Assembly: GCF_056712565.1 (NCBI RefSeq)
Contig: NZ_CM160072.1
Direction: 5' to 3' (one strand)
Length of the DNA stretch: 64,000 nucleotides
Shown here: piece by piece, positions 1 through 64,000 of the stretch
How positions within the stretch are numbered: the first letter of the stretch is position 1
How the letters are laid out: each line of letters starts with the position of its first letter
Translations under genes and position numbers: made by a program
The notes under the pieces: model-generated
The model's input: the letters and a program-made list of their open reading frames with translations, nothing else
What the model was told of the DNA's origin: nothing
The model's database searches: none

Positions 1-817
1 TCCAGAACGCCTGAAACGGATGAAAGAAGCATTCGACGCTGAGGCTGAGCAGACCATCACGCGCATGATTCGTAATGCACGCGCTGAAGCAGCCCATAAA
101 TTGCTGGGAATTACGCACGGTGAGATGACCAATGCTGTGACCACCGCTACGGGTATTGATACATATGCCCGTGATGATGCTGGCGAGTTAATGAAGAGCT
201 TCATGCTCTTCAAAACAACCCCATTTGCTGGATTTCGGCAACTTGTTAACAGAACACGGGATTTGGACACCGTTCCGGCCATTAAATTTCTGGCCTCATA
301 TATCGGGGGAACAACTCTTGCTGGTATGTTTGCGATCCAGATGAACAGTTTGTTAAATGGTAATGATCCGCTGGATATGACAAAACCAACCACATGGGTT
401 CAGGCTTTACTGAAAGGTGGTTCGTTCGGTATCTACGGTGATTTTATTTTCCAGGACCATACGCAATATGGCTCCAGCATCGGTGCCACTATGGGTGGCC
501 CTGTGTTGAGCTTTGCAGAGCAGTTAACAAAATTACTGATTACTAACCCACAGAAGGCTCTACAGGGTGAAGAAACATCATTCGGTGCCGATGCACTGAA
601 AACAGCCCGCATGATCACCCCATTCGCAAACCTGTGGTATGCGAAAGCGATAACCAATCACCTGATATTGCAACAACTTCAGGAGATGGCAAACCCTGGT
701 TACAATGATCGAGTAAGGGACCGCGCGCAACGGGAGTTCGACATAACGAGTTGGTGGGAACCGGGTGCTATTGCGCCACGTAGAGCACCGGATTTTGGAA
801 AGGCGGTAGGGGAATGA
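1..817 (+). CDS. Hypothetical protein, 5'-truncated at window edge (at least 272 aa visible); no family recognised; possible phage-structural or toxin-like C-terminal region
   Basis: Frame is open from position 2 to stop at 815-817; 265-aa ORF in track; stop overlaps next start (ATGA at 814-817); not part of K-12 dinD neighbourhood as I recall it. Confidence 0.5.
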   Translation, partial: PERLKRMKEAFDAEAEQTITRMIRNARAEAAHKLLGITHGEMTNAVTTATGIDTYARDDAGELMKSFMLFKTTPFAGFRQLVNRTRDLDTVPAIKFLASYIGGTTLAGMFAIQMNSLLNGNDPLDMTKPTTWVQALLKGGSFGIYGDFIFQDHTQYGSSIGATMGGPVLSFAEQLTKLLITNPQKALQGEETSFGADALKTARMITPFANLWYAKAITNHLILQQLQEMANPGYNDRVRDRAQREFDITSWWEPGAIAPRRAPDFGKAVGE

Positions 818-1155
818 AAAAGTTAAATACACCAACCAAAAGAGTTGGGGGGCTTCTGATTGTCATTGGAATTATATTTATACTTGCATCTATAATAGAA
901 ATATCAAGTAATGAGTTTGCTATTTCTGATAGTCCATATTATCGATCGCTAAATGCATATGATATTATTTTTATGTATTTAGAGCGAATTACAGATACTT
1001 TCATCATGACTCTAACATTTCAAACATGGAGTAGCCGTTTCAGTATATTAATGTTAGTAGGGTTTTGTTTATTTATTGTTGGTGTTCTTATTTCATATTT
1101 TTACGATGCTGGAATTGGCAGGGTTGTTAAGTGGATAAGAACGGGTAATTGGTGA
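814..1155 (+). CDS. Small AT-rich membrane protein (113 aa, 2-3 predicted hydrophobic helices), hypothetical; candidate immunity/accessory protein
   Basis: ORF in track; hydrophobic stretches GGLLIVIGIIFILASII and FSILMLVGFCLFIVGVLISYFY; visibly AT-rich compared with flanks; translationally coupled to upstream ORF. Confidence 0.5.
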   Translation: MKKLNTPTKRVGGLLIVIGIIFILASIIEISSNEFAISDSPYYRSLNAYDIIFMYLERITDTFIMTLTFQTWSSRFSILMLVGFCLFIVGVLISYFYDAGIGRVVKWIRTGNW

Positions 1156-1338
1156 TTATAAGCAAGCTATTGGTTTCATTGTTTATATCGTTGTCGGAAC
1201 TTTTTCAACTGACAGCAATCATAGCCGGGCTTGAATCGTGGTGGGGATTGCACTGGATAATTGCAGCCCCATTGCTTTCATCGTGAGCTATATTCCATTT
1301 GTTGGAGCGATTGTTGGTATGGTTGGCGCTATGGATGT

Positions 1339-1455
1339 ATGGTGTTGGGAGTGGTGGCAGGCTGGCCTTCTATTCTTTGGTGGATCATCTTTGCTATTGT
1401 CAGCGGTGGAATGTCATCATTTTTCGAATGGCTATCATTCAGAAAAAGAGCGTGA
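1339..1455 (+). CDS. Possible 38-aa hydrophobic peptide (MVLGVVAGWPSILWWIIFAIVSGGMSSFFEWLSFRKRA) with basic C-terminus; uncertain
   Basis: ATG at 1339 inside the 1261..1455 ORF; single predicted TM helix; immediately followed by terminator hairpin. Confidence 0.25.
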   Translation: MVLGVVAGWPSILWWIIFAIVSGGMSSFFEWLSFRKRA

Positions 1456-1463
1456 CATGTCAC

Positions 1464-1488
1464 AGGCCGCTTTCGCGGCCTTGTTTTT
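1464..1488 (+). terminator. Rho-independent terminator (stem AGGCCGC/GCGGCCT, loop TTTC, then TGTTTTT)
   Basis: Perfect 7-bp inverted repeat followed by T-run, read directly from sequence. Confidence 0.65.
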
Positions 1489-2129
1489 AACGAATGCCAC
1501 CGCCGCCCGGGCGGGAATCCGCAGATAAAAAAGCCCGCTGCACGGTTTTATTAATACTTATACCATTAGGATTGATCCTTCAATGGACAATCCTTCCATC
1601 GTGTGGCCAGCCATTCATATTCTTTGTCTTTTCTTCAGTACCGGCTTTGCATCTTCTACACCCTGAAAGATGTCGTTTTATGGTGTATCTGATGATTTAT
1701 TCCCTAACAATAGATATTCGAAAAATTAATCAGTTAAAACAATTATTTGGATAATTTCAGGTAAAAACTATCTTAATCTTCTGGTGGATCTCAATGCGCC
1801 GTGACGGTATCGGGATTAAGGGCGTGGATATTCGCGATATATGCCGCTACACCCCTCAACAGTAATAGATATGCGCTTTTCACGCTCTCCTTTCACTGCT
1901 GAGAACGGCAACAACGTGCCACAGGAACGCGCTGTAATCGATTCTGACGCACTTAATTGCGTTGGGTAATGGTTTGCCAGCCTGTGGGGGTAACTCTGTT
2001 TTATGAGGCTTTGGCTATAGTGCAAAAATGCACTTTGTCTTGCCTCTCAATTTGATGAGACTGGAACGACAACAGGACAGACCACCAGCAACAGTTACCG
2101 TATTCAGCCGTTCTGTGGCACCAGTGGAA

Positions 2130-2885
2130 CTATCCACCCCTGCTTTCAGCAATGTGTTTGCGGGTTATTTTGGGGCGTTTGCGGGTTATTTGGGATGTTT
2201 TGCGGGTTATGCGATGCTTGAATAATGAACAGTGCATTTTGCAACATATTGATACTAAAGAACAAAAAATAGTTAGCACACTAAGATAACCCGGTAACCC
2301 GCATAACCCGCACTGTTTTGTATATATATACGAAAAATTGCATTCAGGAGGGGGGATCGAAATCCCTACAACCCATTGCTTATGGGACCGCCGCCTCGTC
2401 AAATTTTTACACCCGCGAAATAAAAAATACTTCACGCTGGTGGGCATGATGCTGATATGAGAGGCTTCCATAACGCCACCATTCGAAACTATGCAAATCT
2501 GCATAGAAAAGGGGATGCCTGATACAATACCCTCGCCCGATAAAATCACACCGATAAACTCATCTGCCACGAGTAGAAAGAGCGAACGAACCCGATACGC
2601 AGTAATGCTGGTCGGGTCCAGCTTTTTAAGGCGGCTGTAGATATCAGGCCATCCGTGATCATCCACCAGCGTAATTGCTGAACGCTTTAAAAAAACGTGT
2701 ACATAAGGGTGTACATAATCAAAAACCGCATTAGAAAGAAACCAGATACAATGCGGCATTGAAGCCAACACTCTACAAACAGATCCAGAACATTGAATAA
2801 CTCGTAACGCCAATTCTTCCTTTTCAGCCTTCACAAATGCCGCCCACTCAAACAGAGCGGCATTTTTCCTCCCCGCAACATTCAA
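2130..2885 (-). CDS. Long open reading frame (251 codons, alternative start) divergent from dinD; hypothetical; may be real only in its 5' ~160 codons (about 2400-2885), distal part runs through the repeat array
   Basis: Open frame of 251 codons is unlikely by chance; no plus-strand ORF competes in 2226-3010; no family recognised. Confidence 0.3.
   Translation of the reverse strand: MNVAGRKNAALFEWAAFVKAEKEELALRVIQCSGSVCRVLASMPHCIWFLSNAVFDYVHPYVHVFLKRSAITLVDDHGWPDIYSRLKKLDPTSITAYRVRSLFLLVADEFIGVILSGEGIVSGIPFSMQICIVSNGGVMEASHISIMPTSVKYFLFRGCKNLTRRRSHKQWVVGISIPPPECNFSYIYTKQCGLCGLPGYLSVLTIFCSLVSICCKMHCSLFKHRITRKTSQITRKRPKITRKHIAESRGG
2157..2313. repeat. Iteron-like repeat array: three direct TTTGCGGGTTAT copies at 2157, 2178, 2199 (21-bp phase) and three inverted copies (ATAACCCGG / TAACCCGC / ATAACCCGCA) at 2286-2312, followed by AT-rich TGTATATATATAC
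   Basis: Exact repeats read from sequence; function (origin iterons, integrase arm sites or operator array) not determined. Confidence 0.6.
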
Positions 2886-2958
2886 TTCTGTTTTGCGTGC
2901 CTGCTCCAGATTTTGCGATGTTTTTTTGCCCAGCGCAGTGAGAACGTGAGATACTCAC

Positions 2959-2978
2959 AACTGTATATAAACACAGTT
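2959..2978. promoter_or_regulatory. LexA (SOS) box AACTGTATATAAACACAGTT upstream of dinD
   Basis: Matches CTGT-N8-ACAG consensus; dinD is a classical SOS gene; sits about 44 bp upstream of dinD ATG. Confidence 0.8.
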
Positions 2979-3021
2979 GTAAACTTACTTTCCTTGCAAT
3001 CGATATCATATGGAGTGGGCA

Positions 3022-3846
3022 ATGAACGAACATCATCAACCTTTTGAAGAAATACGGCATTATGGCACTGAAGGGCAAGAATTTTGGTCAGCGAGAGAAT
3101 TGGCACCGTTACTGGATTATCGGGACTGGCGCAATTTTCAAAAGGTACTGGCCCGCGCGACTCAAGCGTGCGAAGCCAGCAATCAAGCTGCATCTGACCA
3201 TTTCGTTGAAACCACCAAAATGGTTGTATTAGGTTCAGGGGCTCAACGAGAACTTGAAGATGTTCATCTCTCCCGCTATGCCTGTTACCTGGTAGTACAA
3301 AACGGCGACCCTGCGAAACCGGTTATTGCGGCAGGGCAAACTTATTTTGCTATCCAGACCCGACGGCAGGAGCTGGCTGACGATGAAGCTTTCAGGCAAC
3401 TTCGTGAAGACGAAAAGCGTCTTTTTCTGAGAAATGAGTTGAAAGAACATAACAAACAATTAGTTGAGGCAGCGCAGCAAGCTGGGGTAGCGACAGCTAT
3501 CGATTTCGCCATATTTCAGAATCATGGTTACCGGGGACTGTATGGTGGATTAGATCAGAAAGCCATCCATCAGCGGAAGGGGCTGAAAAAGAGTCAGAAG
3601 ATCCTGGATCATATGGGTTCAACAGAACTGGCGGCTAATCTCTTTCGAGCTACCCAAACAGAAGAAAAACTCAAGCGGGATGGCGTGAATTCAAAACAGC
3701 AAGCTAATACCACACACTTTGACGTGGGTCGCAAGGTGAGGCAAACCATTCAGGAACTTGGCGGAACCATGCCTGAGGAGTTGCCGACCCCGCAGGTCAG
3801 CATCAAGCAGTTGGAAAACAGTGTAAAAATTACAGAGAAGAAATAG
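3022..3846 (+). CDS. dinD: DNA damage-inducible protein D
   Basis: Translation MNEHHQPFEEIRHYGTEGQEFWSARELAPLL... recognised as DinD; preceded by LexA box. Confidence 0.9.
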   Translation: MNEHHQPFEEIRHYGTEGQEFWSARELAPLLDYRDWRNFQKVLARATQACEASNQAASDHFVETTKMVVLGSGAQRELEDVHLSRYACYLVVQNGDPAKPVIAAGQTYFAIQTRRQELADDEAFRQLREDEKRLFLRNELKEHNKQLVEAAQQAGVATAIDFAIFQNHGYRGLYGGLDQKAIHQRKGLKKSQKILDHMGSTELAANLFRATQTEEKLKRDGVNSKQQANTTHFDVGRKVRQTIQELGGTMPEELPTPQVSIKQLENSVKITEKK

Positions 3847-4137
3847 CAGAAAATAAAAACTCTTTTTGTTGATTGAGATACCCGATGCGTAAGCCAAAGT
3901 CCAGGTGCGGTGAACACAATGGCTAAACATTGCACCTTTCTTTTCCACCCCTCAATTTTAACCTATTTTTTCTTATGCATTTTCTCAGACAAGAAGTCAG
4001 AAGAATGCATCTACGCTACAGAAAATAGCGATTTCACATAACTACAAGTTATCAATTTCCTCTCACCTTAAAAAATCTCAATCGTGACAATACGCACAAA
4101 TCGCTACCCTGCCAGACAGATTTTTAGGGAGAGAACC

Positions 4138-6475
<2,338 letters not shown>

Positions 6476-6476
6476 G

Positions 6477-6526
<50 letters not shown>

Positions 6527-6581
6527 GAATCGTCTTTATTGCAGTGAATCACAGGCAAATGCGGAAGCAGCTACGCAAAAT

Positions 6582-7315
<734 letters not shown>

Positions 7316-7369
7316 ACCTGATTTCAGTATCATGCCCAGTCATTTCTTCACCTGTGGAGCTTTTTAAGT

Positions 7370-7645
7370 ATGGCACGCGTAACTGTTCAGGACGCTGTAG
7401 AGAAAATTGGTAACCGTTTTGACCTGGTACTGGTCGCCGCGCGTCGCGCTCGTCAGATGCAGGTAGGCGGAAAGGATCCGCTGGTACCGGAAGAAAACGA
7501 TAAAACCACTGTAATCGCGCTGCGCGAAATCGAAGAAGGTCTGATCAACAACCAGATCCTCGACGTTCGCGAACGCCAGGAACAGCAAGAGCAGGAAGCC
7601 GCTGAATTACAAGCCGTTACCGCTATTGCTGAAGGTCGTCGTTAA
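7370..7645 (+). CDS. rpoZ: RNA polymerase omega subunit
   Basis: [39 protein letters not shown] recognised. Confidence 0.95.
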
Positions 7646-7663
7646 TCACAAAGCGGGTCGCCC

Positions 7664-9772
7664 TTGTATCTGTTTGAAAGCCTGAATCAGCTGATTCAAA
7701 ACTACCTGCCGGAAGACCAAATCAAGCGTCTGCGGCAGGCGTATCTCGTTGCACGTGATGCTCACGAGGGGCAAACACGTTCAAGCGGTGAACCCTATAT
7801 CACGCACCCGGTGGCGGTTGCCTGCATTCTGGCCGAGATGAAACTCGACTATGAAACGCTGATGGCGGCGCTGCTGCATGATGTGATTGAAGATACACCC
7901 GCCACCTACCAGGACATGGAACAGCTTTTTGGTAAAAGCGTCGCCGAGCTGGTAGAGGGGGTGTCGAAACTTGATAAACTCAAGTTCCGCGATAAGAAAG
8001 AGGCGCAGGCCGAAAACTTTCGCAAGATGATTATGGCGATGGTGCAGGATATCCGCGTCATTCTCATCAAACTTGCCGACCGTACCCACAACATGCGCAC
8101 GCTGGGCTCACTTCGCCCGGACAAACGTCGCCGCATCGCCCGTGAAACTCTCGAAATATACAGCCCGCTGGCGCACCGTTTAGGTATCCACCACATTAAA
8201 ACCGAACTCGAGGAGCTGGGTTTTGAGGCGCTGTATCCCAACCGTTATCGCGTAATCAAAGAAGTGGTGAAAGCCGCGCGCGGCAACCGTAAAGAGATGA
8301 TCCAGAAGATTCTTTCTGAAATCGAAGGGCGTTTGCAGGAAGCGGGAATACCGTGCCGCGTCAGTGGTCGCGAAAAACATCTTTATTCGATTTACTGCAA
8401 AATGGTGCTCAAAGAGCAGCGTTTTCACTCAATCATGGACATCTACGCTTTCCGCGTGATCGTCAATGATTCTGACACCTGTTATCGCGTGCTGGGCCAG
8501 ATGCACAGCCTGTACAAGCCGCGTCCGGGCCGCGTGAAAGACTATATCGCCATTCCAAAAGCGAACGGCTATCAGTCTTTGCACACCTCGATGATTGGCC
8601 CGCACGGCGTGCCGGTTGAGGTCCAGATCCGTACCGAAGATATGGATCAGATGGCGGAGATGGGTGTTGCCGCGCACTGGGCTTATAAAGAGCACGGCGA
8701 AACCAGCACTACCGCGCAAATACGCGCCCAGCGCTGGATGCAAAGCCTGCTGGAGCTGCAACAGAGTGCCGGTAGCTCGTTTGAATTTATCGAGAGCGTT
8801 AAATCCGATCTCTTCCCGGATGAGATTTACGTTTTCACACCAGAAGGGCGCATTGTCGAACTGCCTGCCGGTGCAACGCCCGTCGACTTCGCTTATGCGG
8901 TGCATACCGATATCGGCCATGCCTGCGTGGGCGCACGCGTCGACCGCCAGCCTTACCCGCTGTCGCAGCCGCTTACTAGCGGTCAAACCGTTGAAATCAT
9001 TACCGCACCGGGTGCTCGCCCGAATGCCGCGTGGCTGAACTTTGTCGTCAGCTCGAAAGCGCGCGCCAAAATTCGTCAGTTGCTGAAAAACCTCAAGCGT
9101 GATGATTCTGTAAGCCTGGGCCGTCGTCTGCTCAACCATGCGTTGGGTGGTAGCCGTAAGCTCAATGAAATCCCGCAGGAAAATATTCAGCGCGAGCTGG
9201 ACCGCATGAAGCTGGCAACGCTTGACGATCTGCTGGCAGAAATCGGCCTTGGTAACGCAATGAGCGTGGTGGTCGCGAAAAATCTGCAACATGGGGACGC
9301 CTCCATTCCACCGGCAACCCAAAGTCACGGACATCTGCCCATTAAAGGTGCCGATGGCGTGCTGATCACCTTTGCGAAATGCTGCCGCCCAATTCCTGGC
9401 GACCCGATTATCGCCCACGTCAGCCCCGGTAAAGGTCTGGTGATCCACCATGAATCCTGCCGTAACATCCGTGGCTACCAGAAAGAGCCAGAGAAGTTTA
9501 TGGCTGTTGAATGGGATAAAGAGACGGCGCAGGAATTCATCACCGAAATCAAGGTGGAGATGTTCAATCATCAGGGCGCGCTGGCAAACCTGACGGCGGC
9601 AATTAACACCACGACCTCGAATATTCAAAGTTTGAATACGGAAGAGAAAGATGGTCGCGTCTATAGCGCCTTTATTCGTCTGACCGCCCGTGACCGTGTG
9701 CATCTGGCGAATATCATGCGCAAAATCCGCGTGATGCCAGACGTGATTAAAGTCACCCGAAACCGAAATTAA
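7664..9772 (+). CDS. spoT: Bifunctional (p)ppGpp synthase/hydrolase SpoT (TTG start)
   Basis: 702-aa ORF starting TTG at 7664; HD domain and ACT/TGS regions recognisable; synteny. Confidence 0.95.
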   Translation: MYLFESLNQLIQNYLPEDQIKRLRQAYLVARDAHEGQTRSSGEPYITHPVAVACILAEMKLDYETLMAALLHDVIEDTPATYQDMEQLFGKSVAELVEGVSKLDKLKFRDKKEAQAENFRKMIMAMVQDIRVILIKLADRTHNMRTLGSLRPDKRRRIARETLEIYSPLAHRLGIHHIKTELEELGFEALYPNRYRVIKEVVKAARGNRKEMIQKILSEIEGRLQEAGIPCRVSGREKHLYSIYCKMVLKEQRFHSIMDIYAFRVIVNDSDTCYRVLGQMHSLYKPRPGRVKDYIAIPKANGYQSLHTSMIGPHGVPVEVQIRTEDMDQMAEMGVAAHWAYKEHGETSTTAQIRAQRWMQSLLELQQSAGSSFEFIESVKSDLFPDEIYVFTPEGRIVELPAGATPVDFAYAVHTDIGHACVGARVDRQPYPLSQPLTSGQTVEIITAPGARPNAAWLNFVVSSKARAKIRQLLKNLKRDDSVSLGRRLLNHALGGSRKLNEIPQENIQRELDRMKLATLDDLLAEIGLGNAMSVVVAKNLQHGDASIPPATQSHGHLPIKGADGVLITFAKCCRPIPGDPIIAHVSPGKGLVIHHESCRNIRGYQKEPEKFMAVEWDKETAQEFITEIKVEMFNHQGALANLTAAINTTTSNIQSLNTEEKDGRVYSAFIRLTARDRVHLANIMRKIRVMPDVIKVTRNRN

Positions 9773-9778
9773 TGTTTT

Positions 9779-10468
9779 ATGAACCCAACACGTTATGCAC
9801 GCATCTGCGAAATGCTCGCCAGGCGGCAGCCTGATCTGACCGTCTGCATGGAGCAGGTCCACAAACCTCATAACGTTTCTGCGATTATTCGTACCGCAGA
9901 TGCCGTTGGCGTACATGAAGTTCATGCTGTCTGGCCTGGCAGCCGGATGCGCACCATGGCTTCGGCAGCTGCGGGTAGTAACAGCTGGGTACAGGTGAAA
10001 ACGCACCGCACCATTGGCGATGCCGTCGCTCATCTGAAAGGCCAGGGCATGCAGATTCTGGCAACCCATCTTTCTGATAACGCTGTTGATTTCCGCGAAA
10101 TTGATTACACTCGCCCGACCTGTATTTTGATGGGACAGGAGAAAACGGGCATCACGCAGGAAGCGTTGGCCCTGGCGGATCAGGATATCATCATTCCGAT
10201 GATCGGCATGGTGCAGTCGCTGAATGTTTCCGTTGCCTCAGCCCTCATTCTTTACGAAGCCCAGCGCCAGCGGCAAAATGCGGGCATGTACCTGCGTGAA
10301 AACAGCATGTTGCCGGAAGCCGAGCAACAACGCCTGCTGTTTGAAGGCGGCTATCCGGTGCTGGCGAAAGTCGCAAAACGCAAAGGTCTGCCCTACCCCC
10401 ACGTTAATCAGCAAGGCGAGATTGAAGCCGATGCTGACTGGTGGTCCACCATGCAGGCCGCAGGGTAA
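9779..10468 (+). CDS. trmH: tRNA (Gm18) 2'-O-methyltransferase
   Basis: MNPTRYARICEMLARRQPDLTVCMEQVHKPHNVSAIIRTADAVGV recognised (SpoU family). Confidence 0.95.
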   Translation: MNPTRYARICEMLARRQPDLTVCMEQVHKPHNVSAIIRTADAVGVHEVHAVWPGSRMRTMASAAAGSNSWVQVKTHRTIGDAVAHLKGQGMQILATHLSDNAVDFREIDYTRPTCILMGQEKTGITQEALALADQDIIIPMIGMVQSLNVSVASALILYEAQRQRQNAGMYLRENSMLPEAEQQRLLFEGGYPVLAKVAKRKGLPYPHVNQQGEIEADADWWSTMQAAG

Positions 10469-10473
10469 GCGCG

Positions 10474-12555
10474 ATGAAAGGTCGCCTGTTAGATGCTGTC
10501 CCGCTCAGTTCCCTAACGGGCGTTGGCGCAGCGCTTAGTAACAAGCTGGCGAAAATCAACCTGCATACCGTACAGGATTTGCTCTTACACCTTCCTCTGC
10601 GCTACGAAGATCGCACACATCTCTACCCCATCGGTGAACTACTGCCGGGTGTTTATGCCACGGTGGAAGGCGAAGTGCTGAACTGCAATATCTCCTTCGG
10701 CGGTCGGCGGATGATGACCTGCCAGATCAGCGACGGTTCCGGCATTCTCACTATGCGCTTTTTCAACTTCAATGCGGCAATGAAAAATAGCCTGGCGACA
10801 GGCCGCCGCGTGCTGGCCTATGGCGAAGCAAAGCGCGGCAAATATGGTGCGGAGATGATCCACCCGGAATACCGCGTACAGGGCGATCTCAGCACGCCAG
10901 AGTTACAGGAAACGCTCACGCCGGTTTACCCAACTACGGAAGGCGTAAAGCAGGCTACGCTGCGTAAATTAACCGACCAGGCGCTGGATCTGCTCGACAC
11001 ATGCGCCATTGAAGAACTCCTGCCGCCGGAACTGTCACAAGGAATGATGACGCTACCGGAAGCGTTGCGCACTTTGCACCGCCCGCCGCCGACGCTACAG
11101 CTTAGCGATCTCGAAACCGGGCAGCATCCGGCACAACGCCGGCTGATTCTGGAAGAGTTGCTGGCGCACAACCTCAGCATGTTGGCGTTACGTGCCGGTG
11201 CACAACGTTTTCATGCTCAGCCGCTGAGCGCCAATGACGCGCTGAAAAATAAACTCCTCGCCGCCTTACCGTTCAAGCCAACGGGCGCACAGGCACGCGT
11301 AGTGGCGGAGATCGAGCGCGATATGGCGCTGGATGTGCCGATGATGCGTCTGGTGCAGGGCGATGTAGGTTCCGGTAAAACGCTGGTCGCTGCCCTCGCC
11401 GCGTTGCGTGCGGTTGCCCACGGCAAACAGGTGGCCCTGATGGCACCAACCGAATTACTCGCCGAGCAGCACGCCAATAACTTTCGTAACTGGTTTGCAC
11501 CGCTCGGTATCGAAGTAGGCTGGCTCGCCGGAAAACAGAAAGGTAAAGCACGACTGGCTCAGCAAGAAGCCATCGCCAGCGGTCAGGTGCAGATGATTGT
11601 TGGTACGCACGCCATTTTCCAGGAACAGGTGCAGTTTAACGGCCTGGCGCTGGTGATTATCGACGAACAGCATCGTTTTGGCGTACATCAGCGTCTGGCG
11701 TTATGGGAGAAAGGCCAGCAGCAGGGCTTCCATCCGCATCAGTTGATCATGACCGCCACGCCCATCCCCCGCACGCTGGCGATGACTGCGTATGCCGATC
11801 TCGATACCTCGGTGATAGATGAGCTGCCACCAGGCCGCACGCCAGTGACTACGGTCGCTATTCCTGATACCCGCCGTACCGATATCATTGACCGCGTGCG
11901 CCACGCCTGTATGACTGAAGGGCGTCAGGCGTACTGGGTTTGTACGTTGATTGAAGAGTCGGAATTACTGGAAGCGCAGGCGGCGGAAGCGACCTGGGAA
12001 GAGTTGAAACTGGCGCTACCAGAGTTGAATGTTGGCCTGGTACACGGACGGATGAAACCCGCCGAGAAACAGGCGGTGATGGCGTCGTTTAAACAAGGTG
12101 AACTACACCTGCTGGTTGCCACTACTGTCATTGAAGTCGGTGTTGATGTACCCAATGCCAGTCTGATGATTATCGAAAACCCGGAGCGTCTGGGTCTGGC
12201 GCAGTTACACCAGTTACGTGGCCGCGTGGGTCGTGGCGCGGTGGCCTCTCACTGCGTGCTGCTCTACAAAACGCCGCTCTCCAAAACCGCGCAAATCCGC
12301 CTGCAGGTACTACGCGACAGCAACGATGGTTTTGTGATTGCACAGAAAGATCTGGAGATTCGCGGCCCTGGCGAATTGTTAGGTACACGTCAGACGGGGA
12401 ATGCTGAATTTAAAGTGGCGGATTTACTGCGCGATCAGGCGATGATCCCGGAAGTTCAGCGCCTGGCGCGACATATTCACGAACGTTACCCACAACAGGC
12501 AAAAGCCCTGATAGAACGCTGGATGCCAGAAACAGAACGTTACTCGAATGCGTAA
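10474..12555 (+). CDS. recG: ATP-dependent DNA helicase RecG
   Basis: MKGRLLDAVPLSSLTGVGAA...; helicase motifs GSGKT, DEQH; ORF in track 10441..12555. Confidence 0.95.
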   Translation: MKGRLLDAVPLSSLTGVGAALSNKLAKINLHTVQDLLLHLPLRYEDRTHLYPIGELLPGVYATVEGEVLNCNISFGGRRMMTCQISDGSGILTMRFFNFNAAMKNSLATGRRVLAYGEAKRGKYGAEMIHPEYRVQGDLSTPELQETLTPVYPTTEGVKQATLRKLTDQALDLLDTCAIEELLPPELSQGMMTLPEALRTLHRPPPTLQLSDLETGQHPAQRRLILEELLAHNLSMLALRAGAQRFHAQPLSANDALKNKLLAALPFKPTGAQARVVAEIERDMALDVPMMRLVQGDVGSGKTLVAALAALRAVAHGKQVALMAPTELLAEQHANNFRNWFAPLGIEVGWLAGKQKGKARLAQQEAIASGQVQMIVGTHAIFQEQVQFNGLALVIIDEQHRFGVHQRLALWEKGQQQGFHPHQLIMTATPIPRTLAMTAYADLDTSVIDELPPGRTPVTTVAIPDTRRTDIIDRVRHACMTEGRQAYWVCTLIEESELLEAQAAEATWEELKLALPELNVGLVHGRMKPAEKQAVMASFKQGELHLLVATTVIEVGVDVPNASLMIIENPERLGLAQLHQLRGRVGRGAVASHCVLLYKTPLSKTAQIRLQVLRDSNDGFVIAQKDLEIRGPGELLGTRQTGNAEFKVADLLRDQAMIPEVQRLARHIHERYPQQAKALIERWMPETERYSNA

Positions 12556-12558
12556 AAA

Positions 12559-12580
12559 GCGGCGGTGAGAAGACCGCCGC
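12559..12580. terminator. Bidirectional hairpin terminator between convergent recG and gltS (GCGGCGGT...ACCGCCGC)
   Basis: Inverted repeat read from sequence between the two stop codons. Confidence 0.5.
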
Positions 12581-12588
12581 TTCATCGG

Positions 12589-13794
12589 TTAACCGGCAAA
12601 AATCGGCAACATCAAATACAGCTTAATCACCAGCGCATTGACGATATCGATAAAGAACGCACCGACCATCGGCACGACCAGGAACGCCATGTGCGACGGG
12701 CCAAAGCGTTCAGTGATCGCCTGCATGTTAGCGATTGCCGTTGGTGTCGCACCAAGGCCAAAGCCACAGTGACCCGCAGCCAGCACTGCCGCATCGTAGT
12801 TTTTGCCCATCATGCGCCAGGTAACGAAGATGGCATACAACGCCATGAAGATGGTCTGTACCACCAGAATCGCCAGCATCGGCAACGCCAGCGAAGCCAG
12901 CTCCCACAGTTTCAGCCCCATCAGCGCCATCGCCAGGAACAACGACAGGCTTACGTTACCCAGCACGGATACCGCTCGCTCAAAGACGCGGTAAAAGCCC
13001 ATCATTGACAGACCGTTGCTCAGAATCACGCCAACAAATAGTACACAGACAAAGGTCGGTAGTTCAAAAGCAGTACCAGCCAAAAGTTGCGCAACAATTT
13101 TCCCCACCGTCAGGCAGATAGCAATCAGCGCGATAGTTTCAATCAGCACCAGCGAGGTGATCATGCGGCCCACATCCGGCTTCTCGAACGCAGTCGGAAC
13201 TTCCTGATCATCCGGAATACCGTTCGGTGTGGTGGAGTGTTTCACCAGATAACGCGCCACCGGGCCACCGATCAGCCCGCCCAGCACCAAACCGAACGTT
13301 GCACAGGCCATCGCCACTTCTGTCGCATTGGTGAAGCCATAACGTTCAATGAACAATTTACTCCATGCAGCACCCGTACCGTGACCGCCCGAAAGCGTAA
13401 TAGAACCGGCCAGCAGCCCCATCAGCGGATCAAGCCCTAACAGGCTAGCCATACCAATGCCAATGGCATTTTGCATCACCAACAGGCCAACAACCACAAT
13501 CAGGAAAACCCCCACCACACGCCCACCAGCTCGCAGACTGGCAAGGTTGGCGTTCAGGCCAATGGTGGCGAAGAAAGCCAGCATCAACGGATCGCGCAGG
13601 GACATATCAAAGTTGACTTCCCAGCCCATGCTTTTTTTCAGTATCAGCAGCGCCAGCGCCACTAATAAACCACCCGCAACAGGTTCCGGTATGGTGTATT
13701 TTTTCAAAAAGGAGACGGAATGGACCAACTTGCGCCCGAGCAGCAACGTCAGCGTTGCGGCAACAAGCGTTGCTAAAGTATCGAGATGAAACAT
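12589..13794 (-). CDS. gltS: Sodium/glutamate symporter
   Basis: 401-aa polytopic membrane protein MFHLDTLATLVAATLTLLLGRKLV...; synteny after recG. Confidence 0.9.
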   Translation of the reverse strand: MFHLDTLATLVAATLTLLLGRKLVHSVSFLKKYTIPEPVAGGLLVALALLILKKSMGWEVNFDMSLRDPLMLAFFATIGLNANLASLRAGGRVVGVFLIVVVGLLVMQNAIGIGMASLLGLDPLMGLLAGSITLSGGHGTGAAWSKLFIERYGFTNATEVAMACATFGLVLGGLIGGPVARYLVKHSTTPNGIPDDQEVPTAFEKPDVGRMITSLVLIETIALIAICLTVGKIVAQLLAGTAFELPTFVCVLFVGVILSNGLSMMGFYRVFERAVSVLGNVSLSLFLAMALMGLKLWELASLALPMLAILVVQTIFMALYAIFVTWRMMGKNYDAAVLAAGHCGFGLGATPTAIANMQAITERFGPSHMAFLVVPMVGAFFIDIVNALVIKLYLMLPIFAG

Positions 13795-14073
13795 AGTTAC
13801 TCCTTTGTGTCCGCATCACTCTTTCATACTCGTCATACTTCATCGCGCATTTGCAGTAAGGCGAAATATGACGAGTATCGAGTCATGCTTTCCTGGTTCG
13901 AATTCTTAGCTGAAACTAGAAAAATGGCATGGATTTTAAGCAGAAAACAACTAAAAGTTATATAAAAAAGTACATTTATCTCATTTAAATATTTAGATGA
14001 GGATGTGGCAAACGTTTGCTTTTCTCTTTCGGTCAGCTAAAATGCCCGCTTTGCTACCACGGGATTGTTTTCG

Positions 14074-15465
14074 ATGTCTGTTTCCACCCTCGAGTCAGAA
14101 AATGCGCAACCGGTTGCGCAGACTCAAAACAGCGAACTGATTTACCGTCTTGAAGATCGTCCGCCGCTTCCTCAAACCCTGTTTGCCGCCTGTCAGCATT
14201 TGCTGGCGATGTTCGTTGCGGTGATCACGCCAGCGCTATTAATCTGCCAGGCGCTGGGTTTACCGGCACAAGACACGCAACACATTATTAGTATGTCGCT
14301 GTTTGCCTCCGGTGTGGCATCGATTATTCAAATTAAGGCCTGGGGTCCGGTTGGCTCCGGGTTGTTGTCTATTCAGGGCACCAGCTTCAACTTTGTTGCT
14401 CCGCTGATTATGGGCGGCACAGCGCTGAAGACCGGTGGTGCTGATGTTCCTACCATGATGGCAGCTTTGTTCGGCACGTTGATGCTGGCAAGTTGTACCG
14501 AGATGGTGATCTCCCGCGTTCTGCATCTGGCGCGCCGCATTATTACGCCGCTGGTTTCTGGCGTTGTGGTGATGATTATCGGCCTGTCGCTAATTCAGGT
14601 TGGGCTGACCTCCATTGGCGGCGGTTACGCAGCCATGAGCGATAACACCTTCGGCGCACCGAAAAATCTGCTGCTGGCAGGCGTGGTCTTAGCCTTAATT
14701 ATCCTGCTTAACCGTCAACGTAACCCTTACTTACGCGTGGCCTCACTGGTGATTGCGATGGCGGCCGGATATGCGCTGGCGTGGTTTATGGGCATGTTGC
14801 CAGAAAGCAACGAACCGATGACACAAGAACTGATTATGGTGCCAACGCCGCTCTATTACGGTCTTGGCATTGAATGGAGTCTGCTGCTGCCGCTGATGCT
14901 GGTCTTTATGATCACTTCGCTGGAAACCATTGGCGATATCACGGCGACCTCTGACGTTTCCGAACAGCCAGTGTCCGGTCCGCTGTACATGAAACGCCTG
15001 AAAGGCGGCGTACTGGCAAACGGCCTGAACTCGTTTGTCTCGGCGGTATTTAATACCTTCCCGAACTCCTGCTTCGGGCAGAACAACGGGGTGATCCAGT
15101 TAACCGGTGTTGCCAGCCGCTATGTCGGTTTTGTCGTCGCGCTGATGTTGATCGTGCTGGGTCTGTTCCCGGCAGTGAGCGGTTTTGTACAACACATTCC
15201 AGAACCGGTTCTGGGCGGCGCAACGCTTGTAATGTTTGGCACCATCGCCGCCTCCGGTGTGCGTATCGTTTCTCGTGAGCCGCTGAACCGCCGGGCGATT
15301 CTGATTATCGCGCTGTCGCTGGCGGTCGGTCTGGGCGTGTCTCAGCAGCCGCTGATTTTGCAGTTTGCCCCTGAATGGCTGAAAAACCTACTCTCCTCCG
15401 GGATTGCCGCGGGCGGTATTACTGCCATCGTGCTGAATCTGATTTTCCCACCAGAAAAACAGTAA
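14074..15465 (+). CDS. xanP: Xanthine permease (NCS2 family)
   Basis: [26 protein letters not shown]...; NCS2 transporter features; synteny. Confidence 0.9.
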
Positions 15466-15585
15466 TTCACTGGCGGCGGTAAGATAATTACCGCCGCAGT
15501 CTCACCTCTTTCACCATTCCCGCCTTGAGGATTGCGCGTAAATCGTGCATAACTCCCTTATGTGCATTTCACGGGATGGAAGACC

Positions 15586-17295
15586 ATGAAATTTATTGGG
15601 AAGCTGCTTCTCTACATTCTCATCGCTCTGTTAGTGGTGATCGCTGGCCTCTATTTTCTTCTGCAAACTCGCTGGGGAGCAGAACATATCAGCGCATGGG
15701 TTTCCGAGAATAGCGACTATCATCTGGCCTTCGGGGCGATGGATCACCGTTTTTCCGCGCCATCTCATATCGTGCTGGAGAACGTCACGTTTGGCCGTGA
15801 TGGCCAGCCCGCGCCCCTGGTGGCAAAAAGTGTCGACATTGCGCTAAGCAGTCGGCAACTGACCGAACCACGCCATGTCGATACCATCCTGCTGGAAAAC
15901 GGGACGCTGAATCTCACCGACCAGACCGCGCCGCTACCGTTTAAAGCCGATCGTCTGCAACTGCGTGATATGGCGTTTAATAGCCCGAATAGCGAATGGA
16001 AACTGAGCGCGCAGCGGGTAAATGGCGGCGTGGTTCCGTGGTCACCAGAAGCCGGTAAAGTGCTGGGTACGAAGGCACAGATTCAGTTTAGTGCCGGATC
16101 GCTTTCGCTCAATGATGTTCCTGCCACCAATGTACTGATTGAAGGCAGTATTGATAACGATCGCGTTACGCTGACTAACCTGGGTGCCGACATCGCCCGC
16201 GGGACATTAACCGGAAACGCGCAGCGTAACGCTGACGGCAGCTGGCAAGTGGAAAACCTGCGCATGGCGGATATCCGTCTACAAAGCGAAAAATCGCTAA
16301 CCGACTTCTTTGCACCATTACGCTCTGTCCCGTCGTTGCAGATTGGTCGCCAGGAAGTCATCGACGCTCGTTTGCAAGGTCCGGACTGGGCGGTGGCCGA
16401 CCTCGATCTCAGCTTGCGCAACATGACCTTCAGTAAAGATGACTGGCAGACACAGGAAGGTAAACTGTCGATGAACGCCAGCGAGTTTATTTATGGCTCG
16501 CTGCATTTATTTGATCCGATTATAAACGCGGAATTTTCCCCGCAGGGCGTAGCACTGCGCCAGTTCACCAGCCGCTGGGAAGGGGGTATGGTCAGAACGT
16601 CAGGAAACTGGCAACGCGACGGGAAAACGCTGATCCTCGATGATGCGGCAATTGCCGGACTGGAATATACCTTGCCCAAAAACTGGCAACAGTTGTGGAT
16701 GGAAACGACACCCGGTTGGTTAAACAGCCTGCAACTGAAGAGATTTAGCGCCAGCCGCAATCTGATCATTGATATCGACCCTGACTTCCCGTGGCAGCTC
16801 ACCGCGCTCGATGGTTACGGTGCCAATCTGACGCTGGTTACCGATCATAAATGGGGCGTCTGGAGTGGCTCGGCGAATCTGAATGCCGCCGCCGCAACGT
16901 TTAATCGTGTTGATGTCCGTCGTCCGTCGCTGGCGCTAACTGCCAACAGCAGCACGGTGAATATCAGCGAACTGAGTGCATTTACTGAAAAAGGCATTCT
17001 GGAAGCCACCGCCAGTGTTTCACAAACGCCACAACGTCAGACCCATATCAGCCTGAATGGACGCGGTGTGCCGGTGAATATTTTGCAACATTGGGGATGG
17101 CCTGAATTACCGTTGACTGGCGACGGCAATATTCAGCTTACCGCCAGTGGCGATATTCAGGTCAATGTCCCGCTGAAACCTACGGTTAGCGGGCAATTGC
17201 ATGCCGTGAATGCCGCAAAGCAGCAAGTGACTCAAACCATGAATGCGGGCGTAGTTTCCAGTGGTGAAGTTACGTCGACGGAGCCGGTGCAGTAA
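15586..17295 (+). CDS. yicH: AsmA-family protein YicH
   Basis: MKFIGKLLLYILIALLVVIAGLYFLL N-terminal anchor; size about 569 aa; synteny. Confidence 0.85.
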   Translation: MKFIGKLLLYILIALLVVIAGLYFLLQTRWGAEHISAWVSENSDYHLAFGAMDHRFSAPSHIVLENVTFGRDGQPAPLVAKSVDIALSSRQLTEPRHVDTILLENGTLNLTDQTAPLPFKADRLQLRDMAFNSPNSEWKLSAQRVNGGVVPWSPEAGKVLGTKAQIQFSAGSLSLNDVPATNVLIEGSIDNDRVTLTNLGADIARGTLTGNAQRNADGSWQVENLRMADIRLQSEKSLTDFFAPLRSVPSLQIGRQEVIDARLQGPDWAVADLDLSLRNMTFSKDDWQTQEGKLSMNASEFIYGSLHLFDPIINAEFSPQGVALRQFTSRWEGGMVRTSGNWQRDGKTLILDDAAIAGLEYTLPKNWQQLWMETTPGWLNSLQLKRFSASRNLIIDIDPDFPWQLTALDGYGANLTLVTDHKWGVWSGSANLNAAAATFNRVDVRRPSLALTANSSTVNISELSAFTEKGILEATASVSQTPQRQTHISLNGRGVPVNILQHWGWPELPLTGDGNIQLTASGDIQVNVPLKPTVSGQLHAVNAAKQQVTQTMNAGVVSSGEVTSTEPVQ

Positions 17296-17303
17296 AAATA
17301 AGG

Positions 17304-17329
17304 ACGCTAGCGGATATCAGCGCTAGCGT
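17304..17329 (-). terminator. Hairpin (ACGCTAGC...GCTAGCGT) with T-run on minus strand; likely terminator of the frz-like operon
   Basis: Inverted repeat just downstream (minus strand) of the cupin gene stop. Confidence 0.45.
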
Positions 17330-17338
17330 TCCCCGTTA

Positions 17339-18019
17339 TTAGCGCAAAATTCCATACTCACCGCACAATAACCATTTCACCGGTTCATCTTCTTCTATCG
17401 CCGGAAAACGTCCTCCCGGCTCAAGAAAATAATTATCGTGTTGGTCATCATTTACCATCGAGATTTCCCAGCCGAGAACAAACGCTTTTTCCGCCCAGAA
17501 GCGATGATACAGACGCGGCGGCAGGCAAATGCCCTGCCCCGGCTTTAGCACCAGCGTTTCACCAGGTTTCATGGTACGCCGCTGACCATCAACACTCACG
17601 GTAATGACTCGTTGATCATCACAGAGATTGGCTTCGTTGGCCCAGGCCAACCGCATGCATAAGTCTCCACCGCCCCGATTGAGGATATCTTCCATTTTGT
17701 GGGTGTGAAAATGCCAGGGAGTCTGCTGATCTTGTTGGATCTGCAACATTTTCTCAGCATACGGTTTTGGATATGCCGCCGACCCCAGCGCGCCGTTGCG
17801 CATCGTTAGCAGTGTTAGTCCCGTTTGGTTGAAATCACCACGACCAAAATCGGTGATATCCCAACCGAGCTGTAAGTCGACCACTTCTTGCCAGTTATCC
17901 CGTTCCCGCTGCAGCCAGTCATCCACCGTAAAATAGGCGAACTCTGGCAAACAAACGCGGAAGGTCTGCGCAATGGCATGTGCTTTATCAATAACATAAT
18001 TAATTTGTGAACGTTTCAT
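17339..18019 (-). CDS. Cupin-superfamily protein (possible sugar ketol-isomerase), last gene of frz-like operon
   Basis: ORF 17339..18058 in track, likely start MKRSQINY; matches the cupin gene described for the ExPEC frz operon. Confidence 0.7.
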   Translation of the reverse strand: MKRSQINYVIDKAHAIAQTFRVCLPEFAYFTVDDWLQRERDNWQEVVDLQLGWDITDFGRGDFNQTGLTLLTMRNGALGSAAYPKPYAEKMLQIQQDQQTPWHFHTHKMEDILNRGGGDLCMRLAWANEANLCDDQRVITVSVDGQRRTMKPGETLVLKPGQGICLPPRLYHRFWAEKAFVLGWEISMVNDDQHDNYFLEPGGRFPAIEEDEPVKWLLCGEYGILR

Positions 18020-18932
18020 TGGCTTCTCCGTTGCGCATAGCAAGCCAGGCAGCGCCACGCATTCCGCTACTGTCGCCGTGCTGTGCTTTTACAATGGGAG
18101 TGGTGAATTGATCGGTGAAAACCAGTGGAGCGACTTCTGCGTTCAGATCGGTGATAAGCAGTTCCACATTCGAAAGCCCGCCGCCGATCACAATCACGCC
18201 AGGGTCAACAACATTAACGATGGTTGCCAGCGTGCGGGCAAGCTGTTGGCGAAAACGTGCCACCTGCTGCATGGCACAAGCATCACCACGTTGTGCCAGG
18301 GTGACAATCGCCGCAGGAGTGAGCAAGTTACCAGTCATCTGTTGATAGCGTTCACTAAAACCGCTGCCGGAAACAAACGACTCCACGCAGTTGTGTTTGC
18401 CGCAATAGCAACTGACTGATGGACCATCTTCCTGCTCCGTATAGCCTGGCAACGTGATATGACCGCATTCGGCAGCATTTCCCCAGGCCCCTATAAACGG
18501 TCGTTGCTTGATGGCAATGCCACCGCCGCAGCCCGTACCAAGCGTAATACCAAATACCACGTCATAATCTTGCCCGGCACCGTCGCAAGCTTCTGATAGC
18601 GCGAAACAGTTACCATCATTGGCTATCACCACCGGTTGCCCAAGCAATTGCTGCAAATCAGCCTGTAACGCATGACCGTTAATCACCTGAATATTCGCGT
18701 TTTTAATCAGGCCAGTGAGTGGCGAGATACTGCCGGGTAAGGCGATCCCTGTCAGCATCGGTCGTTGAACGTCCCGCCTAATCTGCTCGATAAGCGCCAC
18801 AACGCATGAGACAAATTGTTGATATGTCGACTTTTGCGTCGGGCAGCGGTAACGGCGAATCTCCCAGCCATGCGCATCCATGACAACGGCGGCGATTTTG
18901 GTCCCACCAATATCCAACCCCAGATAGTGCAT
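18000..18932 (-). CDS. ROK-family sugar kinase
   Basis: MHYLGLDIGGTKIAAVVMD N-terminal ROK/ATPase motif; Cys-rich zinc motif (CYCGKHNC). Confidence 0.8.
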   Translation of the reverse strand: MHYLGLDIGGTKIAAVVMDAHGWEIRRYRCPTQKSTYQQFVSCVVALIEQIRRDVQRPMLTGIALPGSISPLTGLIKNANIQVINGHALQADLQQLLGQPVVIANDGNCFALSEACDGAGQDYDVVFGITLGTGCGGGIAIKQRPFIGAWGNAAECGHITLPGYTEQEDGPSVSCYCGKHNCVESFVSGSGFSERYQQMTGNLLTPAAIVTLAQRGDACAMQQVARFRQQLARTLATIVNVVDPGVIVIGGGLSNVELLITDLNAEVAPLVFTDQFTTPIVKAQHGDSSGMRGAAWLAMRNGEANETFTN

Positions 18933-18979
18933 ATCTCGTTCCTTGTTGCGTAAAAGGCGGGTCACCCCGCCCTTCTGGC

Positions 18980-19840
18980 TTAGTACAGTGATGCTTTACC
19001 GAGCGAACCGAACAGTTTCATTTTGTGGCGAATGACTTCCCGCGCCGCGTTAATCGCATCCGGATAGATGACGTTCGGGTCCCACCAGCTCTCTTTAGCG
19101 AGAATTTCACGCACTTTCTGGAAATAGGCGTATTTCATATCGCTGGAGATATTGATTTTGCCGACGCCGAGCGTAACTGATTCAGCAATCTCCGCGTCCG
19201 GGTTTGCCGAACCACCGTGTAGCACCAGCGGAATATCAATACGTCCGGCAATGTCGCGCAAAATGTCCATTTGCAGCTTCGGCTGCATCCCTTTTGGATA
19301 GATGCCATGCGCTGTACCAATCGCCACAGCCAGTGTGTCGGCACCTGTACGAGCAATAAAATCGGCGGCCTGCGCCGGATCTGTGTAGGTCACTTGTGAA
19401 ACACCACCTTCTACCGACGTTCCTGTTTGTCCGATGGTTCCCAGTTCACCCTCAACCGACACGCCAACCGCGTGAGCGAGGCGAACCACTTCTGCGGTCA
19501 GCGCCACGTTTTCTTCATACGGCAGCAGCGAACCGTCGATCATTACTGAGGTAAATCCGCAGCGAATCGCACGCAAAACATGCTCTACAGAGGCACCATG
19601 ATCGAGGTGCAGTACAAACGGGACCGGACTACGCTGGGTAATTTCGCGAACGTGAGCGAAAAAGGCATCGCCCACAAAATCATGTTCGCTGGGATGGATG
19701 GCAATAATCGCCGGAGTATTTGTCGCTTCTGCTTCATCCACGACTGCGCGAAGGAAACAGTTATCCGCCACATTAAATGCGCCAATGGCAAAGCCGTGCT
19801 GGCGGGTAGGTTGCAGTAATTCTTTCATCGAAACTAACAT
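18980..19840 (-). CDS. Class II ketose-1,6-bisphosphate aldolase (GatY/KbaY-like), paralog 2
   Basis: 286 aa; LHLDHG and GELG motifs typical of class II aldolases. Confidence 0.8.
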   Translation of the reverse strand: MLVSMKELLQPTRQHGFAIGAFNVADNCFLRAVVDEAEATNTPAIIAIHPSEHDFVGDAFFAHVREITQRSPVPFVLHLDHGASVEHVLRAIRCGFTSVMIDGSLLPYEENVALTAEVVRLAHAVGVSVEGELGTIGQTGTSVEGGVSQVTYTDPAQAADFIARTGADTLAVAIGTAHGIYPKGMQPKLQMDILRDIAGRIDIPLVLHGGSANPDAEIAESVTLGVGKINISSDMKYAYFQKVREILAKESWWDPNVIYPDAINAAREVIRHKMKLFGSLGKASLY

Positions 19841-19920
19841 GTTAAATCTCCAGTTTCAGCGTGTAGTCCGCCCTGCCGGTGCGTTATTGCACTGGCATAA
19901 AGGCCATGACAGAAAATGAA

Positions 19921-20772
19921 TCAGGCTTTGCCGATAGAGCCGCTCGCCTGTAAATACGGTGTAATCGCTTCTTCGAAGGCCAGTTCCATAGCTTTCAGCG
20001 CGTCCACCAGTTCAATGGATATATCGTGACAGAGGGTATGCAGGAGCGCGGATTTCCCCCGTTCAAAAATGGCCGCCCCCACGTTGATTTTTGCTACCCC
20101 CAGCGTCGTACAGAGCTGGAGCTGATCGAACGGCGTACCGCTACCGCCATGTAATGCCAGAGGCACGCTCGAGCAGCGCGAAATCTCCGCCAGACGCTGA
20201 AAATCAATAGCAGGTACAACGCCAGGCGCGTACATGCCGTGCGCCGTGCCTACCGAGACGGCCAGTAGATCAATGCCTGTCTGCGCGATAAACGGTTCCA
20301 CATCAGTGGGTTGCGTCATCAGGTCTGCATTGGCGGCCTGGTCGTAACGCGGCGCATCTGCCAGATGGCCCAGTTCGCCTTCCACGCAGAGCTGCGCGCT
20401 GGCGGCGAGTTCCACCACCGCCCTGGTCTGGCGCACGTTTTCCTCCAGGGGAAAAGCAGAAGCATCAATCATTAATCCGCTGAAACCAGCACGAAACGCC
20501 TGACGAATACAGTCCGGATTTTTGCCATGATCAAGCGCCAGAGCGACCGGTACTGAGGCAGATTCCGCGAGCGTTTTAACCACTGCCGCCGCGACGGGTG
20601 CAGGAAAATGCGCCAGATGCCCCTGATAGAGATTGAGAATGATCGGAGCGCGATTCTTCTCCGCCACGCGGATAGCTGCGTGAGCACTTTCCAGATTCAT
20701 ACAGTTGATCGCCAGCAAGGCGTAATGTTCATGCCAGGCTTTCATCACCATACTTTTCATATCGGCAAACAT
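19921..20772 (-). CDS. Class II ketose-1,6-bisphosphate aldolase (GatY/KbaY-like), paralog 1
   Basis: 283 aa; LALDHG and EGELG motifs. Confidence 0.8.
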   Translation of the reverse strand: MFADMKSMVMKAWHEHYALLAINCMNLESAHAAIRVAEKNRAPIILNLYQGHLAHFPAPVAAAVVKTLAESASVPVALALDHGKNPDCIRQAFRAGFSGLMIDASAFPLEENVRQTRAVVELAASAQLCVEGELGHLADAPRYDQAANADLMTQPTDVEPFIAQTGIDLLAVSVGTAHGMYAPGVVPAIDFQRLAEISRCSSVPLALHGGSGTPFDQLQLCTTLGVAKINVGAAIFERGKSALLHTLCHDISIELVDALKAMELAFEEAITPYLQASGSIGKA

Positions 20773-20783
20773 AGGGCCTCCGG

Positions 20784-21875
20784 TTATTCGAGGGTGAAAG
20801 TGATCTCTTCATCTTTCAGCTTTTGATCGCTCAGTTCGTCAAACTCTTCGTCGCGTTCCGTTACCGGTTTCTTCCAGAGTGAAAGCATCACGCCACAAAT
20901 CACCGTGCCTATACCCAGCGCCAGGCAAAACAGCAGAGGATGGGTGAACAGAGGCACAACAAACATGCCGCCATGCGGAACCGGACTCTCCACGCCCCAC
21001 ACCATGATTAAGCCGCCCGCGACCGCCGATGCCACCACACAAGATCCCACTACTCGCAGCAGGTCACGCGCGGCGATCGGAATGACTCCTTCAGTGATCA
21101 TGCAGATCCCCATCGGAAACGCGGCTTTCAGCGCCTCGCGCTCCGCACGGGTGTATTTATGGCGTGTCAGTAAGAACGAAAGTGTGATGCCAAACGGAGG
21201 GATGATTGAGCCGACAAATTTCACGGCTTCTGGTCCGTAGACGCCACTGACCAGCAAGCCATCGGAAAACAGCGACATGGTTTTGTTGACCGGACCACCG
21301 AAATCGAAGGTTGCCATCGCGCCAAGTATGGCCCCCATCAGGAAGCGCGATCCGCCCTGCATCGACTCGAGCAAATGAATCAGTGCTTCTTGTAACCAGG
21401 CGATGGGTTTACCAATCAGCGTCATCATTAACAGCCCACCGATAATGGTGCTTAATACCGGCAACACCATGATTGGCATGAGTCCTTGCATCGACTGCGG
21501 CAGGCGGATATAGCGTTTAAGTAGCAAAATGGTGTAGCCCACCAGGAAACCACCCAACATACCGCCAATAAATCCGGTATGGATTTGCCCACAGAGAAAG
21601 CCGACAATCAGGCCCGGGGCAAATCCGGGACGATCGGCAATAGAATAGGCAATTGCCGCGCTAATCAGCGGCACAATCAGCCCCATTCCCCAGCCGCCAA
21701 TCTGATTAAGCATCCACGGGATTGTTCCTGTTTTTTCACCAACATCTGTACCGCCAAGAACTTGCCCCAACGCAATACATATCCCGGCGGCCACAATAAG
21801 GGGTATCATCCACGAGATGCCGGTTAATAAATGTTTTTTAATTTCCTGTGAAACCGGAATTTTATTTTCTTTCAT
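20784..21875 (-). CDS. PTS fructose-family EIIC permease
   Basis: 363-aa polytopic membrane protein; gene order IIA-IIB-IIC. Confidence 0.8.
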   Translation of the reverse strand: MKENKIPVSQEIKKHLLTGISWMIPLIVAAGICIALGQVLGGTDVGEKTGTIPWMLNQIGGWGMGLIVPLISAAIAYSIADRPGFAPGLIVGFLCGQIHTGFIGGMLGGFLVGYTILLLKRYIRLPQSMQGLMPIMVLPVLSTIIGGLLMMTLIGKPIAWLQEALIHLLESMQGGSRFLMGAILGAMATFDFGGPVNKTMSLFSDGLLVSGVYGPEAVKFVGSIIPPFGITLSFLLTRHKYTRAEREALKAAFPMGICMITEGVIPIAARDLLRVVGSCVVASAVAGGLIMVWGVESPVPHGGMFVVPLFTHPLLFCLALGIGTVICGVMLSLWKKPVTERDEEFDELSDQKLKDEEITFTLE

Positions 21876-21899
21876 ATTAAGATCCCTCCAGTATAAGGA

Positions 21900-22214
21900 T
21901 CATTTGTTTCCCAGTGATTTTTCGACCTTTTCAAGAAATTGAACGGGCGATTTAATGACGATCTCTGTCTTTACTCGCACAATACGTTTATTGGTGAAGC
22001 GTTCTTCTCCTTTTATTTTCACATCTACAGCAAGAATCACGACGTCAGCAGCAGAGATATCTGCCGCCTGTAATTCATTTTCTGTACCAATGGTTCCCTG
22101 GGTTTCAACTTTAATGGTATGGCCCAGAGCTTTTGCTCCTTTGATTAACTTTTCACGAGCAATATAGGTATGAGCAATACCCGCCGTACAGGCGGCAACA
22201 CAGACAATATTCAT
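21900..22214 (-). CDS. PTS fructose-family EIIB
   Basis: 104 aa; N-terminal CVAACTAGIAHTY phospho-cysteine motif. Confidence 0.8.
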   Translation of the reverse strand: MNIVCVAACTAGIAHTYIAREKLIKGAKALGHTIKVETQGTIGTENELQAADISAADVVILAVDVKIKGEERFTNKRIVRVKTEIVIKSPVQFLEKVEKSLGNK

Positions 22215-22231
22215 GACATACTCCCTGTTAT

Positions 22232-22702
22232 TTAGAAGACATCGGATTGTGCATACTGACTAAAGAGATCAATGATTTTTTGCGGACTCGTCTCAACTAA
22301 CAATTGTTCTATGATGTCATCATCCGCCAGCGCGCCCGCGACCTGGGAAAGTAAACGGATATGGGTGGTATTTTGATCTTCAAGACGTACCGCAAATAAA
22401 ATAATACAGCGCACGCTACTGCCATCCAGCGTTTCCCAGGGAATATCCTGGCGGGTACGGCCAATTGCCAGCGTAGTATTAATCACAGCTGAAGATTTAC
22501 CATGCGGGATCGCAATATGATTTTCAAAACCAGTCGAGCCTTCCGCTTCGCGCTGCCAGACATCTTTAATAAAGGTTTCCCGACAATCGATCGCACCATC
22601 TTTTTTGAGAAGATTAGTTAATTCTTCAATCGCCTCCGCTTTATTCGTCGCTTGCATATCTAAAATAACGCGATTCGTATTCAGGATTTTTGTTATGTCC
22701 AT
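22232..22702 (-). CDS. PTS fructose/mannitol-family EIIA
   Basis: 156 aa; IAIPHGK phospho-histidine motif. Confidence 0.8.
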   Translation of the reverse strand: MDITKILNTNRVILDMQATNKAEAIEELTNLLKKDGAIDCRETFIKDVWQREAEGSTGFENHIAIPHGKSSAVINTTLAIGRTRQDIPWETLDGSSVRCIILFAVRLEDQNTTHIRLLSQVAGALADDDIIEQLLVETSPQKIIDLFSQYAQSDVF

Positions 22703-22728
22703 TCGTCATACCTCATAAAATTCTGACA

Positions 22729-24282
22729 TTAAATTTCAACGACCCGAGACGTCGCATGATGTAATTTTTCCGTAATCACCATTTCAGTGACCCGCTTAAT
22801 ATCGGCATCATTAAAAAAAGCGGTAACATAAGCGACCGGCATAGTGACTGTAGGCAAATTAATGGTCGAAATAATCAGTTCGATATTGTCAGGCAAAACC
22901 TGTGATAAATTCGCTGCTGAAATAACATCAACAATCGTCCATTCAGGAAATGCTCGCAGAATACGGCTTTTCAGTAGATGCGAAGTTCCGATTCCGGTTG
23001 AACAGACCAGTAATACACGTTTACGGGCAATTTGCCGCTCCATCGCAGCCTGAAAATGAACGGTCAGGTAACCCACTTCATCCTCGCTCACTGCATTCTC
23101 ACCCCAGGTTTTAAATACCTGATTCACCACATATTGCGTCAACCGCCAGACATCCGCTAATTCTGCTTTAATATCTTCCAGCAATGGATTACGGATATGA
23201 ATGCGATAATTTAGACGGTTAATCAGCGGCTTAATATGCACCAATAAGCCATCATATAATGCGCTGTCTTCACTAAAATCGCAGTCCACGATGTCACTGA
23301 ATACCGTAATTAAACGCCAGGTAATCAGACGCGCTTCATTGCTGGCCTGCATATGTGAAATAATGCTAACATCTTTTTGTCCATCAATCGCCACACCTGA
23401 TGAAATGATATATTGATAAATAAACCAGACTTCATCATCGGGCAATGTATGTGCAATTCGTTGTTCTATCTTATGAATCATCTGACTGGCAACATTAAAG
23501 ATATTTTCATCATATTGTCTGGTTTGATCTTCTTCTCTTGATAACGCATTCCCGTGCGTGTTGCGATACATCATAATAAGGATGTGAGTAAAAATGTTAA
23601 CGTAATAAGGTTCTCCCAAAGACCAACTTAATTCATTTTCCATATCCAGTAACAATGACTGGACAAATAACACCTCTTCTTCTCCAAAATAATGGACTAA
23701 TGCTTTATAGCTTCCGGGATCCAGACGTGAATACACGACACCTTGCGGCTCATTATGGTTAATAATGCCGTTAATCAGTAATGCCATTGCCTGTCGGACT
23801 TGCCCTTCACTACCTTCAATATGCGTACCACTTGGACTGCGGATCAACGATAACCCCAACGGCGCAAGCCAGGACTCAATTACTCTCAGGTCATTAACAA
23901 TAGAGGCTCCGCTGATAAAGTAGCGTTCTGACAATTTACTGATCGACGTTTCATTCGGTGTTTCACTTAATAACTGCGACGCTATTTTAACGCGCCTGGC
24001 ATTATTCATTACACCATCAATCTCTTCACATTCTGCCACCAACAAATGATCAAGATGCAGCAAATCAGCAATATTCTCCGCACTTAACATCACACCCGCG
24101 CCAGCACGCTTCTCAACATTTATTCTCCATTGTCCCAGCCATTGCTCAAGTAAACGTAAATCACGTTGAATGGTTTTTTCCGAAACATTTAAATAGCCGG
24201 CAATCGTAACAATAGTCGTATATTCCCTTCGAGGTAAAAGGAATCGTAATAATCTGTTTTGTCGCGAGGTAATCATTTGCAT
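22729..24282 (-). CDS. PRD-containing transcriptional regulator of PTS operon (Mga/MtlR-like; HTH + PRD + EIIB-like domain)
   Basis: 517 aa; N-terminal HTH, central PRD-like region, C-terminal CSTGIGTS EIIB-like motif. Confidence 0.75.
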   Translation of the reverse strand: MQMITSRQNRLLRFLLPRREYTTIVTIAGYLNVSEKTIQRDLRLLEQWLGQWRINVEKRAGAGVMLSAENIADLLHLDHLLVAECEEIDGVMNNARRVKIASQLLSETPNETSISKLSERYFISGASIVNDLRVIESWLAPLGLSLIRSPSGTHIEGSEGQVRQAMALLINGIINHNEPQGVVYSRLDPGSYKALVHYFGEEEVLFVQSLLLDMENELSWSLGEPYYVNIFTHILIMMYRNTHGNALSREEDQTRQYDENIFNVASQMIHKIEQRIAHTLPDDEVWFIYQYIISSGVAIDGQKDVSIISHMQASNEARLITWRLITVFSDIVDCDFSEDSALYDGLLVHIKPLINRLNYRIHIRNPLLEDIKAELADVWRLTQYVVNQVFKTWGENAVSEDEVGYLTVHFQAAMERQIARKRVLLVCSTGIGTSHLLKSRILRAFPEWTIVDVISAANLSQVLPDNIELIISTINLPTVTMPVAYVTAFFNDADIKRVTEMVITEKLHHATSRVVEI

Positions 24283-24385
24283 TTTTTACCCTTATCACAG
24301 ATTAAGAAGCCCCATATGGAAGAGCTTCAGTTGCCATCTCTGAGGGTAAATATAAAGCAGAATAATTTCACAACAATACTAAAAT

Positions 24386-24404
24386 CTGTCCGTAATCCGG
24401 ACAG
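24386..24404. promoter_or_regulatory. Palindrome CTGTCCG-TAATC-CGGACAG upstream of the frz-like regulator gene; candidate operator or RNA hairpin
   Basis: Perfect 7-bp inverted repeat read from sequence; role unverified. Confidence 0.3.
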
Positions 24405-24531
24405 TGATAAAACAAAGCAAGGCGGTTAAGGGATATTTTTCAACACAGATCACATTTTCGTGATGAATAATCGTGATCATGCTCGCAAATACGATGGAAG
24501 AAATATTTATTACCAGATGTGAGATTATTTA

Positions 24532-24562
24532 CCGGATACGACACAAAACCATTCGTATCCGG
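24532..24562 (-). terminator. Hairpin CCGGATACG...CGTATCCGG downstream of yicI; likely yicJI terminator
   Basis: 9-bp inverted repeat with 13-nt loop, A/T-rich flank on minus strand. Confidence 0.45.
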
Positions 24563-24576
24563 CATTCTTCAATAGA

Positions 24577-26895
24577 TTACAACGTAATTGTCAGCGCATT
24601 CCCTTGAGGAGTCACCACCAGTCCCTGCTCACTTTCAGCCTGCGAACCGCCTTGCAGACCATTTACTTTCACAATATTGCGCAAGCACAGTGTCCAGTTC
24701 TTCGCCTCGCCCGTACCAGTCACAGTAATCGTGTTGCCAGTACGTGCTGCTTTTAAAGTAAAGATCACCGAACCGTCAGCATCGGGCACTTCACAGACGG
24801 CTTCATGCCCGTCTTGCAGATTAAAGAGGTGGAATGCCGTACCTTCGTGCCACGCGTAATCGGGACGTTGATCGTTGTTGCCCAGCGCCAGTAGGGTGCT
24901 ATCACGCACATAAACGGGCAGACTCAGGAAGCTGTGCTGCTGTTTATGCCAGCGACTACCGTCGAGTTCATCGTTGTGCCACAGGTGTGTCCAGCGACCT
25001 TCCGGCAGGTAGAACTGCACATCGCCCGCTTCTGTGAACACAGGCGCAACCATCACGTTGTCGCCTAACATATATTGACGGTCAAGGTAATCACAAGCCG
25101 GATCGTCCGGGAACTCCATCATCATGGCCCGCATCATCGGCGTACCCCGGGCGTTTGCACGTGCAGCTTCACGATACAGATACGGCATCATGCGGCATTT
25201 CAGTTGCGTGAAGAAGCGCACCACATCACAGGACTCATCATCGTAGGCCCACGGCACACGATAAGATTTGCTGCCATGTAAACGGCTATGGCTGGAAAGC
25301 AAACCAAACGCGCACCAGCGTTTGTAAACGTGCGCCGGAGCGGTATTTTCAAAGCCGCCGATATCGTGGCTCCAGAAGCCAAAACCTGAAAGGCCAATAG
25401 ACAAACCACCGCGCAGGCTTTCCGCCATTGATTCGTAGTTAGCGTAACAGTCGCCACCCCAGTGTACCGGAAATTTCTGCGCACCAACGGAGGCCGAGCG
25501 GGCAAACAAGACGGCTTCTTCCTCACCAACGGTGTCCTTGAGCACGTTCCACACCAGTTCGTTGTAGATGTACGCATAATGGTTATGCATTTTCTGCGGA
25601 TCGGAACCATCAAACCACTGAACATCGGTTGGAATACGTTCGCCAAAGTCGGTCTTAAAGCAATCAACGCCCATCGCGACCAGACCTTTCAGTTTGTCGG
25701 CGTACCATTTGCAGGCATCCGGATTGGTAAAGTCATAAATCGCCAGACCTGGCTGCCATTTATCCCACTGCCACAGCGAACCGTCCGGGCGTTTGAGTAA
25801 ATAACCTTTCTCTTGTAACTCTTTAAAGACGGGGGATTTTTGCCCAATATAGGGGTTAATCCAGACGCAGATTTTCAGCCCTTTCGCTTTCAGACGGCGG
25901 ATCATCCCTTCCGGGTCCGGAAAAGTCAGCGGGTCCCACTCAAAATCGCACCACTGGAAGGCTTTCATCCAGAAACAGTCAAAGTGGAAAACATGCAGCG
26001 GCAGATTGCGTTCCGCCATACCATCGATAAAGCTGTTTACCGTCGCTTCGTCGTAGTTGGTGGTAAATGAAGTGGTTAGCCACAGACCGAAGGACCACGC
26101 GGGCGGCAGCGCCGGACGGCCAGTAAAACGGGTATAACGATCAAGTACCGCTTTCGGCGTCGGGCCGTCGATAACAAAGTATTCGAGATATTCACTCTCA
26201 ACGCTGAACTGTACTTTGGAGACTTTCTCTGATCCCACTTCAAAAGAGACGCATTGAGGATGATTGACCAGTACCCCATAACCACGGTTAGTCATATAAA
26301 ACGGGATATTTTTATACGCCTGTTCAGTACTTGTGCCGCCGTCCCGGTTCCAGGTTTCTACCGTCTGACCATTGCGCACCAGGGCAGTAAAGCGCTCTCC
26401 CAGGCCGTAAACTGTTTCGCCAACGCCAAGATCAAGCCGTTCAAACATATAATTCCGTTGATTATTCGTGTCCTGCACGTAGCCGTTATTTTTCACCTGA
26501 CTACCGGTAATACGTTCGCCGTTGCGCAGAAAATCCAGTGACCAGAACTCACCTTTGCTGACACGCGCACTTAAGTTGCCACTTTTAAACTCAGCGTAAC
26601 GTTCTGTGTTTTCGATAGTGACCTTCACGTCCTGCAAAATATTGAGCGGGTAATGAGGACCGTTATTCAGCGCCCCCTGAAAATGCTCAATCCGTACACC
26701 GACAATACCTTCCTGTGGGGAGAAAAAGCGCAGCGTAAATAAAGGCGTATCAAGCTGCCAGGTACGTTCACGCACATCACGAGGGGCAGCATAGACCACC
26801 ATTTCATTATCCTGCTGTTCAACCTCGAACACCTGAAGCGGGTGAATCAAATTGAGGCCAGGTTGAATCAACCAGTTTCCGTCGCTAATTTTCAT
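24577..26895 (-). CDS. yicI: Alpha-xylosidase (GH31)
   Basis: 772 aa; GH31-like sequence; synteny with yicJ. Confidence 0.9.
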
Positions 26896-26904
26896 TGCCG
26901 TTCC

Positions 26905-28287
26905 TTAGTTCTGCACTTCTTGAGAGGTGAATTGTTGCTGGCAACGGCGTTTGCCCTGCGCCAGCTGTTCCATAACGGTTTTCAGATTGTGCGTCGTGAG
27001 CGAGTAGTAGCGTTTAGCGATAATCGCGCTCAGCAAGTAACAGATCGCCGGAACAATCGTGAATAGCGCGATAATGATGCTAATTGTGACGCTGTTCTGC
27101 GCTTTTTCTGCCGCATCATATCCGCCATAAGCCAGCATCCAGCCGATAAGGGCACCACCGAAGGCCAACCCCAGTTTGAGCACAAACAGCGTGCCAGCAA
27201 AACTGATCCCGGTCAGGCGTTTACCATTGCACCACTCGCCGTAGTCGACGGTATCGGACATCATTACCCACTGGATAGGTGTCACCAGTTGATGCAACAC
27301 ACCAATCACGAAGATGAAGACAAACATGGTGATGCTGGCCTGCATAGGAACAAAGAACATCGCGAGGCTAATCACTGCCAGCAGGGCGTTCGTCCACCAG
27401 AAGATAGTGACTTTACATTTCCAGTCGGTCAGCGGTTTCGCCAGTGCGGAACCAATCAGGTTACCCACGCAATAAGTGGTGAGAAAAGCGACAAATACTT
27501 CCGGCGTGCCCAAAATCCATGTGACGTAATACATCATCGCCCCACCGCGTACGCACACCGCCAGGATATTGAAAATGGTCAGGAAACCGACAATACGCCA
27601 CTGGTCGTTTTGCCAGATATCACGTAAATCATCCCGCATAGACGTCGTTGTAGGTGGTGCTTCAACGCGTTCTTTAGTGGTGAAGAAACAGAATGCCAGC
27701 ATCATAAATGCCACCACGGAAAGGACCGCGATACCGCCCTGGAAACCGAGTGGTTTATTATCACCACCAATTAAATTAACCAGTGGCATCATCAGAACAG
27801 TAGAGAGCATGCCTCCCGCGGTCGCCAGCACAAAACGCCAGGATTGCAGCGAGATACGCTGAGTCGGGTCATTGGTGATTACACCACCCAATGCGCAGTA
27901 AGGGATATTGACGATGGTATAAAGTAAGGTAAGTAGGGTGTAAGTAATTGCTGCATAAATCATTTTTCCGTTCATACTGAGATCTGGCGTGCTATAGGCC
28001 AGTACACAGACGATCCCGAATGGCAGTGCGCCAAACAGCACCCACGGCTGAAATTTACCCCAGCGAGAGCGCGTTCGATCGGCCAACAACCCCATGCAAG
28101 GATCGGAAATCGCATCCAGTGCACGAGCGACCAAAAACATGGTTCCGACAAATCCGGCAGGAATGCCAAAAATATCGGTATAAAAGAACATCATATATAA
28201 CATTACGTTATCGAAAATAATGTGGCTGGCGGCGTCTCCCATGCCATAACCAATTTTCTCTTTAACGGACAACACTTCACTCTTCAT
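26905..28287 (-). CDS. yicJ: GPH-family sugar:cation symporter
   Basis: MKSEVLSVKEKIGYGMGDAASHIIF...; ORF in track 26905..28344. Confidence 0.9.
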   Translation of the reverse strand: MKSEVLSVKEKIGYGMGDAASHIIFDNVMLYMMFFYTDIFGIPAGFVGTMFLVARALDAISDPCMGLLADRTRSRWGKFQPWVLFGALPFGIVCVLAYSTPDLSMNGKMIYAAITYTLLTLLYTIVNIPYCALGGVITNDPTQRISLQSWRFVLATAGGMLSTVLMMPLVNLIGGDNKPLGFQGGIAVLSVVAFMMLAFCFFTTKERVEAPPTTTSMRDDLRDIWQNDQWRIVGFLTIFNILAVCVRGGAMMYYVTWILGTPEVFVAFLTTYCVGNLIGSALAKPLTDWKCKVTIFWWTNALLAVISLAMFFVPMQASITMFVFIFVIGVLHQLVTPIQWVMMSDTVDYGEWCNGKRLTGISFAGTLFVLKLGLAFGGALIGWMLAYGGYDAAEKAQNSVTISIIIALFTIVPAICYLLSAIIAKRYYSLTTHNLKTVMEQLAQGKRRCQQQFTSQEVQN

Positions 28288-28579
28288 CTGCTTTTCCTTG
28301 ATGCTATAGGGGTGCTGAGACCGATAACGCATTTTGTAAACCATCCCTGCGAGAGCGAATATTCCGATATCTGGTTATTAATTTATGATTCTTGTTTTAT
28401 GTGATCGTGGTAGCGTTAATTTCGCTCATATATCATTGTAAAATATGAGTTTTATATGAACTATAATGCTTTTGTGATAATACGCTGCGTGTATTAGGCG
28501 GAAAAAACTGATCTGGGGGATGTAGAAACTCAAGGAAGTAGCTATAATGCGCCCCGCCTCCATGTAGCAATCGAGGCGC

Positions 28580-28674
28580 GGAAGATCGTCGTCTCCGGTG
28601 AGGCGGCTGGACTTCAAATCCAGTTGGGGCCGCCAGCGGTCCCGGGCAGGTTCGACTCCTGTGATCTTCCGCCA
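28580..28674 (+). tRNA. selC: tRNA-Sec (selenocysteine tRNA), 95 nt
   Basis: Sequence GGAAGATCGTCGTCTCCGGTGAGGCGGCTGGACTTCAAATCCAGTTGGGGCCGCCAGCGGTCCCGGGCAGGTTCGACTCCTGTGATCTTCCGCCA read directly; matches E. coli selC from memory. Confidence 0.95.
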
Positions 28675-28726
28675 AAATGCCTCTCCTGAACTCTCCCGAC
28701 GTCAACAACACTCCTTCGGAGGCGAC

Positions 28727-29764
28727 ATGTCAGACAAAGACTTAACCCAGCCCCCAGCAGGCGAGTTTATTATGTTTGCCAGCGGTGACGGAAGAGTGCG
28801 TGTTGAATGTCGCTTTGAGTCAGACACAATCTGGTTATCCCAGGCGGCAATGGCTGAACTGTACGATAAAGATGTTCGCACTATTAACGAACATTTAATC
28901 AATATATTTTCCGAAGGTGAACTTGTTCAAAACTCAACCATCCGGAAATTCCGGATAGTTCGCCAGGAAGGAAAACGTCAGGTTTCCAGAGAGATAGACC
29001 ATTACAACCTCGAAGCCATTCTCGCTGTCGGCTATCGCGTTCGCTCGCCTCGAGGCACGCAATTCCGCCAGTGGGCAACGCAGACGCTTCAGGAATACCT
29101 GATCAAAGGTTTTGTGATGGACGATGAGCGGCTGAAGAATCCGCCTGTCGGTTCATCGGTTGTGCCCGACTATTTTGATGAGATGCTTGAACGCATCCGC
29201 GATATTCGCGCCAGCGAGCGTCGGGTATATTTGCGGGTGCGGGAGATCTTTGCTTTAGCTGCCGACTATCAGCCATCGCTTAAAGAAACCACGCAATTTT
29301 TTCAAACCATCCAGAATAAACTGCATTTTGCCTGTACCGGGCATACCGCTGCGGAACTCATCCACAAACGAGCAGATGCCAGCCAGCCGCACATGGGCTT
29401 GACCAGTTATAAAGGTGAAGAGGTACGTAAGGGCGACGTGACGGTGGCAAAAAATTATCTCACCCAGGATGAGGTCAGCGAACTTAATCGCGTGGTTAAT
29501 ATGTGGCTGGACTTTGCCGAGGATCAGGCCCGTCGTCGTCAGCAAGTCTTTTTGCGCGACTGGCAGGATAAGCTGGATCAGTTCCTGCAATTTAACGACC
29601 GAGAGGTTCTACAGGGCGCTGGTAAAATCAGCAAGAAAATGGCCGATGAAAAAGCGCAGGCGGAGTATGTTCAGTTTGCCGAACAACAACGGCGCTTAAA
29701 AGAAGCCGAAGGCGAGAAGGATATCGCTGGTTTGCTACAGTGGAATAAAGAGTCGAAAAAGTAG
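28727..29764 (+). CDS. RhuM-family (virulence protein RhuM-like) protein, 345 aa
   Basis: N-terminal region ...IWLSQAAMAELYDKDVRTINEHLINIFSEGELVQNSTIRKFRIV... resembles RhuM family as I recall it; RhuM is selC-linked in Salmonella SPI-3. Confidence 0.65.
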   Translation: MSDKDLTQPPAGEFIMFASGDGRVRVECRFESDTIWLSQAAMAELYDKDVRTINEHLINIFSEGELVQNSTIRKFRIVRQEGKRQVSREIDHYNLEAILAVGYRVRSPRGTQFRQWATQTLQEYLIKGFVMDDERLKNPPVGSSVVPDYFDEMLERIRDIRASERRVYLRVREIFALAADYQPSLKETTQFFQTIQNKLHFACTGHTAAELIHKRADASQPHMGLTSYKGEEVRKGDVTVAKNYLTQDEVSELNRVVNMWLDFAEDQARRRQQVFLRDWQDKLDQFLQFNDREVLQGAGKISKKMADEKAQAEYVQFAEQQRRLKEAEGEKDIAGLLQWNKESKK

Positions 29765-29875
29765 CCCGGAATCCCCCCAAACGCCATACGCAAAACCATT
29801 TGGGGGTACTTATGGGGTTACTCATTTATCAAATTCAAAATATAAACATTAAATCAATAACTTAACCATCAAATG

Positions 29876-29903
29876 CGACTCCTGTGATCGCCAAAATGCC
29901 TCT
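29876..29903 (+). repeat. Direct repeat of selC 3' end (att-like scar)
   Basis: 28 of 32 positions match the selC 3' end plus downstream flank, with a 4-bp gap. Confidence 0.6.
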
Positions 29904-29971
29904 TCAGTGATCCCCATCCTGCTTATTTCTGAGCAACCTGACCCTGCTGATGTATCTGGTAGTATGACAGA

Positions 29972-30193
29972 GTGATTCGTTTTTCTTGCCGAGTGTACGA
30001 AAACGTCTTCCTTGCCACCGACTATCAACCGTCACTCAAAAAAACCTCTCTTTTTTTCAAGCTATCAAGAATAAGTTGCATTTTATCTGCACCGGACACC
30101 AGCCATCCATATATGGCTTTTACCTGCTACAAAGATGAAGAAGTGCATAAATGTGATGTTAAAACAATCAAAGAAAAATTACATGCGCAATAA
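29972..30193 (+). pseudogene. Decayed fragment of a second RhuM-like gene
   Basis: Translation ...FLATDYQPSLKKTSLFFK...YMAFTCYKDEEVHKCDV... parallels residues ...FALAADYQPSLKETTQFFQ...HMGLTSYKGEEVRKGDV... of the intact copy. Confidence 0.45.
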
Positions 30194-30333
30194 TTTCACT
30201 ATAACATTATAATCCATGGTGAAAATAACACTGCACAAGGATTGTCATCATCAAACTCATCGGAACTATTTTTTCTGTCGTCATTGGTGTAATACTGATT
30301 GTAAGTATCCTTTCAGGAGATTATTTTTGCCGT

Positions 30334-30832
30334 GTGGGGCATGGAACTTGTAAAGCAGCCAAAAGCGCTAGGCATTTAATTGAAAGTAAAGAGAAAAACA
30401 GAAGTAGTCGCGTCAAAGTCTTTAGCACGCATATTAATTTGAGTCATCCAGCGGCATCCTGGCTAGCAACTCAAACTTGCGCTAACAATATATTCAATCT
30501 GCTTCAAAACAATAATGCCATTTATTTATTCAAAAACGATAATAAAATTGAACTGCGAATGGGGTATGATTCTTTTTTCTCTATTGAAACGATTGATAAA
30601 ATTAACAAAGAAAACATCAAAGAAATAAAACTAAAAAATGATACAACATATGTTTCTCTTCCTAATCCAACCATTTTAATAACCAACGACATCAACACCT
30701 GAACGACAGTTTTCTATTTCTGTTCTGGATGATGATAACAAAGAAAATCTACCTACCGATACCGCACCTTGTTTTACAATTGGTATTCCTGATGAATATA
30801 CTAAAGCCATAGAGTTATTGAACATTAAATAA
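30334..30832 (+). pseudogene. AT-rich hypothetical ORF apparently disrupted by a +1 frameshift near 30700 (122-aa frame then about 40 more codons in the next frame)
   Basis: Two adjacent open frames of similar AT-rich, Asn/Lys/Ile-rich composition; no family recognised. Confidence 0.3.
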
Positions 30833-31001
30833 TTAAATTTCATATTGAGTTTTTTTAAACACCATATGAATAATTGTTATATGTCATTATTTCCTCCATT
30901 CACTAAAACTGATTGATTACTCTACTCCCTCACCGTCATCGGTAGTGGTATCCTTAACGTATATTGATGAAAAGACAAAACAGTATGCAGAGGGAAAAAT
31001 G

Positions 31002-31922
31002 GGTTCCACCAGAAAGGGGATGCTGAACGTTCTGATTGCCGCCGTGTTGTGGGGAAGTTCAGGGGTCTGCGCGCAATACATCATGGAGCAAAGCCAGATG
31101 TCGTCGCAGTTTTTGACTATGACGCGTTTGATATTCGCCGGTTTGATTCTGCTGACGCTATCATTTATTCATGGTGATAAAATCTTTTCTATTATTAACA
31201 ATCACAAAGATGCCATTAGCCTACTGATTTTTTCCGTGGTTGGCGCGCTAACCGTACAGCTCACTTTTTTGCTAACCATCGAAAAATCGAACGCAGCCAC
31301 GGCAACGGTGCTGCAATTCCTCTCACCGACTATTATCGTCGCCTGGTTCTCACTGGTGCGTAAATCCCGCCCGGGCATTCTGGTTTTCTGCGCTATTTTG
31401 ACATCGCTGATCGGGACTTTTTTATTGGTGACACACGGTAATCCGACGTCATTATCGATCTCTCCTGCCGCGTTATTCTGGGGGATTGCCTCGGCATTTG
31501 CTGCTGCATTCTATACCACCTATCCCTCAACGCTGATTGCCCGCTATGGCACGTTACCGGTCGTCGGCTGGAGTATGCTGATTGGCGGTCTGATCCTGCT
31601 GCCCTTTTATGCCAGACAAGGGACAAACTTTGTCGTTAACGGCAGTTTGATTCTGGCGTTTTTTTATTTGGTGGTCATTGGTACGTCCCTGACATTTAGT
31701 CTGTACCTGAAAGGAGCACAATTAATTGGCGGTCCAAAAGCCAGCATTTTAAGCTGTGCAGAACCATTAAGTAGCGCGCTGCTCTCTTTGTTGTTGCTGG
31801 GGATCACCTTCACATTGCCGGACTGGCTGGGAACGCTGCTGATTCTGTCATCGGTGATTTTGATTTCAATGGATTCCCGCCGCCGCGCCAGAAAAATAAA
31901 TCGTCCGGCGCGGCATGAGTGA
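31002..31922 (+). CDS. yicL: EamA-family transporter YicL
   Basis: [29 protein letters not shown]...; 10-TM DMT-type protein. Confidence 0.85.
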
Positions 31923-31925
31923 GAA

Positions 31926-32744
31926 TTACCAGCCAGGCACCGCGCCTCCGTTAAAGATGGTTTCTGCCGCTTTAGCGACTTCGGGTGATTGATAAGATTG
32001 CAGAAATTCCTTCACGTTTTCTGCATTCTTATTATCTTCCCGTGCCACCAGAATATTCACATACGGCGAATTTTTATCTTCAATAAATACGCTGTCGTTA
32101 ACCGGAGAAAGTCCTGTTTGCTGGATGTAAGTGGTGCTGATAATCGCTACATCCACTTTCGGGTCGTCCAGTACACGTGGCAACTGTGCCCCTTCCAGCT
32201 CCATTATCTGCAAATGGCGTGGATTATCGGTTATATCCAACGCGGTAGGTAATAACCCTTTTCCTTCTTTCAGAGTAATTAGCTTCTCTTTTTGCAGCAG
32301 TAAAAGCGCGCGACCAAGGTTAGTCGGGTCGTTGGGGATCGCCACTGTCGCACCTTCTTTTATTTGCGCCACTGTTTTGATTTTTTTGGAATAGCCCGCC
32401 ATGGGGAAGACAAACGTATTTCCCACCGCTACCAGTTTATAACCATGCGCCTGATTATCTTGTTCAAGAAAGGGTCGATGCTGGAAGACGTTCGCATCAA
32501 GCTCGCCATGATTTGTCGCATCGTTCGGTAGCAACGAACCGCTAAATCCTACCAGTTCAACATCGAGACCATATTTCTCTTTTGCTACCTTTTTAGCGAC
32601 TTCCGCGACATCTTGTTCTGCGCCATTAATAACGCCAACTTTAATATGCTTTTCATCGCTGCTGCTCTGGTCGCAACCTGCCAGCAGAACTCCTGCCAGT
32701 AATAATGCGGCCCCCGCCCGTAGATGATGTGTTGTCAGTTTCAT
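31926..32744 (-). CDS. nlpA: Lipoprotein 28 (methionine-binding lipoprotein family)
   Basis: MKLTTHHLRAGAALLLAGVLLAGC lipobox; 272 aa. Confidence 0.9.
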   Translation of the reverse strand: MKLTTHHLRAGAALLLAGVLLAGCDQSSSDEKHIKVGVINGAEQDVAEVAKKVAKEKYGLDVELVGFSGSLLPNDATNHGELDANVFQHRPFLEQDNQAHGYKLVAVGNTFVFPMAGYSKKIKTVAQIKEGATVAIPNDPTNLGRALLLLQKEKLITLKEGKGLLPTALDITDNPRHLQIMELEGAQLPRVLDDPKVDVAIISTTYIQQTGLSPVNDSVFIEDKNSPYVNILVAREDNKNAENVKEFLQSYQSPEVAKAAETIFNGGAVPGW

Positions 32745-32965
32745 TTTTTTATCCTTTTATTAATGATTACCTGACTATAGCGGTAAGGTCGCTGCAGTTT
32801 AAAAAACGAAACGCTATCGATAAGAATAAAAAGGAATAAAAGTGGAATATAAAGTCTGGCACTTCTTACTGACCACGCAAACACCTTTCGTACAGCATGA
32901 TGAGAGCGGCAAAAGCAAACTACACTTATGCTTCATTCGATGCACATTTGCAGAAGGTTGCCGCT

Positions 32966-33259
32966 ATGAAGCCAACGATGCTACTCATGATTACCGTATT
33001 CCTGATTTTTCCAGCCATTTCTCAGGCCGAGTCGCCATTCAGTTCTCTACAGTCGGCAAAAGAGAAAACCACGGTATTGCAAGATTTACGTAAAATTTGC
33101 ACGCCACAGGCGTCATTATCAGATGAAGCGTGGGAAAAGTTAATGTTGTCAGATGAAAACAATAAACAACATATACGCGAGGCCATCGTGGCGATGGAAC
33201 GTAATAATCAGAGCAATTATTGGGAAGCGTTGGGTAAGGTAGAATGCCCGGATATGTAA
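32966..33259 (+). CDS. yicS: Small secreted protein YicS
   Basis: MKPTMLLMITVFLIFPAISQA signal peptide; 97 aa. Confidence 0.8.
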   Translation: MKPTMLLMITVFLIFPAISQAESPFSSLQSAKEKTTVLQDLRKICTPQASLSDEAWEKLMLSDENNKQHIREAIVAMERNNQSNYWEALGKVECPDM

Positions 33260-33299
33260 GAACGGCAACAACCACTGACCAACGCTTCTTTACCTGATA

Positions 33300-34490
33300 T
33301 CAGGATTTCTTCATTTTCACCTTTGCAGTCACCAACAATGCAGTCAGCAACATCAATGTGCCGGACAACATCAGCGGCGAAGTCAGACCAATGTTATCCA
33401 ACGCATAACCGCCGATTGCCGCACCGCAGGTGTTAGCAAGCTGAATAACGGCCACCTGAATAGATCCAGCCTTTTCTGCCTGATCGGCCAATGAGCGAGT
33501 GATCCACGTTGACCAACCAACGGGAATTAAAGCAAAGGTCAGCCCCCAGATAATCGCCACACCAGTAGCAACAATTTTATCGCTTCCCCACAGTGTCAGT
33601 ACCAGCGCGCTCAGGGCGAGCACAAACGGTGCGCCCGCTAAGGCCAGTTTCACCGAACGTTTGAGAATAAACGACGAAAGCGATGTCCCGACAAAGCTGG
33701 CGATACCAAAACTCAGCAGCACCAGGGTTAAGCCATCAACACCGAATCCCGCCAGATTCATATACACTGGGCGAATATAAGTGAAAAAAGCAAACTGTCC
33801 GGCAAAGGACATAAAGATGGCGATCATCCCGGCCATCACTCCCGGACGTTGTAATAAGCGGAAAGTATTTTGTTTCTGATGCGAAGGTTCACCTGGCAGC
33901 GAAGGCAGTGATTTGATAATCCAGAAAATACACAGCACGCCCATCGCCGCCGCCGCATTAAAGACATTGCGCCAACCGATAAGCTCGCCTAAAAAACTGC
34001 CCAACGGCGCGGCAATCACCAGCGCAATAGAAACCGCGCCGAAGATCACCGACAGCGCCTTCGGCACCGTACGCGGCGGTACCAGACGCATGGTCAGCGA
34101 CGCCGACATCGCCCAGAACCCGCCCAGCGCCAGACCCAGACAGGCGCGGCCGATTAACAGCAGACTGAATGAGTTGGCAAAGGAAACCAGCAAACAGGAA
34201 AGCGTCAGCAAAACGGCGAACAGAATGACAACGTAGCGGCGGTCAGTGGCCTGAATGGTCTGGGTAATAAACAAACTGGCAAACATCGCCACAAAGGCGG
34301 TCACGGTCACCGATTGGCCGGCAACCCCTTCCGAAATGCCTAAATCCTGGGCCATTGGCGTCAACAAACTGACAGGCAAAAACTCAACGATAATCAGACA
34401 GGCGACGCAAAACGCCACCGAGAAAACGGCTGACCAGTTCGGTCGGGTGATGGCATCCGCGCCGCGGTTTTCAGCAATAAATTCACTCAT
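33300..34490 (-). CDS. nepI: Purine ribonucleoside efflux pump (MFS)
   Basis: MFS transporter about 396 aa from [10 protein letters not shown]...; synteny. Confidence 0.85.
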
Positions 34491-34700
34491 GGTGTTACCC
34501 GTGGCATGTTTCAGAGGGAAAGCCGACCACTTTAACATTGAAATGTGTGACGTATTTAACGTTTTTGCAACTTTTACGGTGTTGCTTGAGCTGGAGTTAA
34601 GATCGAAACGGAACAGGGCAAAGATTACCGGATGCGGTGTGAACGTCTTATCCACCCACCAGGTCAGGCGCGGTCTGTAGGCTGATAAGACGAAGCGGTT

Positions 34701-35153
34701 TTAATGCAGCCAGTGAACGCCCTCGGCAGGCTGAAAGAACGCGTTATAGCGCATCTGAAAAGCATTGATATCCTGCATTTCAGGTTCGGTTTCGCGCAGA
34801 AAACCCAGCGCCAGCCTGACCTGAGCATCAGTAATCGGCGCGGCAAGGCGGGCTTTTTGTAAAATCCGATGCCATTGCAGCAGGTTCTGTTCGCTACCAT
34901 CGACAATGACAATTTGCCAGATGAGCAACACCTGCGCGGCGTTTTGCAGGTGCGACTCATCCGGGCGATGCAAATAACGTAAAAATTCGTCACCGGCTGA
35001 CTTTCCCATTTGATCGACCATCGACTCCACGGGTACGACATCGATGTTCAGCCGATCGCTGAGACGGCGAATCGCTTTTCTGGCCCCGGATGTCAGCACC
35101 CGAAAACCAACCACAAACACTACCGCCAGCGTGGCGAGCATTATCCAGATCAT
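34701..35153 (-). CDS. yicN: Uncharacterised protein YicN
   Basis: About 150 aa, N-terminal TM helix; synteny. Confidence 0.75.
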   Translation of the reverse strand: MIWIMLATLAVVFVVGFRVLTSGARKAIRRLSDRLNIDVVPVESMVDQMGKSAGDEFLRYLHRPDESHLQNAAQVLLIWQIVIVDGSEQNLLQWHRILQKARLAAPITDAQVRLALGFLRETEPEMQDINAFQMRYNAFFQPAEGVHWLH

Positions 35154-35205
35154 GAGTTCTCCTGCGTAATCAGAACTCATGATATCTGGAAACCCTCGCC
35201 AGTTA

Positions 35206-36540
35206 CTAATCCACCAGAATAATCTTCAGTGCAAACAGAGTTGCGACCACCACCACACACAGGTTCAGATCGCGCCAGCGCCCGGTGCACACTTTCATGA
35301 TGCAGTACGACATAAAGCCTAGTGCAATCCCTTCGGTGATCGAGAAAGTAAAGGGCATCATCACCGTGGTAATAAACGCAGGCACCGATTCGGTAAAATC
35401 ATCCCAGTTAACGCGCGCCAGGCTTGAAGTCATCAGCACGCCAACAAAGATTAACGCTCCGGCGGTTGCGTAAGGAGGAACCATCGCCACCAGCGGTGAG
35501 AAGAACATAACTAACAGGAACATAACGCCGACTACGACAGCCGTCAGCCCCGTGCGACCACCGACAGCCACACCTGAAGTACTTTCAATATAGGCGGTAA
35601 CAGACGAGGTACCGATAAACGCACCCGCCACCGAACTGACGCTATCAACATACAGCGCCTTATTCATATTGGGGAATTTACCGTTACTATCTATTAAGCC
35701 AGCTTTATCAGTCACACCAATTAATGTCCCTGATGAATCAAATAAGTTGATCAGCATAAAGGAGAAAATGATACCGGCGAGTTCAAGTGATAACGCACCG
35801 CTCAAATCCACTTCACCAATGACGCCGCTAATATCAGGCGGAATGGAATAGACGCCGCTAAAATGAACATCACCGAAAAACAATCCACAGCAAGACGTCA
35901 CCACAATAGAAACAAGCACCGCGGCATGAAAATGACGTGATGACAACACGGTTATAATAAAAAACCCTAAAATACCTAACAACACGCCGTGAGAACTTAA
36001 ATCGCCAATCATCACCAGGGTGTCTTTATTGGCGACAATAACGCCAGTATTTTTTAATCCCATTAAGGCGATAAATAATCCGATTCCGCTGGTGATACCA
36101 ATACGTAAACTTAATGGAATGTTGGAGATCATCCAGTACCGGATACGAAACAGCGTGAGCAAAAATAGCCCAACTGCGCCCCAGAATATCGCGCCCATCC
36201 CGGTCTGCCAGGAGATACCCATCGCCCCCACGACCACGAAGGCAAAGAAGGCGTTCAGGCCCATTGCCGGAGCCAGTGCCACGGGTAAGTTAGCAAATAC
36301 CCCCATCGCAATACTGCCGATACCGGCAATCAAACAGGTGGTAACAAACACCACTTTCGGGTCCATTTGTGCCGCGCCGAGGATTTGCGGGTTCACAAAA
36401 ACGATGTACACCATGGTTAAAAAAGTGGTCATCCCCGCAATCAATTCTGTGCGGACGGTGGTCCCATGCTGAGATAGTTTAAATAATCGCGAAAGCGTCC
36501 CTGATTCATTACTCACGTAATCGGTATTGTCATTATTCAT
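35206..36540 (-). CDS. adeQ: Adenine permease (NCS2/AzgA family)
   Basis: Polytopic permease about 444 aa; synteny adjacent to ade. Confidence 0.85.
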   Translation of the reverse strand: MNNDNTDYVSNESGTLSRLFKLSQHGTTVRTELIAGMTTFLTMVYIVFVNPQILGAAQMDPKVVFVTTCLIAGIGSIAMGVFANLPVALAPAMGLNAFFAFVVVGAMGISWQTGMGAIFWGAVGLFLLTLFRIRYWMISNIPLSLRIGITSGIGLFIALMGLKNTGVIVANKDTLVMIGDLSSHGVLLGILGFFIITVLSSRHFHAAVLVSIVVTSCCGLFFGDVHFSGVYSIPPDISGVIGEVDLSGALSLELAGIIFSFMLINLFDSSGTLIGVTDKAGLIDSNGKFPNMNKALYVDSVSSVAGAFIGTSSVTAYIESTSGVAVGGRTGLTAVVVGVMFLLVMFFSPLVAMVPPYATAGALIFVGVLMTSSLARVNWDDFTESVPAFITTVMMPFTFSITEGIALGFMSYCIMKVCTGRWRDLNLCVVVVATLFALKIILVD

Positions 36541-36714
36541 TTTTTTGTCCATTGGAGGAGATTTAATCCCTTGCTTTTGTAAAACAAATGACAACAACGG
36601 TTCAGTGATAATTATCACATTTCAATTGCACATTAATGGATATTCTTTAATAATCTCGCGACGTTTCTTTATGATAAATAATAATCAAATTGATAAAATC
36701 AAAATGAGAAAAAT

Positions 36715-38481
36715 ATGAATAATTCTATTAACCATAAATTTCATCACATTAGCCGGACTGAATACCAGGAATTGTTAGCCGTTTCCCGTGGAGACGCTGT
36801 TGCCGATTATATTATTGATAATGTCTCTATTCTCGACCTGATCAATGGCGGAGAAATTTCCGGCCCAATTGTGATTAAAGGACGTTACATTGCCGGTGTT
36901 GGCGCAGAATACGCTGATGCTCCGGCTTTGCAGCGGATTGATGCCCGCGGCGCAACGGCGGTGCCAGGGTTTATTGATGCTCACCTGCATATTGAATCCA
37001 GCATGATGACGCCAGTCACTTTTGAAACCGCGACCCTGCCGCGCGGCCTGACGACCGTTATTTGCGACCCTCATGAAATCGTCAACGTGATGGGCGAAGC
37101 CGGATTCGCCTGGTTTGCCCGCTGTGCCGAACAGGCAAGGCAAAACCAGTACTTACAGGTCAGCTCTTGCGTACCCGCACTGGAAGGCTGCGATGTTAAT
37201 GGTGCCAGTTTTACCCTTGAACAGATGCTCGCCTGGCGGGACCATCCGCAGGTTACCGGCCTTGCAGAAATGATGGACTACCCTGGCGTAATTAGCGGGC
37301 AGAATGCGCTGCTCGATAAACTGGACGCATTTCGCCACCTGACGCTGGACGGTCACTGCCCGGGTTTGGGTGGTAAAGAACTTAACGCCTATATTGCTGC
37401 GGGTATTGAAAACTGCCACGAAAGTTATCAGTTGGAAGAAGGACGCCGGAAATTGCAACTCGGCATGTCATTGATGATCCGTGAAGGGTCCGCAGCCCGC
37501 AATCTCAACGCGCTGGCACCGTTGATCAACGAATTTAACAGCCCGCAATGCATGCTCTGTACCGATGACCGTAACCCGTGGGAGATCGCCCATGAAGGAC
37601 ACATCGATGCCTTAATTCGCCGCCTGATCGAACAACACAATGTACCGCTGCATGTGGCATATCGCGTAGCCAGCTGGTCGACGGCGCGCCATTTTGGTCT
37701 GAATCACCTCGGCTTACTGGCACCCGGCAAGCAGGCCGATATCGTCCTGTTGAGCGATGCGCGTAAGGTCACGGTGCAGCAGGTACTGGTGAAAGGCGAG
37801 CCGATCGATGCACAAACCTTACAGGCGGAAGAGTCGGCGAGACTGGCACAATCCGCCCCGCCATATGGCAATACCATTGATCGCCAGCCAGTTTCCGCCA
37901 GCGACTTTGCCCTGCAATTTACCCCCGGAAAACGCTATCGCGTTATTGAGGTAATCCATAACGAACTGATCACGCACTCCCGCTCCAGCGTCTACAGCGA
38001 AAACGGTTTTGATCGCGATGATGTGTGCTTTATTGCCGTTCTTGAGCGTTACGGACAACGACTGGCTCCGGCCTGTGGTTTGCTCGGCGGCTTTGGCCTG
38101 AATGAAGGTGCGCTGGCTGCGACGGTCAGCCATGACAGCCATAATATTGTAGTGATCGGTCGTAGCGCAGAAGAGATGGCGCTGGCGGTCAATCAGGTGA
38201 TTCAGGATGGCGGCGGGCTGTGCGTGGTCCGTAACGGCCAGGTACAAAGTCATCTACCGTTGCCCATTGCCGGGCTAATGAGCACCGACACGGCGCAGTC
38301 ACTGGCGGAGCAAATTGACGCCTTGAAAGCCGCCGCCCGTGAATGCGGTCCGTTACCCGATGAGCCGTTTATTCAGATGGCGTTTCTTTCCCTGCCAGTG
38401 ATCCCCGCGCTGAAACTAACCAGTCAGGGGCTGTTTGATGGCGAGAAGTTTGCCTTCACTACGCTGGAATTCACGGAATAA
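36715..38481 (+). CDS. ade: Adenine deaminase
   Basis: 588 aa amidohydrolase; [14 protein letters not shown] metal-binding motif. Confidence 0.9.
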
Positions 38482-38490
38482 TAAAAAAAA

Positions 38491-38512
38491 GCCCGGCGTC
38501 ATGCCGGGCAAA
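38491..38512. terminator. Bidirectional terminator hairpin (GCCCGGCGTCATGCCGGGC) between convergent ade and uhpT
   Basis: Inverted repeat flanked by A-run upstream and AAAAG downstream. Confidence 0.55.
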
Positions 38513-38527
38513 AGTCACCAGTTACGT

Positions 38528-39919
38528 TTATGCCACTGTCAACTGCTGAATTTTTTTCTCGCGGCGGATTTTGCGTTCTTCCATCACCGCCACTATCGCC
38601 ATCAGGCAGATACAACCAATCGCGGCGATATCCAGCGCGGCGAAGGTGCCTGCCCAGCCGGTAAGGCCAAATACCGGCGTCCCATCGGCAATCATTCCCA
38701 GACCTAACTTGGCAAAGCTGTCACCAATCAGGTAAGCGAAGGTGCCTTTAATACCATCGGCAGCGCCAATCGCTTTTTTAGGTACAAAGCCAACAGCCGC
38801 CACACCAATCAACAATTGCGGGCCAAAGACCAGGAAACCCAACGCAAAGAGAGAAGCCAGGTAGATATATTCGTTGCTGGCGTGTTGATACACACCGAGC
38901 GTGGCGATAATCAGCGCCAGCGCGATACAGGCCACCAGGCCACGGCGACCGTTCGCCAGGTCAGAGAGCCAGCCCCACAGCAGCGTACCGACCAGCGCAC
39001 CAGCTTCAAACAGCGTAAAGCCCTGAATCGCCACCGCTTTAGAGAGTTTCAGTTCCTGGAACGCATACACGGTTGACCACTGGTCGATACCAATACGCAC
39101 CACATAGAGGAAAATGTTGGCAAAGCACAGCAGCCAGATCACTTTGTTTTTCAGCACATACTCAACAAAGATCTGCCACTTGGTCATATCGGTAGATTCT
39201 GTCTCTTTATCCTCTTCACTGATCTCCTCGCCAAACAGCTCTTCAGCTTTGCCGAGGCCATAAGATTCCGGGGAGTCGCTGCCGTAACGCAGACCAATAA
39301 AACCAACAATCAGCGCGATAATCGACGGGAAAATAAACATGCCGATGACATGACCATCGAACAGGTAATTTGCGCCGAACAGCGCCACACCTGCTGCGCC
39401 TGCACCACCAAGGTTGTGAGAAATGTTCCAGAAACCGAGGAATGTCCCGCGTTTACGACGCGGCGTCCATTTGGTGATGGTGGAGTAACTGCACGAACCG
39501 CCGGTACTCTGGAAAAAGCCGCTCAAGGCGTAGAAGGCAATCATCAGGAACAGGCTAACCGAGCCGCTGCCCATACTGGCACTGAAGCCCAGCATACAAA
39601 TGGCAGACAGGATCAGCATGAACGGCAGGAATTGTTTGGTGTTTTTGCCGTCGGCGTAGTAAGAAACCAGCGTTTTACCCACGCCATAAGTGATGGAGAA
39701 GCCCAGGCCGATCATCCCCAGCTGCGTCATGCTCAACCCGTAGGTCGAGATCATGTCGTTCTGCGCGATGTTAAAGTTCTTGCGAATCAGGTACATCGTA
39801 AGGTAGCCGATAAAGACCACCAGGTAGGATTGCATGAACGGTTTGAACCACATTTTGCGCCGCACTTCGAGCGGAAGGTCCAGGGTCGGCTTGCGAACCT
39901 GGTTTAAGAAAGCCAGCAT
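38528..39919 (-). CDS. uhpT: Hexose-6-phosphate:phosphate antiporter
   Basis: 463-aa MFS (OPA family); synteny uhpABCT. Confidence 0.95.
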
Positions 39920-40056
39920 GGGTTACTCCTGAAATGAATACCTGCGTGAGGCATGCATTGTAAAAATCAGCAGCAAATCAGGCCTGAGATAGCGTCCAGG
40001 CAAAACCTGGAAAATTTCTTAGTTTTGCCGGATATGAAGTGAAAAGGTGAGATGCA

Positions 40057-41379
40057 TCACGCTTCTCGCGGTGTCTGGGCGTTCAAAAAGGGCAGTAATA
40101 GCAGTGCGGAAATCCCGGCGGCGATGGCGATAACCACAAAAAATCCGCTCCAGTGCCAGGTATCGAGTACTTTCGCCAGCGGCCAACCAGCAAGCGACGC
40201 ACCAAGATAAGCAAACAAGCCGACAAATCCCGTCGCCGCCCCTGCCGCCTCTTTGTGGGAACACTCTGCCGCCGCCATGCCGATTAACATCTGCGGGCCA
40301 AAGACAAAAAAACCAATGGTGAAGAAGCAGGTTGCCTGCATCACGTAGCTGGCAAATGGCATCAGCCACAGCGAGCCGACTGAAAGCAAAATTCCGGCGG
40401 CGAAAATCAAATTCATCGGCCCGCGGTTGCCGTTAAACAGTTTGTCCGAACCCCAACCCGCTACCAGCGCACCGATAAATCCGCCCAGTTCAAACATTGT
40501 CACTGCCGTATTCGCCGTGACCAGATCGACGCCCAGCATCTCGGACATATACAAATTGCCCCAGTCGTTGATCGCCGCCCGAACCACATAGACCAGCACA
40601 TAGCAAAACGAAAGCAGCCAGATATACGGATTCAGCAACACATATTTGGTGAGGATCTCTTTACGCGTCAGCCCTGCCCCTTCTTGTTGTTGAGCAATCT
40701 CCAGTGCGTCGTGCCGCCATTCACCAACCGCCGGTAAACCTAACGCCTGCGGGCGATCGCGCAGCCGCCAGCAGAGAAAAATCCCCACGACTATCGCCAT
40801 ACAACCCGCAATCATCATCCCGGCACGCCAGCCGTAATGCAGCGCGCTCGCTGCCATCACAATGGGAATGAGTGCGCCGCCGACGTTATGCGCCGTGTTC
40901 CATAATGCCCACCAACCGCCGCGCTCGGTACGAGAATACCAGGCGGTTAACAGACGCGCACACACCGGTGAACCCCAGCCCTGGAAAAAGGCGTTCAACA
41001 CCCAAAGCACGGCAAACGCCCATAGCGACGTCGAGAAGCCAAACAGAATGTTGATAATGCCCGTGGCAATAAGCCCTATCCCCATAAAATAACGGGCATT
41101 TGAGCGATCGCTGACAATGCCGGAGACAAACTTCGACACGCCGTAGGTAATGTAAAACAGGGTCGCTAACAGGCCAATATCGCTACGGCTGAGCACGCCG
41201 TTAGCAAGGATTTCTGGTACGGCGGCGTTAAAACTTTTACGCGTGAAGTAAAACAGCGCGTAACCCAGCCAGATGGTCAGCAGAATATGCCGACGCCAGT
41301 AGCGATAGCGGGCATCAATTTCATGTTTATCAGTCATTAATGGCGCATCGGCGGGCGCTTTCAGAAACGGCAACATCAT
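40057..41379 (-). CDS. uhpC: Glucose-6-phosphate sensor membrane protein
   Basis: 440-aa MFS-like; synteny. Confidence 0.9.
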   Translation of the reverse strand: MMLPFLKAPADAPLMTDKHEIDARYRYWRRHILLTIWLGYALFYFTRKSFNAAVPEILANGVLSRSDIGLLATLFYITYGVSKFVSGIVSDRSNARYFMGIGLIATGIINILFGFSTSLWAFAVLWVLNAFFQGWGSPVCARLLTAWYSRTERGGWWALWNTAHNVGGALIPIVMAASALHYGWRAGMMIAGCMAIVVGIFLCWRLRDRPQALGLPAVGEWRHDALEIAQQQEGAGLTRKEILTKYVLLNPYIWLLSFCYVLVYVVRAAINDWGNLYMSEMLGVDLVTANTAVTMFELGGFIGALVAGWGSDKLFNGNRGPMNLIFAAGILLSVGSLWLMPFASYVMQATCFFTIGFFVFGPQMLIGMAAAECSHKEAAGAATGFVGLFAYLGASLAGWPLAKVLDTWHWSGFFVVIAIAAGISALLLLPFLNAQTPREA

Positions 41380-41385
41380 CGAACC

Positions 41386-42888
41386 TTAGACATAACGTTG
41401 AGGTAGAGAAACGCTGACACGCGTGCCGTGCAGACAGGAAATGGTCAATGTGCCACCCAGCGCCGTTACGCGCTCGCGCATTCCGGTAAGGCCAAAACCG
41501 TGTTGCCCGGAATCTGGCGGTAAACCGCTGCCATCGTCTTCAATCACCAGCATCAACCGTTCATCCTGCTGCCAGCCTTGCAGGGTGACCGCGCTGGCAT
41601 CAGCATGTTTCACAATGTTGTTCAGCCCTTCCTGGCAGACACGAAACAGCGTCACTCGCTGGTTTTCGCTTAACGCTGATTCATCGATTCGCCATTCGAG
41701 ATGGCTGACAATGCCGCGCCCTTCCAGCTCCATTTCCCGCATCAGTGAGCGGATGGCCTGCTCCAGGGTGAGATCATCCAACTGGCGCGGACGTAACCGA
41801 CCTAACAAACGGCGCACCGCGTCGTAAACGCCCAGCGATAGTTGTTCGATGAGCTGCCCGCTCTGTTTCACGCTGGCGTTATCTGCCGCCAGCCGCTGAA
41901 CAATGCCCGCTTGAGTTCGAATAGCAGTAATGGTCTGACCGATATCATCGTGCAGCTCACGTGCCACATCACGGCGCACGCTCTCTTCGGTTTCCAGCAA
42001 CCGTTCAGCGAGATGCTGATTGCGCGCCAGTTCCTTTTGCAGCGACTGGTTAAGTTCACGCAACCGCTGGATGCCTGCGCCCAGTAACAACCCTGTCAGA
42101 CTTTGCACCAACAGCGAGAGCAATAAATCCACCGGATGATCGCGCCAGGTTTGACTGGCGATCAGCGCGATGGCGTTCATCAATGTCGCAATCAGCGCTC
42201 CTTGCCAACCATAGTGCCAGGCCAGCGCGATAATCGGCAGCGCCAGACAGAATGGCGTAAAGCGCGACAGTTCGTCTGGCAATCCCAACTGGAGCCAGAG
42301 ACTGATAACAAACAGCAGCAAGTACCAGACCAGATGTCGCCCGCGCCAGTTGATTGGCTGAGAAACCAGTGACGGGCCGAGCGGCAGCCAGGTGTTATTC
42401 GCCAGATAGTGCCAGAACACCAGACATATCGGGGCCAGCGTCAGGCCGCCAGTTAAAGTCAGCAGCAGCGCATTCCACGACTCTTTGCCGTGCCAAAGCC
42501 AGGGCAGCGACTGCAACAACGCCGCCGCAGTTAACGCCGCACCCTGTAACAGCAAGGTGCGCCAGTCACGTTGATGGCGATAGCGCGAGATCAGCGCCAC
42601 GGGCAATAACGTCAGTAAACTACCGATCATCAATAAGGAGAAATGGGTTAAACCGACCGCCTGCATTAGCCAGTAAATCAGCAGCCACTCCGCACCCAGT
42701 AGCACCGGCCAGTATCCGCGCGGGCATTGCAGCATTAGCCCTAGCCGCAGGCCAAACGGAAATAACAGCACCGCCATATCAGGGCGCTCAACCAGGTGCA
42801 GGCTGATACTCCACAGGCAAAACCATGCGGCAGAGAAGATAAAAAAGCAGGCAATAACGGTAATTAAGCGGGAGAACAACGTCTTCAT
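41386..42888 (-). CDS. uhpB: Sensor histidine kinase UhpB
   Basis: 500 aa; N-terminal membrane domain, C-terminal kinase with HDDIGQ H-box. Confidence 0.9.
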
Positions 42889-43478
42889 CACCAGCCATCA
42901 AACATGCGGCGCGCCAGTTCAACGTCGTTACTGACGCCCAGTTTTTCCATCAGATTGGCGCGATGGACGTGTACCGTTTTCGGCGACAAGCCCAGTTCGG
43001 CGGCAATCTCTTTCACCGCCATTCCTTGCGCCAGTTTTTCTGCCACCTGGCGTTCGCGTTTGGTTAGCGGGTCCTGGCGACCGGATGCCAGTTTAATGGC
43101 AATATCCGGCGTCAGATAACAGCCGCCAGTGGCAACCGTATGCACCGCAGCAATGAGTTCATCCGGGCTACAGCGTTTGGAGAGAAAGCCGCGCGCCCCG
43201 GCGTTAAGCGCCTGCTCAACCAGCGCCGGACTGTCGTGAACGGAGAGCATAATTGTCGCCATGCCTTTCGGCAGCTGGCTTAGAAGCTCCAGACCGGAGA
43301 TATCAGGCATGGAGATATCGCAAATACACACCTGCACACCGCACCCCGGCAGCCCCGCCAGCGCCTCGCGCCCCGAACCAAACTCGGCAACTACCTGCAA
43401 ATCAGGTTCCAGCCCCAGCAGCTGCGCAAAGCCGGAGCGGACGATAAGGTGATCGTCTATAAGGGCAACGGTGATCAT
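42888..43478 (-). CDS. uhpA: Response regulator UhpA (NarL/FixJ family)
   Basis: [16 protein letters not shown] receiver domain plus LuxR-type HTH; start overlaps uhpB stop. Confidence 0.9.
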
Positions 43479-43550
43479 GATCTTGTCCTGGAGGGTAATA
43501 AAACGCGCTTACCTTAACGATAAGCGCGATGTTGTTCAAGCCTTGAGCGG

Positions 43551-43841
43551 TTACTGAAAAAACACCGCAATCTTGTTAAACATGGTCGGATCGGACTGAT
43601 TACGCTGCACTTTCACCACATCTTCCAGCTTGTCGATTTGGCTTATCATCTGCTCCAGACGCTGGTCGTCATTGACCAGTAGCCAGATGTGGCTTTTGTC
43701 GCTGTCCTGAATCGGCAGGCAGAGAATGCCTTCAACGTTAAAAGCGCGACGGGCAAAAAGGCCACAAACGTGGGTCATTACACCCGGATGGTTGCGAACG
43801 GTGAGTTCCAGAATCACGTTATCATGAGTTGTGTTTTGCAT
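43551..43841 (-). CDS. ilvN: Acetolactate synthase I small subunit
   Basis: 96 aa ACT-domain protein; synteny with ilvB. Confidence 0.95.
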
Positions 43842-43844
43842 GGC

Positions 43845-45533
43845 TTATTCCCCCACCATTTCAGTATTCGCCGCACCTGGCGGCACCATCGGGTACACTT
43901 TTTCTTCGGCATCAATGCGCACATGGATCAGCGCCGGGCCAGGGCGATTGATGATTTCCTGCAATGCAGCCTGCGGATCGGCTTCGTTATTCAAATCACA
44001 GGTTTCGAGGCCGAATCCGGCGGCAATCTGCATAAAGTTGATTTTGCCCGGATAGGTAGCGGCAAAAACGCCCTGCTTGTAGAACAGACTCTGTTGCTGA
44101 TGCACCAGCCCCAGCGCTTCGTTGTTCATCAAAATGATTTTAACATCCAGCTGATTTTCACTGGCGGTCGCCATCTCCTGAATATTCATCATCAGGCTGC
44201 CGTCGCCGGAGAAGCACAACACTTTGCGGTCCGGGTTCGCCAGCGCCGCGCCAATCGCCGCAGGCAGGCCAAAACCCATCGTGCCCAGCCCGCCGGAGGT
44301 CAGCCACTGGCGTGGGCGATTGAGCGGATAGGCTTGCGCGGTCCACATCTGATGCTGACCCACGTCGGTGGTGATAATCGCATTGTCATCGACACAGGCG
44401 GCAACGGCGTTGATCAGGCCGTAATGGCTTAATGGATCGCACGCTTTCGGGATTGGACACGGGAATTCACGCTGCAAATCCGCCACCAACTGGTGCCACT
44501 CTGCACGCGGTTGCGCTTCCACCAGCGGGATCAACTGCGCCAGCACGTCATCAACATCCGCCTGAATTGCCACATGCGGTTGCTTGATTTTGCCCAGCTC
44601 TGCGCGGTCGATATCGACATGAATAATTTTGGCATTCGGACAGAACTGCTCGGTTTTGCCAATCGCCCGGTCATCAAAACGCGCACCGAGTACAATCAGC
44701 AGATCCGCCTCCTGCAAAATATAGTTGGTGCTGCGCACACCGTGCATCCCCAGCATACCCAGCGACAGCGGATGCGCTTTTGGCAACATACCCAGCGCCA
44801 TTAAAGTCATGGTGGTAGGCAGTTGTGCTTTCTCCGCCAGTTCACGCACTCGCGCAGGCGCGTTGATCACACCACCACCCAGATAAAGCACCGGGTGTTT
44901 GGCGGCGTTAATCATCGCCGCCGCGTCACGAATACTTTCTTCGCTAAAGGCGGGTGCGGCGGCTTTTTCTGCCATAGCGGGCTGTGTTTCAATCTCAAAA
45001 ACTGCCGTTTGCACATCCTTAGGAATGTCTATCCACACCGGGCCAGGGCGGCCTGATTGCGCAATACGGAAGGCATCGCTCATGACCTGCGGGAGTTCTT
45101 CGATATGTCTGACCAGATAGTTGTGTTTGGTGATGGGGATAGAGATGCCGTAGGTGTCGACTTCCTGGAAGGCGTCGGTGCCGATCATCGAGGCGGGAAC
45201 CTGACCAGTGATGCAAATCAGCGGGATGGAGTCCAGCCTCGCATCGGCAATGGCGGTCACCAGGTTAGTCGCACCCGGTCCACTACAGGCCATACAGACC
45301 GCCGGTTTACCGTCGGTGCGCGCCATTCCCTGAGCGATAAACCCCGCGCCCTGTTCATGGCGAGCCAGAATATGGCGGATTTGCGTGCTTTGGCTTAAGG
45401 CATCGTAAACAGGCAGGATAGAACCGCCCGGAATACCCGTCACAATCTTAATGCCCTGCTGTTCCAGGAAATGAACGATAAATTCTGCGCCGGTAAAGCG
45501 CTTACGCGTCGATGTTGTGCCCGAACTTGCCAT
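43845..45533 (-). CDS. ilvB: Acetolactate synthase I large subunit
   Basis: 562 aa TPP enzyme; synteny with ivbL leader. Confidence 0.95.
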   Translation of the reverse strand: MASSGTTSTRKRFTGAEFIVHFLEQQGIKIVTGIPGGSILPVYDALSQSTQIRHILARHEQGAGFIAQGMARTDGKPAVCMACSGPGATNLVTAIADARLDSIPLICITGQVPASMIGTDAFQEVDTYGISIPITKHNYLVRHIEELPQVMSDAFRIAQSGRPGPVWIDIPKDVQTAVFEIETQPAMAEKAAAPAFSEESIRDAAAMINAAKHPVLYLGGGVINAPARVRELAEKAQLPTTMTLMALGMLPKAHPLSLGMLGMHGVRSTNYILQEADLLIVLGARFDDRAIGKTEQFCPNAKIIHVDIDRAELGKIKQPHVAIQADVDDVLAQLIPLVEAQPRAEWHQLVADLQREFPCPIPKACDPLSHYGLINAVAACVDDNAIITTDVGQHQMWTAQAYPLNRPRQWLTSGGLGTMGFGLPAAIGAALANPDRKVLCFSGDGSLMMNIQEMATASENQLDVKIILMNNEALGLVHQQQSLFYKQGVFAATYPGKINFMQIAAGFGLETCDLNNEADPQAALQEIINRPGPALIHVRIDAEEKVYPMVPPGAANTEMVGE

Positions 45534-45580
45534 GCTCCAGTCCTTTTCTTCTGGGCCGACTTTCCGGGAGGAGCTTAAAC

Positions 45581-45615
45581 GAAAAACCCCGCCCGGTTTG
45601 CGCCGGCGGGGTTTT
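45581..45615 (-). terminator. ilvB attenuator terminator (GC-rich hairpin followed by TTTTTCGTTT on minus strand)
   Basis: Hairpin located between ivbL stop and ilvB start. Confidence 0.6.
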
Positions 45616-45638
45616 GGAATCGTGTGTTGTTCCAGTCC

Positions 45639-45737
45639 CTACGGCGCATTGCCGACGACCACCACCACACGCACGACGACCACTGCGGCGGATGGCGCAG
45701 TTGGTAGTAGTTTTGCGTTGAACATGGAAGTAGTCAT
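45639..45737 (-). CDS. ivbL: ilvB operon leader peptide (32 aa, Val/Leu-rich)
   Basis: Minus-strand translation MTTSMFNAKLLPTAPSAAVVVVRVVVVVGNAP read directly; not in ORF track because of its length. Confidence 0.9.
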   Translation of the reverse strand: MTTSMFNAKLLPTAPSAAVVVVRVVVVVGNAP

Positions 45738-56362: not shown

Positions 56363-57610
56363 CTAGCGGTCAGTTTCGGTGATCCACAACTGACCGTCCT
56401 CCATCCACGCCAACCATTGACCATCCGGCGAGAAAACCACGGCGTCCGCAGAAGGTGGATTGGCGTGGTTTTCGGTTAAATACTCAACCTCGCCGCTTTG
56501 CGCATGGGCACAAGCAATCCGATTATCCAGCACAAATCCCAGCCATTCGCCTGATGGATGCCAGTTAAATGCAGACTGAATATCCGTTTTATTATGGGTT
56601 AACTGGCGTGGTTCACCGCCCTGTGGCGAGATAAGCCACAGTTGCACAATGCCGTTATCATCACGCATTAAAAACGCAATTTGTGTTCCTTGAGGATTAC
56701 AACGCACCCAGTGGCGCGGAATGTTAACCAGGCCCGGGTAAATACGATGGTGCGTAAAGGTTAAACGTCGCTGCACGACACCACGCGGTGGCGCAGGCAG
56801 GGTTGTTTCCGTTCCACTTAACGGCACATCACCTGCCGCTTTCCAGCCAGCTTCATCTTTCGGCAACTCGACAATAAACAGCTCCGGCACTTTCTCGCCC
56901 TTTGGCGAAAGTGTGTCGCCAATAAACGCCAGCGCGTGATTTCCTACCCATCCTTCTTCATAAGCACGATTGATTTCATCACTGCCAGGCTGTGGCGTGG
57001 GCGTGGTTTTACTTACCAGCACGCACCAGTGGCTACCGCTGTATTCACGCGGATGCTGCTTTTGTACGTTGACCGGGCCAAACGGTGCAGCAACACCGAC
57101 GTTTCGCAAATCCAGCGCCGGATCGAGTTCATGCATTACATGGTCGTTGTAGGTAAAGCTCACCCTTTCACCGTTCGGGCTAAAGACATGTACATGGCTG
57201 CCGCCACGTAGCGCTCCTGGCGTATATGGCGCGGTAATATCCATTGCATCGAGATTGCTCACCTTGCCGCTTTCAACAATCACTCCGCGCCGATGATGAA
57301 AGTCGTAATACCATGTTTCATCAGGATTTTCCGGGCCGTGGATGAAGACATACTTCTCTGACTTCGGATGAACGGTCACCACGCCGACGTATGCGCCCTG
57401 TGACGCGCGATAGATAACCTCGACCTCGCCGGTATGGATATTCACACGCTCAATGGTCTCGCCGGTAAACGACGCCCCAGAAGGCCGCACGTCAAACACC
57501 AGCCACTGGCTGTCGGGCGTCCAGGTATTGGTATTGGTGAGCAGGTGATTACGAGGAGCAAAGGTTATCTGTTTCATGGCGCGGTCCTGATACAAAACGG
57601 TTCCCGCCAT
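56363..57610 (-). CDS. yidR: Uncharacterised beta-propeller-like protein YidR
   Basis: 415 aa; synteny. Confidence 0.8.
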   Translation of the reverse strand: MAGTVLYQDRAMKQITFAPRNHLLTNTNTWTPDSQWLVFDVRPSGASFTGETIERVNIHTGEVEVIYRASQGAYVGVVTVHPKSEKYVFIHGPENPDETWYYDFHHRRGVIVESGKVSNLDAMDITAPYTPGALRGGSHVHVFSPNGERVSFTYNDHVMHELDPALDLRNVGVAAPFGPVNVQKQHPREYSGSHWCVLVSKTTPTPQPGSDEINRAYEEGWVGNHALAFIGDTLSPKGEKVPELFIVELPKDEAGWKAAGDVPLSGTETTLPAPPRGVVQRRLTFTHHRIYPGLVNIPRHWVRCNPQGTQIAFLMRDDNGIVQLWLISPQGGEPRQLTHNKTDIQSAFNWHPSGEWLGFVLDNRIACAHAQSGEVEYLTENHANPPSADAVVFSPDGQWLAWMEDGQLWITETDR

Positions 57611-57677
57611 AATACTTCACAAGGACTTCACTTTCAGACAATAGTCTTTTGCCATCGTGATGAATGTGAGTGAAAAG

Positions 57678-58778
57678 ATGGAACATTTCGACGTGGCGAT
57701 TATTGGCCTCGGCCCGGCAGGGTCGGCGTTGGCGCGAAAGTTAGCAGGCAAAATGCAGGTGATCGCGCTGGATAAAAAGCACCAGCATGGTACTGAAGGT
57801 TTCAGCAAACCTTGTGGCGGTCTGCTGGCACCGGACGCGCAGCGATCTTTTATTCGCGATGGATTGACGCTTCCTGTCGATGTCATCGCCAACCCGCAGA
57901 TTTTCAGCGTCAAAACCGTCGACGTCGCCGCATCGCTCACGCGTAACTACCAGCGAAGCTATATCAATATTAATCGCCATGCTTTCGACTTGTGGATGAA
58001 ATCGCTGATCCCCGCCAGCGTTGAGGTTTACCACGACAGCCTGTGTCGAAAAATCTGGCGTGAGGATGATAAATGGCATGTCATTTTTCGCGCAGACGGC
58101 TGGGAGCAGCATATTACCGCCCGCTATCTGGTCGGTGCCGATGGTGCCAACTCGATGGTGCGGCGACATCTCTACCCGGATCATCAGATTCGTAAATATG
58201 TCGCCATCCAGCAGTGGTTCGCAGAGAAACATCCGGTGCCGTTCTACTCCTGCATCTTTGATAATGCGATAACTGACTGTTACTCATGGAGTATCAGCAA
58301 AGACGGTTATTTTATCTTTGGCGGTGCCTATCCGATGAAAGACGGTCAGACGCGTTTCACGACGCTAAAAGAGAAAATGAGCGCCTTTCAGTTCCAGTTT
58401 GGTAAGGCGGTGAAAAGCGAAAAATGCACGGTGCTGTTTCCCTCACGCTGGCAGGATTTTGTCTGCGGCAAGGACAACGCCTTTCTGATTGGCGAAGCGG
58501 CGGGATTTATCAGCGCCAGCTCGCTGGAGGGGATTAGCTATGCGCTGGATAGCGCAGAGATTCTGCGTTCGGTATTACTGAAGCTGCCAGAGAAGCTCAA
58601 TACCGCTTACTGGCGCGCCACTCGCAAACTGCGTTTAAAACTCTTCGGCAAGATAGTAAAAAGCCGATGCCTGACCGCACCGGCTTTAAGAAAGTGGATT
58701 ATGCGCAGTGGAGTGGCGCATATTCCACAGTTGAAAGATTATCCAACGCGCTTCACATCGCCCACCAGCAGGATGTAA
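57678..58778 (+). CDS. cbrA: FAD-dependent oxidoreductase CbrA
   Basis: N-terminal FAD-binding motif [14 protein letters not shown]; synteny; start codon uncertain. Confidence 0.8.
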
Positions 58779-60031
58779 GAGAGCGCGCCAATCAACGCGA
58801 CGGCGGAGATATAAACCAGTGCAGGCGCGAAACCGTAACCCTGCGCCAGGTACCCCACCACCAGCGGAACGGTGATGCCGCCCAGACCACCGGCAAAGTT
58901 AAACACACCGCCGGTTAAACCAATCAGGCGCATCGGTGCCAGAGAAGAGACCAGCGACCAGGTTATCGAAGCAAAACCGTTGCCGAAGAATGCCAGCGCC
59001 ATCAGGCACATAATCATCATCGGATCGTTGGTGTAGTTCGCACCCATAATGCAGGTGGAGATCAGCAAGCCGCAGATAATCGGCGTTTTACGCGCAAAGC
59101 CCAGTGAAAAGCCCTTACGTACCAGCAGATCCGCGACCCAGCCAGAGAGCAGGACGCCAATAAACGCCGCGAGGAATGGCACCGTGGTCATAAAGCCTGC
59201 TTTCAGCGCTGTGATTCCTTTTTCCTGGGTTAAATAGTTCGGGAACCAGGTTAAGAAAAACCACAGTGTAGAAGCCACCGCAAATTGCCCAAGATAGACA
59301 CCGATCAGTTTACGATGGAACACCAGTTTCCAGTCTTTGGCTGTTAACGGCTGACGCGCCTCTTTCTTCACCGGCGCATCGCCATCCACCAGACCGCCGC
59401 CATCACGAATGTAATCCAGTTCAGCTTTGCTGATGCCTTTGGTCAGACGCGGCGGCTGATAAACCTTAAACCAAATCAGCGACCAGATAATGCCGATACC
59501 ACCGGTGACAATGAACACCCAGTGCCAGCTCAACATCTCCTGAATCCAGATCAGCAGCGGAGTCAGAAACGCCAGACCGACAAACTGACCAGACGTATAA
59601 AAACCAACGGCAGAAGCACGTTCATGTTCCGGGAACCAACTGGTTACCATCCGGTTATTGGTCGGGAACGCGGGCGCTTCGAAAATACCGGTTATCGCGC
59701 GCAGACCAATTAATGACATTAAGCCCGTGGCAAAGCCCTGGAATAACGTCGCCACTGACCAGCCAAATATCGCAATAAAATAAGTCACGCGTGAACCTAC
59801 GCGATCTAAAAACCAACCACCGGGGATCTGACATAGCGTATAAAGCCAGGCGAAGGCCGAAAATACATAGCCCATTTGCGCTTTAGTAATACCAAACTCT
59901 TCCTGAATATGGGCAGAAGCCACGGCCAGGTTAGCGCGGTCAACATAACAAATGACCACCGTAATAAAGATCATCACCAGCGTCAGATAACGCCGACGCC
60001 CCGGCTTTGCTGCATTAACGGGAATATCCAT
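58739..60031 (-). CDS. dgoT: D-galactonate:H+ symporter (MFS)
   Basis: 430 aa from [22 protein letters not shown]; dgo operon synteny. Confidence 0.9.
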
Positions 60032-60150
60032 AGCGAGCTTTCTCCAGATTTTGGGCATAGCGAAGCCGCTCACCATGCCCTGTAATTTACAGAGGGTTAT
60101 ATTTTTGTATTGCTGTTTTAGTGCCCGATGAGGGGCTTACGTGGCAGGAA

Positions 60151-61299
60151 TTACCACTCTGCTACGCTGTTATCTTCATGACGCCAGAGCGGATTACGCC
60201 AGTCCGGGGCATTTTTACTGAACTCAATAACTTTAGCTTCGTCGATTTCCACGCCTAAGCCCGGTTTCGTTAATGGTTTAAAGAAACCGCCGACCATGCT
60301 GAAGTCCTCTTTGTTTTTCACAAAGTCGAGTAACTCCGCGCCTTTGTTGTAATGAATGCCCATACTTTGTTCCTGAAGGACGGCGTTATAGGAAACAAAG
60401 TCGATATGCAGGCAAGCCGCCAGTGCAATCGGTCCGAGCGGACAGTGCGGCGCAAGGGTCACGTCATAGGCTTCTGCCATTCCGGCAATTTTGTAGCATT
60501 CGGTAATACCGCCTGCGTGGGAGAGATCCGGTTGCAGAATCGAAATACCGCCTGCCTCCAGCACACGTTTAAAATCGAAGCGTGAGAACATGCGCTCACC
60601 CGCCGCCAGTGGAATATGCGTTTGTGCCGCCAGTTTCGGGTAGTATTCGGCCTGTTCCGCCAGCACCGGCTCTTCAATAAACAGCGGACGATACGGTTCC
60701 AGCTCTTTAATCAGCACTTTCGCCATCGGCGCGCTGACGCGACCATGGAAGTCCAGACCAAACTCAATCTGATTACCAAAGGCTTCACGAATTTGCGCCA
60801 CGGTGTTGACTGCCGCATCTACCGCGCGGGAGTTATCAATTAGCCCCAGTTCTTCACAACCATTCAGTTTGAAGGTATCGAAGCCGATTTCGCGTAGCGT
60901 TTTAATGCCGTCGATAACATCCGCCGGACGATCGCCGCCGACCCAACTGTAGGCTTTAATTTTGTCGCGAACCAGGCCGCCCATCAGTTGCCAGACCGGC
61001 GCATTCAGCACTTTGCCTTTGATATCCCATAACGCCTGGTCGATCCCGGCGATGGCGCTCATCAGGATTGGACCGCCACGATAAAATCCGGCGCGATACA
61101 TCACTTGCCATAAGTCGTTGATGCGTGACGGGTCCTGACCAATCAAATAGTCACTCAGCTCGTGGACTGCCGCTTCCACCGTGCGAGCGCGGCCTTCAAT
61201 CACGGGCTCGCCCCAACCGACCACGCCTTCATCGGTTTCAATTTTCAGGAACATCCAGCGGGGAGGTAAACGATACGTGGTAATTTTGGTGATTTTCAT
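60151..61299 (-). CDS. dgoD: D-galactonate dehydratase
   Basis: 382 aa enolase-superfamily protein [25 protein letters not shown]. Confidence 0.95.
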
Positions 61300-61913
61300 T
61301 GCACTGCCTCTCGATACGCCTTAACAAATGCTGCTGCCTGCTGCGCAGTCCGTTCTACGGACTGCCCGGCGCGATAGAGATCGCTACCTAAGCCCGCTCC
61401 GGCACAGCCTGCATCTATCCACTGCGCCAGGTTTTCTGGCGTCACACCGCCAACGGCAAAGACCGCGATGTCCGGTGGTAATACCGCTTTTAATGCTTTG
61501 ATGTATTGCGGACCAAAAGCCGATGACGGGAATATTTTCAGCGCCTGCGCGCCCGCTTCGAGCGCGGTAAAGGCTTCGGTCGCCGTCGCACAGCCGGGGC
61601 AGACGGTCATGCCGTAGCCCACCGCACGGCGGATCACTTCACTATGGATATTGGGCGTAACGATGAGCTGACAGCCCATTCTGGCGAGCGCATCGACCTG
61701 TTCAGGTTTCAGTACCGTACCTGCGCCAATCAACGCCTTATCGCCGTACGCATCAACGATGGCGGGAATGCTCTGCTCCCATTGTGGAGAATTCAGCGGG
61801 ATTTCAACCGCGTCGAACCCGGCGTCAATCACCGCGCCAACATGTGCCAGTGCCTCGTCGGGCGTAATGCCGCGCAAAATGGCGATCAGCGGGAGTTTAG
61901 TTTGCCACTGCAT
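61296..61913 (-). CDS. dgoA: 2-dehydro-3-deoxy-6-phosphogalactonate aldolase
   Basis: 205 aa; overlaps dgoD start; synteny. Confidence 0.95.
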
Positions 61914-62775
61914 GAGCGATGCTCCTTATACCAGCCTGAAATGCCGTGTCGCCTGCCACCGCCGTCACGTCGCAACCCATCGCCTGAAAGGCTTGCTGGT
62001 AGCGCACGGTCAGCGATGTTCCGGCGACAAGGGTGATGACTTGTTGATGGGTCACATAGTCGCGCATACTGGCGACCTCTGCGCCAATCAACAAACCAGA
62101 GAGAAATTCGCTGACCTGTTCGCGGGGAAGTGTTCCCAGCACATGCGAGGCGCGAACTTCAAAAAGCTGCGGCAATATGTCGGGAGCATTAAGGCCACGC
62201 TCAAGACCAGCCGCGAAAGCATCGGCAGCGTTTTCCTGCGGCGGCAAACCTGCGCCAATCAATGAGTGATTTAACAGTAAATGATGTAATTCACCGGTCA
62301 TCACGGTGCGAAAATCGTTAATTTGCTGGCTATCGGCCTGCACCCATTTGCAATGCGTACCGGGCATGACATAAAGAGAGGAAGGAGCGAGAGTGCGCGC
62401 GCCGATCAATTGTGTTTCTTCGCCGCGCATCACATTGTGGTTATCGTCATGAGAGACGCATAATCCGGGAATAATCCAGATATTGTCGCCAGCAGATGTT
62501 AATTGTTCGCCAATAGACGAGAAACGGGCTGGAACGGATAAATATGGCGCAACTTTCCAGCCGACATTGCTGCCGACCATTCCTGCCATTACCACTGGCG
62601 TATTCTCTTCACGCCAGTCGGTCGTCACTTCTGCTAACACCGCAGCCGGAGATTTTCCGTTCAGGCGCGTGACGCCTGCTTCTGATTGCCTGCTGTCCAG
62701 GCAGTGGTCGCCCTGATAAAGCCAGGCGCGCAGATTGGTCGATCCCCAGTCAATTGCGATGTAGCGAGCTGTCAT
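61897..62775 (-). CDS. dgoK: 2-dehydro-3-deoxygalactonokinase
   Basis: 292 aa; overlaps dgoA and dgoR; synteny. Confidence 0.9.
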   Translation of the reverse strand: MTARYIAIDWGSTNLRAWLYQGDHCLDSRQSEAGVTRLNGKSPAAVLAEVTTDWREENTPVVMAGMVGSNVGWKVAPYLSVPARFSSIGEQLTSAGDNIWIIPGLCVSHDDNHNVMRGEETQLIGARTLAPSSLYVMPGTHCKWVQADSQQINDFRTVMTGELHHLLLNHSLIGAGLPPQENAADAFAAGLERGLNAPDILPQLFEVRASHVLGTLPREQVSEFLSGLLIGAEVASMRDYVTHQQVITLVAGTSLTVRYQQAFQAMGCDVTAVAGDTAFQAGIRSIAHAVAN

Positions 62776-63461
62776 GTGATTTCCTTTAACCTTCGTGTCG
62801 AGCTGGCGATCATGGTAAGCGCCGCCTGCTCTGCCGCATCGCCGTCCTGATGCCTTATCGCATCGAACAGCGCCTTATGTTCCTGGAGCGTTTGCGGCAT
62901 GTTGGCCTCATCGCCCATCCAGGTTCGTTCAAAAACCGCCCGCTGCAGCGAACTGATCGCAATGCTCAGTTGCTGTAACACCGGGTTATGCACCGACTGC
63001 AGCACCGCCTCGTGGTAGCGAATATCCGCTTCGTTAAACGCTTCGCGGTCCTGATTGTTAGCAATCATCTCGTTCAGCGCCGATTCAATCTGCGCCAGAT
63101 CGCTGGAGGTCGCGCGTTCTGCTGCCCAACGGGCAATCGCCGGTTCCACCAGATTTCGCACTTCGCTCATTGCACTGATAAGCCGTGGGTCGTAGTCGTT
63201 TTCCAGCACCCATTGCAGTACGTCAGTGTCGAGGTAATTCCACTGGTTACGCGGAGCCACAAACGCCCCGCGATAACGTTTCATTTCAATCAGCCGCTTC
63301 GCCATCAGCGAACGAAATACCTCACGGATGATGTTGCGCGAGGTTGCAAACTCCTCACAGAGTTCTGCCTCAGCCGGAAGCGGCGAGCCTGGCACGTATT
63401 TGCCGTGAACGATCTGTTTACCCAGCGTAATAACGATGCGATCGGTTTTATTGAGAGTCAT
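62772..63461 (-). CDS. dgoR: GntR/FadR-family repressor of the dgo operon
   Basis: 229 aa; N-terminal winged HTH; first gene of dgoRKADT. Confidence 0.9.
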   Translation of the reverse strand: MTLNKTDRIVITLGKQIVHGKYVPGSPLPAEAELCEEFATSRNIIREVFRSLMAKRLIEMKRYRGAFVAPRNQWNYLDTDVLQWVLENDYDPRLISAMSEVRNLVEPAIARWAAERATSSDLAQIESALNEMIANNQDREAFNEADIRYHEAVLQSVHNPVLQQLSIAISSLQRAVFERTWMGDEANMPQTLQEHKALFDAIRHQDGDAAEQAALTMIASSTRRLKEIT

Positions 63462-63570
63462 GGAGAGTCCTTGTGCTCTGTATGTTCTTCTCTACTTTAC
63501 CCCGATCGATGCATAACGCGGCAATTTTGTAGTACCAGCGTGATGACGTTCGCGTTTGCTGTGCGCCTAA

Positions 63571-63600
63571 TGTAGTACAAAGTTATATTATTGTACTACA
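63571..63600. promoter_or_regulatory. Candidate DgoR operator: inverted repeat TGTAGTACA-N12-TGTACTACA in the dgo promoter region
   Basis: Two palindromic GntR-type half-sites read from sequence, about 110 bp upstream of dgoR. Confidence 0.55.
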
Positions 63601-63739
63601 ATTTAGATCACAAAAAGAACAATCCATAAGAAAATGTTCTACGTCGGGCAAAAATCTGAAAAGGGAGATCAGGCGCTAAACAGGAGGGAAAGAAGAGTAT
63701 GCTTTCAACGGCTTAGTACTCTTGTTTAAAGGATTAATC

Positions 63740-64000
63740 ATGAAGTTGAATCTTAAGGGATTTTTCAAGGCTGCCAGTTTGTGTTCTTTGGCATTTGCGT
63801 TGACCGGATGTATCACCTGGGGATTGGTTTCCAATACTGCAAGCCGTCCACATGCCGAGCAATGGCGGTCAGACACGATTAAGGGTTTATCGCTGGCAGA
63901 AGATAGTAACGGTACGAAAGGCTATGTTTTTGTTGGTGAATCGTTGGACTATCTGTTGACCACCGGCGGCGATGAGGTGGTTAAAATGCTGAACGATCCG
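63740..64000 (+). CDS. yidX: Lipoprotein YidX, 3'-truncated at window edge
   Basis: [24 protein letters not shown] lipobox signal peptide; synteny after dgoR. Confidence 0.7.

Follow-up and report, generated by a model that had tools for sequence, protein, structure and literature searches.

The phage satellites known so far act on the size of the capsid, on the specificity of packaging or on the assembly of tails. The Gram-negative PICIs of the EcCICFT073 type and the P4-like satellites are roughly 10–15 kb in length and combine an integrase and a specific att site with an AlpA-like regulator, a primase and a cos site that mimics that of a helper phage, and they lack genes for capsids and tails. 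Other satellites encode relatives of structural proteins of the helper; Ccm of SaPIbov5 and the corresponding proteins of capsid-forming PICIs are reported to act on the capsid assembly of the packaging helper. In the literature searched, no satellite has been described that carries ejection or internal virion proteins.

In Salmonella phage epsilon15, a podophage of the genus Uetakevirus, the genes gp15, gp16, gp17 and gp18 form an operon, the first three encoding internal core proteins that serve in DNA ejection; in this operon the stop codon of gp17 overlaps the start codon of a small membrane-protein gene by 4 nt, and a terminator directly follows. A comparable arrangement is found in phage P22, where the gene for the small inner-membrane protein SieA directly follows the last ejection gene and precedes those for the antirepressor and the tailspike; SieA occurs in several mutually unrelated sequence types and targets ejection proteins (Leavitt et al., PMC10461980).

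Here, we describe a locus of Escherichia coli strain ExPEC XM that resembles each of these systems in part. The window is a stretch of 64,000 nt from contig NZ_CM160072.1 (NCBI RefSeq assembly GCF_056712565.1), read on one strand. Its first 1488 nt had been described from the letters alone as an accessory block of a large and a small coupled gene ending at a terminator, and all of the features described were found at their positions. Comparison with known phages shows that window positions 1–1488 are the distal end of a four-gene ejection-protein operon consisting of gp15, gp16 and gp17 homologues and a small membrane-protein gene. The features of the block and of the adjoining island end are collected in Table 1, and we regard the identity and anatomy of both the block and the island as very nearly certain.

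Table 1. Features at the start of the window (window coordinates).
Feature	Position	Strand	Remarks
3' end (aa 647–918) of a 918-aa epsilon15 gp17 homologue	1..817	+	virion structural / internal core-ejection protein, by homology
113-aa two-helix inner-membrane protein gene (predicted), in the variable slot after gp17	814..1155	+	start overlaps gp17 stop
Pseudogene of PHROG 3075 three-helix small membrane protein (phiv142-3 Orf12 type)	1160..1455	+	
Intrinsic terminator closing the ejection-protein operon	1464..1488	+	G+C-rich hairpin and T run
Iteron cluster	2157..2312	.	three direct copies of TTTGCGGGTTAT at a spacing of 21 nt and three more, inverted, across an AT-rich spacer
phiP27-type cos region: cohesive-end site and flanking 24-mer	2347..2428	+	86% identity to phiP27
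Island right end	2697..2800	+	two GTGTACATA arm-type repeats (2697, 2709) and attR core

The Ejection-Protein Operon

The large open reading frame runs from nucleotide 2 to a TGA at 815–817 and comprises 271 codons and a partial one. The original prediction assigned it to no recognisable family and proposed a 5' extension of the window. This extension recovered the full gene (locus L001, 18061–20817), which encodes 918 amino acids, starts 1940 nt 5' of the window and lies among ejection-gene neighbours. The protein does have a family, as its residues 1–916 align with positions 1–840 of the 840 in the PHROG 684 profile (E = 5.5e-295), and it shares 88.9% amino acid identity over 918 aa, and 80% nucleotide identity, with gp17 of epsilon15. 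Its sequence places it among the gp17-type virion proteins of epsilon15-like phages; its presence in the virion and its release on infection are putative, by homology. It contains a single moderately hydrophobic segment (aa 741–759), and no solved structures were found for the gp16 or gp17 types. Among the island copies that are divergent enough for measurement, dN/dS of the gp17 homologue is 0.11–0.22. The gp17-type gene is found in 36 of 5426 complete E. coli genomes, which agrees with the accessory, strain-specific nature predicted for the block and sets it apart from a common core gene.

Three intact genes follow each other in the order gp15 (L001 13470–16001), gp16 (16001–18061) and gp17. 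Their products match PHROG 992, 1145 and 684 over the full length, with amino acid identities to the epsilon15 proteins of 80%, 67% and 89%, respectively, and the gene order is that of epsilon15. The gp15 homologue, in which aa 249–403 match a lytic transglycosylase domain, is a mosaic: unlike in epsilon15, its first 1.5 kb, encoding the N-terminal half, is of the phiv142-3 type, with tracts of 93–99% identity whose block pattern varies among islands, and the remainder is of the epsilon15 type, as are the homologues of gp16 and gp17, although the middle third of gp16 is divergent. All three genes are intact and of the same length in the six islands compared. Their dN/dS values among island copies are mostly 0.03–0.3, with one gp17 pair at 0.9 that differs by only four substitutions; the gp16 and gp17 copies of the islands are 98–100% identical to each other. 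An IS element interrupts the operon in one of the 36 copies (H245).

A large gene tightly coupled to a small membrane-protein gene had been read as the possible layout of a toxin, polymorphic (of the Rhs, PAAR or VENN type) or other, with its immunity protein. The coupling is a real, conserved layout in epsilon15-like phages and prophages, and it is the layout that this reading draws on. Against it, the large protein shares 89% identity with a known virion protein, carries no toxin signatures, gave no Pfam domain even at E ≤ 10 and no PADLOC match, and is encoded within a conserved gp15–gp16–gp17 order, and the family of the small gene exists without the large one. A toxin/immunity pair is scarcely credible here.

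The Small Membrane Protein Gene and the Slot after gp17

The overlap of the gp17 stop and the 113-aa gene start is the ATGA at 814–817, as in the 4-nt overlap of epsilon15, and the small gene itself is unrelated to gp18. Its GC content is 0.28–0.34 compared with about 0.50 upstream, and since its GC3 is 0.23 against 0.47–0.50 upstream, the AT-richness is not merely an effect of amino acid composition. Of the two or three hydrophobic helices expected, two strong ones are found (aa 12–30 and 76–94), flanked by basic N- and C-terminal tails; by hydropathy, the predicted topology is N-in, C-in. Comparison with a 53%-identical homologue gave pN of 0.25 and pS of 0.73, indicating purifying selection, so that the frame is conserved and the 113-aa ORF is, on sequence grounds, a real gene for a membrane protein. 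PHROG, Pfam, NCBIfam and PADLOC offered no family for it. The protein nevertheless belongs to a family with 91 cluster representatives and the motifs LNTPxKRxG and YDxxIGRxxxWIxxG, and the gene itself is present in 7 of the 5426 complete E. coli genomes.

The usual site of this family is directly 3' of gp17 in epsilon15-like (Uetakevirus) prophages, where it follows both the 918–921-aa and the 824-aa gp17 type; the idea that the type of slot protein co-varies with the type of gp17 was dropped on this ground. Members are also found on Rep3 plasmids of about 3 kb, as the only non-Rep gene called there, and in an inovirus-like element, and neither the plasmids nor the element has gp17. Some small membrane protein occupies the slot in every Uetakevirus examined, and unrelated proteins occur behind near-identical gp17 C-termini. 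A different 104-aa gene fills the slot in 28 of the 36 islands, and in 28 of the 36 the homology stops exactly at the gp17 stop codon, which, together with the fall in GC3, bears out the proposal that the membrane ORF was acquired separately.

A phage moron or superinfection-exclusion role had been suggested for the two genes together; by analogy, it is plausible for the small gene alone and does not fit the large ORF. Members of its family stand by themselves on small plasmids and also occur in an unrelated element, and P22 sieA lies at the equivalent position. No sequence similarity links the two proteins (BLASTP E = 0.48 between the 113-aa protein and SieA types A–C), and SieA differs in its length of 162–164 aa, its three predicted helices and a gene read from the opposite strand, under a promoter of its own that is active in the prophage, whereas the 113-aa gene is co-directional with gp17. 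A sigma-70-like promoter was looked for upstream of the 113-aa gene and not found, and because of this and of the overlap with the gp17 stop, it looks like a late gene. Its late-gene look beside the promoter and strand of sieA, its dissimilarity to SieA and the other slot gene in most islands speak against an exclusion role, and exclusion by the 113-aa protein is putative. We tentatively propose that it is the product of an autonomous, swappable accessory gene and may act in an exclusion-like manner at the inner membrane against incoming DNA.

The late-gene look could also mean that the 113-aa protein works late, with the ejection proteins or in lysis, either as a holin-like protein or as a membrane chaperone that guards the producer cell against gp17 insertion, instead of being an exclusion factor. 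Late co-expression is suggested by the stop/start overlap and the missing promoter, the slot is filled in every Uetakevirus examined, and two helices with a predicted N-in, C-in topology resemble class II holins. A dedicated partner is hard to reconcile with a family that accompanies both gp17 types, that exists on plasmids and in an element lacking gp17, and that gives way to unrelated proteins behind near-identical gp17 C-termini; moreover, Uetakeviruses already have a separate holin cassette. We consider a late partner improbable and the exclusion-like accessory protein the better candidate.

A Decayed Second Small Gene and the Terminator

Between the 113-aa gene and the terminator lies the remnant of a second small gene. 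One PHROG 3075 profile matches it in three separate frames, and it aligns with phiv142-3 at 92.5%. The start codon has been lost (ATG to AAG at 1160–1162), and the frame is broken by a +1 indel at about 1198, a −1 indel in the C-run at 1267–1270 and a −1 indel in the G-run at 1382–1383. The lost ATG is also present in other islands, which have an in-frame TAG in place of the indels, and none of the islands examined retains an intact copy. With no fewer than two independent inactivations, this neighbouring 300-bp gene offers a within-locus control for selection on the ejection genes.

A possible 38-aa single-helix peptide had been noted here (1339–1455). The open reading frame exists, but as a peptide gene it was rejected, being the last frame piece of the pseudogene. 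A 95-aa CDS annotated by PGAP (1241–1528) was likewise rejected as a frame fragment, mostly of the same pseudogene, and a reverse-strand PGAP CDS of 251 aa (2130–2885) is probably spurious, as it has no family and spans the iterons, cos and attR into host DNA. PGAP calls every gene here "hypothetical", and these two annotated CDSs appear artefactual.

The terminator was confirmed as predicted. Its stem (1464–1481) has 7 bp, of which 6 are G-C, with a loop of 4, and is followed by TTGTTTTT; it matches the annotated terminator of phiV10 and is also kept in phiv142-3 and further Uetakevirus phages. Its place directly after the small genes is that of the epsilon15 terminator.

The Surrounding Island

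The block is not the stand-alone two-gene module that it had seemed but the last 7% of a 20.1-kb island in the 3' end of yicC. The attR core CAGATCCAGAACATTGAATAA (2780–2800) duplicates the last 21 nt of yicC, and attL, with its 21-nt core, is at L001 2655–2675. K-12 represents the empty site, with yicC and dinD 220 bp apart, and the island is present in 36 of the 5426 complete E. coli genomes. A search of viral contigs for the attP junction of the excised form found none, and an Rfam search of the whole island gave no match.

The island encodes an integrase, an SSB, a DUF927 primase that matches PHROG 1139 DNA primase with E = 2e-174, and a putative AlpA-like regulator, a 72-aa helix-turn-helix protein that PHROG 66 (excisionase/regulator) matches weakly (E = 3e-7). 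A second iteron cluster lies directly 3' of the primase gene (L001 11261–11383), giving two clusters of GCGGGTTAT iterons, as in P4 ori and crr. The three ejection/core protein genes are the only virion-type genes; unlike in epsilon15, there are no gp12–gp14, capsid, portal, terminase, tail, tailspike or lysis genes. From its gene content, the island backbone is of the P4/PICI-like phage satellite type, with the integrase, att site, primase, helper-mimicking cos and lack of capsid and tail genes of the EcCICFT073-type PICIs and P4-like satellites, and with a putative counterpart of their AlpA-like regulator. It departs from them in its size of 20 kb, in a cos of the P27 type instead of the lambda/80 or P2 type, and in carrying a 7.3-kb podophage ejection operon and none of DUF1441, Psu and Sid. 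Sister satellites have, at the same position, a protease-capsid fusion and DUF1441, or DUF1441 and TerS.

A remnant of a Uetakevirus prophage was considered and rejected, because the 13 kb beside the operon form a backbone of the satellite type and the island core is found with another integrase too, at tRNA-Gly. True Uetakevirus prophages (L004 and L018) have the terminase, portal, capsid, gp12–gp14, tailspike and lysis genes all present.

Whether the operon does anything for the island bears on a further alternative, in which it is passenger DNA acquired by recombination with a Uetakevirus, functionless in its new place and intact only through recent capture. Both flanks of the block are of the phiv142-3 type, the gp16 and gp17 copies are almost identical among islands and one copy has been hit by an IS element, as this alternative would have it. 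Yet in the same lineage the adjacent 300-bp gene has decayed at least twice, with 7.3 kb kept open in six of six copies compared, the dN/dS values given above are mostly low, and the ejection block is retained across islands that differ in their integrase and in their slot gene. A mere passenger is quite improbable on this evidence, and we favour an ejection operon that is maintained by the satellite.

The cos Site and the Link to Uetakevirus Prophages

The 24-mer GTCAAATTTTTACACCCGCGAAAT of the cos region is exact in all six islands examined; in P27-like phages it is located between the HNH and TerS genes. A P27-family terminase is encoded in 15 of the 36 island genomes. In sequence, the island has a packaging signal copied from a helper phage, the function of which is putative. 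Matches to the 24-mer in IMG/VR are not evidence of packaging, because they are mostly prophage predictions from isolate genomes. A cos shared with Uetakeviruses was rejected, since these phages have no HNH gene, their TerS and TerL families are unrelated to those of P27-like phages, and the 24-mer is absent from phiv142-3.

A Uetakevirus TerL is found elsewhere in the genome in 25 of 36 island genomes and in 499 of 5390 others, an odds ratio of 22, in figures that ignore clonal relatedness and that over-sample avian and extra-intestinal E. coli lineages. Strains with the island and a Uetakevirus together include E1 and GF43; in GF43 the prophage is of the phiv142-3 type, and its gp16 and gp17 proteins are 30% identical to those of the island. 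GF43 was used for this comparison in place of the window's own strain, in which the co-resident Uetakevirus could not be located.

The association could instead indicate that the island is a satellite of Uetakeviruses, in which its own matched distal ejectosome lets island particles enter cells that exclude the helper (helper lysogens, for example) and its own membrane gene excludes rival islands. The co-occurrence, the recombination tracts with phiv142-3-type gp15 and the retention of three intact genes as a matched set are all in line with such a relationship, and the 20.1-kb island is about half of a 39.3-kb Uetakevirus genome. The decay of PHROG 3075, a helper-type slot gene, in every island fits selection against helper exclusion, and in P22 matched foreign sets of ejection proteins are functional (PMC10461980). 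On the other side, the only recognisable packaging signal is the P27-type cos; Uetakeviruses lack an HNH gene, and their TerS and TerL belong to unrelated families; no island DNA outside the ejection block resembles Uetakevirus DNA; and 11 of the 36 island genomes lack a Uetakevirus TerL. We judge a Uetakevirus satellite unlikely and retain a P27-like phage as the candidate packaging helper.

Proposed Mechanism

The best overall explanation, to which we assign a probability of about 0.5, is a satellite-borne ejection operon whose products load into Uetakevirus particles, together with a small exclusion-like protein. The island would be packaged through its cos by a P27-like helper phage. In a cell in which a Uetakevirus is also replicating, the N-terminal portion of the island's gp15, being of the phage type, would let the island ejection proteins load into the capsids of that phage, where they would mix with or replace the phage's own set, to which gp16 and gp17 are only 30% identical. 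DNA delivery by the Uetakevirus particle would then be changed, most likely impaired, and such interference at the level of assembly would benefit the island, its host and its helper. The 113-aa protein would act separately at the inner membrane on incoming DNA, in the manner of superinfection exclusion.

Parts of this scheme differ in strength. Entry of the island proteins into Uetakevirus particles has, in our estimate, an even chance, and the direction of capsid incorporation by the N-terminal half of gp15 is an assumption. That the net effect is interference is a tentative proposal, somewhat short of even odds; it is plausible because P22 virions package ejection proteins that are singly mismatched but are then non-infectious (PMC10461980). 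A strong positive association with Uetakeviruses is predicted by a helper relationship and less obviously by interference, and 7.3 kb of fully conserved genes is more than a simple "poison" would require. A fuller version is doubtful when taken as a whole: the island, packaged via the P27-like cos, would load a complete matched foreign ejection set into Uetakeviruses by way of a recombining, phage-matched gp15 N-terminal adaptor, for sabotage of a competitor's delivery or for bypass of lysogen exclusion, and podophages, small plasmids and inovirus-like elements would share, in the small gene, a new and widespread exclusion determinant consisting of a single gene.

Significance

As with SaPIbov5 Ccm and the capsid-forming PICIs, a phage-derived virion protein carried by a satellite would be expected to co-assemble with phage parts; the island cargo differs in that it consists of ejection proteins of a phage type other than the one its cos points to. 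The 113-aa family is a candidate single-gene exclusion factor that occurs in several kinds of mobile-element hosts and has no database family. If the island proteins do enter Uetakevirus particles, DNA entry would be a new level of competition between mobile elements, and the island would provide a natural system in which to separate the capsid-loading parts of podophage ejection proteins from those that form the trans-envelope conduit.

The Large Open Frame and the Ejection-Protein Operon

The start of the window is matched at 100% identity by E. coli ExPEC XM (NZ_CP025328.1), and the layout of open frames is as originally predicted: a TGA (815-817) and an ATG (814-816) share the tetranucleotide ATGA, a 113-codon ORF ends at 1155, and a small ORF ends at 1455. 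The large open frame is the 3' end of a gene that has 918 codons at full length in the source genome, and in DNA the fragment shares 80% identity with the 3' end of gene 17 of Salmonella phage epsilon15. Three large genes abut here, with this one in last place; they encode proteins of 843, 686, and 918 aa, which are matched over their whole length by PHROG 992, PHROG 1145, and PHROG 684 and are 80%, 67%, and 89% identical to epsilon15 gp15, gp16, and gp17, respectively. The large ORF, for which no family had been recognized and a toxin/immunity layout had been considered, is a routine addition to an established family of phage proteins, and the toxin/immunity reading fails.

The epsilon15 record labels gp15, gp16, and gp17 as head or virion structural proteins, and reviews group this phage with podophages that eject internal core proteins as a DNA conduit (PMC8954989, PMC12391199). 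The gp15 homologue contains a lytic transglycosylase domain; no solved structure or Pfam family was found in searches for the gp16 and gp17 types. A single moderately hydrophobic segment (aa 741-759) of the gp17 homologue lies within the window fragment. The gp16 homologue is longer than the 634-aa epsilon15 gp16, and only its N-terminal 245 and C-terminal 207 aa are alignable, its middle third (aa 246-479) being without an epsilon15 counterpart.

Features of the island and of a comparison prophage (L001, source-genome locus holding the full island; L018, epsilon15-like prophage of E. coli CFIAFB20190172)
Feature	Position	Strand	Basis	Remarks
attL	L001 2655-2675			21-nt duplication of yicC 3' end
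Iteron cluster, GCGGGTTAT	L001 11261-11383			directly 3' of DUF927 primase gene
PerC-family gene	L001 12809-13034			annotated as frameshifted
Hairpin 3' of PerC gene	about L001 13040-13066			terminator-like
phiv142-3-like part of gp15 homologue	L001 13470-15000			6.5 to 5.0 kb upstream of window
Middle third of gp16 homologue	L001 16736-17440			
Large open frame	window, nt 2 to TGA 815-817	+	ORF reading	
113-codon ORF	window, ATG 814-816 to end 1155	+		ATGA common to its start and gp17 stop
Terminator	window, hairpin 1464-1481	+	sequence	7 bp, 6 G-C, then TTGTTTTT
Iteron cluster, GCGGGTTAT	window 2157-2312			three direct copies, 21-nt spacing, and three inverted copies
cos region	window 2347-2428			86% identity to annotated phiP27 cos region
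attR	window 2780-2800			21-nt duplication of yicC 3' end
Slot after gp17 in L018	L018 22754-22948			unannotated 64-aa homologue of epsilon15 gp18; overlaps gp17 stop

Anatomy of the Island

In K-12, yicC lies directly upstream of dinD, as originally stated, with 220 bp between them; in the source genome the spacing is 20 kb. The insertion leaves the yicC reading frame intact, and GTGTACATA arm repeats lie close to both island ends. The island encodes an integrase, a 72-aa helix-turn-helix protein that is weakly AlpA/excisionase-like, Rha, AntA/B, and BRO-N proteins, Icd-like and DUF4222 proteins, a DUF927 primase (PHROG 1139), SSB, and a ProQ/FinO protein. These are followed by a PerC-family gene, whose annotation gives a frameshift in each of the four islands examined (L001, L009, L010, and L054), a terminator-like hairpin, an AT-rich region, and a 68-aa gene with which the ejection operon begins. 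The 20-kb yicC-dinD interval is devoid of capsid, portal, terminase, tail, and lysis genes.

The arrangement of the iterons in two clusters is reminiscent of P4 ori and crr. A single deletion and a single substitution separate the cohesive-end stretch of the cos region from its phiP27 counterpart (CGCCGCCTC against CGCCCGCCCC). A 24-mer that flanks cos is exact in 6/6 islands examined, and in P27-like phage contigs it lies between HNH and TerS, even where the terminases are only 42-60% identical to those of phiP27. Uetakeviruses, the group to which epsilon15 belongs, have no HNH gene and have different terminase families. These cos findings suggest a P27-like phage as packaging helper. Taken together, the anatomy is that of a PICI/P4-like phage satellite, in which the variable "hijack" module of this subfamily is a podophage ejection operon.

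Near attR, 70 nt (window 2558-2628) are 83% identical, on the opposite strand, to part of the P1/P7 rlfB/rapB replication gene and may be a relic of another gene. A RefSeq hypothetical CDS (window 2130-2885, minus strand) looks spurious, as it spans the iterons, the cos site, and attR and runs into host DNA.

The Gene Slot after gp17

Downstream of gp17, all Uetakeviruses examined have a gene for a small membrane protein and, beyond it, a terminator. The slot is filled by gp18 (64 aa, with the same ATGA-type overlap) in epsilon15, by p21 (46 aa, two helices in the annotation) in phiV10, and by Orf12 (PHROG 3075, 98 aa from its internal Met) in phiv142-3; the unannotated gp18-like ORF in L018 suggests that it is occupied even at annotation gaps.

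In the window, the slot holds the 113-codon ORF. The sharp change of composition originally described at 814 was borne out: GC falls from ~0.50 to 0.28-0.34, and at third positions from 0.47-0.50 to 0.23, which hydrophobic amino acids alone do not explain. The protein has two strong predicted hydrophobic helices and basic termini, and it matched no family in Pfam, PHROG, NCBIfam, or PADLOC. A word-indexed search returned only three relatives, including a 53%-identical protein, whose gene follows gp17 in a complete Uetakevirus-like prophage, and a 93-aa allele in sister islands; a profile search of 1.84 billion representatives (E <= 1e-3) returned 91 members, which share the motifs LNTPxKRxG and YDxxIGRxxxWIxxG. 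Comparison with the 53% homologue indicates purifying selection (pN 0.25 vs pS 0.73).

Genomic context was sampled for seven members. Four follow a gp17-type gene of either the 918-922-aa or the 824-aa type in podophage prophages, one belongs to an element that has an integrase and an inovirus-type Rep, one is the sole non-Rep gene called on ~3-kb Rep3 contigs, and one has an uninformative chromosomal context. Gene calling on the metagenomic contigs L028 and L029 (~3 kb; Rep3, also RepL), possibly plasmids, gave a 95-aa member and nothing else besides Rep. The presence of the family on such minimal contigs and in an inovirus-like element suggests that the protein acts on its own. An exclusion-like role is tentatively favored, at less than even odds; against it count the lack of sequence similarity to SieA and the overlap of the start with the gp17 stop, which, with no promoter seen upstream, leaves expression in a lysogen conjectural. 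A widespread, unnamed small membrane-protein family common to podophages, possible plasmids, and an inovirus-like element is itself unusual.

Downstream, window 1143-1525 is 92.5% identical to the Orf12 region of phiv142-3, and the Orf12-type gene is dead in this island. Its ATG is AAG in all islands examined; the XM lineage carries three indels, in place of which other islands have an in-frame TAG. The possible 38-aa single-helix peptide of the original prediction dissolves into a fragment of this pseudogene, across which a single PHROG profile is matched in three frames. A 95-aa CDS called by PGAP (window 1241-1528, plus strand) looks spurious, combining the middle frame of the pseudogene with read-through of the terminator. 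The canonical terminator placed at 1464-1488 is present and is common to phiV10, where it is annotated as such.

Distribution and Selection

Among 5,426 complete E. coli genomes, 36 have the island gp17 gene at >= 98.4% identity, and in at least 17 of these it lies between yicC and dinD, which agrees with the expectation of a strain-specific block. The 113-aa gene is present in seven of the 36; in 28, homology ends exactly at the gp17 stop codon (both examined islands of this group carry a different 104-aa gene there), and in one it ends at nt 865.

The three large genes are intact and of equal length in 6/6 islands compared, and dN/dS among island copies is mostly 0.03-0.3; the sole gp17 pair at 0.9 is only four substitutions apart. 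One further copy is interrupted by an IS insertion. The adjacent 300-bp gene decayed repeatedly when the large genes did not, which speaks for selection acting on the latter in the island. That the operon is simply passenger DNA is disfavored by the same contrast and seems quite improbable.

At tRNA-Gly, the core of the island is found joined to a different integrase; there, in YZLc1-3 (L009 24205-35871), another small element, encoding a major capsid protein and a second tyrosine recombinase, adjoins the island downstream. The iteron/cos region is found at lower identity (about 79-88%) in islands of many more genomes, and 488 genomes have a match somewhere in window 1530-2800. Sister satellites in K-15KW01 (L016, cspD-clpS site), STEC308 (L017, tRNA-Pro), and IMG/VR (L045 and L049) share the iteron/cos region or the primase and differ in the module at the ejection-gene position, which is a ClpP-protease/major-capsid fusion with DUF1441 in one and DUF1441 with TerS in another. 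Others, which have an 89%-identical primase, encode HNH/TerS/TerL-like genes of their own.

Links to Uetakeviruses and the Proposed Mechanism

The gp15 homologue has a mosaic structure. Over the first ~1,500 nt it shows, for the most part, 93-99% identity to phiv142-3 gp15; the remainder, together with the gp16 and gp17 homologues, is of the epsilon15 type (75-81% nt) and reaches just 50-60% identity to phiv142-3. The replaced N-terminal blocks vary between islands within the first 450-1200 nt, and the 3' flank is also of the phiv142-3 type. Strain GF43 carries both the island and a phiv142-3-type prophage with an intact PHROG 3075 gene in the slot; their gp15 genes are 93-97% identical over the first 600 nt, and at the protein level identity for gp16 and gp17 is only 30%.

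A Uetakevirus TerL occurs elsewhere in the genome in 25/36 island genomes vs 499/5,390 others (odds ratio 22, p 5e-18), and a P27-family TerS/TerL in 15/36 vs ~650/5,390 (odds ratio 5.2, p 8e-6), both uncorrected for clonality and counted with chimeric queries that ranked island genomes first in the output. Cargo, recombination tracts, and co-occurrence together suggest that the island frequently lives alongside Uetakeviruses. These phages could themselves be the helpers, with the matched island set letting island particles bypass exclusion in lysogens; this main alternative is rather unlikely given the P27-type cos site and the absence of a Uetakevirus-like packaging signal in the island.

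In the literature searched, with most subscription journals outside its scope, no description of a satellite-type island carrying a phage ejection operon was found. An island of this type whose complete, selected, mosaic ejection operon comes from one phage type and whose cos site mimics that of another is unusual. Starting from the identities, operon structure, and satellite-type backbone established here, we infer that the N-terminal half of the gp15 homologue, being phage-matched, would let the island ejection set load into Uetakevirus capsids made in the same cell, an event to which we assign a probability of about 0.5, and that the set would there mix with resident proteins of a very different kind. 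In P22, one mismatched ejection protein gives particles that assemble but are non-infectious, and matched foreign sets function (PMC10461980); mixing should by this precedent lower Uetakevirus infectivity. Loading and mixing together form the simplest reading that uses both the cos and the Uetakevirus evidence. Lowered infectivity would amount to interference favoring the island, its host, and its cos-helper, a net effect that we consider possible and somewhat less probable than loading itself.

Follow-up and report, generated by a model that had tools for sequence, protein, structure and literature searches.

The origin of phage P4 is bipartite, consisting of ori plus crr, both bound by the alpha primase-helicase, and in plasmid P1 the incA locus is an auxiliary iteron locus relative to oriR/incC. 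In the origins of PICI and SaPI satellites, the iterons are located immediately 3' of rep and form two opposed sets round an AT-rich centre (PMC6092414; PMC9371898). The SaPI Rep is a self-loading helicase whose C-terminal winged helix binds the iterons 3' of its gene (PMC9371898). The pri-rep-ori replicon of EcCICFT073 was shown to be functional by its authors, in a paper that also mentions P4 alpha and crr (PMC6092414).

The DNA analysed here (the window) is a 64-kb stretch of an E. coli chromosome. Over the 23 kb that were compared, its identity to strain ExPEC XM is 99.98%. A phage satellite of the PICI type, ~20 kb long, is integrated between yicC and dinD, and its right end falls within the window. 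Positions to the left of the window are given on a 41-kb locus (L001), in which window position 1 corresponds to position 18302. The island genes encode, in order, a tyrosine integrase, AlpA-like HTH, Rha, AntA/B, BRO-N, Icd-like and DUF4222 proteins, followed by a 708-aa DUF927 protein, SSB, ProQ/FinO, PerC and three large proteins. The gene order int/AlpA-like/Icd-like/DUF4222/pri-rep/ssb/PerC, together with the location at yicC-dinD, a published PICI site (EcCIRM13514; PMC6092414 Table S1), identifies the island as a PICI. Its full junction was found in only 21 of 5,426 complete genomes. The strain comparison that the preliminary description had advised for defining the island boundaries, made here with the empty K-12 site and attL, located the attR core (Table 1), so that the array of interest lies 470–640 bp inside the int-distal end of the island.

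The array itself was found as it had been described, with three TTTGCGGGTTAT copies in direct orientation (starts at 2157, 2178 and 2199, i.e. start-to-start distances of 21 and 21 bp), a gap of 75 nt, three inverted copies and a (TA)n tract (TGTATATATATAC at 2319–2331). We named this array unit B. The first inverted copy, ATAACCCGG at 2286–2294, carries one mismatch (CCGGGTTAT) and is the only one of the six iterons so affected; the other two, at 2295–2303 and 2304–2312, are TAACCCGCA. The direct set (2157..2210) constitutes the "spaced" set of the unit. The adjacent AT-rich stretch that had been pointed out is present in the form of the (TA)n tract, but this is the smaller element, the main AT-rich region being the spacer between the two iteron sets. 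Among relatives, the copy number of the tight set ranges from 2 to 6, and the start-to-start length across the spacer is 84–86 bp in every related unit. The exact 8-mer GCGGGTTA/TAACCCGC was counted seven times on both strands of the window, with five of these copies inside the 153-bp array, compared to an expectation of ~2 for any 8-mer in 128 kb (both strands). The array is therefore not a product of chance, nor is the motif scattered across the 64 kb, scattering having been one of the outcomes that the preliminary description named as refuting it.

Table 1. Features of the right end of the island, in window coordinates.
Feature	Position	Strand	Remark
Unit B plus cos-like site, ~400-bp cassette	2081..2475	+	79–85% identity with right ends of otherwise different PICIs
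Direct iterons x3, TTTGCGGGTTAT, core GCGGGTTA	2157–2168, 2178–2189, 2199–2210	+	exact copies
AT-rich spacer between iteron sets, 75 nt; candidate melting and bending region	2211..2285	.	GC 0.28 at 2230–2289
IHF-consensus site WATCARNNNNTTR (TATCAATATGTTG on minus strand), mid-spacer	2242..2254	-	predicted, consensus match only
Inverted iterons x3, "tight" set of unit B	2286..2312	-	spacing 8–9 bp
Unit B tail CTGTTTTG-(TA)n-CGAAAAATTG, i.e. CTGTTTTG(TA)nCGAAAAATTG	2313..2340	+	invariant in five BLAST-found cassettes except for (TA)n length
phiP27/HK97-type cos-like site	2347..2428	+	86% identity to annotated cos region of phage phiP27
GTGTACATAA repeats x2	2697–2706 and 2709–2718 (2697..2718)	+	similar repeats adjoin attL and int, L001 1084–1140
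attR core CAGATCCAGAACATTGAATAA, right island boundary, followed by chromosomal DNA upstream of dinD	2780..2800	+	from alignment of three sequences, attR, attL of L001 and the empty yicC-dinD site of K-12

In the whole of L001, the exact 10-mer TGCGGGTTAT clusters at two places only, at 9561–9685 (unit A, or cluster A) and at 20460–20613, the latter being unit B (window 2159–2312). Unit A begins 24 bp past the stop codon of the DUF927 gene, upstream of ssb, and is a mirror image of unit B: two tight copies are followed by a 43-nt AT-rich spacer and by four inverted copies at 11/21/21-bp spacing. The DUF927 gene is located to the left of the window, 10.9 kb from unit B (L001 9537 vs 20460). Its product, WP_032273012, matches Pfam DUF927 (E=3.6e-46) and the PHROG family 1139 "DNA primase" (E=2e-174), the PHROG families matched by it carrying the names DNA primase or primase/helicase. 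A match to its helicase core was also obtained among solved structures, with chain 8tch (E=1.7e-14), named "Pathogenicity island protein". The element thus encodes a cognate helicase-initiator of its own, here called the DUF927 Pri-Rep. In the C-terminus of this protein, no winged helix or other DNA-binding domain could be recognised: an AlphaFold model of low confidence (pLDDT 48.8) shows only a helix-helix-hairpin topology, and no PDB sequence was significantly matched by a profile of the region.

Related satellites were compared by means of two exact-pattern IMG/VR scans and additional E. coli loci. In 35 of the 36 IMG/VR loci with the A-type iteron pattern, a DUF927 gene (82–100% identity) ends ~25–45 bp from cluster A; the one remaining locus (L040) gave neither the cluster nor a Rep match. 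Units A and B stand in tandem directly after rep in 14 loci, namely the O157:H7 capsid-forming PICI at the roxA-phoQ site (L002) and 13 others, and there they make up a two-fold symmetric array that reads tight, AT-rich, phased / phased, AT-rich, tight. In at least 14 elements, the island in the window included, A is accompanied by a distal B located at the extreme right, and the relative orientation of A and B is identical in the tandem and the split forms. Some DUF927 loci showed cluster A only, within the sequence examined, from which it follows that B may be dispensable. All of the 25 distinct right-end cassettes and 12 of the 15 tandem units have an IHF consensus at the same position of the spacer; its N positions vary (10 variants), and a match to it appeared in only 2% of trials with shuffled spacers. 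The tail of unit B is also present in most tandem-type units, with no cos behind it, and is diverged in O157-type units; this tail may serve in unwinding or as a tract resembling a promoter.

The iteron was found to follow the variant of Rep. While GCGGGTTA accompanies the DUF927 clade at 82–100% identity, the Rep of another satellite at yicC-dinD (L072) is of the TOPRIM-DUF927 type, with 62% identity over residues 147–705, and the post-rep array of that satellite has the same symmetric architecture with every repeat being GAGACAACA. The iteron has therefore changed with a diverged Rep, and the design has been kept. Post-rep iterons are AAGTGGGGA or AAGTGAGG with RepA-type Reps (L003, L006), TGTCTACC with primase-family Reps (L005, EcCICFT073) and, in L056 and L061 only, TGTTCACC, the P4 type I iteron, next to a Rep other than DUF927. 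The exception to this correspondence is the distal B cassette, which is present in elements with non-DUF927 Reps. Taken together, these sequence comparisons support the assignment of GCGGGTTA as an iteron to the DUF927 clade of Reps, and the reading of unit B as a unit of an origin. A literature search with the iteron string returned unrelated primer sequences only, the iterons in Fig. 2a of PMC6092414 being given as an image. When contigs were scanned for three phased copies, the matches were all unrelated repeats of other phyla, with no Enterobacterales species representative among them.

On these grounds we consider unit B to be, probably, a replication-origin unit of a Gram-negative PICI-type satellite, with its iterons as predicted sites of the island's DUF927 Pri-Rep. 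The 8–9-bp iterons are most likely binding sites of this protein, the island's own initiator, and the array is best read as one half of a predicted Rep-bound origin, split from unit A. Satellite replication-origin iterons had been one of the readings offered by the preliminary description, and this reading is supported by the mirror-image motif 3' of the DUF927 Pri-Rep gene, by the tandem A+B arrangement in related PICIs and by the change of the iteron with the Rep variant. A plasmid origin, also suggested there, found no counterpart, as the array had no blastn match in 72,556 plasmids.

By analogy with SaPI Reps, we infer binding by Rep and IHF, and origin activity, along the following lines. 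In each unit the tight set and the 21-bp-phased set face each other across the AT-rich spacer; both sets would be bound by Rep hexamers, and IHF would bend the spacer at its consensus site. The AT-rich DNA or the (TA)n tract would then melt, allowing the helicase to load itself. Where A and B are adjacent, as in many relatives, the two may act as a single two-fold symmetric origin. As they are split in the island of the window, B would either be a second origin or work together with A in cis from a distance, in the manner of crr and ori in P4.

The likeness to PICI and SaPI origins (EcCICFT073 ori, PMC6092414; SaPI ori, PMC9371898) comprises the opposed iterons round an AT-rich region, the satellite-encoded helicase-initiator and the Rep-specific iteron, as well as the position immediately 3' of rep, which is that of the twin cluster A and, in the 14 tandem relatives, also of B. 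Unlike those origins, the window copy of B is located 10.9 kb from rep, at the int-distal end and beside cos; moreover, the full origin of the DUF927 family appears to be a mirror-symmetric pair of units, and the unit is conserved with unrelated Reps as well. The tested EcCICFT073 replicon differs in that it has another Rep, of the primase family, and TGTCTACC iterons, whereas the island of the window has a DUF927-type Rep. With P4 the island shares the organization of a satellite replicon in which two clusters of one iteron, direct and inverted, are separated by several kb and one of them adjoins the primase-helicase gene. The Rep differs, its PHROG, Pfam and PDB matches indicating a helicase of the DUF927/SaPI-Rep-like kind and not P4 alpha, and so does the iteron, with GCGGGTTA in place of TGTTCACC; the P4-type TGTTCACC iterons are those of L056 and L061, which carry the B cassette too. 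P1 incA is comparable as an additional cluster of initiator iterons outside the minimal origin, initiator binding being predicted in the case of B, but it consists of plain direct repeats, in contrast to the complete origin-unit architecture of B.

In the window, unit B and a cos-like site ~35 bp away form a single cassette, the extent of which was defined by pairwise blastn of the window against L003, L005, L006, L007, L022, L033, L043, L044 and L056. In the Stx2e phage phiP27 the corresponding cos region sits between HNH and terS, and the window matches it in the same orientation. The annotated 10-nt cos of phiP27 is CGCCCGCCCC; L003 has exactly this sequence, and the window counterpart, CG-CCGCCTC at 2389–2397, has an altered core. 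In the tandem-type L002, cos (~21980–22080) and B (~16006–16137) are ~6 kb apart. As B stands beside A and rep in tandem-type elements, several kb from cos, it does not need cos.

Repeats and an IHF-type site close to cos are also features of lambda cosB (R sites plus IHF site I1) and of the PICI cosB that is recognised by Rpp-TerS (PMC6739421). The present array differs from these in that alignment to phiP27 places it on the HNH side of cos, in that the unit also occurs far from cos, and in that the cos of the window is of the phiP27/HK97 type and not of the lambda type. A lambda-type cosN on the minus strand at ~2385–2400, with the array as its cosB, was rejected since no cosQ motif was found and the region aligns in + orientation to the phiP27 cos. 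Likewise, a role as cosB-type terminase repeats was discarded, the array being on the HNH side and not the terS side of cos, and B being ~6 kb from cos in L002.

Five elements with a Rep outside the DUF927 type (L003, L005, L006, L056 and L061) bear the cassette, with six perfect iterons, at their right ends, and the own iterons of these elements were found next to rep only. As the cassette has been kept in five elements with Reps of other classes, its conservation there is not explained by the resident Rep. Five cassettes were found by BLAST, and this is the only set unbiased for conservation, as the IMG/VR cassettes were found by a pattern that included two iterons and the tail; among these five, 47 of 48 iteron columns were invariant compared to 61 of 105 spacer columns (Fisher p=6e-8), and the sole changed iteron column is due to the window copy. 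Between L003 and L006, in an alignment read by eye, the spacer columns differ and the iteron columns show 0 differences. At least three sequence variants of the cos part were observed alongside a constant unit B, and in cassettes of the L007 type, identity in the cos-like part is down to ~75%, with the six iterons of B perfect. This pattern points either to purifying selection that acts on B and its iterons whatever the resident Rep, or to cassettes having been exchanged often and recently.

These cassettes could have a function that is independent of the resident Rep, B and cos together acting as a portable "replicate-me and package-me" module. This seems to us unlikely as an account of the array, although it draws on several of the above observations: the five elements with perfect B beside cos have RepA-type, primase-type or P4-alpha-like Reps, L003 and L006 vary in the spacer and not in the iteron columns, B is constant against the cos variants, and strain SA53-3 (L003) has three places matching the array query. 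In one version, B would be fired in trans by the DUF927 Rep of a co-resident or incoming PICI or capsid-forming PICI; in another, a host or helper factor would bind B and aid the use of cos. That B and cos constitute an exchangeable module, replicable by DUF927 Reps in trans and packageable by phiP27/HK97-type terminases, is a conjecture to which we give a low probability. However, tandem-type elements keep B by rep and away from cos, the genomes of L005 and L006 have one match each to the array query, and recent PICI-to-PICI exchange of cassettes could imitate selection. In addition, no protein common to all B-carrying islands was found. A shared N-terminal Rep domain of ~150 aa was considered as the binder of B and rejected, as it has 37–75% identity between elements with identical iterons and is present in EcCICFT073, which has no B. 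"Orphan" cassettes, as deduced from genome counts (448 vs ~326), were dropped from consideration because ~1/3 of the 448 matches cover the cos part only.

It is still less probable that the window copy is a non-functional relic, that is, one half of what was once a tandem origin, parted from rep by rearrangement or cargo insertion and now hitchhiking ~35 bp from an essential cos. Cluster A by itself resembles a complete PICI origin, some loci have A only, and in the window one iteron is mutated and the core of cos is altered, all of which speak for such a remnant. Against this stand the near-invariance of the iteron columns relative to the spacer, the retention of the IHF consensus in all of the right-end cassettes despite its variable N positions, and the six perfect iterons in the B of L007-type cassettes in spite of their diverged cos-like part.

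Iteron plasmids commonly join origin and operator roles, and the (TA)n tract might contain a rightward promoter that is regulated by Rep or another protein bound to the tight set and that drives, in tandem-type elements, the operon downstream. Next to the tight set is the invariant tail, which in tandem-type elements lies ~20 bp upstream of the next gene start. Nevertheless, a promoter scan of 2100–2345 yielded no sigma-70-like site, only cos and attR are found downstream of the array in the window, and such a role would supplement that of an origin and not substitute for it. We thus regard an operator or promoter as a very improbable explanation of the array; the multi-site operator of the preliminary description may still be a secondary role, for which no specific support was obtained.

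It is scarcely credible that the array consists of arm-type sites of an integrase or of excisionase sites, or that it belongs to a protein-coding gene. Phased repeats near the int-distal end are compatible with recombination sites, and tyrosine-recombinase arm-type sites had been proposed in the preliminary description, but this proposal does not hold: the array is 470–640 bp from the attR core with no copy near attL or int, and it is identical in islands at yicC-dinD, at tRNA-Pro, at cspD-clpS and inside a prophage terL, which have four different integrases. Both att arms carry GTGTACATAA repeats instead, and these are the more likely integrase arm-type sites. As for coding, in some genomes PGAP annotates a 251-aa hypothetical protein across the array (2130–2885, minus strand). 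However, this ORF has a TTG start and crosses the attR junction into chromosomal DNA, the cassettes differ from one another by 1–2-nt indels, and no PHROG family was found for it or for a 65-aa plus-strand ORF. The annotated protein is almost certainly not a gene, and the array lies outside any conserved coding sequence, so that the other refuting outcome named in the preliminary description did not arise either. A search of 1400–3100 against Rfam gave only two sub-threshold chance matches, both outside the array, and no structured RNA.

Mimicry of a helper-phage origin was also rejected in the case of phiP27, the early region of which has no GCGGGTTA cluster (15 scattered 1-mismatch matches vs 10.5 expected). 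No close DUF927 Rep was found in true coliphages of the phage collection.

In existing descriptions, a PICI origin is one iteron region that directly follows rep. The kind of feature analysed here is already known; what is new is the split mirror-symmetric origin and the conserved origin-unit/cos cassette that occurs with unrelated initiators. For satellites with a Rep of the DUF927 family, our results suggest two additions to that description, first, that a full origin consists of two units in mirror symmetry and, second, that this pair can split, leaving one unit beside the packaging site. The presence of B in satellites with unrelated Reps raises the question of whether satellites can borrow each other's initiators. 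A module replicable in trans, if real, would account for the perfect iterons in satellites whose Rep recognises unrelated ones, and an exchangeable B plus cos module would then amount to satellite-on-satellite replication piracy. Such borrowing of initiators, if true, would affect the amplification and spread of islands that carry virulence and phage-interference cargo.

About 35 bp to the right of the iteron array (unit B) lies a cos-like site of the phiP27/HK97 type. The annotated cos of phiP27 is the 10-nt sequence CGCCCGCCCC, and its counterpart here, CG-CCGCCTC, differs from it by a 1-nt deletion and one substitution. The exact phiP27 sequence is present in related cassettes from the right ends of other PICIs (e.g., that of the E. 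coli satellite locus L003), with at least three sequence variants of the cos-like segment among the cassettes.

In a PICI-like element (L056 8800-9100; also in L061), the primase-family Rep gene is followed by many copies of CTGTTCACC, the type I iteron of phage P4, and GCGGGTTA unit B and cos are still present at the right end. In L007 (3650-18400), the terL gene of an HK97-like prophage is interrupted by a capsid-forming PICI whose Rep is of the DUF927 type, a helper-embedded configuration that has been described (PMC10111431). This element carries cluster A, the mirror-image twin of unit B, after rep, and at its right end unit B together with a cos-like segment that has diverged; a further cos, the element's own, is located between HNH and terS. 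In strain C51, two tandem dinD copies (L072 13556-15557) follow a yicC-dinD island with a TOPRIM-DUF927 Rep.

The island boundary lies at the attR core, CAGATCCAGAACATTGAATAA. Repeats of GTGTACATAA were found close to both att ends, and these are the more likely candidates for integrase arm-type sites. A PGAP "hypothetical protein" on the minus strand crosses the attR junction and is probably spurious. Between cos and attR, a stretch of ~70 bp shows 83% identity to part of the P1 rlfB / P7 rapB gene.

Coordinates of features in the window and in the compared loci
Feature	Position	Remarks
Large cargo genes	L001 11771-19118	last C-terminus at window 20-817
Two short ORFs, hydrophobic products of 113 and 96 aa	window 814-1155, 1238-1528	after last large cargo gene; hypothetical proteins in ExPEC XM annotation
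51-bp patch	window 1794-1844	
PGAP "hypothetical protein"	window 2130-2885	
phiP27/HK97-type cos-like site	window 2347-2428, core 2389-2397	~35 bp right of array
rlfB/rapB-like stretch	window 2558-2628	
GTGTACATAA repeats	window 2697-2718; L001 1084-1140	
attR core	window 2780-2800	island boundary
Rep N-terminal domain	L001 7411-7860; L003 7473-7940; L005 11236-11724	

Many PICIs carry a conserved 51-bp patch (84-89%) whose distance upstream from unit B ranges from a few hundred bp to 1.5 kb. It corresponds to part of a hypothetical PICI protein of 93 aa (residues 44-59, MRRDGIELNGVDMRDI), whose full gene is found in L003 and L005; as the window holds a mere fragment of this gene, the patch there is likely a gene remnant.

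The island cargo consists of three large proteins (843, 686 and 918 aa), with matches to phrog_992 (head protein / transglycosylase-containing), phrog_1145 (unknown) and phrog_684 (virion structural protein). None of the three matched any defence model of PADLOC. These proteins are reminiscent of internal virion or ejection proteins, an unusual cargo for a PICI without capsid or terminase genes.

Finally, DUF927, RepA-type and primase-family Reps have in common a homologous N-terminal domain of ~150 aa (37-75% identity), for which Pfam returned no match. This domain and the helicase part are shuffled independently of each other.

Follow-up and report, generated by a model that had tools for sequence, protein, structure and literature searches.

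An intact frz operon between yicH and yicI of a B2-type Escherichia coli: gene content, a candidate ketose-1-phosphate route and probable ancestry of the locus

The yicH-yicI interval

Within the window, by which we mean the entire 64-kb stretch of DNA analyzed here, eight co-directional minus-strand open reading frames fill exactly positions 17339-24282 of the ORF list, and this region is near certainly an intact copy, at the customary site, of the frz operon for sugar uptake already known from extraintestinal pathogenic E. coli. With the PGAP starts of the identical annotated record, the genes encode the regulator FrzR (22729-24282), phosphotransferase proteins EIIA (22232-22702), EIIB (21900-22214) and EIIC (20784-21875), aldolase A (AldA, 19921-20772), aldolase B (AldB, 18980-19840), a ROK kinase (18000-18932) and a cupin (17339-18019), the last two genes overlapping by 20 bp. 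The starts at 18058 and 18965 in the ORF list are upstream alternative start codons relative to those of PGAP. All eight genes are intact, and the gaps of 11-80 bp between them are compatible with a single operon.

The identification follows from gene content and order, from the site and from the length of the interval. yicH ends at 17295 and the stop codon of yicI starts at 24577, leaving 7281 bp (17296-24576), precisely the distance between the flanking genes of region GR27 in the APEC/ExPEC strain BEN2908 (3991916..3999198), where the operon was named frz and is >95% identical among the strains compared (PMC12928451). By content, order, site and interval length, the operons of BEN2908 and the window show no material difference; one frz gene, frzorf4, serves in the literature as an APEC marker. 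A chance pattern is ruled out: an annotated genome contains the stretch with 100% identity, and 1605 of the 5426 complete E. coli genomes (~30%) carry the operon. A sequence-only reading of this DNA had recognized an eight-gene, frz-like content and order between yicH and yicI, assigned each gene to a family and noted that the interval is short in K-12; the ORF list, the PGAP record and the profile, Pfam and PDB comparisons bear this out, and the distance in K-12 MG1655 is 52 bp. The operon has already been described (Rouquet et al. 2009, J Bacteriol 191:4427), and it is the probable ancestry and loss of the locus, its six-gene core and the aldolase active site that correct or extend that reading.

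Non-coding elements mark both borders and one internal spacer on the minus strand. A terminator-like hairpin with a T-run (17304-17329) lies 10 nt past the cupin stop codon, at the end of the operon, and 9 nt past yicH. At the opposite border, the yicI terminator hairpin (approximately 24531-24563) is the sole part of the yicI-frzR spacer left in K-12, where it has diverged. Inside the operon, an intercistronic stem-loop without a T-run (approximately 19870-19905) occupies the 80-nt spacer between aldA and aldB. Across nine Enterobacteriaceae the spacer is 78-81 nt long and its GCC..GGC hairpin is conserved, with most pairs invariant and compensatory changes at 2 of 14.

Control region, regulator and phosphotransferase proteins

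A phylogenetic footprint of 14 loci from nine genera delimits a conserved control region upstream of frzR (24349-24487, minus strand). Read on the same strand, it comprises a candidate CRP-like site, TGCGA-N6-TCACG (24487-24472), the motif TGTGATCTG (24454-24446), a putative regulatory palindrome, CTGTCCGGA-N-GGACAG, followed by ATTTAGTATTGT (24404-24370), and a presumptive -10-like TATATT (24354-24349). The palindrome was also scored as terminator-like.

FrzR is assembled from HTH_11, Mga HTH, PRD1, PRD2 and EIIB(Lac/Gat)-like domains (Pfam), an architecture that it shares, along with the conserved histidines and cysteine, with activators of the MtlR/LicR/ManR/Mga class and that suggests a PRD-containing transcriptional activator. 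His233 (PRD1), His349 (PRD2) and Cys427 (EIIB-like domain) are each at least 95% conserved in 73 orthologues. MtlR and LicR additionally carry a C-terminal EIIA(Mtl/Fru)-like domain, whereas Pfam detects none in FrzR, which stops at residue 517 after the EIIB-like domain. PGAP labels the protein a 'BglG family antiterminator'; an antiterminator of the BglG/LicT type was rejected, as the N-terminus consists of HTH_11 and Mga domains and the Pfam search found no CAT domain. The GlcT and LicT profiles match the PRD region only, with scores far under their cut-offs.

The three transporter components score above the curated cut-offs of fructose-family profiles and retain phosphorylatable residues: EIIA, of fructose/mannitol type, reaches 127 bits with TIGR00848 (cut-off 103.5) and has a conserved His67; EIIB, of fructose type, reaches 100 bits with TIGR00829 (cut-off 76.9) and has a conserved Cys9; and EIIC, a fructose-type membrane permease, reaches 311.5 bits with TIGR01427 (cut-off 157.6). 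Of all proteins in the cassette, EIIC is the best conserved, sharing 96-97% identity with its Citrobacter counterparts and 70-79% with those of Sebaldella, Paenibacillus and Metabacillus.

With the phosphorelay residues of transporter and regulator intact, a scheme can be proposed in which FrzR would act as a DNA-binding PRD activator, turned on by HPr~P at PRD2 when preferred sugars are lacking and turned off, when no Frz substrate is available, by Frz EIIA/EIIB~P acting at Cys427 or PRD1. Its probable site of action, together with CRP, would be the conserved palindrome, which immediately precedes a weak -35. The Fru-family EIIABC would import a 2-ketose or similar sugar and phosphorylate it, most likely at C1.

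Two aldolases, a six-gene core and a candidate route

AldA and AldB are both class II zinc aldolases (PF01116 type), and the catalytic Asp-His, the loop Glu and two further zinc histidines (motifs LDHG, VE(G/A)ELG, GTAHG and LHGGS) are present in both paralogues and in their orthologues. AldA is the less conserved of the two (59-87% identity among Enterobacterales versus 78-93% for AldB) and its C-terminus is divergent; it falls under every NCBIfam equivalog cut-off and its PDB matches mostly span residues 4-235 only, while the motifs LDHG, VEGELG, GTAHG, LHGGS and KIN are kept. AldB belongs to the NCBIfam PRK08185 subfamily (NF006042, 525.9 bits, cut-off 405); it exceeds the cut-offs of the subfamily models PRK08185 ('hypothetical protein') and TIGR00167 only, passes no equivalog, and has class IIb FBP aldolases as its best PDB relatives.

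In the motif alignment both proteins lack the arginine of the DPR motif, AldB reading DPN and AldA having no equivalent. The motif is present in GatY, KbaY and the FBP aldolases of the PDB (1RV8, 7NCC), and we take its arginine to bind the distal (C6) phosphate, as Arg331 does in E. coli FbaA. From the retention of the catalytic and zinc residues and the loss of this arginine, we infer that AldA and AldB would cleave a ketose-1-phosphate. A precedent in the same family is YdjI of E. coli K-12 (PDB 6OFU; E = 1e-38 to 1e-49), the L-glycero-L-galacto-octuluronate-1-phosphate aldolase, which likewise has no DPR arginine and, as its product name states, acts on a ketose-1-monophosphate. It differs in its genomic setting, a cluster that lacks a PTS but includes dehydrogenases and a PfkB kinase, and is distant from both AldA and AldB.

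The tandem aldolases had been called unusual, yet the pair occurs in 71 of 78 species-level loci, including those of Listeria and Lachnospiraceae. It forms part of a six-gene core (regulator, EIIABC and two aldolases) that is found from Listeria to Pantoea and that occurs without the kinase in 46 of the 78 loci (tblastn), so that the PTS product itself must be the aldolase substrate there. The same core makes up the fructose-like PTS/aldolase cluster lmo2133-lmo2138 of Listeria monocytogenes, already called an frz homologue in the literature; the Listeria cluster has neither ROK kinase nor cupin, and its regulator is 28% identical to FrzR. In Listeria marthii (locus L093), EIIC and AldB are 54-62% identical to their frz counterparts.

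Set against this core, the ROK kinase and the cupin are variable 3' add-ons across the compared loci; the ROK gene is missing from most Citrobacter, Pantoea and Pectobacterium versions of the cassette. The add-ons are always free-sugar enzymes, either the ROK kinase and cupin isomerase or, in Anaerostipes, a ROK kinase and a ribokinase-like kinase. The frz ROK protein is a sugar kinase with no HTH domain, nearest to the Mak fructokinase and then to NagK (NF007108, 318.8 bits, under the cut-off of 443), and its DxGxT, ExGH and CxCGxxxC zinc motifs are conserved in 21 orthologues. The cupin belongs to the D-lyxose/D-mannose isomerase family (Lyx_isomer, PF07385), with conserved His103, His105 and His172. 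It aligns over its full length with Z5688 of E. coli O157:H7 (PDB 3KMH/3MPB; E = 9e-64, ~50% identity counted from the alignment), a family member of the same length whose HxH...E...H metal motif is matched. Z5688 lies in another genomic context, and the Frz cupin scores under the isomerase equivalog cut-off (NF051472, 270.7 bits against 350). A separate Salmonella island likewise joins a cupin of the frz type to a class II aldolase.

These components can be joined into a plausible though still tentative mechanism: a PRD activator, a C1-phosphorylating fructose-type PTS, ketose-1-phosphate aldolases and salvage by kinase and isomerase. Because the aldolases are without an arginine for the distal phosphate of FBP and TBP, direct cleavage is proposed, in which both zinc enzymes would split the ketose-1-phosphate into DHAP and a free aldose. 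The 3' add-ons would recover the latter, the cupin converting an aldose of mannose or lyxose configuration into the ketose and the Mak-like ROK kinase phosphorylating the free sugar for entry into glycolysis. Taken as a whole, this account of the operon's identity, origin and mechanism is in our estimate about 65% probable.

A bisphosphate route modeled on the galactitol and tagatose pathways is unlikely, but accounts for several features. In such a route, the ketose-1-phosphate from the PTS would receive a 6-phosphate from the ROK or a host kinase and be cleaved to DHAP and G3P, with the second paralogue as a GatZ/KbaZ-like helper. NCBIfam and PGAP label both proteins ketose- or fructose-bisphosphate aldolases, the lower conservation of AldA is in line with a helper, and the layout resembles gatYZABCD of E. 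coli; in that pathway, as in the D-tagatose pathway encoded by tag genes in Klebsiella oxytoca and Bacillus licheniformis, a class II aldolase of this family receives its phosphorylated ketose or hexitol from a PTS, and the locus contains two adjacent aldolase-related genes. Unlike frz, gat encodes a PTS of the Gat family, and its GatZ is a different, non-catalytic protein. Against a bisphosphate route, AldA retains the full set of catalytic and zinc residues and so does not look like an inactive helper. Neither frz aldolase has the DPR arginine, which is retained for the 6-phosphate in GatY and KbaY. Most forms of the cassette come without a kinase, and nothing in the frz core corresponds to the PfkB tagatose-1-phosphate kinase of the tag pathway. 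ROK kinases, moreover, characteristically use free sugars, and the frz enzyme is nearest to Mak and NagK.

Somewhat less probable still is a sensory or regulatory role, in which Frz would detect an environmental sugar and modulate the fim switch and stress fitness through PTS and FrzR phosphorylation, with catabolism incidental. Published phenotypes of frz, namely survival in late stationary phase and under oxygen restriction, a fim switch biased ON, adhesion and invasion (literature), speak for it. So does the lack of a known growth substrate; the original study reportedly found no substrate. Yet from Firmicutes to Enterobacterales the cassette retains six to eight intact genes for enzymes and transporters, with conserved catalytic residues, which points to selection for a genuine catabolic pathway, and the abstract of the original study is said to state that the metabolic enzymes are also required for the phenotypes. 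On the catabolic scheme preferred here, the reported influence of frz on the type 1 fimbrial switch and on fitness in stationary phase and at low oxygen would lie downstream of catabolism and PTS signaling. A sensory function is compatible with that scheme.

More speculatively, and with a probability that we consider low, the six-gene core may be a route for a sugar so far not known as a PTS substrate, for which a plant higher-carbon 2-ketose (such as a heptulose, octulose or nonulose) is the candidate, whose C1-phosphorylated form would be cleaved to DHAP and a tetrose, pentose or hexose. If true, this would explain both the lineage-specific add-ons for free aldoses (mannose/lyxose isomerase, ROK kinases and ribokinase-like kinase) and the frequent presence of the core in plant-associated Enterobacterales (Pantoea, Erwinia, Pectobacterium and Kosakonia). 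On paper, by stereochemical reasoning, D-mannose plus DHAP would correspond to D-erythro-L-gluco-nonulose, a sugar reported from avocado.

Probable ancestry and loss of the locus, and its distribution

The arrangement yicJ-yicI-[frz]-yicH is syntenic in 19 species-level loci, from cryptic Escherichia sp., Citrobacter, Klebsiella michiganensis/grimontii, Phytobacter, Superficieibacter and Mangrovibacter. At three phylogenetic depths frz has diverged in step with its flanks, as judged by nucleotide identity: 95.9-99.4% for the frz genes versus 97.1-98.1% for the flanks in A1_136, 92.7-98.4% versus 94.9-98.0% in Escherichia sp. MOD1-EC7003, and 74-83% versus 77-84% in C. braakii. The operon borders carry no integrase, no tRNA or att target and no flanking direct repeats.

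The empty sites themselves retain a trace of the operon. The scar was read in four empty genomes (K-12, E92, C21 and O157:H7) and in HS-02. The sequence in K-12, E92 and C21 is yicH-TAA-A-CATCAATCTC-hairpin, with the 10-mer directly after yicH; this 10-mer occurs once in the window, counting both strands, and lies inside frzR (24015-24024, plus strand). O157:H7 reads AATCAATCTC at the scar position, with the remnant ATCAATCTC, so that all four K-12-type empty sites examined hold 9-10 nt of frzR. HS-02 keeps 267 bp of frzR, and the left end of its remnant is the same 10-mer at the same junction; from its sequence, HS-02 looks like a deletion intermediate. Loss would have proceeded in two nested deletions, first of ~6.7 kb and next of ~0.5 kb.

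The shared chromosomal position in six or more genera, flank-like divergence, borders free of integrases and repeats and the frzR remnant together indicate that the empty site is the derived state. We therefore regard frz as very probably an ancestral Enterobacteriaceae locus downstream of yicJI, kept in B2 and some other lineages and lost toward K-12 and O157 by nested deletions, and the description of the operon as an inserted accessory island is not supported. Horizontal transfer at some depth is indicated by the uneven GC content (39-46% in frzR, EIIA and EIIB versus 51-59% in the remainder), by the 70-79% identity of EIIC, EIIB and AldB to proteins of Firmicutes and Fusobacteria, and by an enterobacterial contig (L010) with an eight-gene copy beside selC (tRNA-Sec) and an integrase fragment. 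That the B2/ExPEC lineage gained frz as an island by horizontal transfer into the yicH-yicI junction, with K-12 showing the original empty site, is nevertheless improbable: these three features would fit it, as would the position of selC, a known integration hotspot, 4 kb away and the presence of the operon in only ~30% of complete genomes, but the single chromosomal site, the matched divergence, the bare borders and the remnants with their HS-02 intermediate all stand against it.

The window is ~99.98% identical to the E. coli type strain ATCC 11775 (= DSM 30083T), a phylogroup B2 strain from cystitis urine, in agreement with the earlier suggestion of a non-K-12, B2/ExPEC-like background. The expectation that K-12-like genomes are without the operon was equally sound, as yicH and yicI form a contiguous, empty junction in 3815 of the 5426 complete genomes. 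In 1326 complete genomes, identity to the operon of the window reaches 99% or more. An ExPEC-specific distribution does not hold, given the share of genomes that carry frz and the sources of the carriers, which include gulls, cattle and wastewater.

Identity and gene content of the operon

The interval at 17339-24282 is exactly spanned by eight co-directional minus-strand open reading frames. Megablast against 5426 complete E. coli genomes identified ATCC 11775 (= DSM 30083) as a 100% match to the stretch, the window differing from that record by 4 mismatches over 37 kb. PGAP annotation of the ATCC 11775 record describes, all on the minus strand, a D-lyxose/D-mannose family isomerase (cupin, 17339-18019), an ROK protein (18000-18932), a ketose-bisphosphate aldolase (AldB, 18980-19840), a class II FBP aldolase (AldA, 19921-20772), PTS fructose IIC (20784-21875), PTS IIB (21900-22214), PTS IIA (22232-22702) and a "BglG family antiterminator" (frzR, 22729-24282). 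The operon lies convergent to yicH and co-directional with the upstream yicI-yicJ, and the terminator scan placed a terminator-like hairpin at its end (17329-17304, minus strand). In K-12 MG1655, yicH and yicI are separated by 52 bp. The eight-gene arrangement described in the sequence-only reading is correct in every detail. Elsewhere in the window, the ATCC 11775 record, which is nearly identical, annotates the sulfatase-like yidJ (about 48583-50075) as frameshifted.

The assignment to frz was also borne out, as the BEN2908 genome paper (2026, PMC12928451) names genomic region GR27, "yicH..yicI" (3991916..3999198), the frz operon, and the 7281 bp between its flanking genes equal exactly the length of window 17296-24576. 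The operon is already known as a published fitness- and virulence-associated locus: reviews credit frz with late stationary-phase and low-oxygen survival and with biasing the fim switch to ON, and APEC typing uses frzorf4 as a routine marker, so that its presence in a B2 genome is expected. DSM 30083T, a urine isolate from a case of cystitis, belongs to phylogroup B2; the phylogroup assignment used here is based on this type strain and on divergence proxies. No described substrate was found in the literature on frz, fru2, lmo2133-2137 and Z5688.

In NCBIfam, EIIA, EIIB and EIIC all exceed the cut-offs of the Fru family, AldB falls in subfamily PRK08185 with 526 bits (cut-off 405), and AldA stays under all equivalog cut-offs. 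Mak fructokinase is the nearest model for the ROK protein (319, under the cut-off of 443), followed by NagK, and the D-lyxose/D-mannose isomerase equivalog matches the cupin at 271, under the cut-off of 350. The alignment of the cupin with Z5688 (PDB 3KMH/3MPB) extends along the whole protein; the O157:H7 Z5688 gene cluster was searched for and not located. Those cupins of 49-53% identity that were looked up occur in unrelated contexts, either as a lone gene or adjoining an ABC transporter. Conserved across orthologues are EIIA His67, EIIB Cys9, FrzR His233, His349 and Cys427, the ROK zinc motif, and cupin His103, His105 and His172. The GC content of the operon is mosaic, at 39-46% over frzR, EIIA, EIIB and the 5' end of EIIC and 51-59% over the rest (window 21500-24500 compared with 17300-21500), which could reflect either old mosaic assembly or different constraints.

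Origin of the occupied and empty yicH-yicI sites

At a coverage threshold of 80% or more, 1605 of the 5426 complete genomes carry the operon by megablast, with 1326 matching records at 99% identity or higher and 281 at 95-99%. A probe for the contiguous K-12 junction matched 3815 genomes, making the site close to a two-state polymorphism. Carriers came from sources including humans, chickens, cattle, gulls and wastewater. Among 1611 frz matches, one is on a record typed as plasmid, and one genome holds two copies.

The operon had been read as an insertion between yicH and yicI, but several lines of evidence run against this and point to the occupied site as the ancestral state, from which K-12, O157 and similar lineages lost frz. 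We scanned for Frz EIIC in one genome per species, which gave 80 loci, and tabulated gene content by tblastn. The order yicJ-yicI-[frz]-yicH was found in 19 of these loci, which belong to Escherichia sp. MOD1-EC7003, many Citrobacter, Klebsiella michiganensis and K. grimontii, Phytobacter, Superficieibacter and Mangrovibacter. Divergence of frz keeps pace with that of its flanks at three depths: the frz genes and flanks are, respectively, 95.9-99.4% and 97.1-98.1% identical to those of frz-positive E. coli A1_136, 92.7-98.4% and 94.9-98.0% to those of cryptic Escherichia, and 74-83% and 77-84% to those of C. braakii. As a yardstick, the window and K-12 share 97.1-98.1% identity in these flanking genes. 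The operon borders carry neither an integrase nor a tRNA nor a direct repeat.

The empty sites examined themselves carry traces of frzR. E. coli HS-02 (NZ_CP172818.1; locus L003), the only genome of the 5426 with a partial frz locus, retains 267 bp from the 5' end of frzR together with the complete spacer between yicI and frzR. This frameshifted 5' remnant (L003 4002-4267, corresponding to window 24015-24282) directly abuts yicH, which has a premature stop three codons early. The left junction of HS-02 reads yicH-TAA-A|CATCAATCTCTTCACATTC..., and that of K-12, E92 and C21 reads yicH-TAA-A-CATCAATCTC|GCCGGGTACGAC..., the latter part being the yicI terminator hairpin; O157:H7 has AATCAATCTC at the K-12 junction position. 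CATCAATCTCTTCACATTC corresponds to window 24015-24033, within frzR, and since the junction 10-mer matches frzR and occurs once in the 64-kb window, we read it as a frzR scar at the empty sites examined. HS-02 seems to preserve an intermediate stage of the deletion behind the K-12-type site, and two nested deletions, of about 17297-24014 and then about 24025-24530, would generate the empty sites. Although frz is widely treated as acquired by ExPEC, the evidence presented here favours an old enterobacterial locus of core-like character; if it was retained, its association with virulence would reflect lineage retention rather than acquisition.

Horizontal transfer of frz has also occurred. In one enterobacterial Logan contig (SRR22857687; locus L010, 3726-11124), whose cupin cluster is labelled Salmonella enterica, the eight-gene operon adjoins tRNA-Sec and a 55-aa integrase fragment on the other side of yicJI, and nothing occupies the yicI-yicH junction in the same genome; frz can thus move as cargo of a selC island as well. 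At greater distances, EIIC, EIIB and AldB are 70-79% identical in Sebaldella (L073) and Paenibacillus (L077/L083), as are EIIC and EIIB in Metabacillus (L076) and Halobacillus (L078), with the regulator only about 40% identical to E. coli FrzR in all of these loci. These identities imply that the transport and aldolase core has moved between phyla, with the regulator replaced or fast-diverging. In the window, tRNA-Sec (selC, 28580-28670) is the sole Rfam match across 13.5-29.5 kb. It is followed at 28727-30702, where K-12 has yicT and setC, by a small insert encoding a RhuM-family protein and a hypothetical protein, apparently the remains of a selC-associated island in the type strain.

Modular architecture and proposed pathway

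The cassette is modular and widespread. AldB is present in 78 of the 80 loci and both aldolases in 71 of those 78, so the earlier view of two tandem aldolases as unusual is not supported. The tblastn counts over the 78 loci (ROK and cupin, 12; cupin only, 12; ROK only, 8; neither, 46) indicate that the conserved unit is a six-gene core of regulator, EIIA, EIIB, EIIC, AldA and AldB, with the kinase and cupin as dispensable 3' modules. The same six-gene unit constitutes Listeria lmo2133-2138, already linked to frz in the literature. Downstream of the six-gene versions, the genes are mostly unrelated neighbours; Anaerostipes has two kinases after the core, one a different ROK enzyme and the other ribokinase-like. 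Izhakiella australiensis (L012/L039) carries a 127-aa, 69% identical ROK remnant between aldB and the cupin gene (9522-9902 of L012); its kinase gene has decayed and was not absent from the start. An integrase-linked Salmonella enterica island (L006/L007; about 7600-14500 of L006) combines a 61% identical Lyx_isomer cupin with an MFS sugar transporter, a mutarotase (aldose epimerase), a class II aldolase, a PfkB kinase, a zinc-dependent alcohol dehydrogenase and a DeoR regulator, an isomerase-kinase-aldolase-reductase layout for an aldose, resembling that of the fucose and rhamnose pathways.

When AldA and AldB orthologues were aligned with K-12 GatY, KbaY and YdjI, both retained the Asp-His, Glu, His, His and Asn motifs and hence look catalytic; a role for AldA as a GatZ-like non-catalytic helper was rejected on the same grounds. 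In E. coli FbaA, the arginine of the DPR motif (Arg331) binds the C6 phosphate. DPR is present in GatY, KbaY and the FBP aldolases 1RV8 and 7NCC, reads DPN in AldB, and is absent from AldA and from YdjI, which acts on ketose-1-phosphate. The missing DPR, the YdjI precedent and the lack of a kinase in most cassettes suggest, with a probability of roughly 40%, that the aldolases would cleave the monophosphate product of the Frz PTS directly to DHAP and a free aldose, which the variable add-ons would capture; all of these act on free sugars, as fits such a role. The classical bisphosphate route is less likely; the aldolase sequences argue against hexose bisphosphates as substrates, which narrows the substrate search. 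A mainly sensory role, which need not exclude the direct-cleavage pathway, is likewise less likely.

Regulation

FrzR combines HTH_11, Mga, two PRD and PTS_IIB-like domains (Pfam). No CAT domain was found by Pfam, which rules out the antiterminator of the PGAP name and identifies FrzR as a DNA-binding PRD activator. Scanning the spacer between yicI and frzR for a sigma-70 consensus gave no promoter, and a footprint of the region upstream of frzR, aligned across 14 loci from nine genera, was more informative. Its conserved blocks are a CRP-like TGCGA-N6-TCACG (24487-24472), TGTGATCTG (24454-24446), a palindrome CTGTCCGGA..GGACAG (24404-24386) followed by ATTTAGTATTGT, a -10-like TATATT (24354-24349), and the leader with the ribosome-binding region. 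The hairpin at 24404-24386, flagged as terminator-like, is now read as a conserved palindromic operator, given that each half-site hardly varies among the 14 loci; it could instead act as an attenuator. With the operator reading, we infer CRP-assisted autoactivation by FrzR at this palindrome, and by analogy with MtlR/LicR-type regulators, PTS phosphorylation at His349, plus Cys427 or His233, would control FrzR.

A further conserved element lies within the aldA-aldB spacer (19841-19920), which is kept at 78-81 nt in nine Enterobacteriaceae. This GC-rich stem-loop (19870-19905, minus strand) has no T-run and shows little covariation (2 of 14 pairs), and may set the AldA:AldB ratio by acting in mRNA processing or stability.

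Follow-up and report, generated by a model that had tools for sequence, protein, structure and literature searches.

Introduction

The closest characterised analogue of the promoter element described here is the MtlR operator at PmtlA/PmtlR of Bacillus subtilis and Geobacillus stearothermophilus. In B. subtilis, this operator is a short palindrome set within conserved 11-bp flanks, spanning 42 bp in total and lying 7 bp from the −35 hexamer, and MtlR induces its own gene from a promoter that is catabolite-controlled (PMC3217849). Gram-positive regulators of the Mga/AtxA type are reported generally to have no clear consensus site and to show a behaviour resembling that of nucleoid-associated proteins (PMC8560693).

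The frz operon of extraintestinal pathogenic Escherichia coli (ExPEC), as the gene set is named in the literature, is tied in reviews and genome papers to ExPEC fitness, type 1 fimbriae expression and cell invasion (PMC8777976, PMC12928451). A literature search returned no account of the frz promoter or of how the operon is switched on, the primary frz paper (J Bacteriol 2009) lying outside its coverage. We analysed the region upstream of the operon's PRD regulator, FrzR, together with orthologous promoters. With moderate confidence, we interpret a palindrome in this region as the dyad core of a composite operator that FrzR would bind at a CRP-assisted sigma-70 promoter. The element is most likely ordinary in kind, an activator operator at a catabolite-controlled promoter, and this particular site is newly delineated.

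The frz locus and its intergenic region

In the region considered here, the window, i.e. the whole 64-kb stretch of DNA that was analysed, is 100% identical to ATCC 11775, the type strain of E. coli (phylogroup B2). Of 5426 complete E. coli genomes, 1603 contain this region, so that ∼30% carry the frz operon. In the annotation of ATCC 11775, the gene order is xanP, yicH, eight minus-strand genes, then yicI, yicJ and tRNA-Sec. The eight genes encode a D-lyxose/D-mannose family isomerase, a ROK protein, two aldolases, PTS components IIC, IIB and IIA, and a “BglG family transcription antiterminator”, which is FrzR; the operon shows the synteny R-IIA-IIB-IIC-aldolase-aldolase. The features that frame the intergenic region are as follows.

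22729–24282, minus strand: frz regulator gene (FrzR, 517 aa), first in the operon, assigned from Pfam domains, annotation and synteny
24577–26895, minus strand: yicI open reading frame, from annotation and the ORF list
24532–24562, minus strand: terminator-type hairpin of yicI, CCGGATACGA / TCGTATCCGG with an 11-nt loop, from an inverted-repeat search

Positions 24283–24576 (294 bp) comprise exactly the DNA that separates the yicI stop codon from the start codon (ATG) of frzR. In K-12, which is without the frz operon, yicH and yicI are convergent genes 52 bp apart, and the spacer between them contains the hairpin CCGGGTACG/CGTACCCGG. The hairpin at 24532–24562 is the positional homologue of the K-12 hairpin, from which it differs by a compensatory pair of substitutions (G>A / C>T), and the frz regulatory region extends upstream as far as this hairpin. 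This terminator-type hairpin of yicI itself stands 128 bp before the palindrome.

An origin of the palindrome as an island-end or mobile-element repeat was considered and rejected: the dyad lies ∼130 bp inside the boundary set by the yicI hairpin, and the half-sites alone are conserved, unlike the DNA around them.

Conservation of the dyad across orthologous promoters

The sequence-only reading had described the arms CTGTCCG (24386–24392) and CGGACAG (24398–24404), a perfect inverted repeat of 7 bp around the 5-nt spacer TAATC, and both its sequence and its coordinates proved exact. Taken by itself, such a 7-bp repeat is no more than chance would give: with loops of 3–10 nt allowed, 50 perfect ones occur in the window, equivalent to 0.23 per 294 bp, and at least one such repeat occurred in 17% of 2000 dinucleotide shuffles of the 294-bp region (P = 0.17). 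The core TGTCC-N7/8-GGACA, by comparison, occurs once in the window against 0.06 expected. The palindrome is significant because this core is conserved across genera, not because of the repeat itself.

Orthologues with 52–96% identity to FrzR were collected by protein search from many Enterobacterales, Vibrio and Celerinatantimonas, and an alignment-based scan with one genome per species yielded 79 loci. The motif emerged from an initial search for perfect hairpins upstream of the regulator genes, in which TGTCC...GGACA recurred. Its full form, TGTCC-N8-GGACA-N3-TTTAGTATTG (N7 in Escherichia), is present in all 67 distinct orthologous promoters, and a directed search upstream of distant paralogues and Firmicute homologues did not find it. 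Conservation in orthologous frz promoters, on which the sequence-only reading had staked its proposal, therefore holds for the core in 67 of 67 cases. As a unit, the 7-bp arms fared differently: what is conserved is the 5-bp dyad TGTCC/GGACA plus the box TTTAGTATTG, which the earlier reading had overlooked, and not the arms at their full length. The elements of the site are listed here with their positions in the window.

24386–24404, unstranded: palindrome, candidate FrzR operator dyad, spanning about −62 to −44 relative to the start predicted below
24403–24399 and 24391–24387, minus strand: invariant half-sites TGTCC and GGACA, with a 7-nt spacer between them
24374–24383, minus strand: invariant box TTTAGTATTG, 3 nt downstream of the dyad, whose last TTG begins the predicted −35 hexamer
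24405–24413, minus strand: semi-conserved A/T-rich block GTTTTATCA directly upstream of the dyad, with a mean of 0.85 bits vs 0.23 in the flank

We measured conservation on an alignment of 49 promoters. The half-sites reach 1.94–1.97 bits per position and the box TTTAGTATTG 2.0 bits at all 10 columns, compared with 0.27 bits for the 7–8-nt dyad spacer, 0.23 for the 5′ flank and 0.32 for the promoter spacer. Invariant half-sites around a free spacer are the signature of protein–DNA contact. The operator option is favoured because the half-sites hold ∼1.95 bits against 0.27 in the spacer and because the dyad lies just upstream of a conserved −35/−10 pair. In the sequences compared, the element, its invariance, its fixed geometry to the −35/−10-like hexamers and the lack of RNA-type covariation are directly evident.

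The perfect 7-bp form is restricted to one E. coli lineage, and the identical 60-mer (the B2 allele) is found in 1169 of the 1603 frz-positive records. Three other sampled E. coli alleles and one Escherichia sp. have lost the outermost pair by a one-sided change and still keep TGTCCG...CGGACA. The dyad spacer in Escherichia is 1 bp shorter than in almost all other genera, and FrzR binding there could be altered as a result.

The motif stays with the regulator gene through changes of neighbourhood. The upstream neighbour is yicI in some genera only, and Vibrio, Celerinatantimonas, Erwinia psidii and one “Klebsiella sp.” carry the same motif in operons with a different EIIC and no aldolases. Across 732 kb of fetched loci, the exact dyad was found at orthologous promoters only, apart from two Vibrio loci, which have a second full copy of the motif, including a −10-like hexamer, ahead of PTS genes. 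This second copy goes back to a duplication from which a remnant of the regulator gene persists as well; the copy is therefore supportive, but not fully independent, evidence for a regulon.

Predicted promoter, CRP-like sites and leader

The sequence-only reading had taken the interval 24283–24576 for the promoter region of the frz operon, an assignment that holds up. The predicted hexamers lie downstream of the dyad.

24371–24376, minus strand: predicted −35 hexamer TTGTTG (3/6 consensus), with TTG invariant and the next three bases variable among the 67 promoters
24349–24354, minus strand: predicted −10 hexamer TATATT, of the form TAnnnT, with T1, A2 and T6 invariant

The distance from TTGnnn to TAnnnT is exactly 17 bp in 65 of the 67 promoters and 16 bp in both Escherichia promoters, and the commonest −10 forms are TATATT (34 promoters), TAAATT (14) and TAGATT (11). 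This pattern of variation is the signature of a real −35/−10 pair, from which we predict the promoter. Transcription is predicted to start near 24342 on the minus strand, giving a leader of ∼59 nt. The dyad, at about −62 to −44, would consequently not be transcribed from the predicted promoter; its position directly upstream of the −35 hexamer is where class I/II activators and MtlR-type regulators bind.

A consensus sigma-70 scan of 24100–24800 returned no promoter because the proposed one fits only 8 of 12 consensus positions, and given this result, the promoter was deduced from conservation. A poor consensus fit is usual for activator-dependent promoters, although this is not proof of one.

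We also considered a sigma-54 promoter served by a LevR-type PRD activator and rejected it. No TGGCAC-N5-TTGCW pattern was found in the ∼600 bp preceding the regulator gene in those fetched loci, the window itself aside, that share the usual start coordinate, and FrzR is without an AAA+ domain.

Two CRP-like sites lie further upstream.

24439–24454, minus strand: proximal CRP-like site TGTGATCTGTGTTGAA, centred at about −103.5, matching 7/10 positions with a perfect left half and a weak right half
24472–24487, minus strand: distal CRP-like site TGCGAGCATGATCACG, centred at about −136.5, matching 8/10 positions of TGTGA-N6-TCACA

A TGTGA-type site centred between −101.5 and −105.5 is present in nearly all Enterobacterales orthologues, with the proximal site fitting 9–10 of 10 positions in Pantoea, Erwinia and Brenneria. 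The distal site is 33 bp further upstream; its equivalent in Superficieibacter is TGTGATCGCTATCAC, and Citrobacter and Phytobacter have related blocks.

The predicted leader contains two further features.

24306–24328, minus strand: 5′ UTR stem-loop GAAGCTC-TTCCATATG-GGGCTTC, from a hairpin search
24283–24305, minus strand: conserved leader end TTAATCTGTGATAAGGGTAAAAA, including the ribosome-binding site AAGGG (24289–24293), kept across Enterobacteriaceae orthologues

Other genera have analogous 5′ UTR stems of different sequence. RNAalifold on a MAFFT alignment of the 5′ UTRs gave no consensus structure because these lineage-specific hairpins do not align.

FrzR as a DNA-binding regulator and the proposed mechanism

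FrzR carries the Pfam domains HTH_11 (residues 7–63) and Mga HTH (100–169), two PRD stretches and PTS_IIB (422–498), and the Pfam search found neither a CAT RNA-binding domain (CAT_RBD) nor an AAA+ domain. With HTH domains present and CAT absent, FrzR is to be classed as a DNA-binding PRD regulator of the Mga/MtlR class and not as a BglG-type antiterminator. A PDB sequence search with FrzR matched AtxA (4R6I), AcpB (9ATX) and the PRDs of LicT. Mga, AtxA, AcpB, MgaSpn and MafR share its architecture of two N-terminal HTH domains, two PRDs and an EIIB-like C-terminus with no EIIA; FrzR likewise has no C-terminal EIIA domain, and a separate EIIA gene follows frzR.

The Mga HTH segment 96–136 is the most conserved part of FrzR (88% identity vs 64% overall), as would be expected of a segment that reads an invariant DNA target. 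In a paralogous subfamily with 38% identity, the upstream region is similarly organised around a different dyad, a weak comparison at two sequences.

We propose that FrzR docks at the composite operator TGTCC-N7/8-GGACA-N3-TTTAGTATTG (about −62 to −32), which abuts and overlaps the weak −35 hexamer TTGTTG, and would thereby recruit RNA polymerase. Its activity would presumably be set through PTS phosphorylation of the PRD and EIIB domains, and CRP-cAMP at the sites near −103.5 and −136.5 may bring in catabolite control. With frzR leading the operon, we propose positive autoregulation as well.

Several findings match the operators of PRD-containing DNA-binding activators (MtlR/ManR/LicR/Mga class), to which the site would belong: the cognate regulator has HTH domains alongside its PRDs, the conserved dyad and its flanks adjoin and overlap the −35 of a predicted housekeeping-sigma promoter, and the site co-occurs with the regulator gene and target genes in two operon types. 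The suggestion that the palindrome is an operator for the PRD regulator can accordingly be divided: conservation favours an operator, and the choice of the PRD regulator as its binder is our deduction. Which protein binds, where transcription starts and in which direction regulation acts are likewise inferred.

Alternative interpretations

Conservation supports an operator and not an RNA element. The sequence-only reading had offered an RNA hairpin as an alternative, which is disfavoured by the lack of covariation, the position of the dyad upstream of the predicted start, the absence of a CAT domain and the lack of an Rfam match. In its most specific form, the dyad would be a RAT-type antiterminator target in the frz leader, as the automatic annotation of the regulator as a BglG family transcription antiterminator and the hairpin-forming capacity of the sequence might suggest. 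This is scarcely credible for a dyad located upstream of the predicted −35 hexamer and a regulator with HTH_11 and Mga DNA-binding domains in place of a CAT RNA-binding domain. A covariation count on the 49-sequence alignment was also negative, with shuffles equalling or exceeding the observed score in 452 of 500 trials, and an Rfam search gave no match at E ≤ 1. Of the seven E. coli pairs, three are the same in all 49 sequences and another two are altered in no more than one or two; these five core pairs are near-invariant and so yield no covariation signal. It is also very unlikely that the hairpin acts as a minus-strand intrinsic terminator or insulator against yicJ–yicI read-through into frz, even though a pattern scan of 24100–24800 found a single terminator-like site, CTGTCCGGATTACGGACAG followed by the tail ATTTTAGTAT on the minus strand, and the RNA hairpin predicted in the window (−12.4 kcal/mol) is the most stable of the family. 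The B2 allele alone has the full set of terminator features, with a 7-pair stem (5 G-C), a 5-nt loop and the tail ATTTTAGTAT. Orthologues form a shorter stem, of just the 5 invariant pairs closing an 8-nt loop, for which the median energy is about −7 kcal/mol. The two extra pairs fail to form in about two thirds of the alignment (33 and 32 of 49 sequences, respectively), and other E. coli alleles lack the outer pair. Neither stem strength nor pairing is maintained in orthologues with the same upstream gene, weak stems being found also in genera where that gene is yicI. The T-rich tail is the invariant box, conserved for another reason, and yicI already has its own hairpin at 24532–24562. A weak, lineage-specific terminator effect in B2 strains would be a minor side effect and not what is conserved.

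Contact-like conservation does not name the protein, and the nearby CRP-like sites suggest that global regulators act at the frz promoter, so the block might be the operator of another DNA-binding protein, encoded at a different locus, for instance a carbohydrate regulator or a global one. We regard this as unlikely: the motif co-occurs only with the FrzR-type gene, across varied neighbourhoods and two operon types, it is found nowhere else in the 64-kb window or, outside the loci described above, in the 732 kb of loci, and FrzR is the sole regulator known in the operon, the ROK protein (310 aa) being kinase-sized. To our knowledge, TGT-N11/12-ACA with these half-sites fits no E. coli consensus among those of CRP, FNR, Cra, Mlc/NagC and LexA, and we know of no GntR-type box or LysR T-N11-A motif that fits them. 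Rather improbable, in turn, is that the block is itself the core promoter, with a −35 of TTGTCC/CTGTCC, a −10 of TAGTAT and 17–18 bp between them, and that the dyad is a repressor- or MerR-type operator. TTGTCC and TAGTAT each match 4/6 consensus positions at a spacing of 18 bp in most genera and 17 bp in E. coli, a score no worse than that of the downstream pair, and the dyad would overlie the −35 and the spacer, a repressor-type position. However, all bases of TTTAGTATTG are invariant, even those that RNA polymerase does not read, whereas the downstream pair varies as real hexamers do (TTG invariant, TAnnnT, a constant 17-bp free spacer), and the characterised regulators of this HTH/PRD architecture (MtlR, Mga and AtxA) are activators (PMC3217849, PMC8560693). 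The chance of the palindrome being a functionless repeat is close to nil, common as perfect 7-bp repeats are in the window (50 copies; P = 0.17 for a region of this size): its core is invariant in 67 distinct promoters while the adjacent columns are saturated with substitutions, by which this explanation is already effectively refuted.

Comparison with characterised systems

A FrzR operator would resemble that of MtlR in several respects. The two regulators share a layout of N-terminal HTH, Mga HTH, two PRDs and an EIIB-like domain; at frz, as in the MtlR system, a palindrome with conserved flanks reaches towards the weak −35 of a housekeeping-sigma promoter, and both catabolite control at the same promoter and a self-activating regulator are proposed. 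The sites themselves differ, the MtlR site being TTGTCACA-N4-TGTGCCAA (from oligonucleotides, PMC3217849) and the frz site TGTCC-N7/8-GGACA plus TTTAGTATTG. MtlR has an EIIA-like domain, which FrzR lacks at its C-terminus, and the catabolite input is a cre/CcpA site in the MtlR system, whereas at frz it would come through CRP-like sites. MtlR binding has been demonstrated experimentally, whereas FrzR binding is proposed from sequence.

In contrast to the Gram-positive Mga/AtxA class, the candidate site at frz is sharply defined, invariant and located at a single Gram-negative sugar-PTS promoter. The general lack of a clear consensus site among these relatives counts against reading the block as a FrzR operator. 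A link to virulence is common to both, through the Gram-positive PRD regulators on one side and the association of the frz operon with ExPEC virulence traits on the other (PMC8777976, PMC12928451).

Compared with the RAT elements of BglG, SacY and LicT, frz shares only the PRDs (through the LicT match) and the potential for a hairpin followed by Ts. Unlike those systems, it has a regulator without CAT and an element upstream of the predicted promoter, with no covariation and no Rfam match. In promoter layout, frz resembles two-activator promoters of E. coli that have a distal CRP site, such as uhpT, where CRP acts near −103.5 and the specific activator UhpA next to the −35: here, too, a CRP-like site lies near −103.5 and the candidate site of a specific activator between it and the −35. 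Unlike at uhpT, the specific activator would be PRD/PTS-controlled and not a response regulator, and the right half of the proximal CRP-like site in E. coli is weak.

Implications

This analysis provides base-level predictions for the frz promoter, namely a −35, a −10, a start near 24342, a 32-bp candidate FrzR operator and two CRP-like sites, and corrects the automatic label “BglG family antiterminator” towards a DNA-binding activator. For an architecture with notoriously unclear DNA specificity in Gram-positive pathogens (PMC8560693), it also supplies a clean candidate consensus.

The chances are roughly even that FrzR and its ∼65 orthologues form a Gram-negative branch of the Mga/AtxA regulators that recognises a defined 32-bp site, TGTCC-N8-GGACA-N3-TTTAGTATTG. 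If so, the frz system would be a tractable model of DNA recognition by the Mga/AtxA architecture and of the way in which it links PTS phosphorylation to transcription, and it would offer a handle on the regulon and the inducer of an operon that has been associated with ExPEC fitness.

Regulator identity

The automatic label of the protein encoded at 22729-24282, 'BglG family transcription antiterminator', is misleading: two HTH DNA-binding domains are present in this protein, and no CAT RNA-binding domain was found in it. This domain composition makes it a DNA-binding regulator of the Mga/MtlR type.

Operator, promoter and upstream sites

The candidate operator dyad of Escherichia (24386-24404) has an N7 spacer, 1 bp shorter than the N8 spacer of almost all other genera, and its promoter spacer (24355-24370) is 16 bp long where nearly every other genus has 17 bp. 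An N7 dyad spacer also occurs in the Erwinia persicina/rhapontici group, which retains the 17-bp promoter spacer. In E. coli, the shorter spacers may affect how the operator is phased and how strong the promoter is.

Two further candidate sites lie upstream:
24439-24454, minus strand: CRP-like site, TGTGATCTGTGTTGAA
24472-24487, minus strand: CRP-like site, TGCGAGCATGATCACG

They are 33 bp apart, centred at about -103.5 and -136.5 relative to the predicted transcription start, and the counterparts of both in other genera are closer matches. The two sites partly account for a direct repeat, ATCACGA, at 24458-24464 and 24471-24477 (TCGTGAT on the plus strand).

The frzR 5' UTR

The leader contains two elements:
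24306-24328, minus strand: stem-loop GAAGCTC...GGGCTTC
24283-24305, minus strand: strongly conserved TTAATCTG...TAAGGGTAAA, following the stem-loop and directly preceding the ATG

A stem of different sequence occupies a similar 5' UTR position in Citrobacter (GGAGC/GCTTC) and Klebsiella (AGCGC/GCGCT). These differences between genera may represent covariation; an alignment-based fold of the 5' UTR returned no consensus structure. Several Citrobacter species (comparison loci L013, L015, L016, L018, and L069) carry an insertion here that moves the -10 hexamer about 124-202 bp farther from the ATG and has the core AATCCCCTGAACGTACATAAGTACGTGACTGGGGTGAGCG, which we take to resemble an enterobacterial repetitive intergenic consensus (ERIC) element. 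The match in ATCC 25922 (H19) is without the 29 bp adjoining the frzR start.

Rearranged frz loci

A second promoter copy is present in loci from Vibrio and in one 'Klebsiella sp.' locus (L040 5590-6660, L042 5660-6470, and L074 5590-6490), where the gene order is regulator, EIIA, second promoter copy with a regulator remnant, and EIIA-IIB-IIC. The remnant consists of the first and last codons of the regulator, and the layout resembles the outcome of a tandem duplication after which the interior of the duplicated regulator gene was deleted. The second promoter copy of L074 has a degenerate left half-site.

In one clinical E. coli isolate (GN04171; L002 3248-4064), an IS1 element stands in place of the promoter, the operator, and most of frzR, and only the 64 bp adjoining yicI remain of this region.

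Age of the yicI-frz adjacency

Genomes with and without frz diverge at or within one element:
24532-24562: yicI-proximal hairpin CCGGATACGA/TCGTATCCGG, homologue of the K-12 yicH/yicI hairpin

Its K-12 homologue (L003 6180-6206) is the yicH/yicI convergent-terminator hairpin CCGGGTACG/CGTACCCGG; relative to it, the window hairpin has another loop and carries a compensatory G>A / C>T change.

Besides Escherichia, the frz regulator lies directly downstream of yicI in Citrobacter, Klebsiella, Superficieibacter, Mangrovibacter, and Phytobacter ursingii (L004-L032). Judged from this shared gene order across genera, the yicI-frz adjacency is evidently an old arrangement within the Enterobacteriaceae. 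The absence of the operon from K-12-like E. coli may reflect its loss there and not its acquisition by B2 strains.

Follow-up and report, generated by a model that had tools for sequence, protein, structure and literature searches.

Large genomic islands with a P4-type integrase, such as that of Escherichia coli MDR_56, are inserted at selC, the gene for tRNA-Sec; PAI I of strain 536 and LEE are presumably further members of this group. The locus described here shares with these islands the insertion site, the core TTCGACTCCTGTGATC, the attR copy, the downstream flank and homologous arms. The large islands measure tens of kb, whereas the present islet measures 1.2 kb, carries one gene and no integrase, has a truncated left arm and does not deviate in G+C content. 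Its gene, rhuM, is also known from the CP4-like module antirestriction-RadC-CbeA/CbtA-DUF5983-DUF4942, where it stands right after DUF4942 in loci of Salmonella (L098), a metagenome (L097), Serratia marcescens (L028) and S. symbiotica (L071). In the first three, no more than ~115 nt separate rhuM from the same right arm and attR, and in S. symbiotica the attR core lies ~80 nt past the gene. Remnants of DUF4942 are found upstream of rhuM in E. coli E69 and in E. albertii; none of the module is left at the present locus.

The name rhuM comes from SPI-3, which also occupies selC and carries the gene in its variable, selC-proximal part. Genes of the EcpR, MisL and MarT types, resembling those of SPI-3, follow the Salmonella L098 rhuM island, whereas neither mgtCB nor misL is present at the E. 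coli locus. Cis-mobilisable elements (CIMEs) are what remains of integrative elements after the loss of their recombination genes, with att sites still at both ends, as known from Streptococcus thermophilus ICESt1/3. The islet is likewise flanked by attL and attR, devoid of an integrase and derived by deletion; its integrase-side arm is, however, nearly gone and its attR altered, and its mobilisation is doubtful. The RhuM protein of the islet matches the PADLOC profile PDC-S05 over its full length, a profile for which activity is known from one cold-seep homologue.

Taken together, positions 28675-29903 are likely to be the fossil stump of a selC-specific, CbtA/DUF4942-bearing (CP4-like) island with a P4-type integrase, for which immobility, a mode of expression and a role in defence are also proposed below. 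The element and its gene each belong to a known kind, and the locus illustrates, in a clear but unexceptional form, the decay of an island down to one candidate defence gene.

The selC locus and its direct repeat

The stretch of DNA analysed here (64,000 nt; the window) is found with 100% identity in the chromosome of the E. coli type strain ATCC 11775. Genes around the islet are ordered yicI, yicJ, selC, rhuM, a hypothetical ORF, yicL and nlpA. The sole tRNA gene that ARAGORN found in the window is selC, encoding tRNA-Sec with anticodon TCA (28580-28674, + strand, as are all features below; also annotated in RefSeq NZ_CP033092.2), and its 3' end forms attL. Behind it lie the truncated left arm of the island (28675-28717), delimited by pairwise and multiple alignments, and a ribosome-binding site, GGAGG, with its spacer (28718-28726). 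The intact rhuM gene of 345 aa follows at 28727-29764 (WP_001280586.1, virulence RhuM family protein), so that, in agreement with the first-pass annotation of this DNA, selC is succeeded by one RhuM-family gene whose ORF starts 52 nt past the tRNA. The right arm of the island (29765-29875) is conserved across genera and contains the motif TTGGGGGTACTTATGGGG at 29800-29817. It is closed by a second copy of the selC 3' end, attR (29876-29903). Outside attR lie a dead fragment of a second, older rhuM (29972-30193), which was picked up as repeat families D1 and D2 and has ~80% nucleotide identity to the intact gene, and the hypothetical ORF (30334-30702), which belongs to an older AT-rich layer and not to the islet proper.

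The first copy of the repeat (attL, 28653-28684) consists of the core CGACTCCTGTGATC, then TTCC, then GCCAAAATGCCTCT; the second has the same core followed directly by GCCAAAATGCCTCT. Two blocks are exactly repeated, namely the 14-nt CGACTCCTGTGATC at 28653-28666 and 29876-29889 and the 15-nt CGCCAAAATGCCTCT at 28670-28684 and 29889-29903. The copies had been described as agreeing at 28 of 32 positions; this count is right, the difference being a 4-nt gap, TTCC, in the second copy and not a set of mismatches. With at most one mismatch allowed, each block occurs at just these two sites in 64 kb (expected counts 0.01 and 0.00), and two matches to a block were reached in none of 100 shuffles. The similarity of the repeat therefore exceeds chance, the comparison on which its interpretation had been made to depend. 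The alignment is also the top match to the selC 3' end in the window, scoring 45 against 28 for the best unrelated site.

The islet starts within the last 22 nt of selC, which corresponds to insertion at the 3' end of a tRNA gene, and direct repeats of that end flank it, as is expected of a tRNA-associated genomic island. Two further marks of genomic islands are present, that is, variable presence among strains and ends homologous to those of integrase-bearing islands, which holds for both arms. Atypical base composition is not among its features, the islet having 48.8% G+C and the window 50.9%. The integrase that stands next to the tRNA gene in P4-type islands is also missing, rhuM being the only ORF between the repeats. 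Neither an integrase nor setC was found between selC and yicL in the window, and in the first of these two points the ORF content bears out the earlier description of an islet lacking an integrase.

Island ends and probable decay of a parent island

Comparison with other E. coli strains identified the second copy of the selC 3' end as an island boundary. In MDR_56, a tyrosine integrase and ~52 kb of island (resistance genes, Ag43, antirestriction, RadC, CbeA/CbtA, DUF4942) come after selC, and the island is closed by the same copy lacking TTCC. The islands of CFSAN067215 and E166 have this attR copy and the downstream flank at their end, and the matches of strains 536 and CFT073 to a synthetic junction begin at the attR copy and run through the same flank. 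The copy, earlier suggested to be an att-like scar, thus marks the right end of selC islands that bear an integrase in other strains and, as judged by alignment, is a real attR. The synthetic junction, representing the unoccupied site for this backbone, was not found in 5,426 genomes. MDR_56 and the window are 100% identical outwards from the core and only ~77-80% identical just inside it, indicating that different elements occupy one att site.

The right arm of the islet shares 77-80% of its positions with the right ends of E. coli islands that carry an integrase. Sequence resembling it is present in 1,599 of the 5,426 E. coli genomes, and the arm can be aligned across Yersinia, Hafnia, Morganella, Providencia, Proteus, Salmonella and E69. 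The left arm corresponds by homology to the DNA that separates selC from the integrase gene in MDR_56, E69 and Hafnia. It ends short of a TTGGGGG...GGGGG motif that is seen once in each intact left arm.

One genome per species was scanned, yielding 80 rhuM loci. Close relatives of RhuM, with 88-94% amino acid identity, were found in Klebsiella aerogenes, Citrobacter, Enterobacter, Salmonella and others. In 26 of the 80 loci, rhuM is preceded by a tRNA-Sec gene in the same orientation (within 520 nt in 13); the only other tRNA at these loci is Leu(CAA), which occurs at two of them and is followed by an integrase in each. In 13 other species rhuM is the first gene after selC, and the linkage of the two is widespread across Enterobacterales.

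These loci form a graded series. Salmonella L098 and metagenome L097 carry a full CP4-like island whose end reads CbtA-DUF5983-DUF4942-rhuM (94% amino acid identity)-right arm-attR, with the right arm ~115 nt past the rhuM stop. The order selC-integrase-...-rhuM is found in Proteus hauseri (L088) and Enterobacter (L017), and in E. albertii (L022) selC is followed by truncated integrase and DUF4942 genes and then by rhuM. In E. coli E69 the full left arm is fused to a DUF4942 remnant; rhuM (99%) comes next, then the right arm with attR, and a middle att site shows the arrangement to be a tandem. The islets of Morganella, Providencia and Proteus have only selC, rhuM and the right arm with attR in common, the cargo in between being different. 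At the next step, represented by the window, 43 nt of left arm are joined directly to the rhuM ribosome-binding site at the junction 28717/28718. Homology to the rhuM loci of other genera begins at 28718, and the conserved upstream element CTGGCATACTACGT of those loci is absent. K-12 has a rhuM pseudogene of ~160 nt behind selC and then setC; a second att copy was looked for in K-12 and none was found. The earlier remark that K-12 carries setC here and the window does not was therefore accurate, with the addition that the K-12 setC is preceded by a rhuM pseudogene. In a B strain of E. coli, a newer island is integrated ahead of a K-12-type rhuM remnant.

Comparison among these loci supports the following anatomy and history of the islet. 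The parent island would have entered the 3' end of selC, carrying rhuM as the final gene ahead of its right arm and attR. A deletion within the island would then have taken the integrase and all other genes, fusing the left arm to the ribosome-binding site of rhuM. Five pieces would remain, i.e., selC/attL, the left-arm stub, rhuM, the ~110-nt right arm and attR. The first-pass annotation regarded the locus as a minimal islet. This is right insofar as a single gene is present and the integrase is not, but the locus appears to be the deletion stump of a large CP4-like island and not a minimal unit. The form of the parent is drawn from other genera and from E69, since none of the complete E. coli genomes in the collection has a full parent island with this rhuM on this backbone.

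This history explains a strain-variable locus of the E. coli type strain and of many other strains, and the 'rhuM pseudogene' of K-12 can be understood as a dead end of the same decay process. The series from full island through partial deletions and single gene to pseudogene also shows how layers build up at tRNA hot spots.

Distribution, expression and constraint of rhuM

The intact islet was detected in 844 of 5,426 complete E. coli genomes, nearly always with at least 99% identity, and each of the 844 carriers has it in the minimal form. In ~3,280 genomes the short K-12-type remnant is all that is left of rhuM, and ~1,300 have no rhuM match whatsoever. The islet is hence neither universal nor rare, and the universal presence at selC that would have spoken against an acquired element is not observed. 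Most of the carriers are presumably of phylogroup B2, LF82 among them.

In the 52-nt spacer between selC and rhuM, no promoter-like site, terminator-like site or stable hairpin was found. With no promoter-like site in the spacer and the native upstream region gone, any transcription of rhuM would have to come by read-through from selC. The gene may accordingly be a silent relic that is turning into a pseudogene, as happened in K-12, and that is still intact only because the loss of its promoter is recent; we see this as possible but unlikely. The loss of the native upstream element is consistent with it, as are the large number of genomes with a dead fragment only, the equally dead older rhuM outside attR and the near identity of the carriers, among which little time has elapsed. 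Nevertheless, the deletion stops exactly at the ribosome-binding site and leaves the ORF intact, and no terminator separates it from the strongly transcribed tRNA gene 52 nt ahead. The rhuM genes of two sampled carriers depart from that of the window by 2 and 3 bases (0.2-0.3%), the former encoding an identical RhuM protein, whereas the AT-rich DNA downstream differs by up to 4%. The recurrence of rhuM as first gene after selC in 13 other species also argues against a relic. Because the carriers are so similar (at least 99%), an ORF that has stayed intact says little about selection within E. coli.

Between genera, the sequences indicate that rhuM is under strong constraint, with a dN/dS of ~0.05 for E. 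coli compared with K. aerogenes and Citrobacter. In the same comparisons, dS amounts to 0.65-0.81 for rhuM and to 1.75-2.4 for yicI, a core gene next to it, and identity at third codon positions is 0.67-0.72 and 0.51-0.54, respectively. A dS so far below that of yicI suggests that transfer between genera was more recent than the species split.

Candidate anti-phage function, mobility and older layers

The 345-aa protein was confirmed as a member of the RhuM family, as the first reading had proposed, by its match to Pfam Virulence_RhuM PF13310 (E 5.7e-118, score 393, residues 70-323 on model positions 1-250 of 252). It also matches the PADLOC PDC-S05 profile PDLC04852, which identifies this system by a single gene (E 2.8e-173, residues 1-343 on profile positions 1-339 of 346). 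Neither RhuM nor the dead fragment has a match in NCBIfam or PHROGs. Single-sequence and profile searches of solved structures with RhuM gave only noise (E >0.6). The family comprises 29,152 representative clusters from all kinds of bacteria, including free-living marine ones, and homologues are also present in 51 phage records. Residues W36, R161, N197 and N243 are invariant, and S163, E164, K242 and Y244 nearly so.

An AF2 model of RhuM based on 53 diverse sequences reached a pLDDT of 90.8 and consists of a beta/alpha head at the N terminus and a long helical body behind it. In structural comparisons it comes closest to DdrC of Deinococcus and to small winged-helix DNA-binding domains, and among viral models it resembles Bro-N/KilA-N/antirepressor-like proteins. 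The likeness is one of fold, as no sequence similarity of RhuM to DdrC or to Bro-N/KilA-N antirepressor-like proteins is detectable. The C-terminal domain specific to RhuM has no match of known function, and the fold search with the model found no enzyme fold or enzymatic homologue.

Phage assays have been reported for a cold-seep PDC-S05 protein with a RhuM domain, which in E. coli B lowered the plating of T7 and T5 ~1000-fold and that of T4 ~10-fold (bioRxiv 10.1101/2024.09.26.614923, a preprint). The protein challenged with phage in that work is a distant homologue and not the E. coli RhuM of the islet. RhuM genes are enriched near inverting type I restriction-modification (R-M) loci, with an odds ratio of 14.4 (PMC9881135). 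In the present collection, rhuM lies directly beside HsdR in five loci (L005, L045, L052, L061 and L079). The association with type I R-M systems and defence that had been brought up in the first reading is thus supported by the PDC-S05 match, the HsdR-adjacent loci, the published enrichment and the assays on the homologue. RhuM is most likely a single-gene anti-phage protein. In the mechanism suggested by the model, the Bro-N/winged-helix head would bind DNA and the conserved helical body would carry out the putative effector step.

It seems rather improbable that RhuM is instead a virulence or host-interaction factor, or an antirepressor-like regulator of the island. Literature on Salmonella places rhuM under epithelial migration, as a virulence gene, the fold is like that of phage Bro-N/antirepressor-like proteins, and rhuM behaves as a conserved backbone gene of selC islands whose other cargo varies. 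A role specific to hosts, however, does not fit a family of such size that includes free-living marine bacteria, and a regulator would hardly be kept after loss of the island machinery that it would regulate. The enrichment beside type I R-M systems and the protection from phage by a homologue also speak against this proposal.

Another proposal that we consider improbable extends the anti-phage reading and views the selC-rhuM pairing as a selected module, not debris, in which a DNA-sensing effector is driven by read-through and locked in place. Decay of selC islands across Enterobacterales may have repeatedly left rhuM as sole survivor directly behind the tRNA gene, and read-through from the tRNA promoter could drive it. 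The tRNA end in attR lacks 1-4 nt of the acceptor stem in most copies examined, so that excision at the core would break selC and lock rhuM in place. If this were true, RhuM would be an anti-phage effector of a kind that has as yet no mechanistic description, sensing DNA with a Bro-N-type domain. In any case, the islet is a natural minimal chromosomal copy of PDC-S05/RhuM in a host amenable to experiments, K-12 being available as a natural null, and offers a useful start for learning what this large family does.

The stump itself is probably immobile, as judged from the missing integrase, the missing TTGGGGG...GGGGG motif of the left arm and the 4-nt difference between attL and attR beside the core. 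Among the attR copies of the island family, the 14-nt core is almost always exact, the one mismatch being in Serratia Ag1 (L027). The sequence after the core varies: it is 4 nt short in this E. coli backbone, Morganella, Providencia and Proteus, 3 nt short in the B strain and 1 nt short in E69, Serratia, Atlantibacter and L097. It is intact only in the attR of Salmonella L098 and in the middle att site of E69, and the loss of TTCC as a universal, element-borne feature of attR was rejected on account of these two. The short copies could reflect a deletion hot spot at the site of strand exchange. They could also reflect the survival of 'locked' islands, whose excision would leave selC without part of its acceptor stem.

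Being flanked by att sites and free of recombination genes, the islet has the composition of a CIME, and it could be imagined as a non-autonomous, mobilisable element that the integrase of a related selC island in tandem could move. Both att copies and a well-conserved right arm with a putative integrase-binding motif are retained, related integrases are common at selC in E. coli, the tandem in E69 provides an example of such an arrangement, and the low dS between genera means that rhuM does move. Mobilisation of the present islet is nonetheless very unlikely, given a left arm cut to 43 nt without the TTGGGGG...GGGGG motif, an attR with a 4-nt deletion right after the core, and 844 copies in one identical context with none elsewhere, which fits vertical descent of the proposed stump. 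The idea that rhuM has adjoined selC in the chromosome since ancestral times and that the repeat is a duplicate made by chance or slippage, without relation to an island, for which the position of rhuM behind selC in many Enterobacterales could be cited, is refuted by a repeat that exceeds chance and bounds integrase-bearing islands, by flanking arms homologous to island arms and by a dS of rhuM far below that of neighbouring core genes.

The DNA beyond attR preserves an older layer. The hypothetical ORF at 30334-30702 has no family match as a 122-aa protein, NCBIfam and PHROGs included, and its 165-aa form has no Pfam match; a 1-nt insertion at 30685 shortens the longer form to the shorter. 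The older rhuM fragment lies in DNA of 34.8% G+C, and its 73-aa ORF still matches PDC-S05 (E 7.6e-6). It is found next to attR in all backbone-2 strains examined. The site thus held a rhuM before the present element came.

Termini and arms of the selC islands

Copies of attR, the second copy of the selC 3' end, were compared in the window (29876-29903) and in the rhuM loci L014, L015, L028, L033-36, L042, L074, L080, L087, L088, L097 and L098. In these selC-island copies the 14-nt core is exact and is usually followed by the loss of 1, 3 or 4 nt of TTCC, the intact TTCC being retained in only two of the attR copies examined. Such losses could mean that this position is a hot spot for deletion, or else that locked islands have been selected for.

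The right arm of these selC islands carries a single copy of the motif TTGGGGG-N5-6-GGGGG about 75-80 nt ahead of the attR core. Intact left arms also contain one copy, which in Enterobacter L017 lies about 112 nt past selC; the window has no left-arm copy. The motif was located at 29800-29817 in the window, at about 8270 in L004, about 345 in L015, 4696 in L017, 11074 in S. marcescens L028 and 13726 in Proteus hauseri L088, and these copies may serve as integrase arm-binding sites.

The region upstream of rhuM and an older layer outside attR

Other genera, and also E69, an E. coli with a partly deleted island, share a conserved element, CTGGCATACTACGT, about 45 nt ahead of the start of rhuM; it was located at about 5950 in L009, about 675 in L015 and about 7950 in both L097 and L098. 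It may be the native rhuM promoter, and it has been deleted upstream of rhuM (28727-29764) in the window.

A second rhuM, reduced to a dead fragment (29972-30193, about 80% nucleotide identity to the intact gene), lies just beyond attR and indicates an older layer at the selC site. The segment 29904-30944 has a G+C content of only 34.8% and includes a hypothetical ORF (30334-30702, 122 aa) shortened by a 1-nt insertion at 30685; its full-length form of 165 aa occurs in MDR_56, an E. coli with a 52-kb selC island, and in Ecol_867. Searches of Pfam, PADLOC, NCBIfam and PHROGs gave no hit for this ORF.

Other carriers of rhuM and neighboring gene content

In L018 and L020, tRNA-Leu(CAA) and a P4-type integrase with about 44% identity to the selC-island integrase are found about 5.5 kb upstream of rhuM (87% amino acid identity); therefore, rhuM also travels on leuX-type islands. 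A divergent rhuM (75% nucleotide identity; L005, 7932-8966) resides in an element integrated beside mnmE in E. coli 1585m1, together with a type I R-M system, MobI and an integrase.

In addition, the 10.8-kb selC island of P. hauseri L088 harbors, between integrase and rhuM, two adjoining reverse-transcriptase-like ORFs with YVDD motifs (4541-7655), which probably constitute another defence module. Left of yicI, the window encodes a BglG-type antiterminator and PTS genes (about 22400-24282), an arrangement shared with Klebsiella and Citrobacter; in K-12 this position is occupied by yicH.

What the first reader, a model, noticed from the sequence alone, without database searches (positions are those of the whole stretch)
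29905..30940. Decayed AT-rich remnants between the selC repeat and yicL
Directly after the att-like repeat lies a degenerate second copy of the RhuM-like middle region (29972-30193, recognisable at protein level). It is followed by an AT-rich ORF that appears to be split by a +1 frameshift near 30700. This looks like serial integration and decay at selC, and the remnants may include an unrecognised gene family.
Basis: seen in the sequence. Interest (0 to 1): 0.4.

Follow-up and report, generated by a model that had tools for sequence, protein, structure and literature searches.

The report
Gene wreckage beside the selC tRNA
This stretch of an E. coli B2/ST95 chromosome is ordinary debris at a well-known island-insertion site: a broken second copy of a rhuM gene, then a small orphan gene for a membrane-anchored exported protein that a one-base insertion has inactivated in this lineage.

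Summary
Both observations are confirmed. The window is 100% identical here to E. coli B2/ST95 strains such as UTI89, APEC O1 and S88.

- **att-like repeat:** 29876-29903 repeats the selC 3' end, minus 4 nt.
- **rhuM fragment:** 29972-30193 is a truncated, internally deleted, frameshifted copy of aa 166-245 of the intact rhuM at 28727-29764 (BLASTP E 5e-14).
- **AT-rich ORF:** it is broken by one extra A at 30685/30686. The exact allele is in 164 complete genomes, so it is not an assembly error. At least 868 other genomes carry in-frame alleles, annotated as 165 aa.

The ORF belongs to a real but tiny orphan family. It is named Aec81 or "hypothetical protein" and matches no Pfam, NCBIfam, PHROG or PADLOC model. 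Between lineages dN/dS is about 0.2. Only two distant relatives turned up among 1.84 billion cluster representatives.

The annotated GTG start is probably wrong. A conserved transmembrane segment lies upstream in frame, preceded by AAGGA-N8-ATC and no canonical start codon. Four conserved cysteines suggest a periplasmic domain. Fold searches gave no significant match.

In CFT073 a 68-kb island ends at the same att repeat, and K-12 keeps a different rhuM fragment (yicT). This supports repeated integration and decay at selC. The finding is an ordinary hotspot scar and of low interest.

The parts
28580..28674 (+). selC tRNA-Sec gene, the island integration target. Its last 21-22 nt plus 10 nt downstream (28653-28684) form the left copy of the att repeat.
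   Evidence: ARAGORN; Rfam RF01852, 83.8 bits; repeat families D5/D6.
28727..29764 (+). Intact rhuM-family gene (345 aa). It sits between selC and the att repeat.
   Evidence: PF13310 E 4.5e-118; PADLOC PDC-S05 E 2.8e-173; RefSeq WP_001280586.1 'virulence RhuM family protein'. Present at >=80% coverage in 844 of 5,426 genomes.
29790..29875 (+). Island right-end sequence, homologous to the right end of the CFT073 and UID2309220015 selC islands.
   Evidence: Alignment A1, roughly columns 18-100: conserved blocks such as TACGCAAA..CATTTGGGGGT.CTTATGGGGTTACTCATTTATC.
29876..29903 (+). attR-like direct repeat of the selC 3' end, lacking TTCC. It is identical in all five B2 alleles compared, whichever island lies to its left.
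   Evidence: 2 matches, 0 expected.
29972..30193 (+). rhuM pseudogene fragment (aa 166-245 equivalent). It is truncated at both ends and has a 35-nt internal deletion and a 1-nt indel.
   Evidence: In strain UID2309220015 PGAP marks it 'frameshifted; incomplete; missing N-terminus and C-terminus'.
30237..30252 (+). Probable ribosome-binding region of the orphan gene: AAGGA (30237-30241), an 8-nt spacer, then ATC (30250-30252) at the position homologous to the GTG start of the Entomohabitans homologue. There is no ATG, GTG or TTG between the in-frame TAA (30226-30228) and 30334.
   Evidence: That this is the start site is inferred, not shown.
30250..30832 (+). Orphan gene of the Aec81 family, a pseudogene in this window. 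The reconstructed product is 193 aa: N-terminal transmembrane helix or signal anchor (about 30253-30318), a CxxxxxxC motif, and a beta-rich domain with two more conserved Cys.
   Evidence: Alignments A2 and A3; dN/dS 0.18-0.25 over the whole gene and 0.16-0.41 for the TM segment, which is open only in this frame; AF2 model with core pLDDT 80-92.
30334..30702 (+). The CDS as annotated in RefSeq (WP_000509809.1, 122 aa; UniProt 'Aec81'). It is the truncated reading frame that ends at the premature TGA.
   Evidence: The GTG start is not conserved: the homologous codon is GTA in L006 and CCG in L008.
30685..30686 (+). One-base insertion (an extra A) that shifts the frame. The C-terminal 43 codons, including the fourth conserved Cys, are now in the +1 frame (30701-30832).
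   Evidence: Alignment A1 column 918. Allele counts are 164 with +A against 312 and 556 for the two in-frame alleles.
30833..30998 (+). AT-rich (31% GC) spacer upstream of yicL. Homology with K-12 resumes only at 30970, so any yicL promoter further upstream lies in B2-specific DNA.
   Evidence: The promoter-like hits are no more frequent than in shuffles.
30999..31922 (+). yicL, the conserved core gene that bounds the variable region on the right.
   Evidence: RefSeq annotation; 97.6% identical to K-12 from 30970 onward.

Best explanation
29905-30940 is the old, B2-phylogroup-specific flank of the selC integration hot spot. It holds two inactivated genes.

**Shown.**
- Tyrosine-integrase islands insert into the 3' end of selC. 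In B2 strains different island contents lie to the left of the same decayed att repeat (29876-29903): a minimal rhuM islet here, and a 68-kb island in CFT073.
- To the right of that repeat every B2 allele examined carries the same two items. The first is a piece of an earlier rhuM copy, with both ends and 35 internal nt lost. The second is a small AT-rich gene directly upstream of yicL.
- That gene is a genuine protein-coding gene under purifying selection between lineages.
- In this window one inserted A at 30685/30686 truncates it at codon 122 of the annotated frame. The last 43 residues, including a conserved cysteine, are lost.

**Inferred.**
- The gene encodes an inner-membrane-anchored or secreted protein. 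It has an N-terminal TM helix and a roughly 140-residue beta-rich periplasmic domain, probably stabilised by two disulfides (4 conserved Cys).
- The window's copy is therefore a lineage-specific (ST95-type) pseudogene.
- The ancestral layout was probably selC-rhuM-orphan-yicL. A divergent Escherichia-like contig (L006) still shows rhuM remnants ending about 100 nt upstream of the orphan gene.
For: **Identity and annotation**
- The window is 100% identical here to ST95-type genomes. RefSeq annotation in UTI89 is given.

**Frameshift**
- It maps to one extra A.
- The allele is exact in 164 records, and in-frame alleles are in 312 + 556 records.
- The intact 165-aa annotated CDS is present in GW-AmxH19, SA186 and CFT073.

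**rhuM fragment**
- Homology is shown.

**Same flank behind different islands**
- The same att repeat and flank lie downstream of a different island in CFT073 and UID2309220015. In CFT073 an integrase sits next to selC.
- K-12 has the yicT rhuM fragment plus setC instead, and homology resumes at 30970.
- rhuM remnants occur after selC in 4,127 of 5,426 genomes.

**Orphan gene is real**
- dN/dS is 0.18-0.25 against L006 and L008.
- The TM segment has dN/dS 0.16-0.41, is open only in this frame, and has Kyte-Doolittle hydropathy (19-residue window) of about 2.8-2.9.
- Distant homologues P0036 and P0037 (E about 1e-11) have an MKK-TM-CxxxxxxC architecture.
- L006 has the layout selC 3' end, rhuM remnants, orphan, yicL.
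Against: - No expression, export or function data exist for the orphan gene in any strain.
- In B2 strains no canonical start codon precedes the TM segment. The 'intact' 165-aa alleles may therefore also be non-functional or poorly expressed.
- Within-B2 dN/dS is noisy and in one pair is about 1.
- The structural model is only moderately confident (mean pLDDT 67.5, from 6 sequences). No fold match is significant.
- The order of integration events, and whether island content was swapped by homologous recombination or by new integration, is inferred from a handful of alleles.
Confidence: 0.85

Rival explanations
1. The split ORF is a sequencing or assembly error, and the gene is intact in this strain.
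For: Single-base indels in AT-rich DNA are a common assembly error. Some database variants (P0024, P0027) carry two T-run deletions that look like homopolymer errors.
Against: The exact 60-nt allele with the extra A is in 164 complete-genome records, including four separate UTI89 records and many independently sequenced ST95-type strains. The site (CCAACG) is not a homopolymer run. The 122-aa product is seen on at least 1,000 contigs.
Confidence: 0.02
2. The frameshift is programmed: recoding or phase variation lets a full-length protein still be made from the ST95 allele.
For: The downstream +1 frame is still fully open to the original stop codon.
Against: There is no slippery heptamer, no prfB-like CUU-UGA-C context, and no long homopolymer at 30680-30702. 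About 79% of genomes with this locus encode the protein in one frame. The open downstream frame is simply expected for a recent mutation, since ST95 alleles are >=99% identical.
Confidence: 0.03
3. The AT-rich ORF is not a gene at all, just a chance open frame in horizontally acquired AT-rich DNA. Only the rhuM piece would then be a real remnant.
For: No family match in four profile libraries. There is no canonical start in front of the conserved N-terminus. Distribution is very narrow, with 16 representative clusters in 1.84 billion.
Against: dN/dS is about 0.2 at dS of 0.7-3 between three lineages. Four cysteines and long motifs (VSLPNP, SISVxDDD, ELRxGYxSFFS) are invariant. Homologues with normal ATG or GTG starts exist in Entomohabitans teleogrylli and one metagenome. 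The other two frames are full of stops.
Confidence: 0.05
4. rhuM and the orphan gene form a functional two-gene module, for example a defence toxin plus a membrane partner. The region would then be a decayed copy of that module rather than two unrelated remnants.
For: In both B2 and the divergent L006 contig, rhuM-derived sequence lies directly upstream of the orphan gene on the same strand. RhuM matches the PADLOC candidate defence family PDC-S05. It was proposed to be a toxin domain in defence loci (PMC3710099).
Against: The other homologues are not next to rhuM. L008 lies beside an integrase and an HTH gene. The Entomohabitans copy lies between a radical-SAM gene and an aldo-keto reductase gene. 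The intact rhuM in the window has no intact orphan partner. PDC-S05 is listed as a single-gene candidate.
Confidence: 0.08

Closest known systems
tRNA-associated genomic islands at selC (AGI-3 of APEC BEN2908, the GI at selC in CFT073, LEE, Salmonella SPI-3)
   Same: The locus has a direct repeat of the selC 3' end and variable cargo between selC and the repeat. An integrase sits next to selC in the CFT073 allele. AGI-3 is a 49.6-kb selC island of an ExPEC strain (PMC2704930). The window's 122-aa ORF carries the UniProt name Aec81; from memory, the Aec names come from that island's database entry, which I did not check.
   Different: The window has no integrase and only a 1.2-kb rhuM islet between the repeats. 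The stretch under review lies outside the repeats, to their right. It is therefore flank or older remnant, not part of a current island.
RhuM family (Pfam PF13310; PADLOC PDC-S05), including the K-12 yicT pseudogene
   Same: The fragment at 29972-30193 is homologous to the RhuM core. K-12 yicT is likewise a rhuM fragment downstream of selC.
   Different: The fragment covers only about 80 of 345 residues, is frameshifted, and scores below the Pfam gathering threshold. It corresponds to a different part of the gene (aa 166-245) than yicT (about aa 120-171).
Small periplasmic beta-barrel proteins (PliC/MliC lysozyme inhibitors, bacterial lipocalins)
Genes with AUU start codons (infC, pcnB in E. 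coli; recalled from the literature, not tested)
   Same: ATC or ATT sits at the position homologous to a GTG start, behind a conserved AAGGA with the same 8-nt spacing, in three lineages.
   Different: Initiation at this codon has not been demonstrated. AUC is not, as far as I recall, a known natural E. coli start. L006 also has an upstream in-frame GTG.

Membership tests
RhuM family (PF13310), for the fragment 29972-30193 | Significant similarity to the RhuM core domain | tested here: met
   BLASTP E 5e-14 to aa 166-245 of the adjacent full-length RhuM; blastn E 2e-14. The Pfam hit is 19.1 bits, E 9e-4, below the 33.7-bit gathering score.
RhuM family (PF13310), for the fragment 29972-30193 | Complete, uninterrupted coding sequence (a functional member) | tested here: not met
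   Only about 80 of 345 residues remain. There is a 35-nt internal deletion and a 1-nt indel, and the conserved block QAIKNKLHFICTGH is in another frame.
tRNA-targeted integrative island (att scar) | Direct repeat of the tRNA 3' end bounding the inserted DNA | tested here: met
   Copies at 28654-28684 and 29877-29903, identical apart from a 4-nt gap; 0 expected by chance.
tRNA-targeted integrative island (att scar) | Tyrosine integrase gene next to the tRNA | tested here: not met
   In the window rhuM starts 53 nt after selC and there is no integrase. The CFT073 allele of the same site does have one.
Aec81-type orphan family (defined here from A2 and A3) | N-terminal hydrophobic helix followed by G-D/N-x-x-x-C-x6-C | tested here: met
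   The window encodes KLIGTIFSVVIGVILIVSILSGDYFCRVGHGTC in frame at 30253-30351.
Aec81-type orphan family (defined here from A2 and A3) | Uninterrupted frame through the C-terminal conserved Cys | tested here: not met
   The extra A at 30685/30686 gives a premature TGA at 30700, and the C-terminal 43 codons are out of frame.
Aec81-type orphan family (defined here from A2 and A3) | Canonical start codon (ATG, GTG or TTG) before the TM helix | tested here: not met
   There is none between the TAA at 30226-30228 and the GTG at 30334. The same holds in L008. P0036 and P0037 have ATG and GTG starts.
Aec81-type orphan family (defined here from A2 and A3) | Export to the periplasm and disulfide formation | not testable with these tools
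   Inferred from the TM helix and 4 conserved Cys. It needs PhoA fusions or redox mapping.
Lipocalin / PliC-like periplasmic beta-barrels | Significant structural match to the 8-stranded barrel | tested here: not met
Programmed ribosomal frameshift site | Slippery motif or stimulatory context at the shift site, conserved among relatives | tested here: not met
   The sequence is ATAACCAACGACATCAACACCTGA with no slippery heptamer. Most relatives are in a single frame.

The most novel reading that the evidence does not exclude
The Aec81-type gene is a functional small exported protein in most B2 E. coli, and its translation starts at a conserved non-AUG codon. That codon is AUC in B2 and AUU in two other lineages, placed 8 nt behind a conserved AAGGA at exactly the position of the GTG start in Entomohabitans. 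This would make it a naturally weak, possibly IF3-sensitive, start of a horizontally acquired membrane protein that current annotation truncates. It may also once have worked together with the adjacent rhuM.
Probability: 0.15. Interest if true: 0.4.

Novelty: new member of a known kind. Interest (0 to 1): 0.2.

Why it matters
There are three practical points.

- **Annotation.** The 122-aa CDS in ST95 genomes (WP_000509809.1, 'Aec81') should be flagged as a frameshifted pseudogene. The start of the 165-aa CDS in other B2 genomes is probably mis-set, which cuts off a conserved transmembrane segment.
- **Locus history.** The comparisons give a clear worked example of how the selC hot spot evolves. 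The att scar and right flank stay stable while the contents to the left are exchanged, and rhuM remnants are left in most E. coli (4,127 of 5,426 genomes).
- **Typing.** The +A allele is a simple marker for ST95-type strains.

The orphan family itself is very rare and of unknown function. Its wider importance is likely small unless the non-AUG start or a link to rhuM proves real.

Tried and rejected
**Searches that found nothing useful**
- Pfam, NCBIfam, PHROGs and PADLOC on the intact 165-aa protein gave only noise hits, such as Patatin at E 0.064.
- A profile search of PDB sequences gave no hit at E <= 1.
- A scan of one genome per species (100,044 species) with alignment A2 found none. A scan of viral contigs with A3 also found none.
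- A word-indexed search with the Entomohabitans homologue P0037 returned only itself.
- Rfam on 28300-31100 at E <= 1 found only tRNA-Sec.
- The promoter and terminator scan found no more sites than in shuffles.
- K-12 DNA between yicT and setC has no detectable similarity to 29904-30969.

**Structure**
- The first AF2 model, from 5 sequences, was poor (pLDDT 52). The second, from 6 sequences, was usable in the core.

**Ideas considered and rejected**
- Translation could begin at the upstream ATG at 30216 and shift frame at the T6 run at about 30270. The upstream frame is not conserved in L006 or L008, where it contains stops. The T5 variants in databases also carry a second T-run deletion, which suggests homopolymer sequencing errors.

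**Literature**
- The original AGI-3 paper (PMC1347334) is not held.

Full report
**Context.** The window around the finding is 100% identical to E. coli B2/ST95-type chromosomes (UTI89, APEC O1, S88, IHE3034, ATCC 11775). The 1.2-kb stretch occurs in 1,127 of 5,426 complete E. coli genomes. The local gene order is:
- yicJ (minus strand)
- selC tRNA-Sec, 28580-28674
- an intact rhuM-family gene, 28727-29764 (PF13310 E 4.5e-118; PADLOC candidate PDC-S05)
- the stretch under review
- yicL, 30999-31922, then nlpA

1. The selC 3' end (28654-28684) is repeated at 29877-29903 with a 4-nt gap. That is 2 matches where shuffles give 0.
2. The stretch 29972-30193 is a rhuM fragment.
   - It aligns to aa 166-245 of the intact copy (BLASTP E 5e-14).
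   - At DNA level, two blocks of 78% and 73% identity are separated by a 35-nt deletion and a 1-nt indel.
   - It hits PF13310 below threshold.
   - PGAP already marks it as a partial, frameshifted pseudogene in one genome.
3. The AT-rich ORF at 30334-30702 continues in the +1 frame to 30832.
   - Alignment with GW-AmxH19, SA186, UID2309220015 and CFT073 shows a single extra A at 30685/30686 in the window.
   - In those strains RefSeq annotates an uninterrupted 165-aa CDS.
   - Of 1,102 records with this site, 164 carry the window's exact allele, and 312 and 556 carry the two common in-frame alleles.
   - The frameshift is therefore a real lineage-specific mutation, not an assembly error.

**The locus in other strains.**
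- In CFT073, selC is followed by a tyrosine integrase and about 68 kb of island. The island ends with a DUF4942 gene and a right-end sequence related to window 29790-29875. Then come the identical 4-nt-deleted att repeat, the same rhuM fragment, the orphan gene and yicL.
- The att scar and everything to its right thus form a stable B2 flank, while the contents to the left differ. Here the contents are a 1.2-kb rhuM islet without integrase, present in 844 genomes.
- K-12 has selC, then the yicT pseudogene, then setC, then yicL. yicT is itself a rhuM fragment matching window 29086-29239. K-12 homology to the window resumes only at 30970.
- About 3,280 further genomes keep just that short rhuM piece.
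- A divergent Escherichia-like metagenomic contig (L006, yicL about 83% identical to K-12) reads selC 3' end, rhuM start remnant, a fliB-like methylase, further rhuM remnants, orphan gene, yicL.
- Together these support repeated insertion, replacement and decay at selC. They suggest an older selC-rhuM-orphan-yicL arrangement; that part is inference.

**The orphan gene.**
- The intact protein matches nothing in Pfam, NCBIfam, PHROGs, PADLOC or PDB sequences.
- Public names are 'hypothetical protein' and 'Aec81', plus a spurious 'pas-pac-pac sensing his kinase' on 90-aa fragments. From memory, the Aec names come from the BEN2908 AGI-3 selC-island entry; I did not check this. AGI-3 itself is described in PMC2704930.
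- A word-indexed search found only close E. coli variants plus two divergent lineages at 72% and 60% identity.
- An exhaustive profile search of 1.84 billion cluster representatives found 16 proteins in all. They include two distant full-length relatives, P0036 and P0037, at E about 1e-11. P0037 is from Entomohabitans teleogrylli, in an unrelated chromosomal neighbourhood.
- Scans of one genome per species and of viral contigs found nothing.
- The gene is nevertheless real. dN/dS is 0.18-0.25 between lineages at dS of 0.7-3, and long motifs and four cysteines are invariant.

**The N-terminus is mis-annotated.**
- In all three Escherichia-type lineages the frame is open upstream of the called start. 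It encodes a conserved, strongly hydrophobic segment, RI[VC]IIKLIG followed by about 18 more hydrophobic residues.
- That segment has dN/dS of 0.16-0.41, and the other two frames contain stops.
- The RefSeq GTG start (30334) is GTA in L006 and CCG in L008, so it is not conserved as a start.
- The distant homologues begin MKK or MKG, then a TM helix, then CxxxxxxC.
- Nucleotide alignment places their start exactly where B2 has ATC (30250-30252) and where L006 and L008 have ATT. Each is 8 nt after a conserved AAGGA and is followed by AAA.
- B2 has no ATG, GTG or TTG between the in-frame TAA (30226-30228) and 30334.
- Either the gene uses a weak non-AUG start or the start has been lost. I cannot decide between these with the tools here.

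**Structure and likely function.**
- An AF2 model from six sequences has mean pLDDT 67.5, with the core at 80-92. It shows an N-terminal helix, a poorly defined linker with a second helix, and a beta-rich domain.
- My working model is an inner-membrane-anchored or secreted periplasmic beta-domain protein with two disulfides. This is inferred from the TM helix and four conserved Cys, and it is untested.

**Verdict.**
- The frameshift is at 30685/30686.
- The gene starts near 30250, not 30334.
- The ORF is already in databases, though uncharacterised.

The stretch is an ordinary scar of a classic tRNA integration hot spot plus a lineage-specific pseudogene of a very rare orphan family. The only mildly unusual point is the conserved absence of a canonical start codon in front of a conserved transmembrane segment.

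Noticed in passing
window 29086-29239; L011 (K-12) 2395-2524: The K-12 pseudogene yicT (b4653) is a rhuM fragment. About 3,280 E. coli genomes keep only a roughly 75-nt rhuM remnant after selC, which PGAP labels 'rhuM: RhuM family protein'.
   Followed up: partly
window 30226-30336: The RefSeq start (GTG 30334) of the orphan CDS is not conserved in relatives. A conserved TM-coding segment lies upstream in frame, with AAGGA-N8-ATC and no canonical start. This may be non-AUG initiation or a lost start.
   Followed up: partly
window 28727-29764: The intact rhuM gene matches the PADLOC candidate defence family PDC-S05 end to end (E 2.8e-173). It sits as a 1.2-kb integrase-less islet between selC and the att scar, and 844 genomes share it.
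   Followed up: partly
L010 (E. coli CUPF09, NZ_CP182142.1) 2228-4846: In this genome, labelled E. coli, the att repeat is followed by a rhuM start remnant, a fliB-like flagellin lysine methylase and a frameshifted yicL. yicL is only about 85% identical to the window, so this locus is unusually divergent.
   Followed up: no
L008 1041-4641: The 60%-identical orphan homologue (P0015) lies between a tyrosine integrase (PF12834/PF12835) and a 228-aa multi-pass membrane protein with no family match, plus an HTH_3 regulator. This suggests carriage on a mobile element.
   Followed up: no
window about 30852 (alignment A1 columns 1084-1094): SA186 and UID2309220015 carry an 11-nt insertion (TTTTAGTGAGG) in the AT-rich spacer upstream of yicL, relative to the window, GW-AmxH19 and CFT073.
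   Followed up: no
window 30271-30276 and 30573-30578 (T6 runs): Database variants P0024, P0027 and P0033 are one T shorter at the first run, which fuses the ATG at 30216 to the TM segment. P0024 and P0027 also appear one T shorter at the second run. These are probably homopolymer sequencing errors, but real length variation was not excluded.
   Followed up: no
L016 4000-4005 (ENA metagenome contig): One low-coverage contig has AGG changed to ATG just before the TM segment (ACAATGATTGTC). This creates a canonical start but destroys the AAGGA. The same contig has an in-frame internal deletion in the gene.
   Followed up: no
protein cluster of the orphan ORF: C-terminal 90-aa fragments of this protein are named 'pas-pac-pac sensing his kinase' in several public records. 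No similarity found here supports that name.
   Followed up: no

Follow-up and report, generated by a model that had tools for sequence, protein, structure and literature searches.

A silent base in dgoT sets the cbrA stop codon and the length of a convergent gene overlap in Escherichia coli

INTRODUCTION

The 3' ends of cbrA and dgoT, which lie on opposite strands, share 40 nt of coding sequence in the Escherichia coli strain studied here, raising the question of whether this overlap ties the expression of the two genes together or simply reflects where a stop codon happens to lie. The first-pass annotation of the window (the whole 64,000-nt stretch of DNA that was analysed) held that the overlap would force transcriptional interference or shared termination, and allowed that it might represent a conserved arrangement or an over-extended ORF call. 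The dgo operon is controlled by DgoR and galactonate. By saturating the alpha-isoprene unit of the C55-P carrier lipid, CbrA protects against colicin M (review PMC8469651).

RESULTS

Gene calls at the junction

With a 2.9-kb query around the junction, the window was found to be 100% identical to E. coli DSM 30083 (ATCC 11775; NZ_CP033092.2), and the PGAP annotation of that identical record was used for the gene coordinates (Table 1). The convergent 40-nt overlap described in the first-pass annotation is borne out by both the ORF list and the PGAP coordinates, which place dgoT as the last gene of the dgoRKADT operon. The start of cbrA is an ATG at 57678 according to PGAP and a GTG at 57657 in the first-pass call, a difference that leaves the 3' end unaffected. 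Profile searches assigned CbrA to the NF008519 equivalog (FAD-dependent geranylgeranyl-reductase-like; 686 bits against a cut-off of 303), with residues 1–354 aligning to profile positions 1–354 of 355 and residues 355–366 falling outside the profile. DgoT was assigned to TIGR00893 (D-galactonate transporter; 495 bits against a cut-off of 395), and its C-terminus (...VGDVKRVG*) is kept in 16 loci from seven genera. Both genes have homologues in the thousands, and the 366-aa CbrA representatives themselves stand for thousands of database sequences. As judged from these sequence comparisons, both cbrA and dgoT are real genes rather than spurious antisense ORFs.

Table 1. Coordinates of the features at the cbrA–dgoT junction, and counts of the alleles at position 58742
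Feature	Position	Strand	Description
cre-tag TTCACAAGGACTTCAC	57616..57631	+	47 nt upstream of the cbrA ATG; exact match
cbrA CDS	57678..58778	+	366 aa; colicin M resistance lipid reductase; PGAP annotation of the identical record
dgoT CDS	58739..60076	-	445 aa; D-galactonate:H+ symporter; PGAP annotation
CDS overlap	58739-58778	tail-to-tail	40 nt in this strain; 4 nt (58739-58742) in K-12-type strains
cbrA extension	58740..58778	+	12 extra codons and TAA stop, antisense to dgoT codons Ser-Tyr...Gly
Deciding SNP	58742		T (this strain): cbrA TAT Tyr, read-through, dgoT GGA Gly; G (K-12): cbrA TAG stop, dgoT GGC Gly
Allele T	58742		1,499 genomes; 105 hit solely a second dgo-like locus that lacks cbrA; ~1,394 at the cbrA locus
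Allele G	58742		3,456 genomes (~3,450)
Allele C	58742		4 genomes, second-locus or plasmid copies only
Allele A	58742		1 genome
Hairpin A	58694..58728	-	13-bp arms with 1 mismatch, 9-nt loop, then UUUCUU; dG -17.4, z -6.6
Hairpin B	58653..58687 (stem 58660-58687)	-	GC-rich 8-11 bp stem, 6-nt loop, then UUUUUACU
C-rich, G-poor stretch	58819..58958	+	base fractions per 80-nt window: C 0.34-0.40, G 0.24-0.29

One silent base determines the cbrA stop

The same two genes (b3690 and b3691) occur in K-12 MG1655 in the same orientation and frame relation, with the same flanks and the same hairpin B sequence. In curated MG1655 and in K-12 W3110, however, CbrA has 354 aa and its gene ends ...KD-TAG, with the TAG at the equivalent of 58740–58742, whereas the plus strand of ATCC 11775 reads ...AAAGAT TAT CCA ACG ... 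AGG ATG TAA and CbrA has 366 aa. The curated cbrA does not end upstream of 58739, the outcome that the first-pass annotation had named as refuting the overlap; its end corresponds to 58742, 4 nt inside dgoT.

How the two stops interlock can be read from the coordinates. The dgoT stop occupies 58739–58741, and the 'TA' of cbrA at 58740–58741 is the complement of the 'TA' in this dgoT TAA stop. Strain alignment and translations show that the SNP at 58742 is synonymous in dgoT, where it is the wobble base of the last sense codon (Gly). Since the third codon positions of cbrA and dgoT coincide, a silent change in dgoT can switch the cbrA stop on or off. The TAA that ends the extended cbrA (58776–58778) is in turn the complement of the dgoT Ser-Tyr codons (TCT TAC). 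T at 58742 gives this strain its 40-nt overlap, and G at the same position in K-12 makes the cbrA codon a stop and limits the overlap to 4 nt.

In the Escherichia lineage no spacer remains between the two genes, and the cbrA frame enters the complement of the dgoT TAA. With G or A at 58742, cbrA stops there and overlaps dgoT by 4 nt; with T or C it continues for 12 codons to the TAA and overlaps by 40 nt. As a four-fold degenerate site of dgoT, 58742 probably drifts. No special mechanism of translation is needed because cbrA and dgoT sit on different mRNAs. The switch gives a reason why CbrA is annotated with 354 aa in one set of strains and with 366 aa in another, namely a silent wobble change in the gene on the opposite strand.

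Distribution of the alleles in E. coli and its relatives

The base at 58742 was typed in 5,426 complete E. coli genomes, using 55-nt queries centred on the SNP and requiring each 28-nt megablast seed to include 58742. The 40-nt form of the overlap was found in ~29% of the genomes typed at the cbrA/dgoT locus (Table 1), and the C and A alleles, which were also sought at this locus in the complete E. coli genomes, are essentially absent from it.

A comparison with other species returned 80 loci, none of them from E. fergusonii, E. marmotae or E. ruysiae. Read-through to a 40-nt overlap is seen in E. albertii (T), E. whittamii (C) and Pseudocitrobacter vendiensis (T), the last with an identical tail peptide; Escherichia sp. 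E1V33 has G and a 4-nt overlap. An A with a 4-nt overlap (TTAA) was found in Citrobacter amalonaticus, C. sedlakii, C. youngae and another Citrobacter sp., and likewise in Phytobacter massiliensis and Enterobacter sp. ENT03. All four bases therefore occur at the position equivalent to 58742 across genera, in the same frame relation, and the length of CbrA follows. The suggestion in the first-pass annotation that the arrangement may be conserved is right: a convergent junction with touching or overlapping stops is present in Escherichia, Citrobacter, Pseudocitrobacter, Phytobacter and an Enterobacter.

The junction of the Citrobacter/Phytobacter type is also convergent, with the same frame relation and the 4-nt TTAA stop overlap. 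In these genera and in Enterobacter sp. ENT03, the DNA separating the CbrA core from the dgoT stop forms a GC-rich hairpin, CAGCCCGCC-N9-GGCGGGCTG, whose sequence also encodes the CbrA tail; Escherichia lacks this hairpin. It is located ~10–40 nt before the dgoT stop (loci L009, L012, L019, L021, L024, L035, L056 and L071) and shows compensatory changes between species, for example CAGTCCGCC/GGCGGACTG in strain S646. A U-run follows this hairpin on neither strand.

Two further rearrangements of the dgo genes were observed. In O157:H7, Escherichia sp. E1V33 and E. albertii, the dgo operon is absent and the same ~110-nt remnant of the dgoT 3' end is found beside cbrA; the three loci (L004:4340-4620, L006:4062-4342 and L007:4062-4342) share the same junction, at approximately window position 58848, and the same sequence to yidX. 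Because the same remnant and junction occur in three Escherichia lineages, the sequences point to one old deletion event that may have crossed species boundaries by recombination or persisted as an ancient polymorphism. Separately, ~105 E. coli genomes contain a second dgo-like cluster (MFS transporter, dgoD, dgoA) beside hypT and a degenerate IS200/IS605 tnpA, as exemplified by L003:2367-6045 (NZ_CP033635.1). Related dgo-like copies are present on four plasmids (hits H86 and H88–H90), a location that suggests a mobile galactonate module.

The 12-residue tail of CbrA

An alignment of 18 CbrA homologues is conserved up to approximately ...AHIPQ (residue ~350), after which unrelated tails of 0–37 residues follow. 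The 12-residue extension thus lies outside the conserved CbrA core in this alignment, as well as outside the NCBIfam profile. In the cbrA frame, the antisense of dgoT contains 20 stops in 446 codons, and the open runs have a mean of 20 and a median of 14 codons. Since open runs in this frame average 20 codons, a 12-codon run-on is typical of what follows when the stop is lost, and the 40-nt overlap is not more than chance gives. A second difference from K-12, at 58775, is silent in dgoT (TAC/TAT) and changes the last residue of the tail from Met to Ile, a pattern in keeping with dgoT as the partner under constraint. These 12 additional residues are probably a neutral, unselected appendage, as judged from their variability, because they lie beyond the conserved core, where the tails of the homologues are unrelated.

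Minus-strand hairpins within the 3' end of cbrA

On the minus strand, downstream of dgoT, two hairpins are located within the last ~40 codons of cbrA (Table 1). Hairpin A begins 11 nt past the dgoT stop and is a candidate for a first dgo terminator or a 3' stabiliser. Hairpin B lies 52–79 nt after the dgoT stop, in cbrA codons ~326–337, where the same DNA encodes 10 CbrA residues. It has the anatomy of an intrinsic terminator: the stem-loop is GC-rich, a U-run adjoins it, and the operon's final stop codon is a short distance upstream. Its folding energy on the minus strand is -18.4; on the plus strand, where a G-U pair becomes an A-C mismatch, the hairpin is weaker (-13.5). In hairpin A, the K-12 SNP at 58718 turns a C-G into a U-G pair, so that pairing is kept on the minus strand only. 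Together, the G-U pairs and the SNP at 58718 appear to favour a role on the minus strand alone.

We compared the 96-nt region that contains the hairpins with synonymous recodings of the same peptide. On the minus strand, the natural sequence is more stable than 996 of 1,000 recodings (-37 against a recoded mean of -25 kcal/mol), although the z-score is only -2.8; the stability of the hairpins derives in part from the amino-acid sequence. A strict scan of the whole window, covering 128 kb of strand, returned 14 sites with a hairpin followed by a U-run, and five of these lie 30–78 nt after stops that end operons, namely those of gltS, uhpT, ilvN, ibpB and dgoT (hairpin B). Like hairpin B, the terminators of gltS, uhpT, ilvBN and ibpAB have a GC-rich stem of 7–10 bp, a loop of 3–6 nt and a U-run; unlike hairpin B, which is inside the coding sequence of a convergent neighbour, they are intergenic. 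The first terminator scan had missed hairpin B, apparently by extending its stem into the U-run, and the later scans recovered it.

A well-formed hairpin B is confined to Escherichia, P. vendiensis and Enterobacter sp. ENT03. In an alignment of 44 loci from Enterobacterales, its columns pair in only 54.5% of cells, with covariation only slightly above controls, and hairpin B was rejected as a family-wide conserved RNA element of cbrA on the basis of this pairing. Because the same columns pair in so few cells, the hairpin is specific to particular lineages. A search at E<=1 found no Rfam family in 57400–60300.

On the grounds of minus-strand stability, of pairing and of the U-run scans, the dgo mRNA is predicted to terminate inside cbrA, at ~58655 and perhaps also at ~58690. 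No mapped 3' end of dgoT or cbrA was found in the supplements to Term-seq, Rend-seq and Nanopore studies of E. coli transcripts or to ExcludonFinder. The arrangement has practical consequences for strain construction: deleting cbrA cleanly, or tagging its C-terminus, would destroy or damage the predicted terminator of dgo, and the C-terminus of CbrA would change if a deletion of dgoT extended to its stop.

Termination and control of cbrA

Three scans found no hairpin with a U-run on the plus strand from the cbrA stop to 60190, a distance of ~1.4 kb. Being without an intrinsic terminator, cbrA transcripts would run into antisense dgoT, and they would probably be stopped by Rho once the ribosome leaves at 58778. 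The C-rich, G-poor stretch that begins at 58819 could, speculatively, serve as the Rho loading region for these transcripts.

Upstream of cbrA, a single exact match to the cre-tag direct repeat (TTCACAAGGACTTCAC) is present, the only one in the 64-kb window. The sequence fits the CreBC cre-tag consensus, and cbrA is under CreBC control.

The overlap of the coding sequences and the predicted end of the dgo transcript inside cbrA imply that the two mRNAs would overlap, since cbrA has no intrinsic terminator. The expected complementary stretch is no shorter than ~124 nt in this strain, and ~88 nt in K-12.

DISCUSSION

We consider a passive tail-to-tail overlap of two real genes to be the likely explanation of the junction, together with the termination model set out above. 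The 40-nt overlap is an ordinary arrangement that is already in the public annotation of ATCC 11775, and an overlap of coding sequences does not by itself force transcriptional interference, contrary to what the first-pass annotation held.

The alternative that survives best, which we nevertheless regard as unlikely, is a selected regulatory excludon in which transcription of dgo and of cbrA would be mutually repressive, either because polymerases collide or because RNase III cuts the RNA duplex. Tuned by the 40-nt and 4-nt alleles, such a device would link galactonate catabolism to modification of the lipid carrier. Several observations speak for it. The transcripts are expected to overlap by at least ~90–125 nt, a convergent junction is kept in several genera, and the two genes appear to have separate, condition-specific controls, with the cre-tag at cbrA and DgoR at dgo. 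Mutual repression would matter, speculatively, only if CreBC-driven cbrA and galactonate-induced dgo were expressed together.

The pair is also part of the MG1655 excludome: ExcludonFinder (Nucleic Acids Res 2025, PMC12288877) names cbrA–dgoT as one of 165 convergent excludons that occurred in 50% or more of 58 RNA-seq samples. The pair is therefore already on a list of convergent excludons, and the mRNA overlap predicted here fits the published listing. That listing, however, denotes transcript overlap only, and it was obtained with coverage thresholds, for two weakly expressed genes, and in K-12 rather than in ATCC 11775 (PMC12288877). A search of the literature on dgoT with Hfq and antisense RNA found nothing useful.

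Against selection for mutual repression, the length of the overlap toggles freely with a silent site of dgoT. The cbrA gene is unchanged where dgo has been deleted (O157:H7, E. albertii and Escherichia sp. E1V33), it occurs in many genera in which dgoT is not its neighbour, and in Buttiauxella agrestis the two genes are separated by a gap of 62 nt. Tight convergent junctions are, in addition, common in the window. Among its 11 convergent gene pairs, two overlap according to the annotation (40 nt for dgoT/cbrA, 4 nt for ligB/yicG), and gaps of only 3 nt (yidR/yidQ and nlpA/yicL) and 7 nt (yidF/emrD) separate three others, so that such junctions are ordinary here. A close parallel is ligB (-)/yicG (+) at 4752–4755, a tail-to-tail pair like cbrA/dgoT in which the two stop codons interlock. 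Its overlap measures just 4 nt; that of cbrA/dgoT is ten times this length because the interlocked stop has been lost. Both yicG–ligB and yidQ–yidR are also in the MG1655 excludon list (PMC12288877).

A more elaborate version is conceivable, though we give it still less credence. The hairpins in the last 40 codons of cbrA would be under dual selection, the 3' UTR of dgo would act as an antisense RNA against cbrA, and galactonate would thereby lower the CreBC-driven modification of the undecaprenyl carrier. The T/G difference at 58742 would then shift ribosome shielding, access of Rho and the extent of the duplex.

Far less plausible than a passive overlap is a shared bidirectional terminator, in which one hairpin between or across both stops would end both transcripts, as happens at numerous convergent gene pairs and as implied by the shared termination of the first-pass annotation. 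Hairpins A and B do fold on both strands, and the first scan flagged a small stem at 58760–58744 that spans the overlap. On folding, this stem proved weak (dG -5.4, z -0.34) and it was rejected as a terminator. Hairpins A and B are situated 50–118 nt upstream of the cbrA stop, inside cbrA, and since both precede that stop, termination at either would truncate cbrA. Their plus-strand stems are followed by AAGAAAG or AGUUGAAAG rather than by a U-run, and neither of the later scans returned a plus-strand match. In sum, no hairpin lies past both stops, the U-run is on the minus strand only, and the terminator-like features belong to that strand.

Finally, an annotation artefact, in which cbrA would be over-extended or 58742 misread and the true end would lie at or before the dgoT stop, can be set aside as extremely improbable: the curated K-12 cbrA is 12 codons shorter and the CbrA family profile stops at residue 354, but 58740–58742 is TAT in this strain, with no in-frame stop before 58776, the PGAP call is identical and describes a 366-aa protein whose representatives stand for thousands of database sequences, and T at 58742 is not a sequencing error because ~1,394 complete genomes have the same base, which is also found in E. 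albertii and P. vendiensis.

Other features of the window

Several annotation differences were recorded in passing. For dgoT, the start differs between PGAP (445 aa, from 60076) and curated MG1655 b3691 (430 aa), which begins 15 codons further in, at MDIPVNAAK (60032–60076, minus strand). The length of yidR is 404 aa in PGAP and 415 aa in both MG1655 and the ORF list. In this strain, the annotation treats the sulfatase-like gene yidJ (48583–50075, minus strand) as a pseudogene with a frameshift. Between yicI and yicH, at 17339–24282, there are seven unnamed sugar-utilisation genes, which comprise a BglG-type antiterminator, fructose-type PTS IIA/IIB/IIC, two aldolases, a ROK protein and a lyxose/mannose isomerase. 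At 28580–30702, a RhuM-family gene and a hypothetical gene adjoin tRNA-Sec. Both blocks look like strain-variable insertions.
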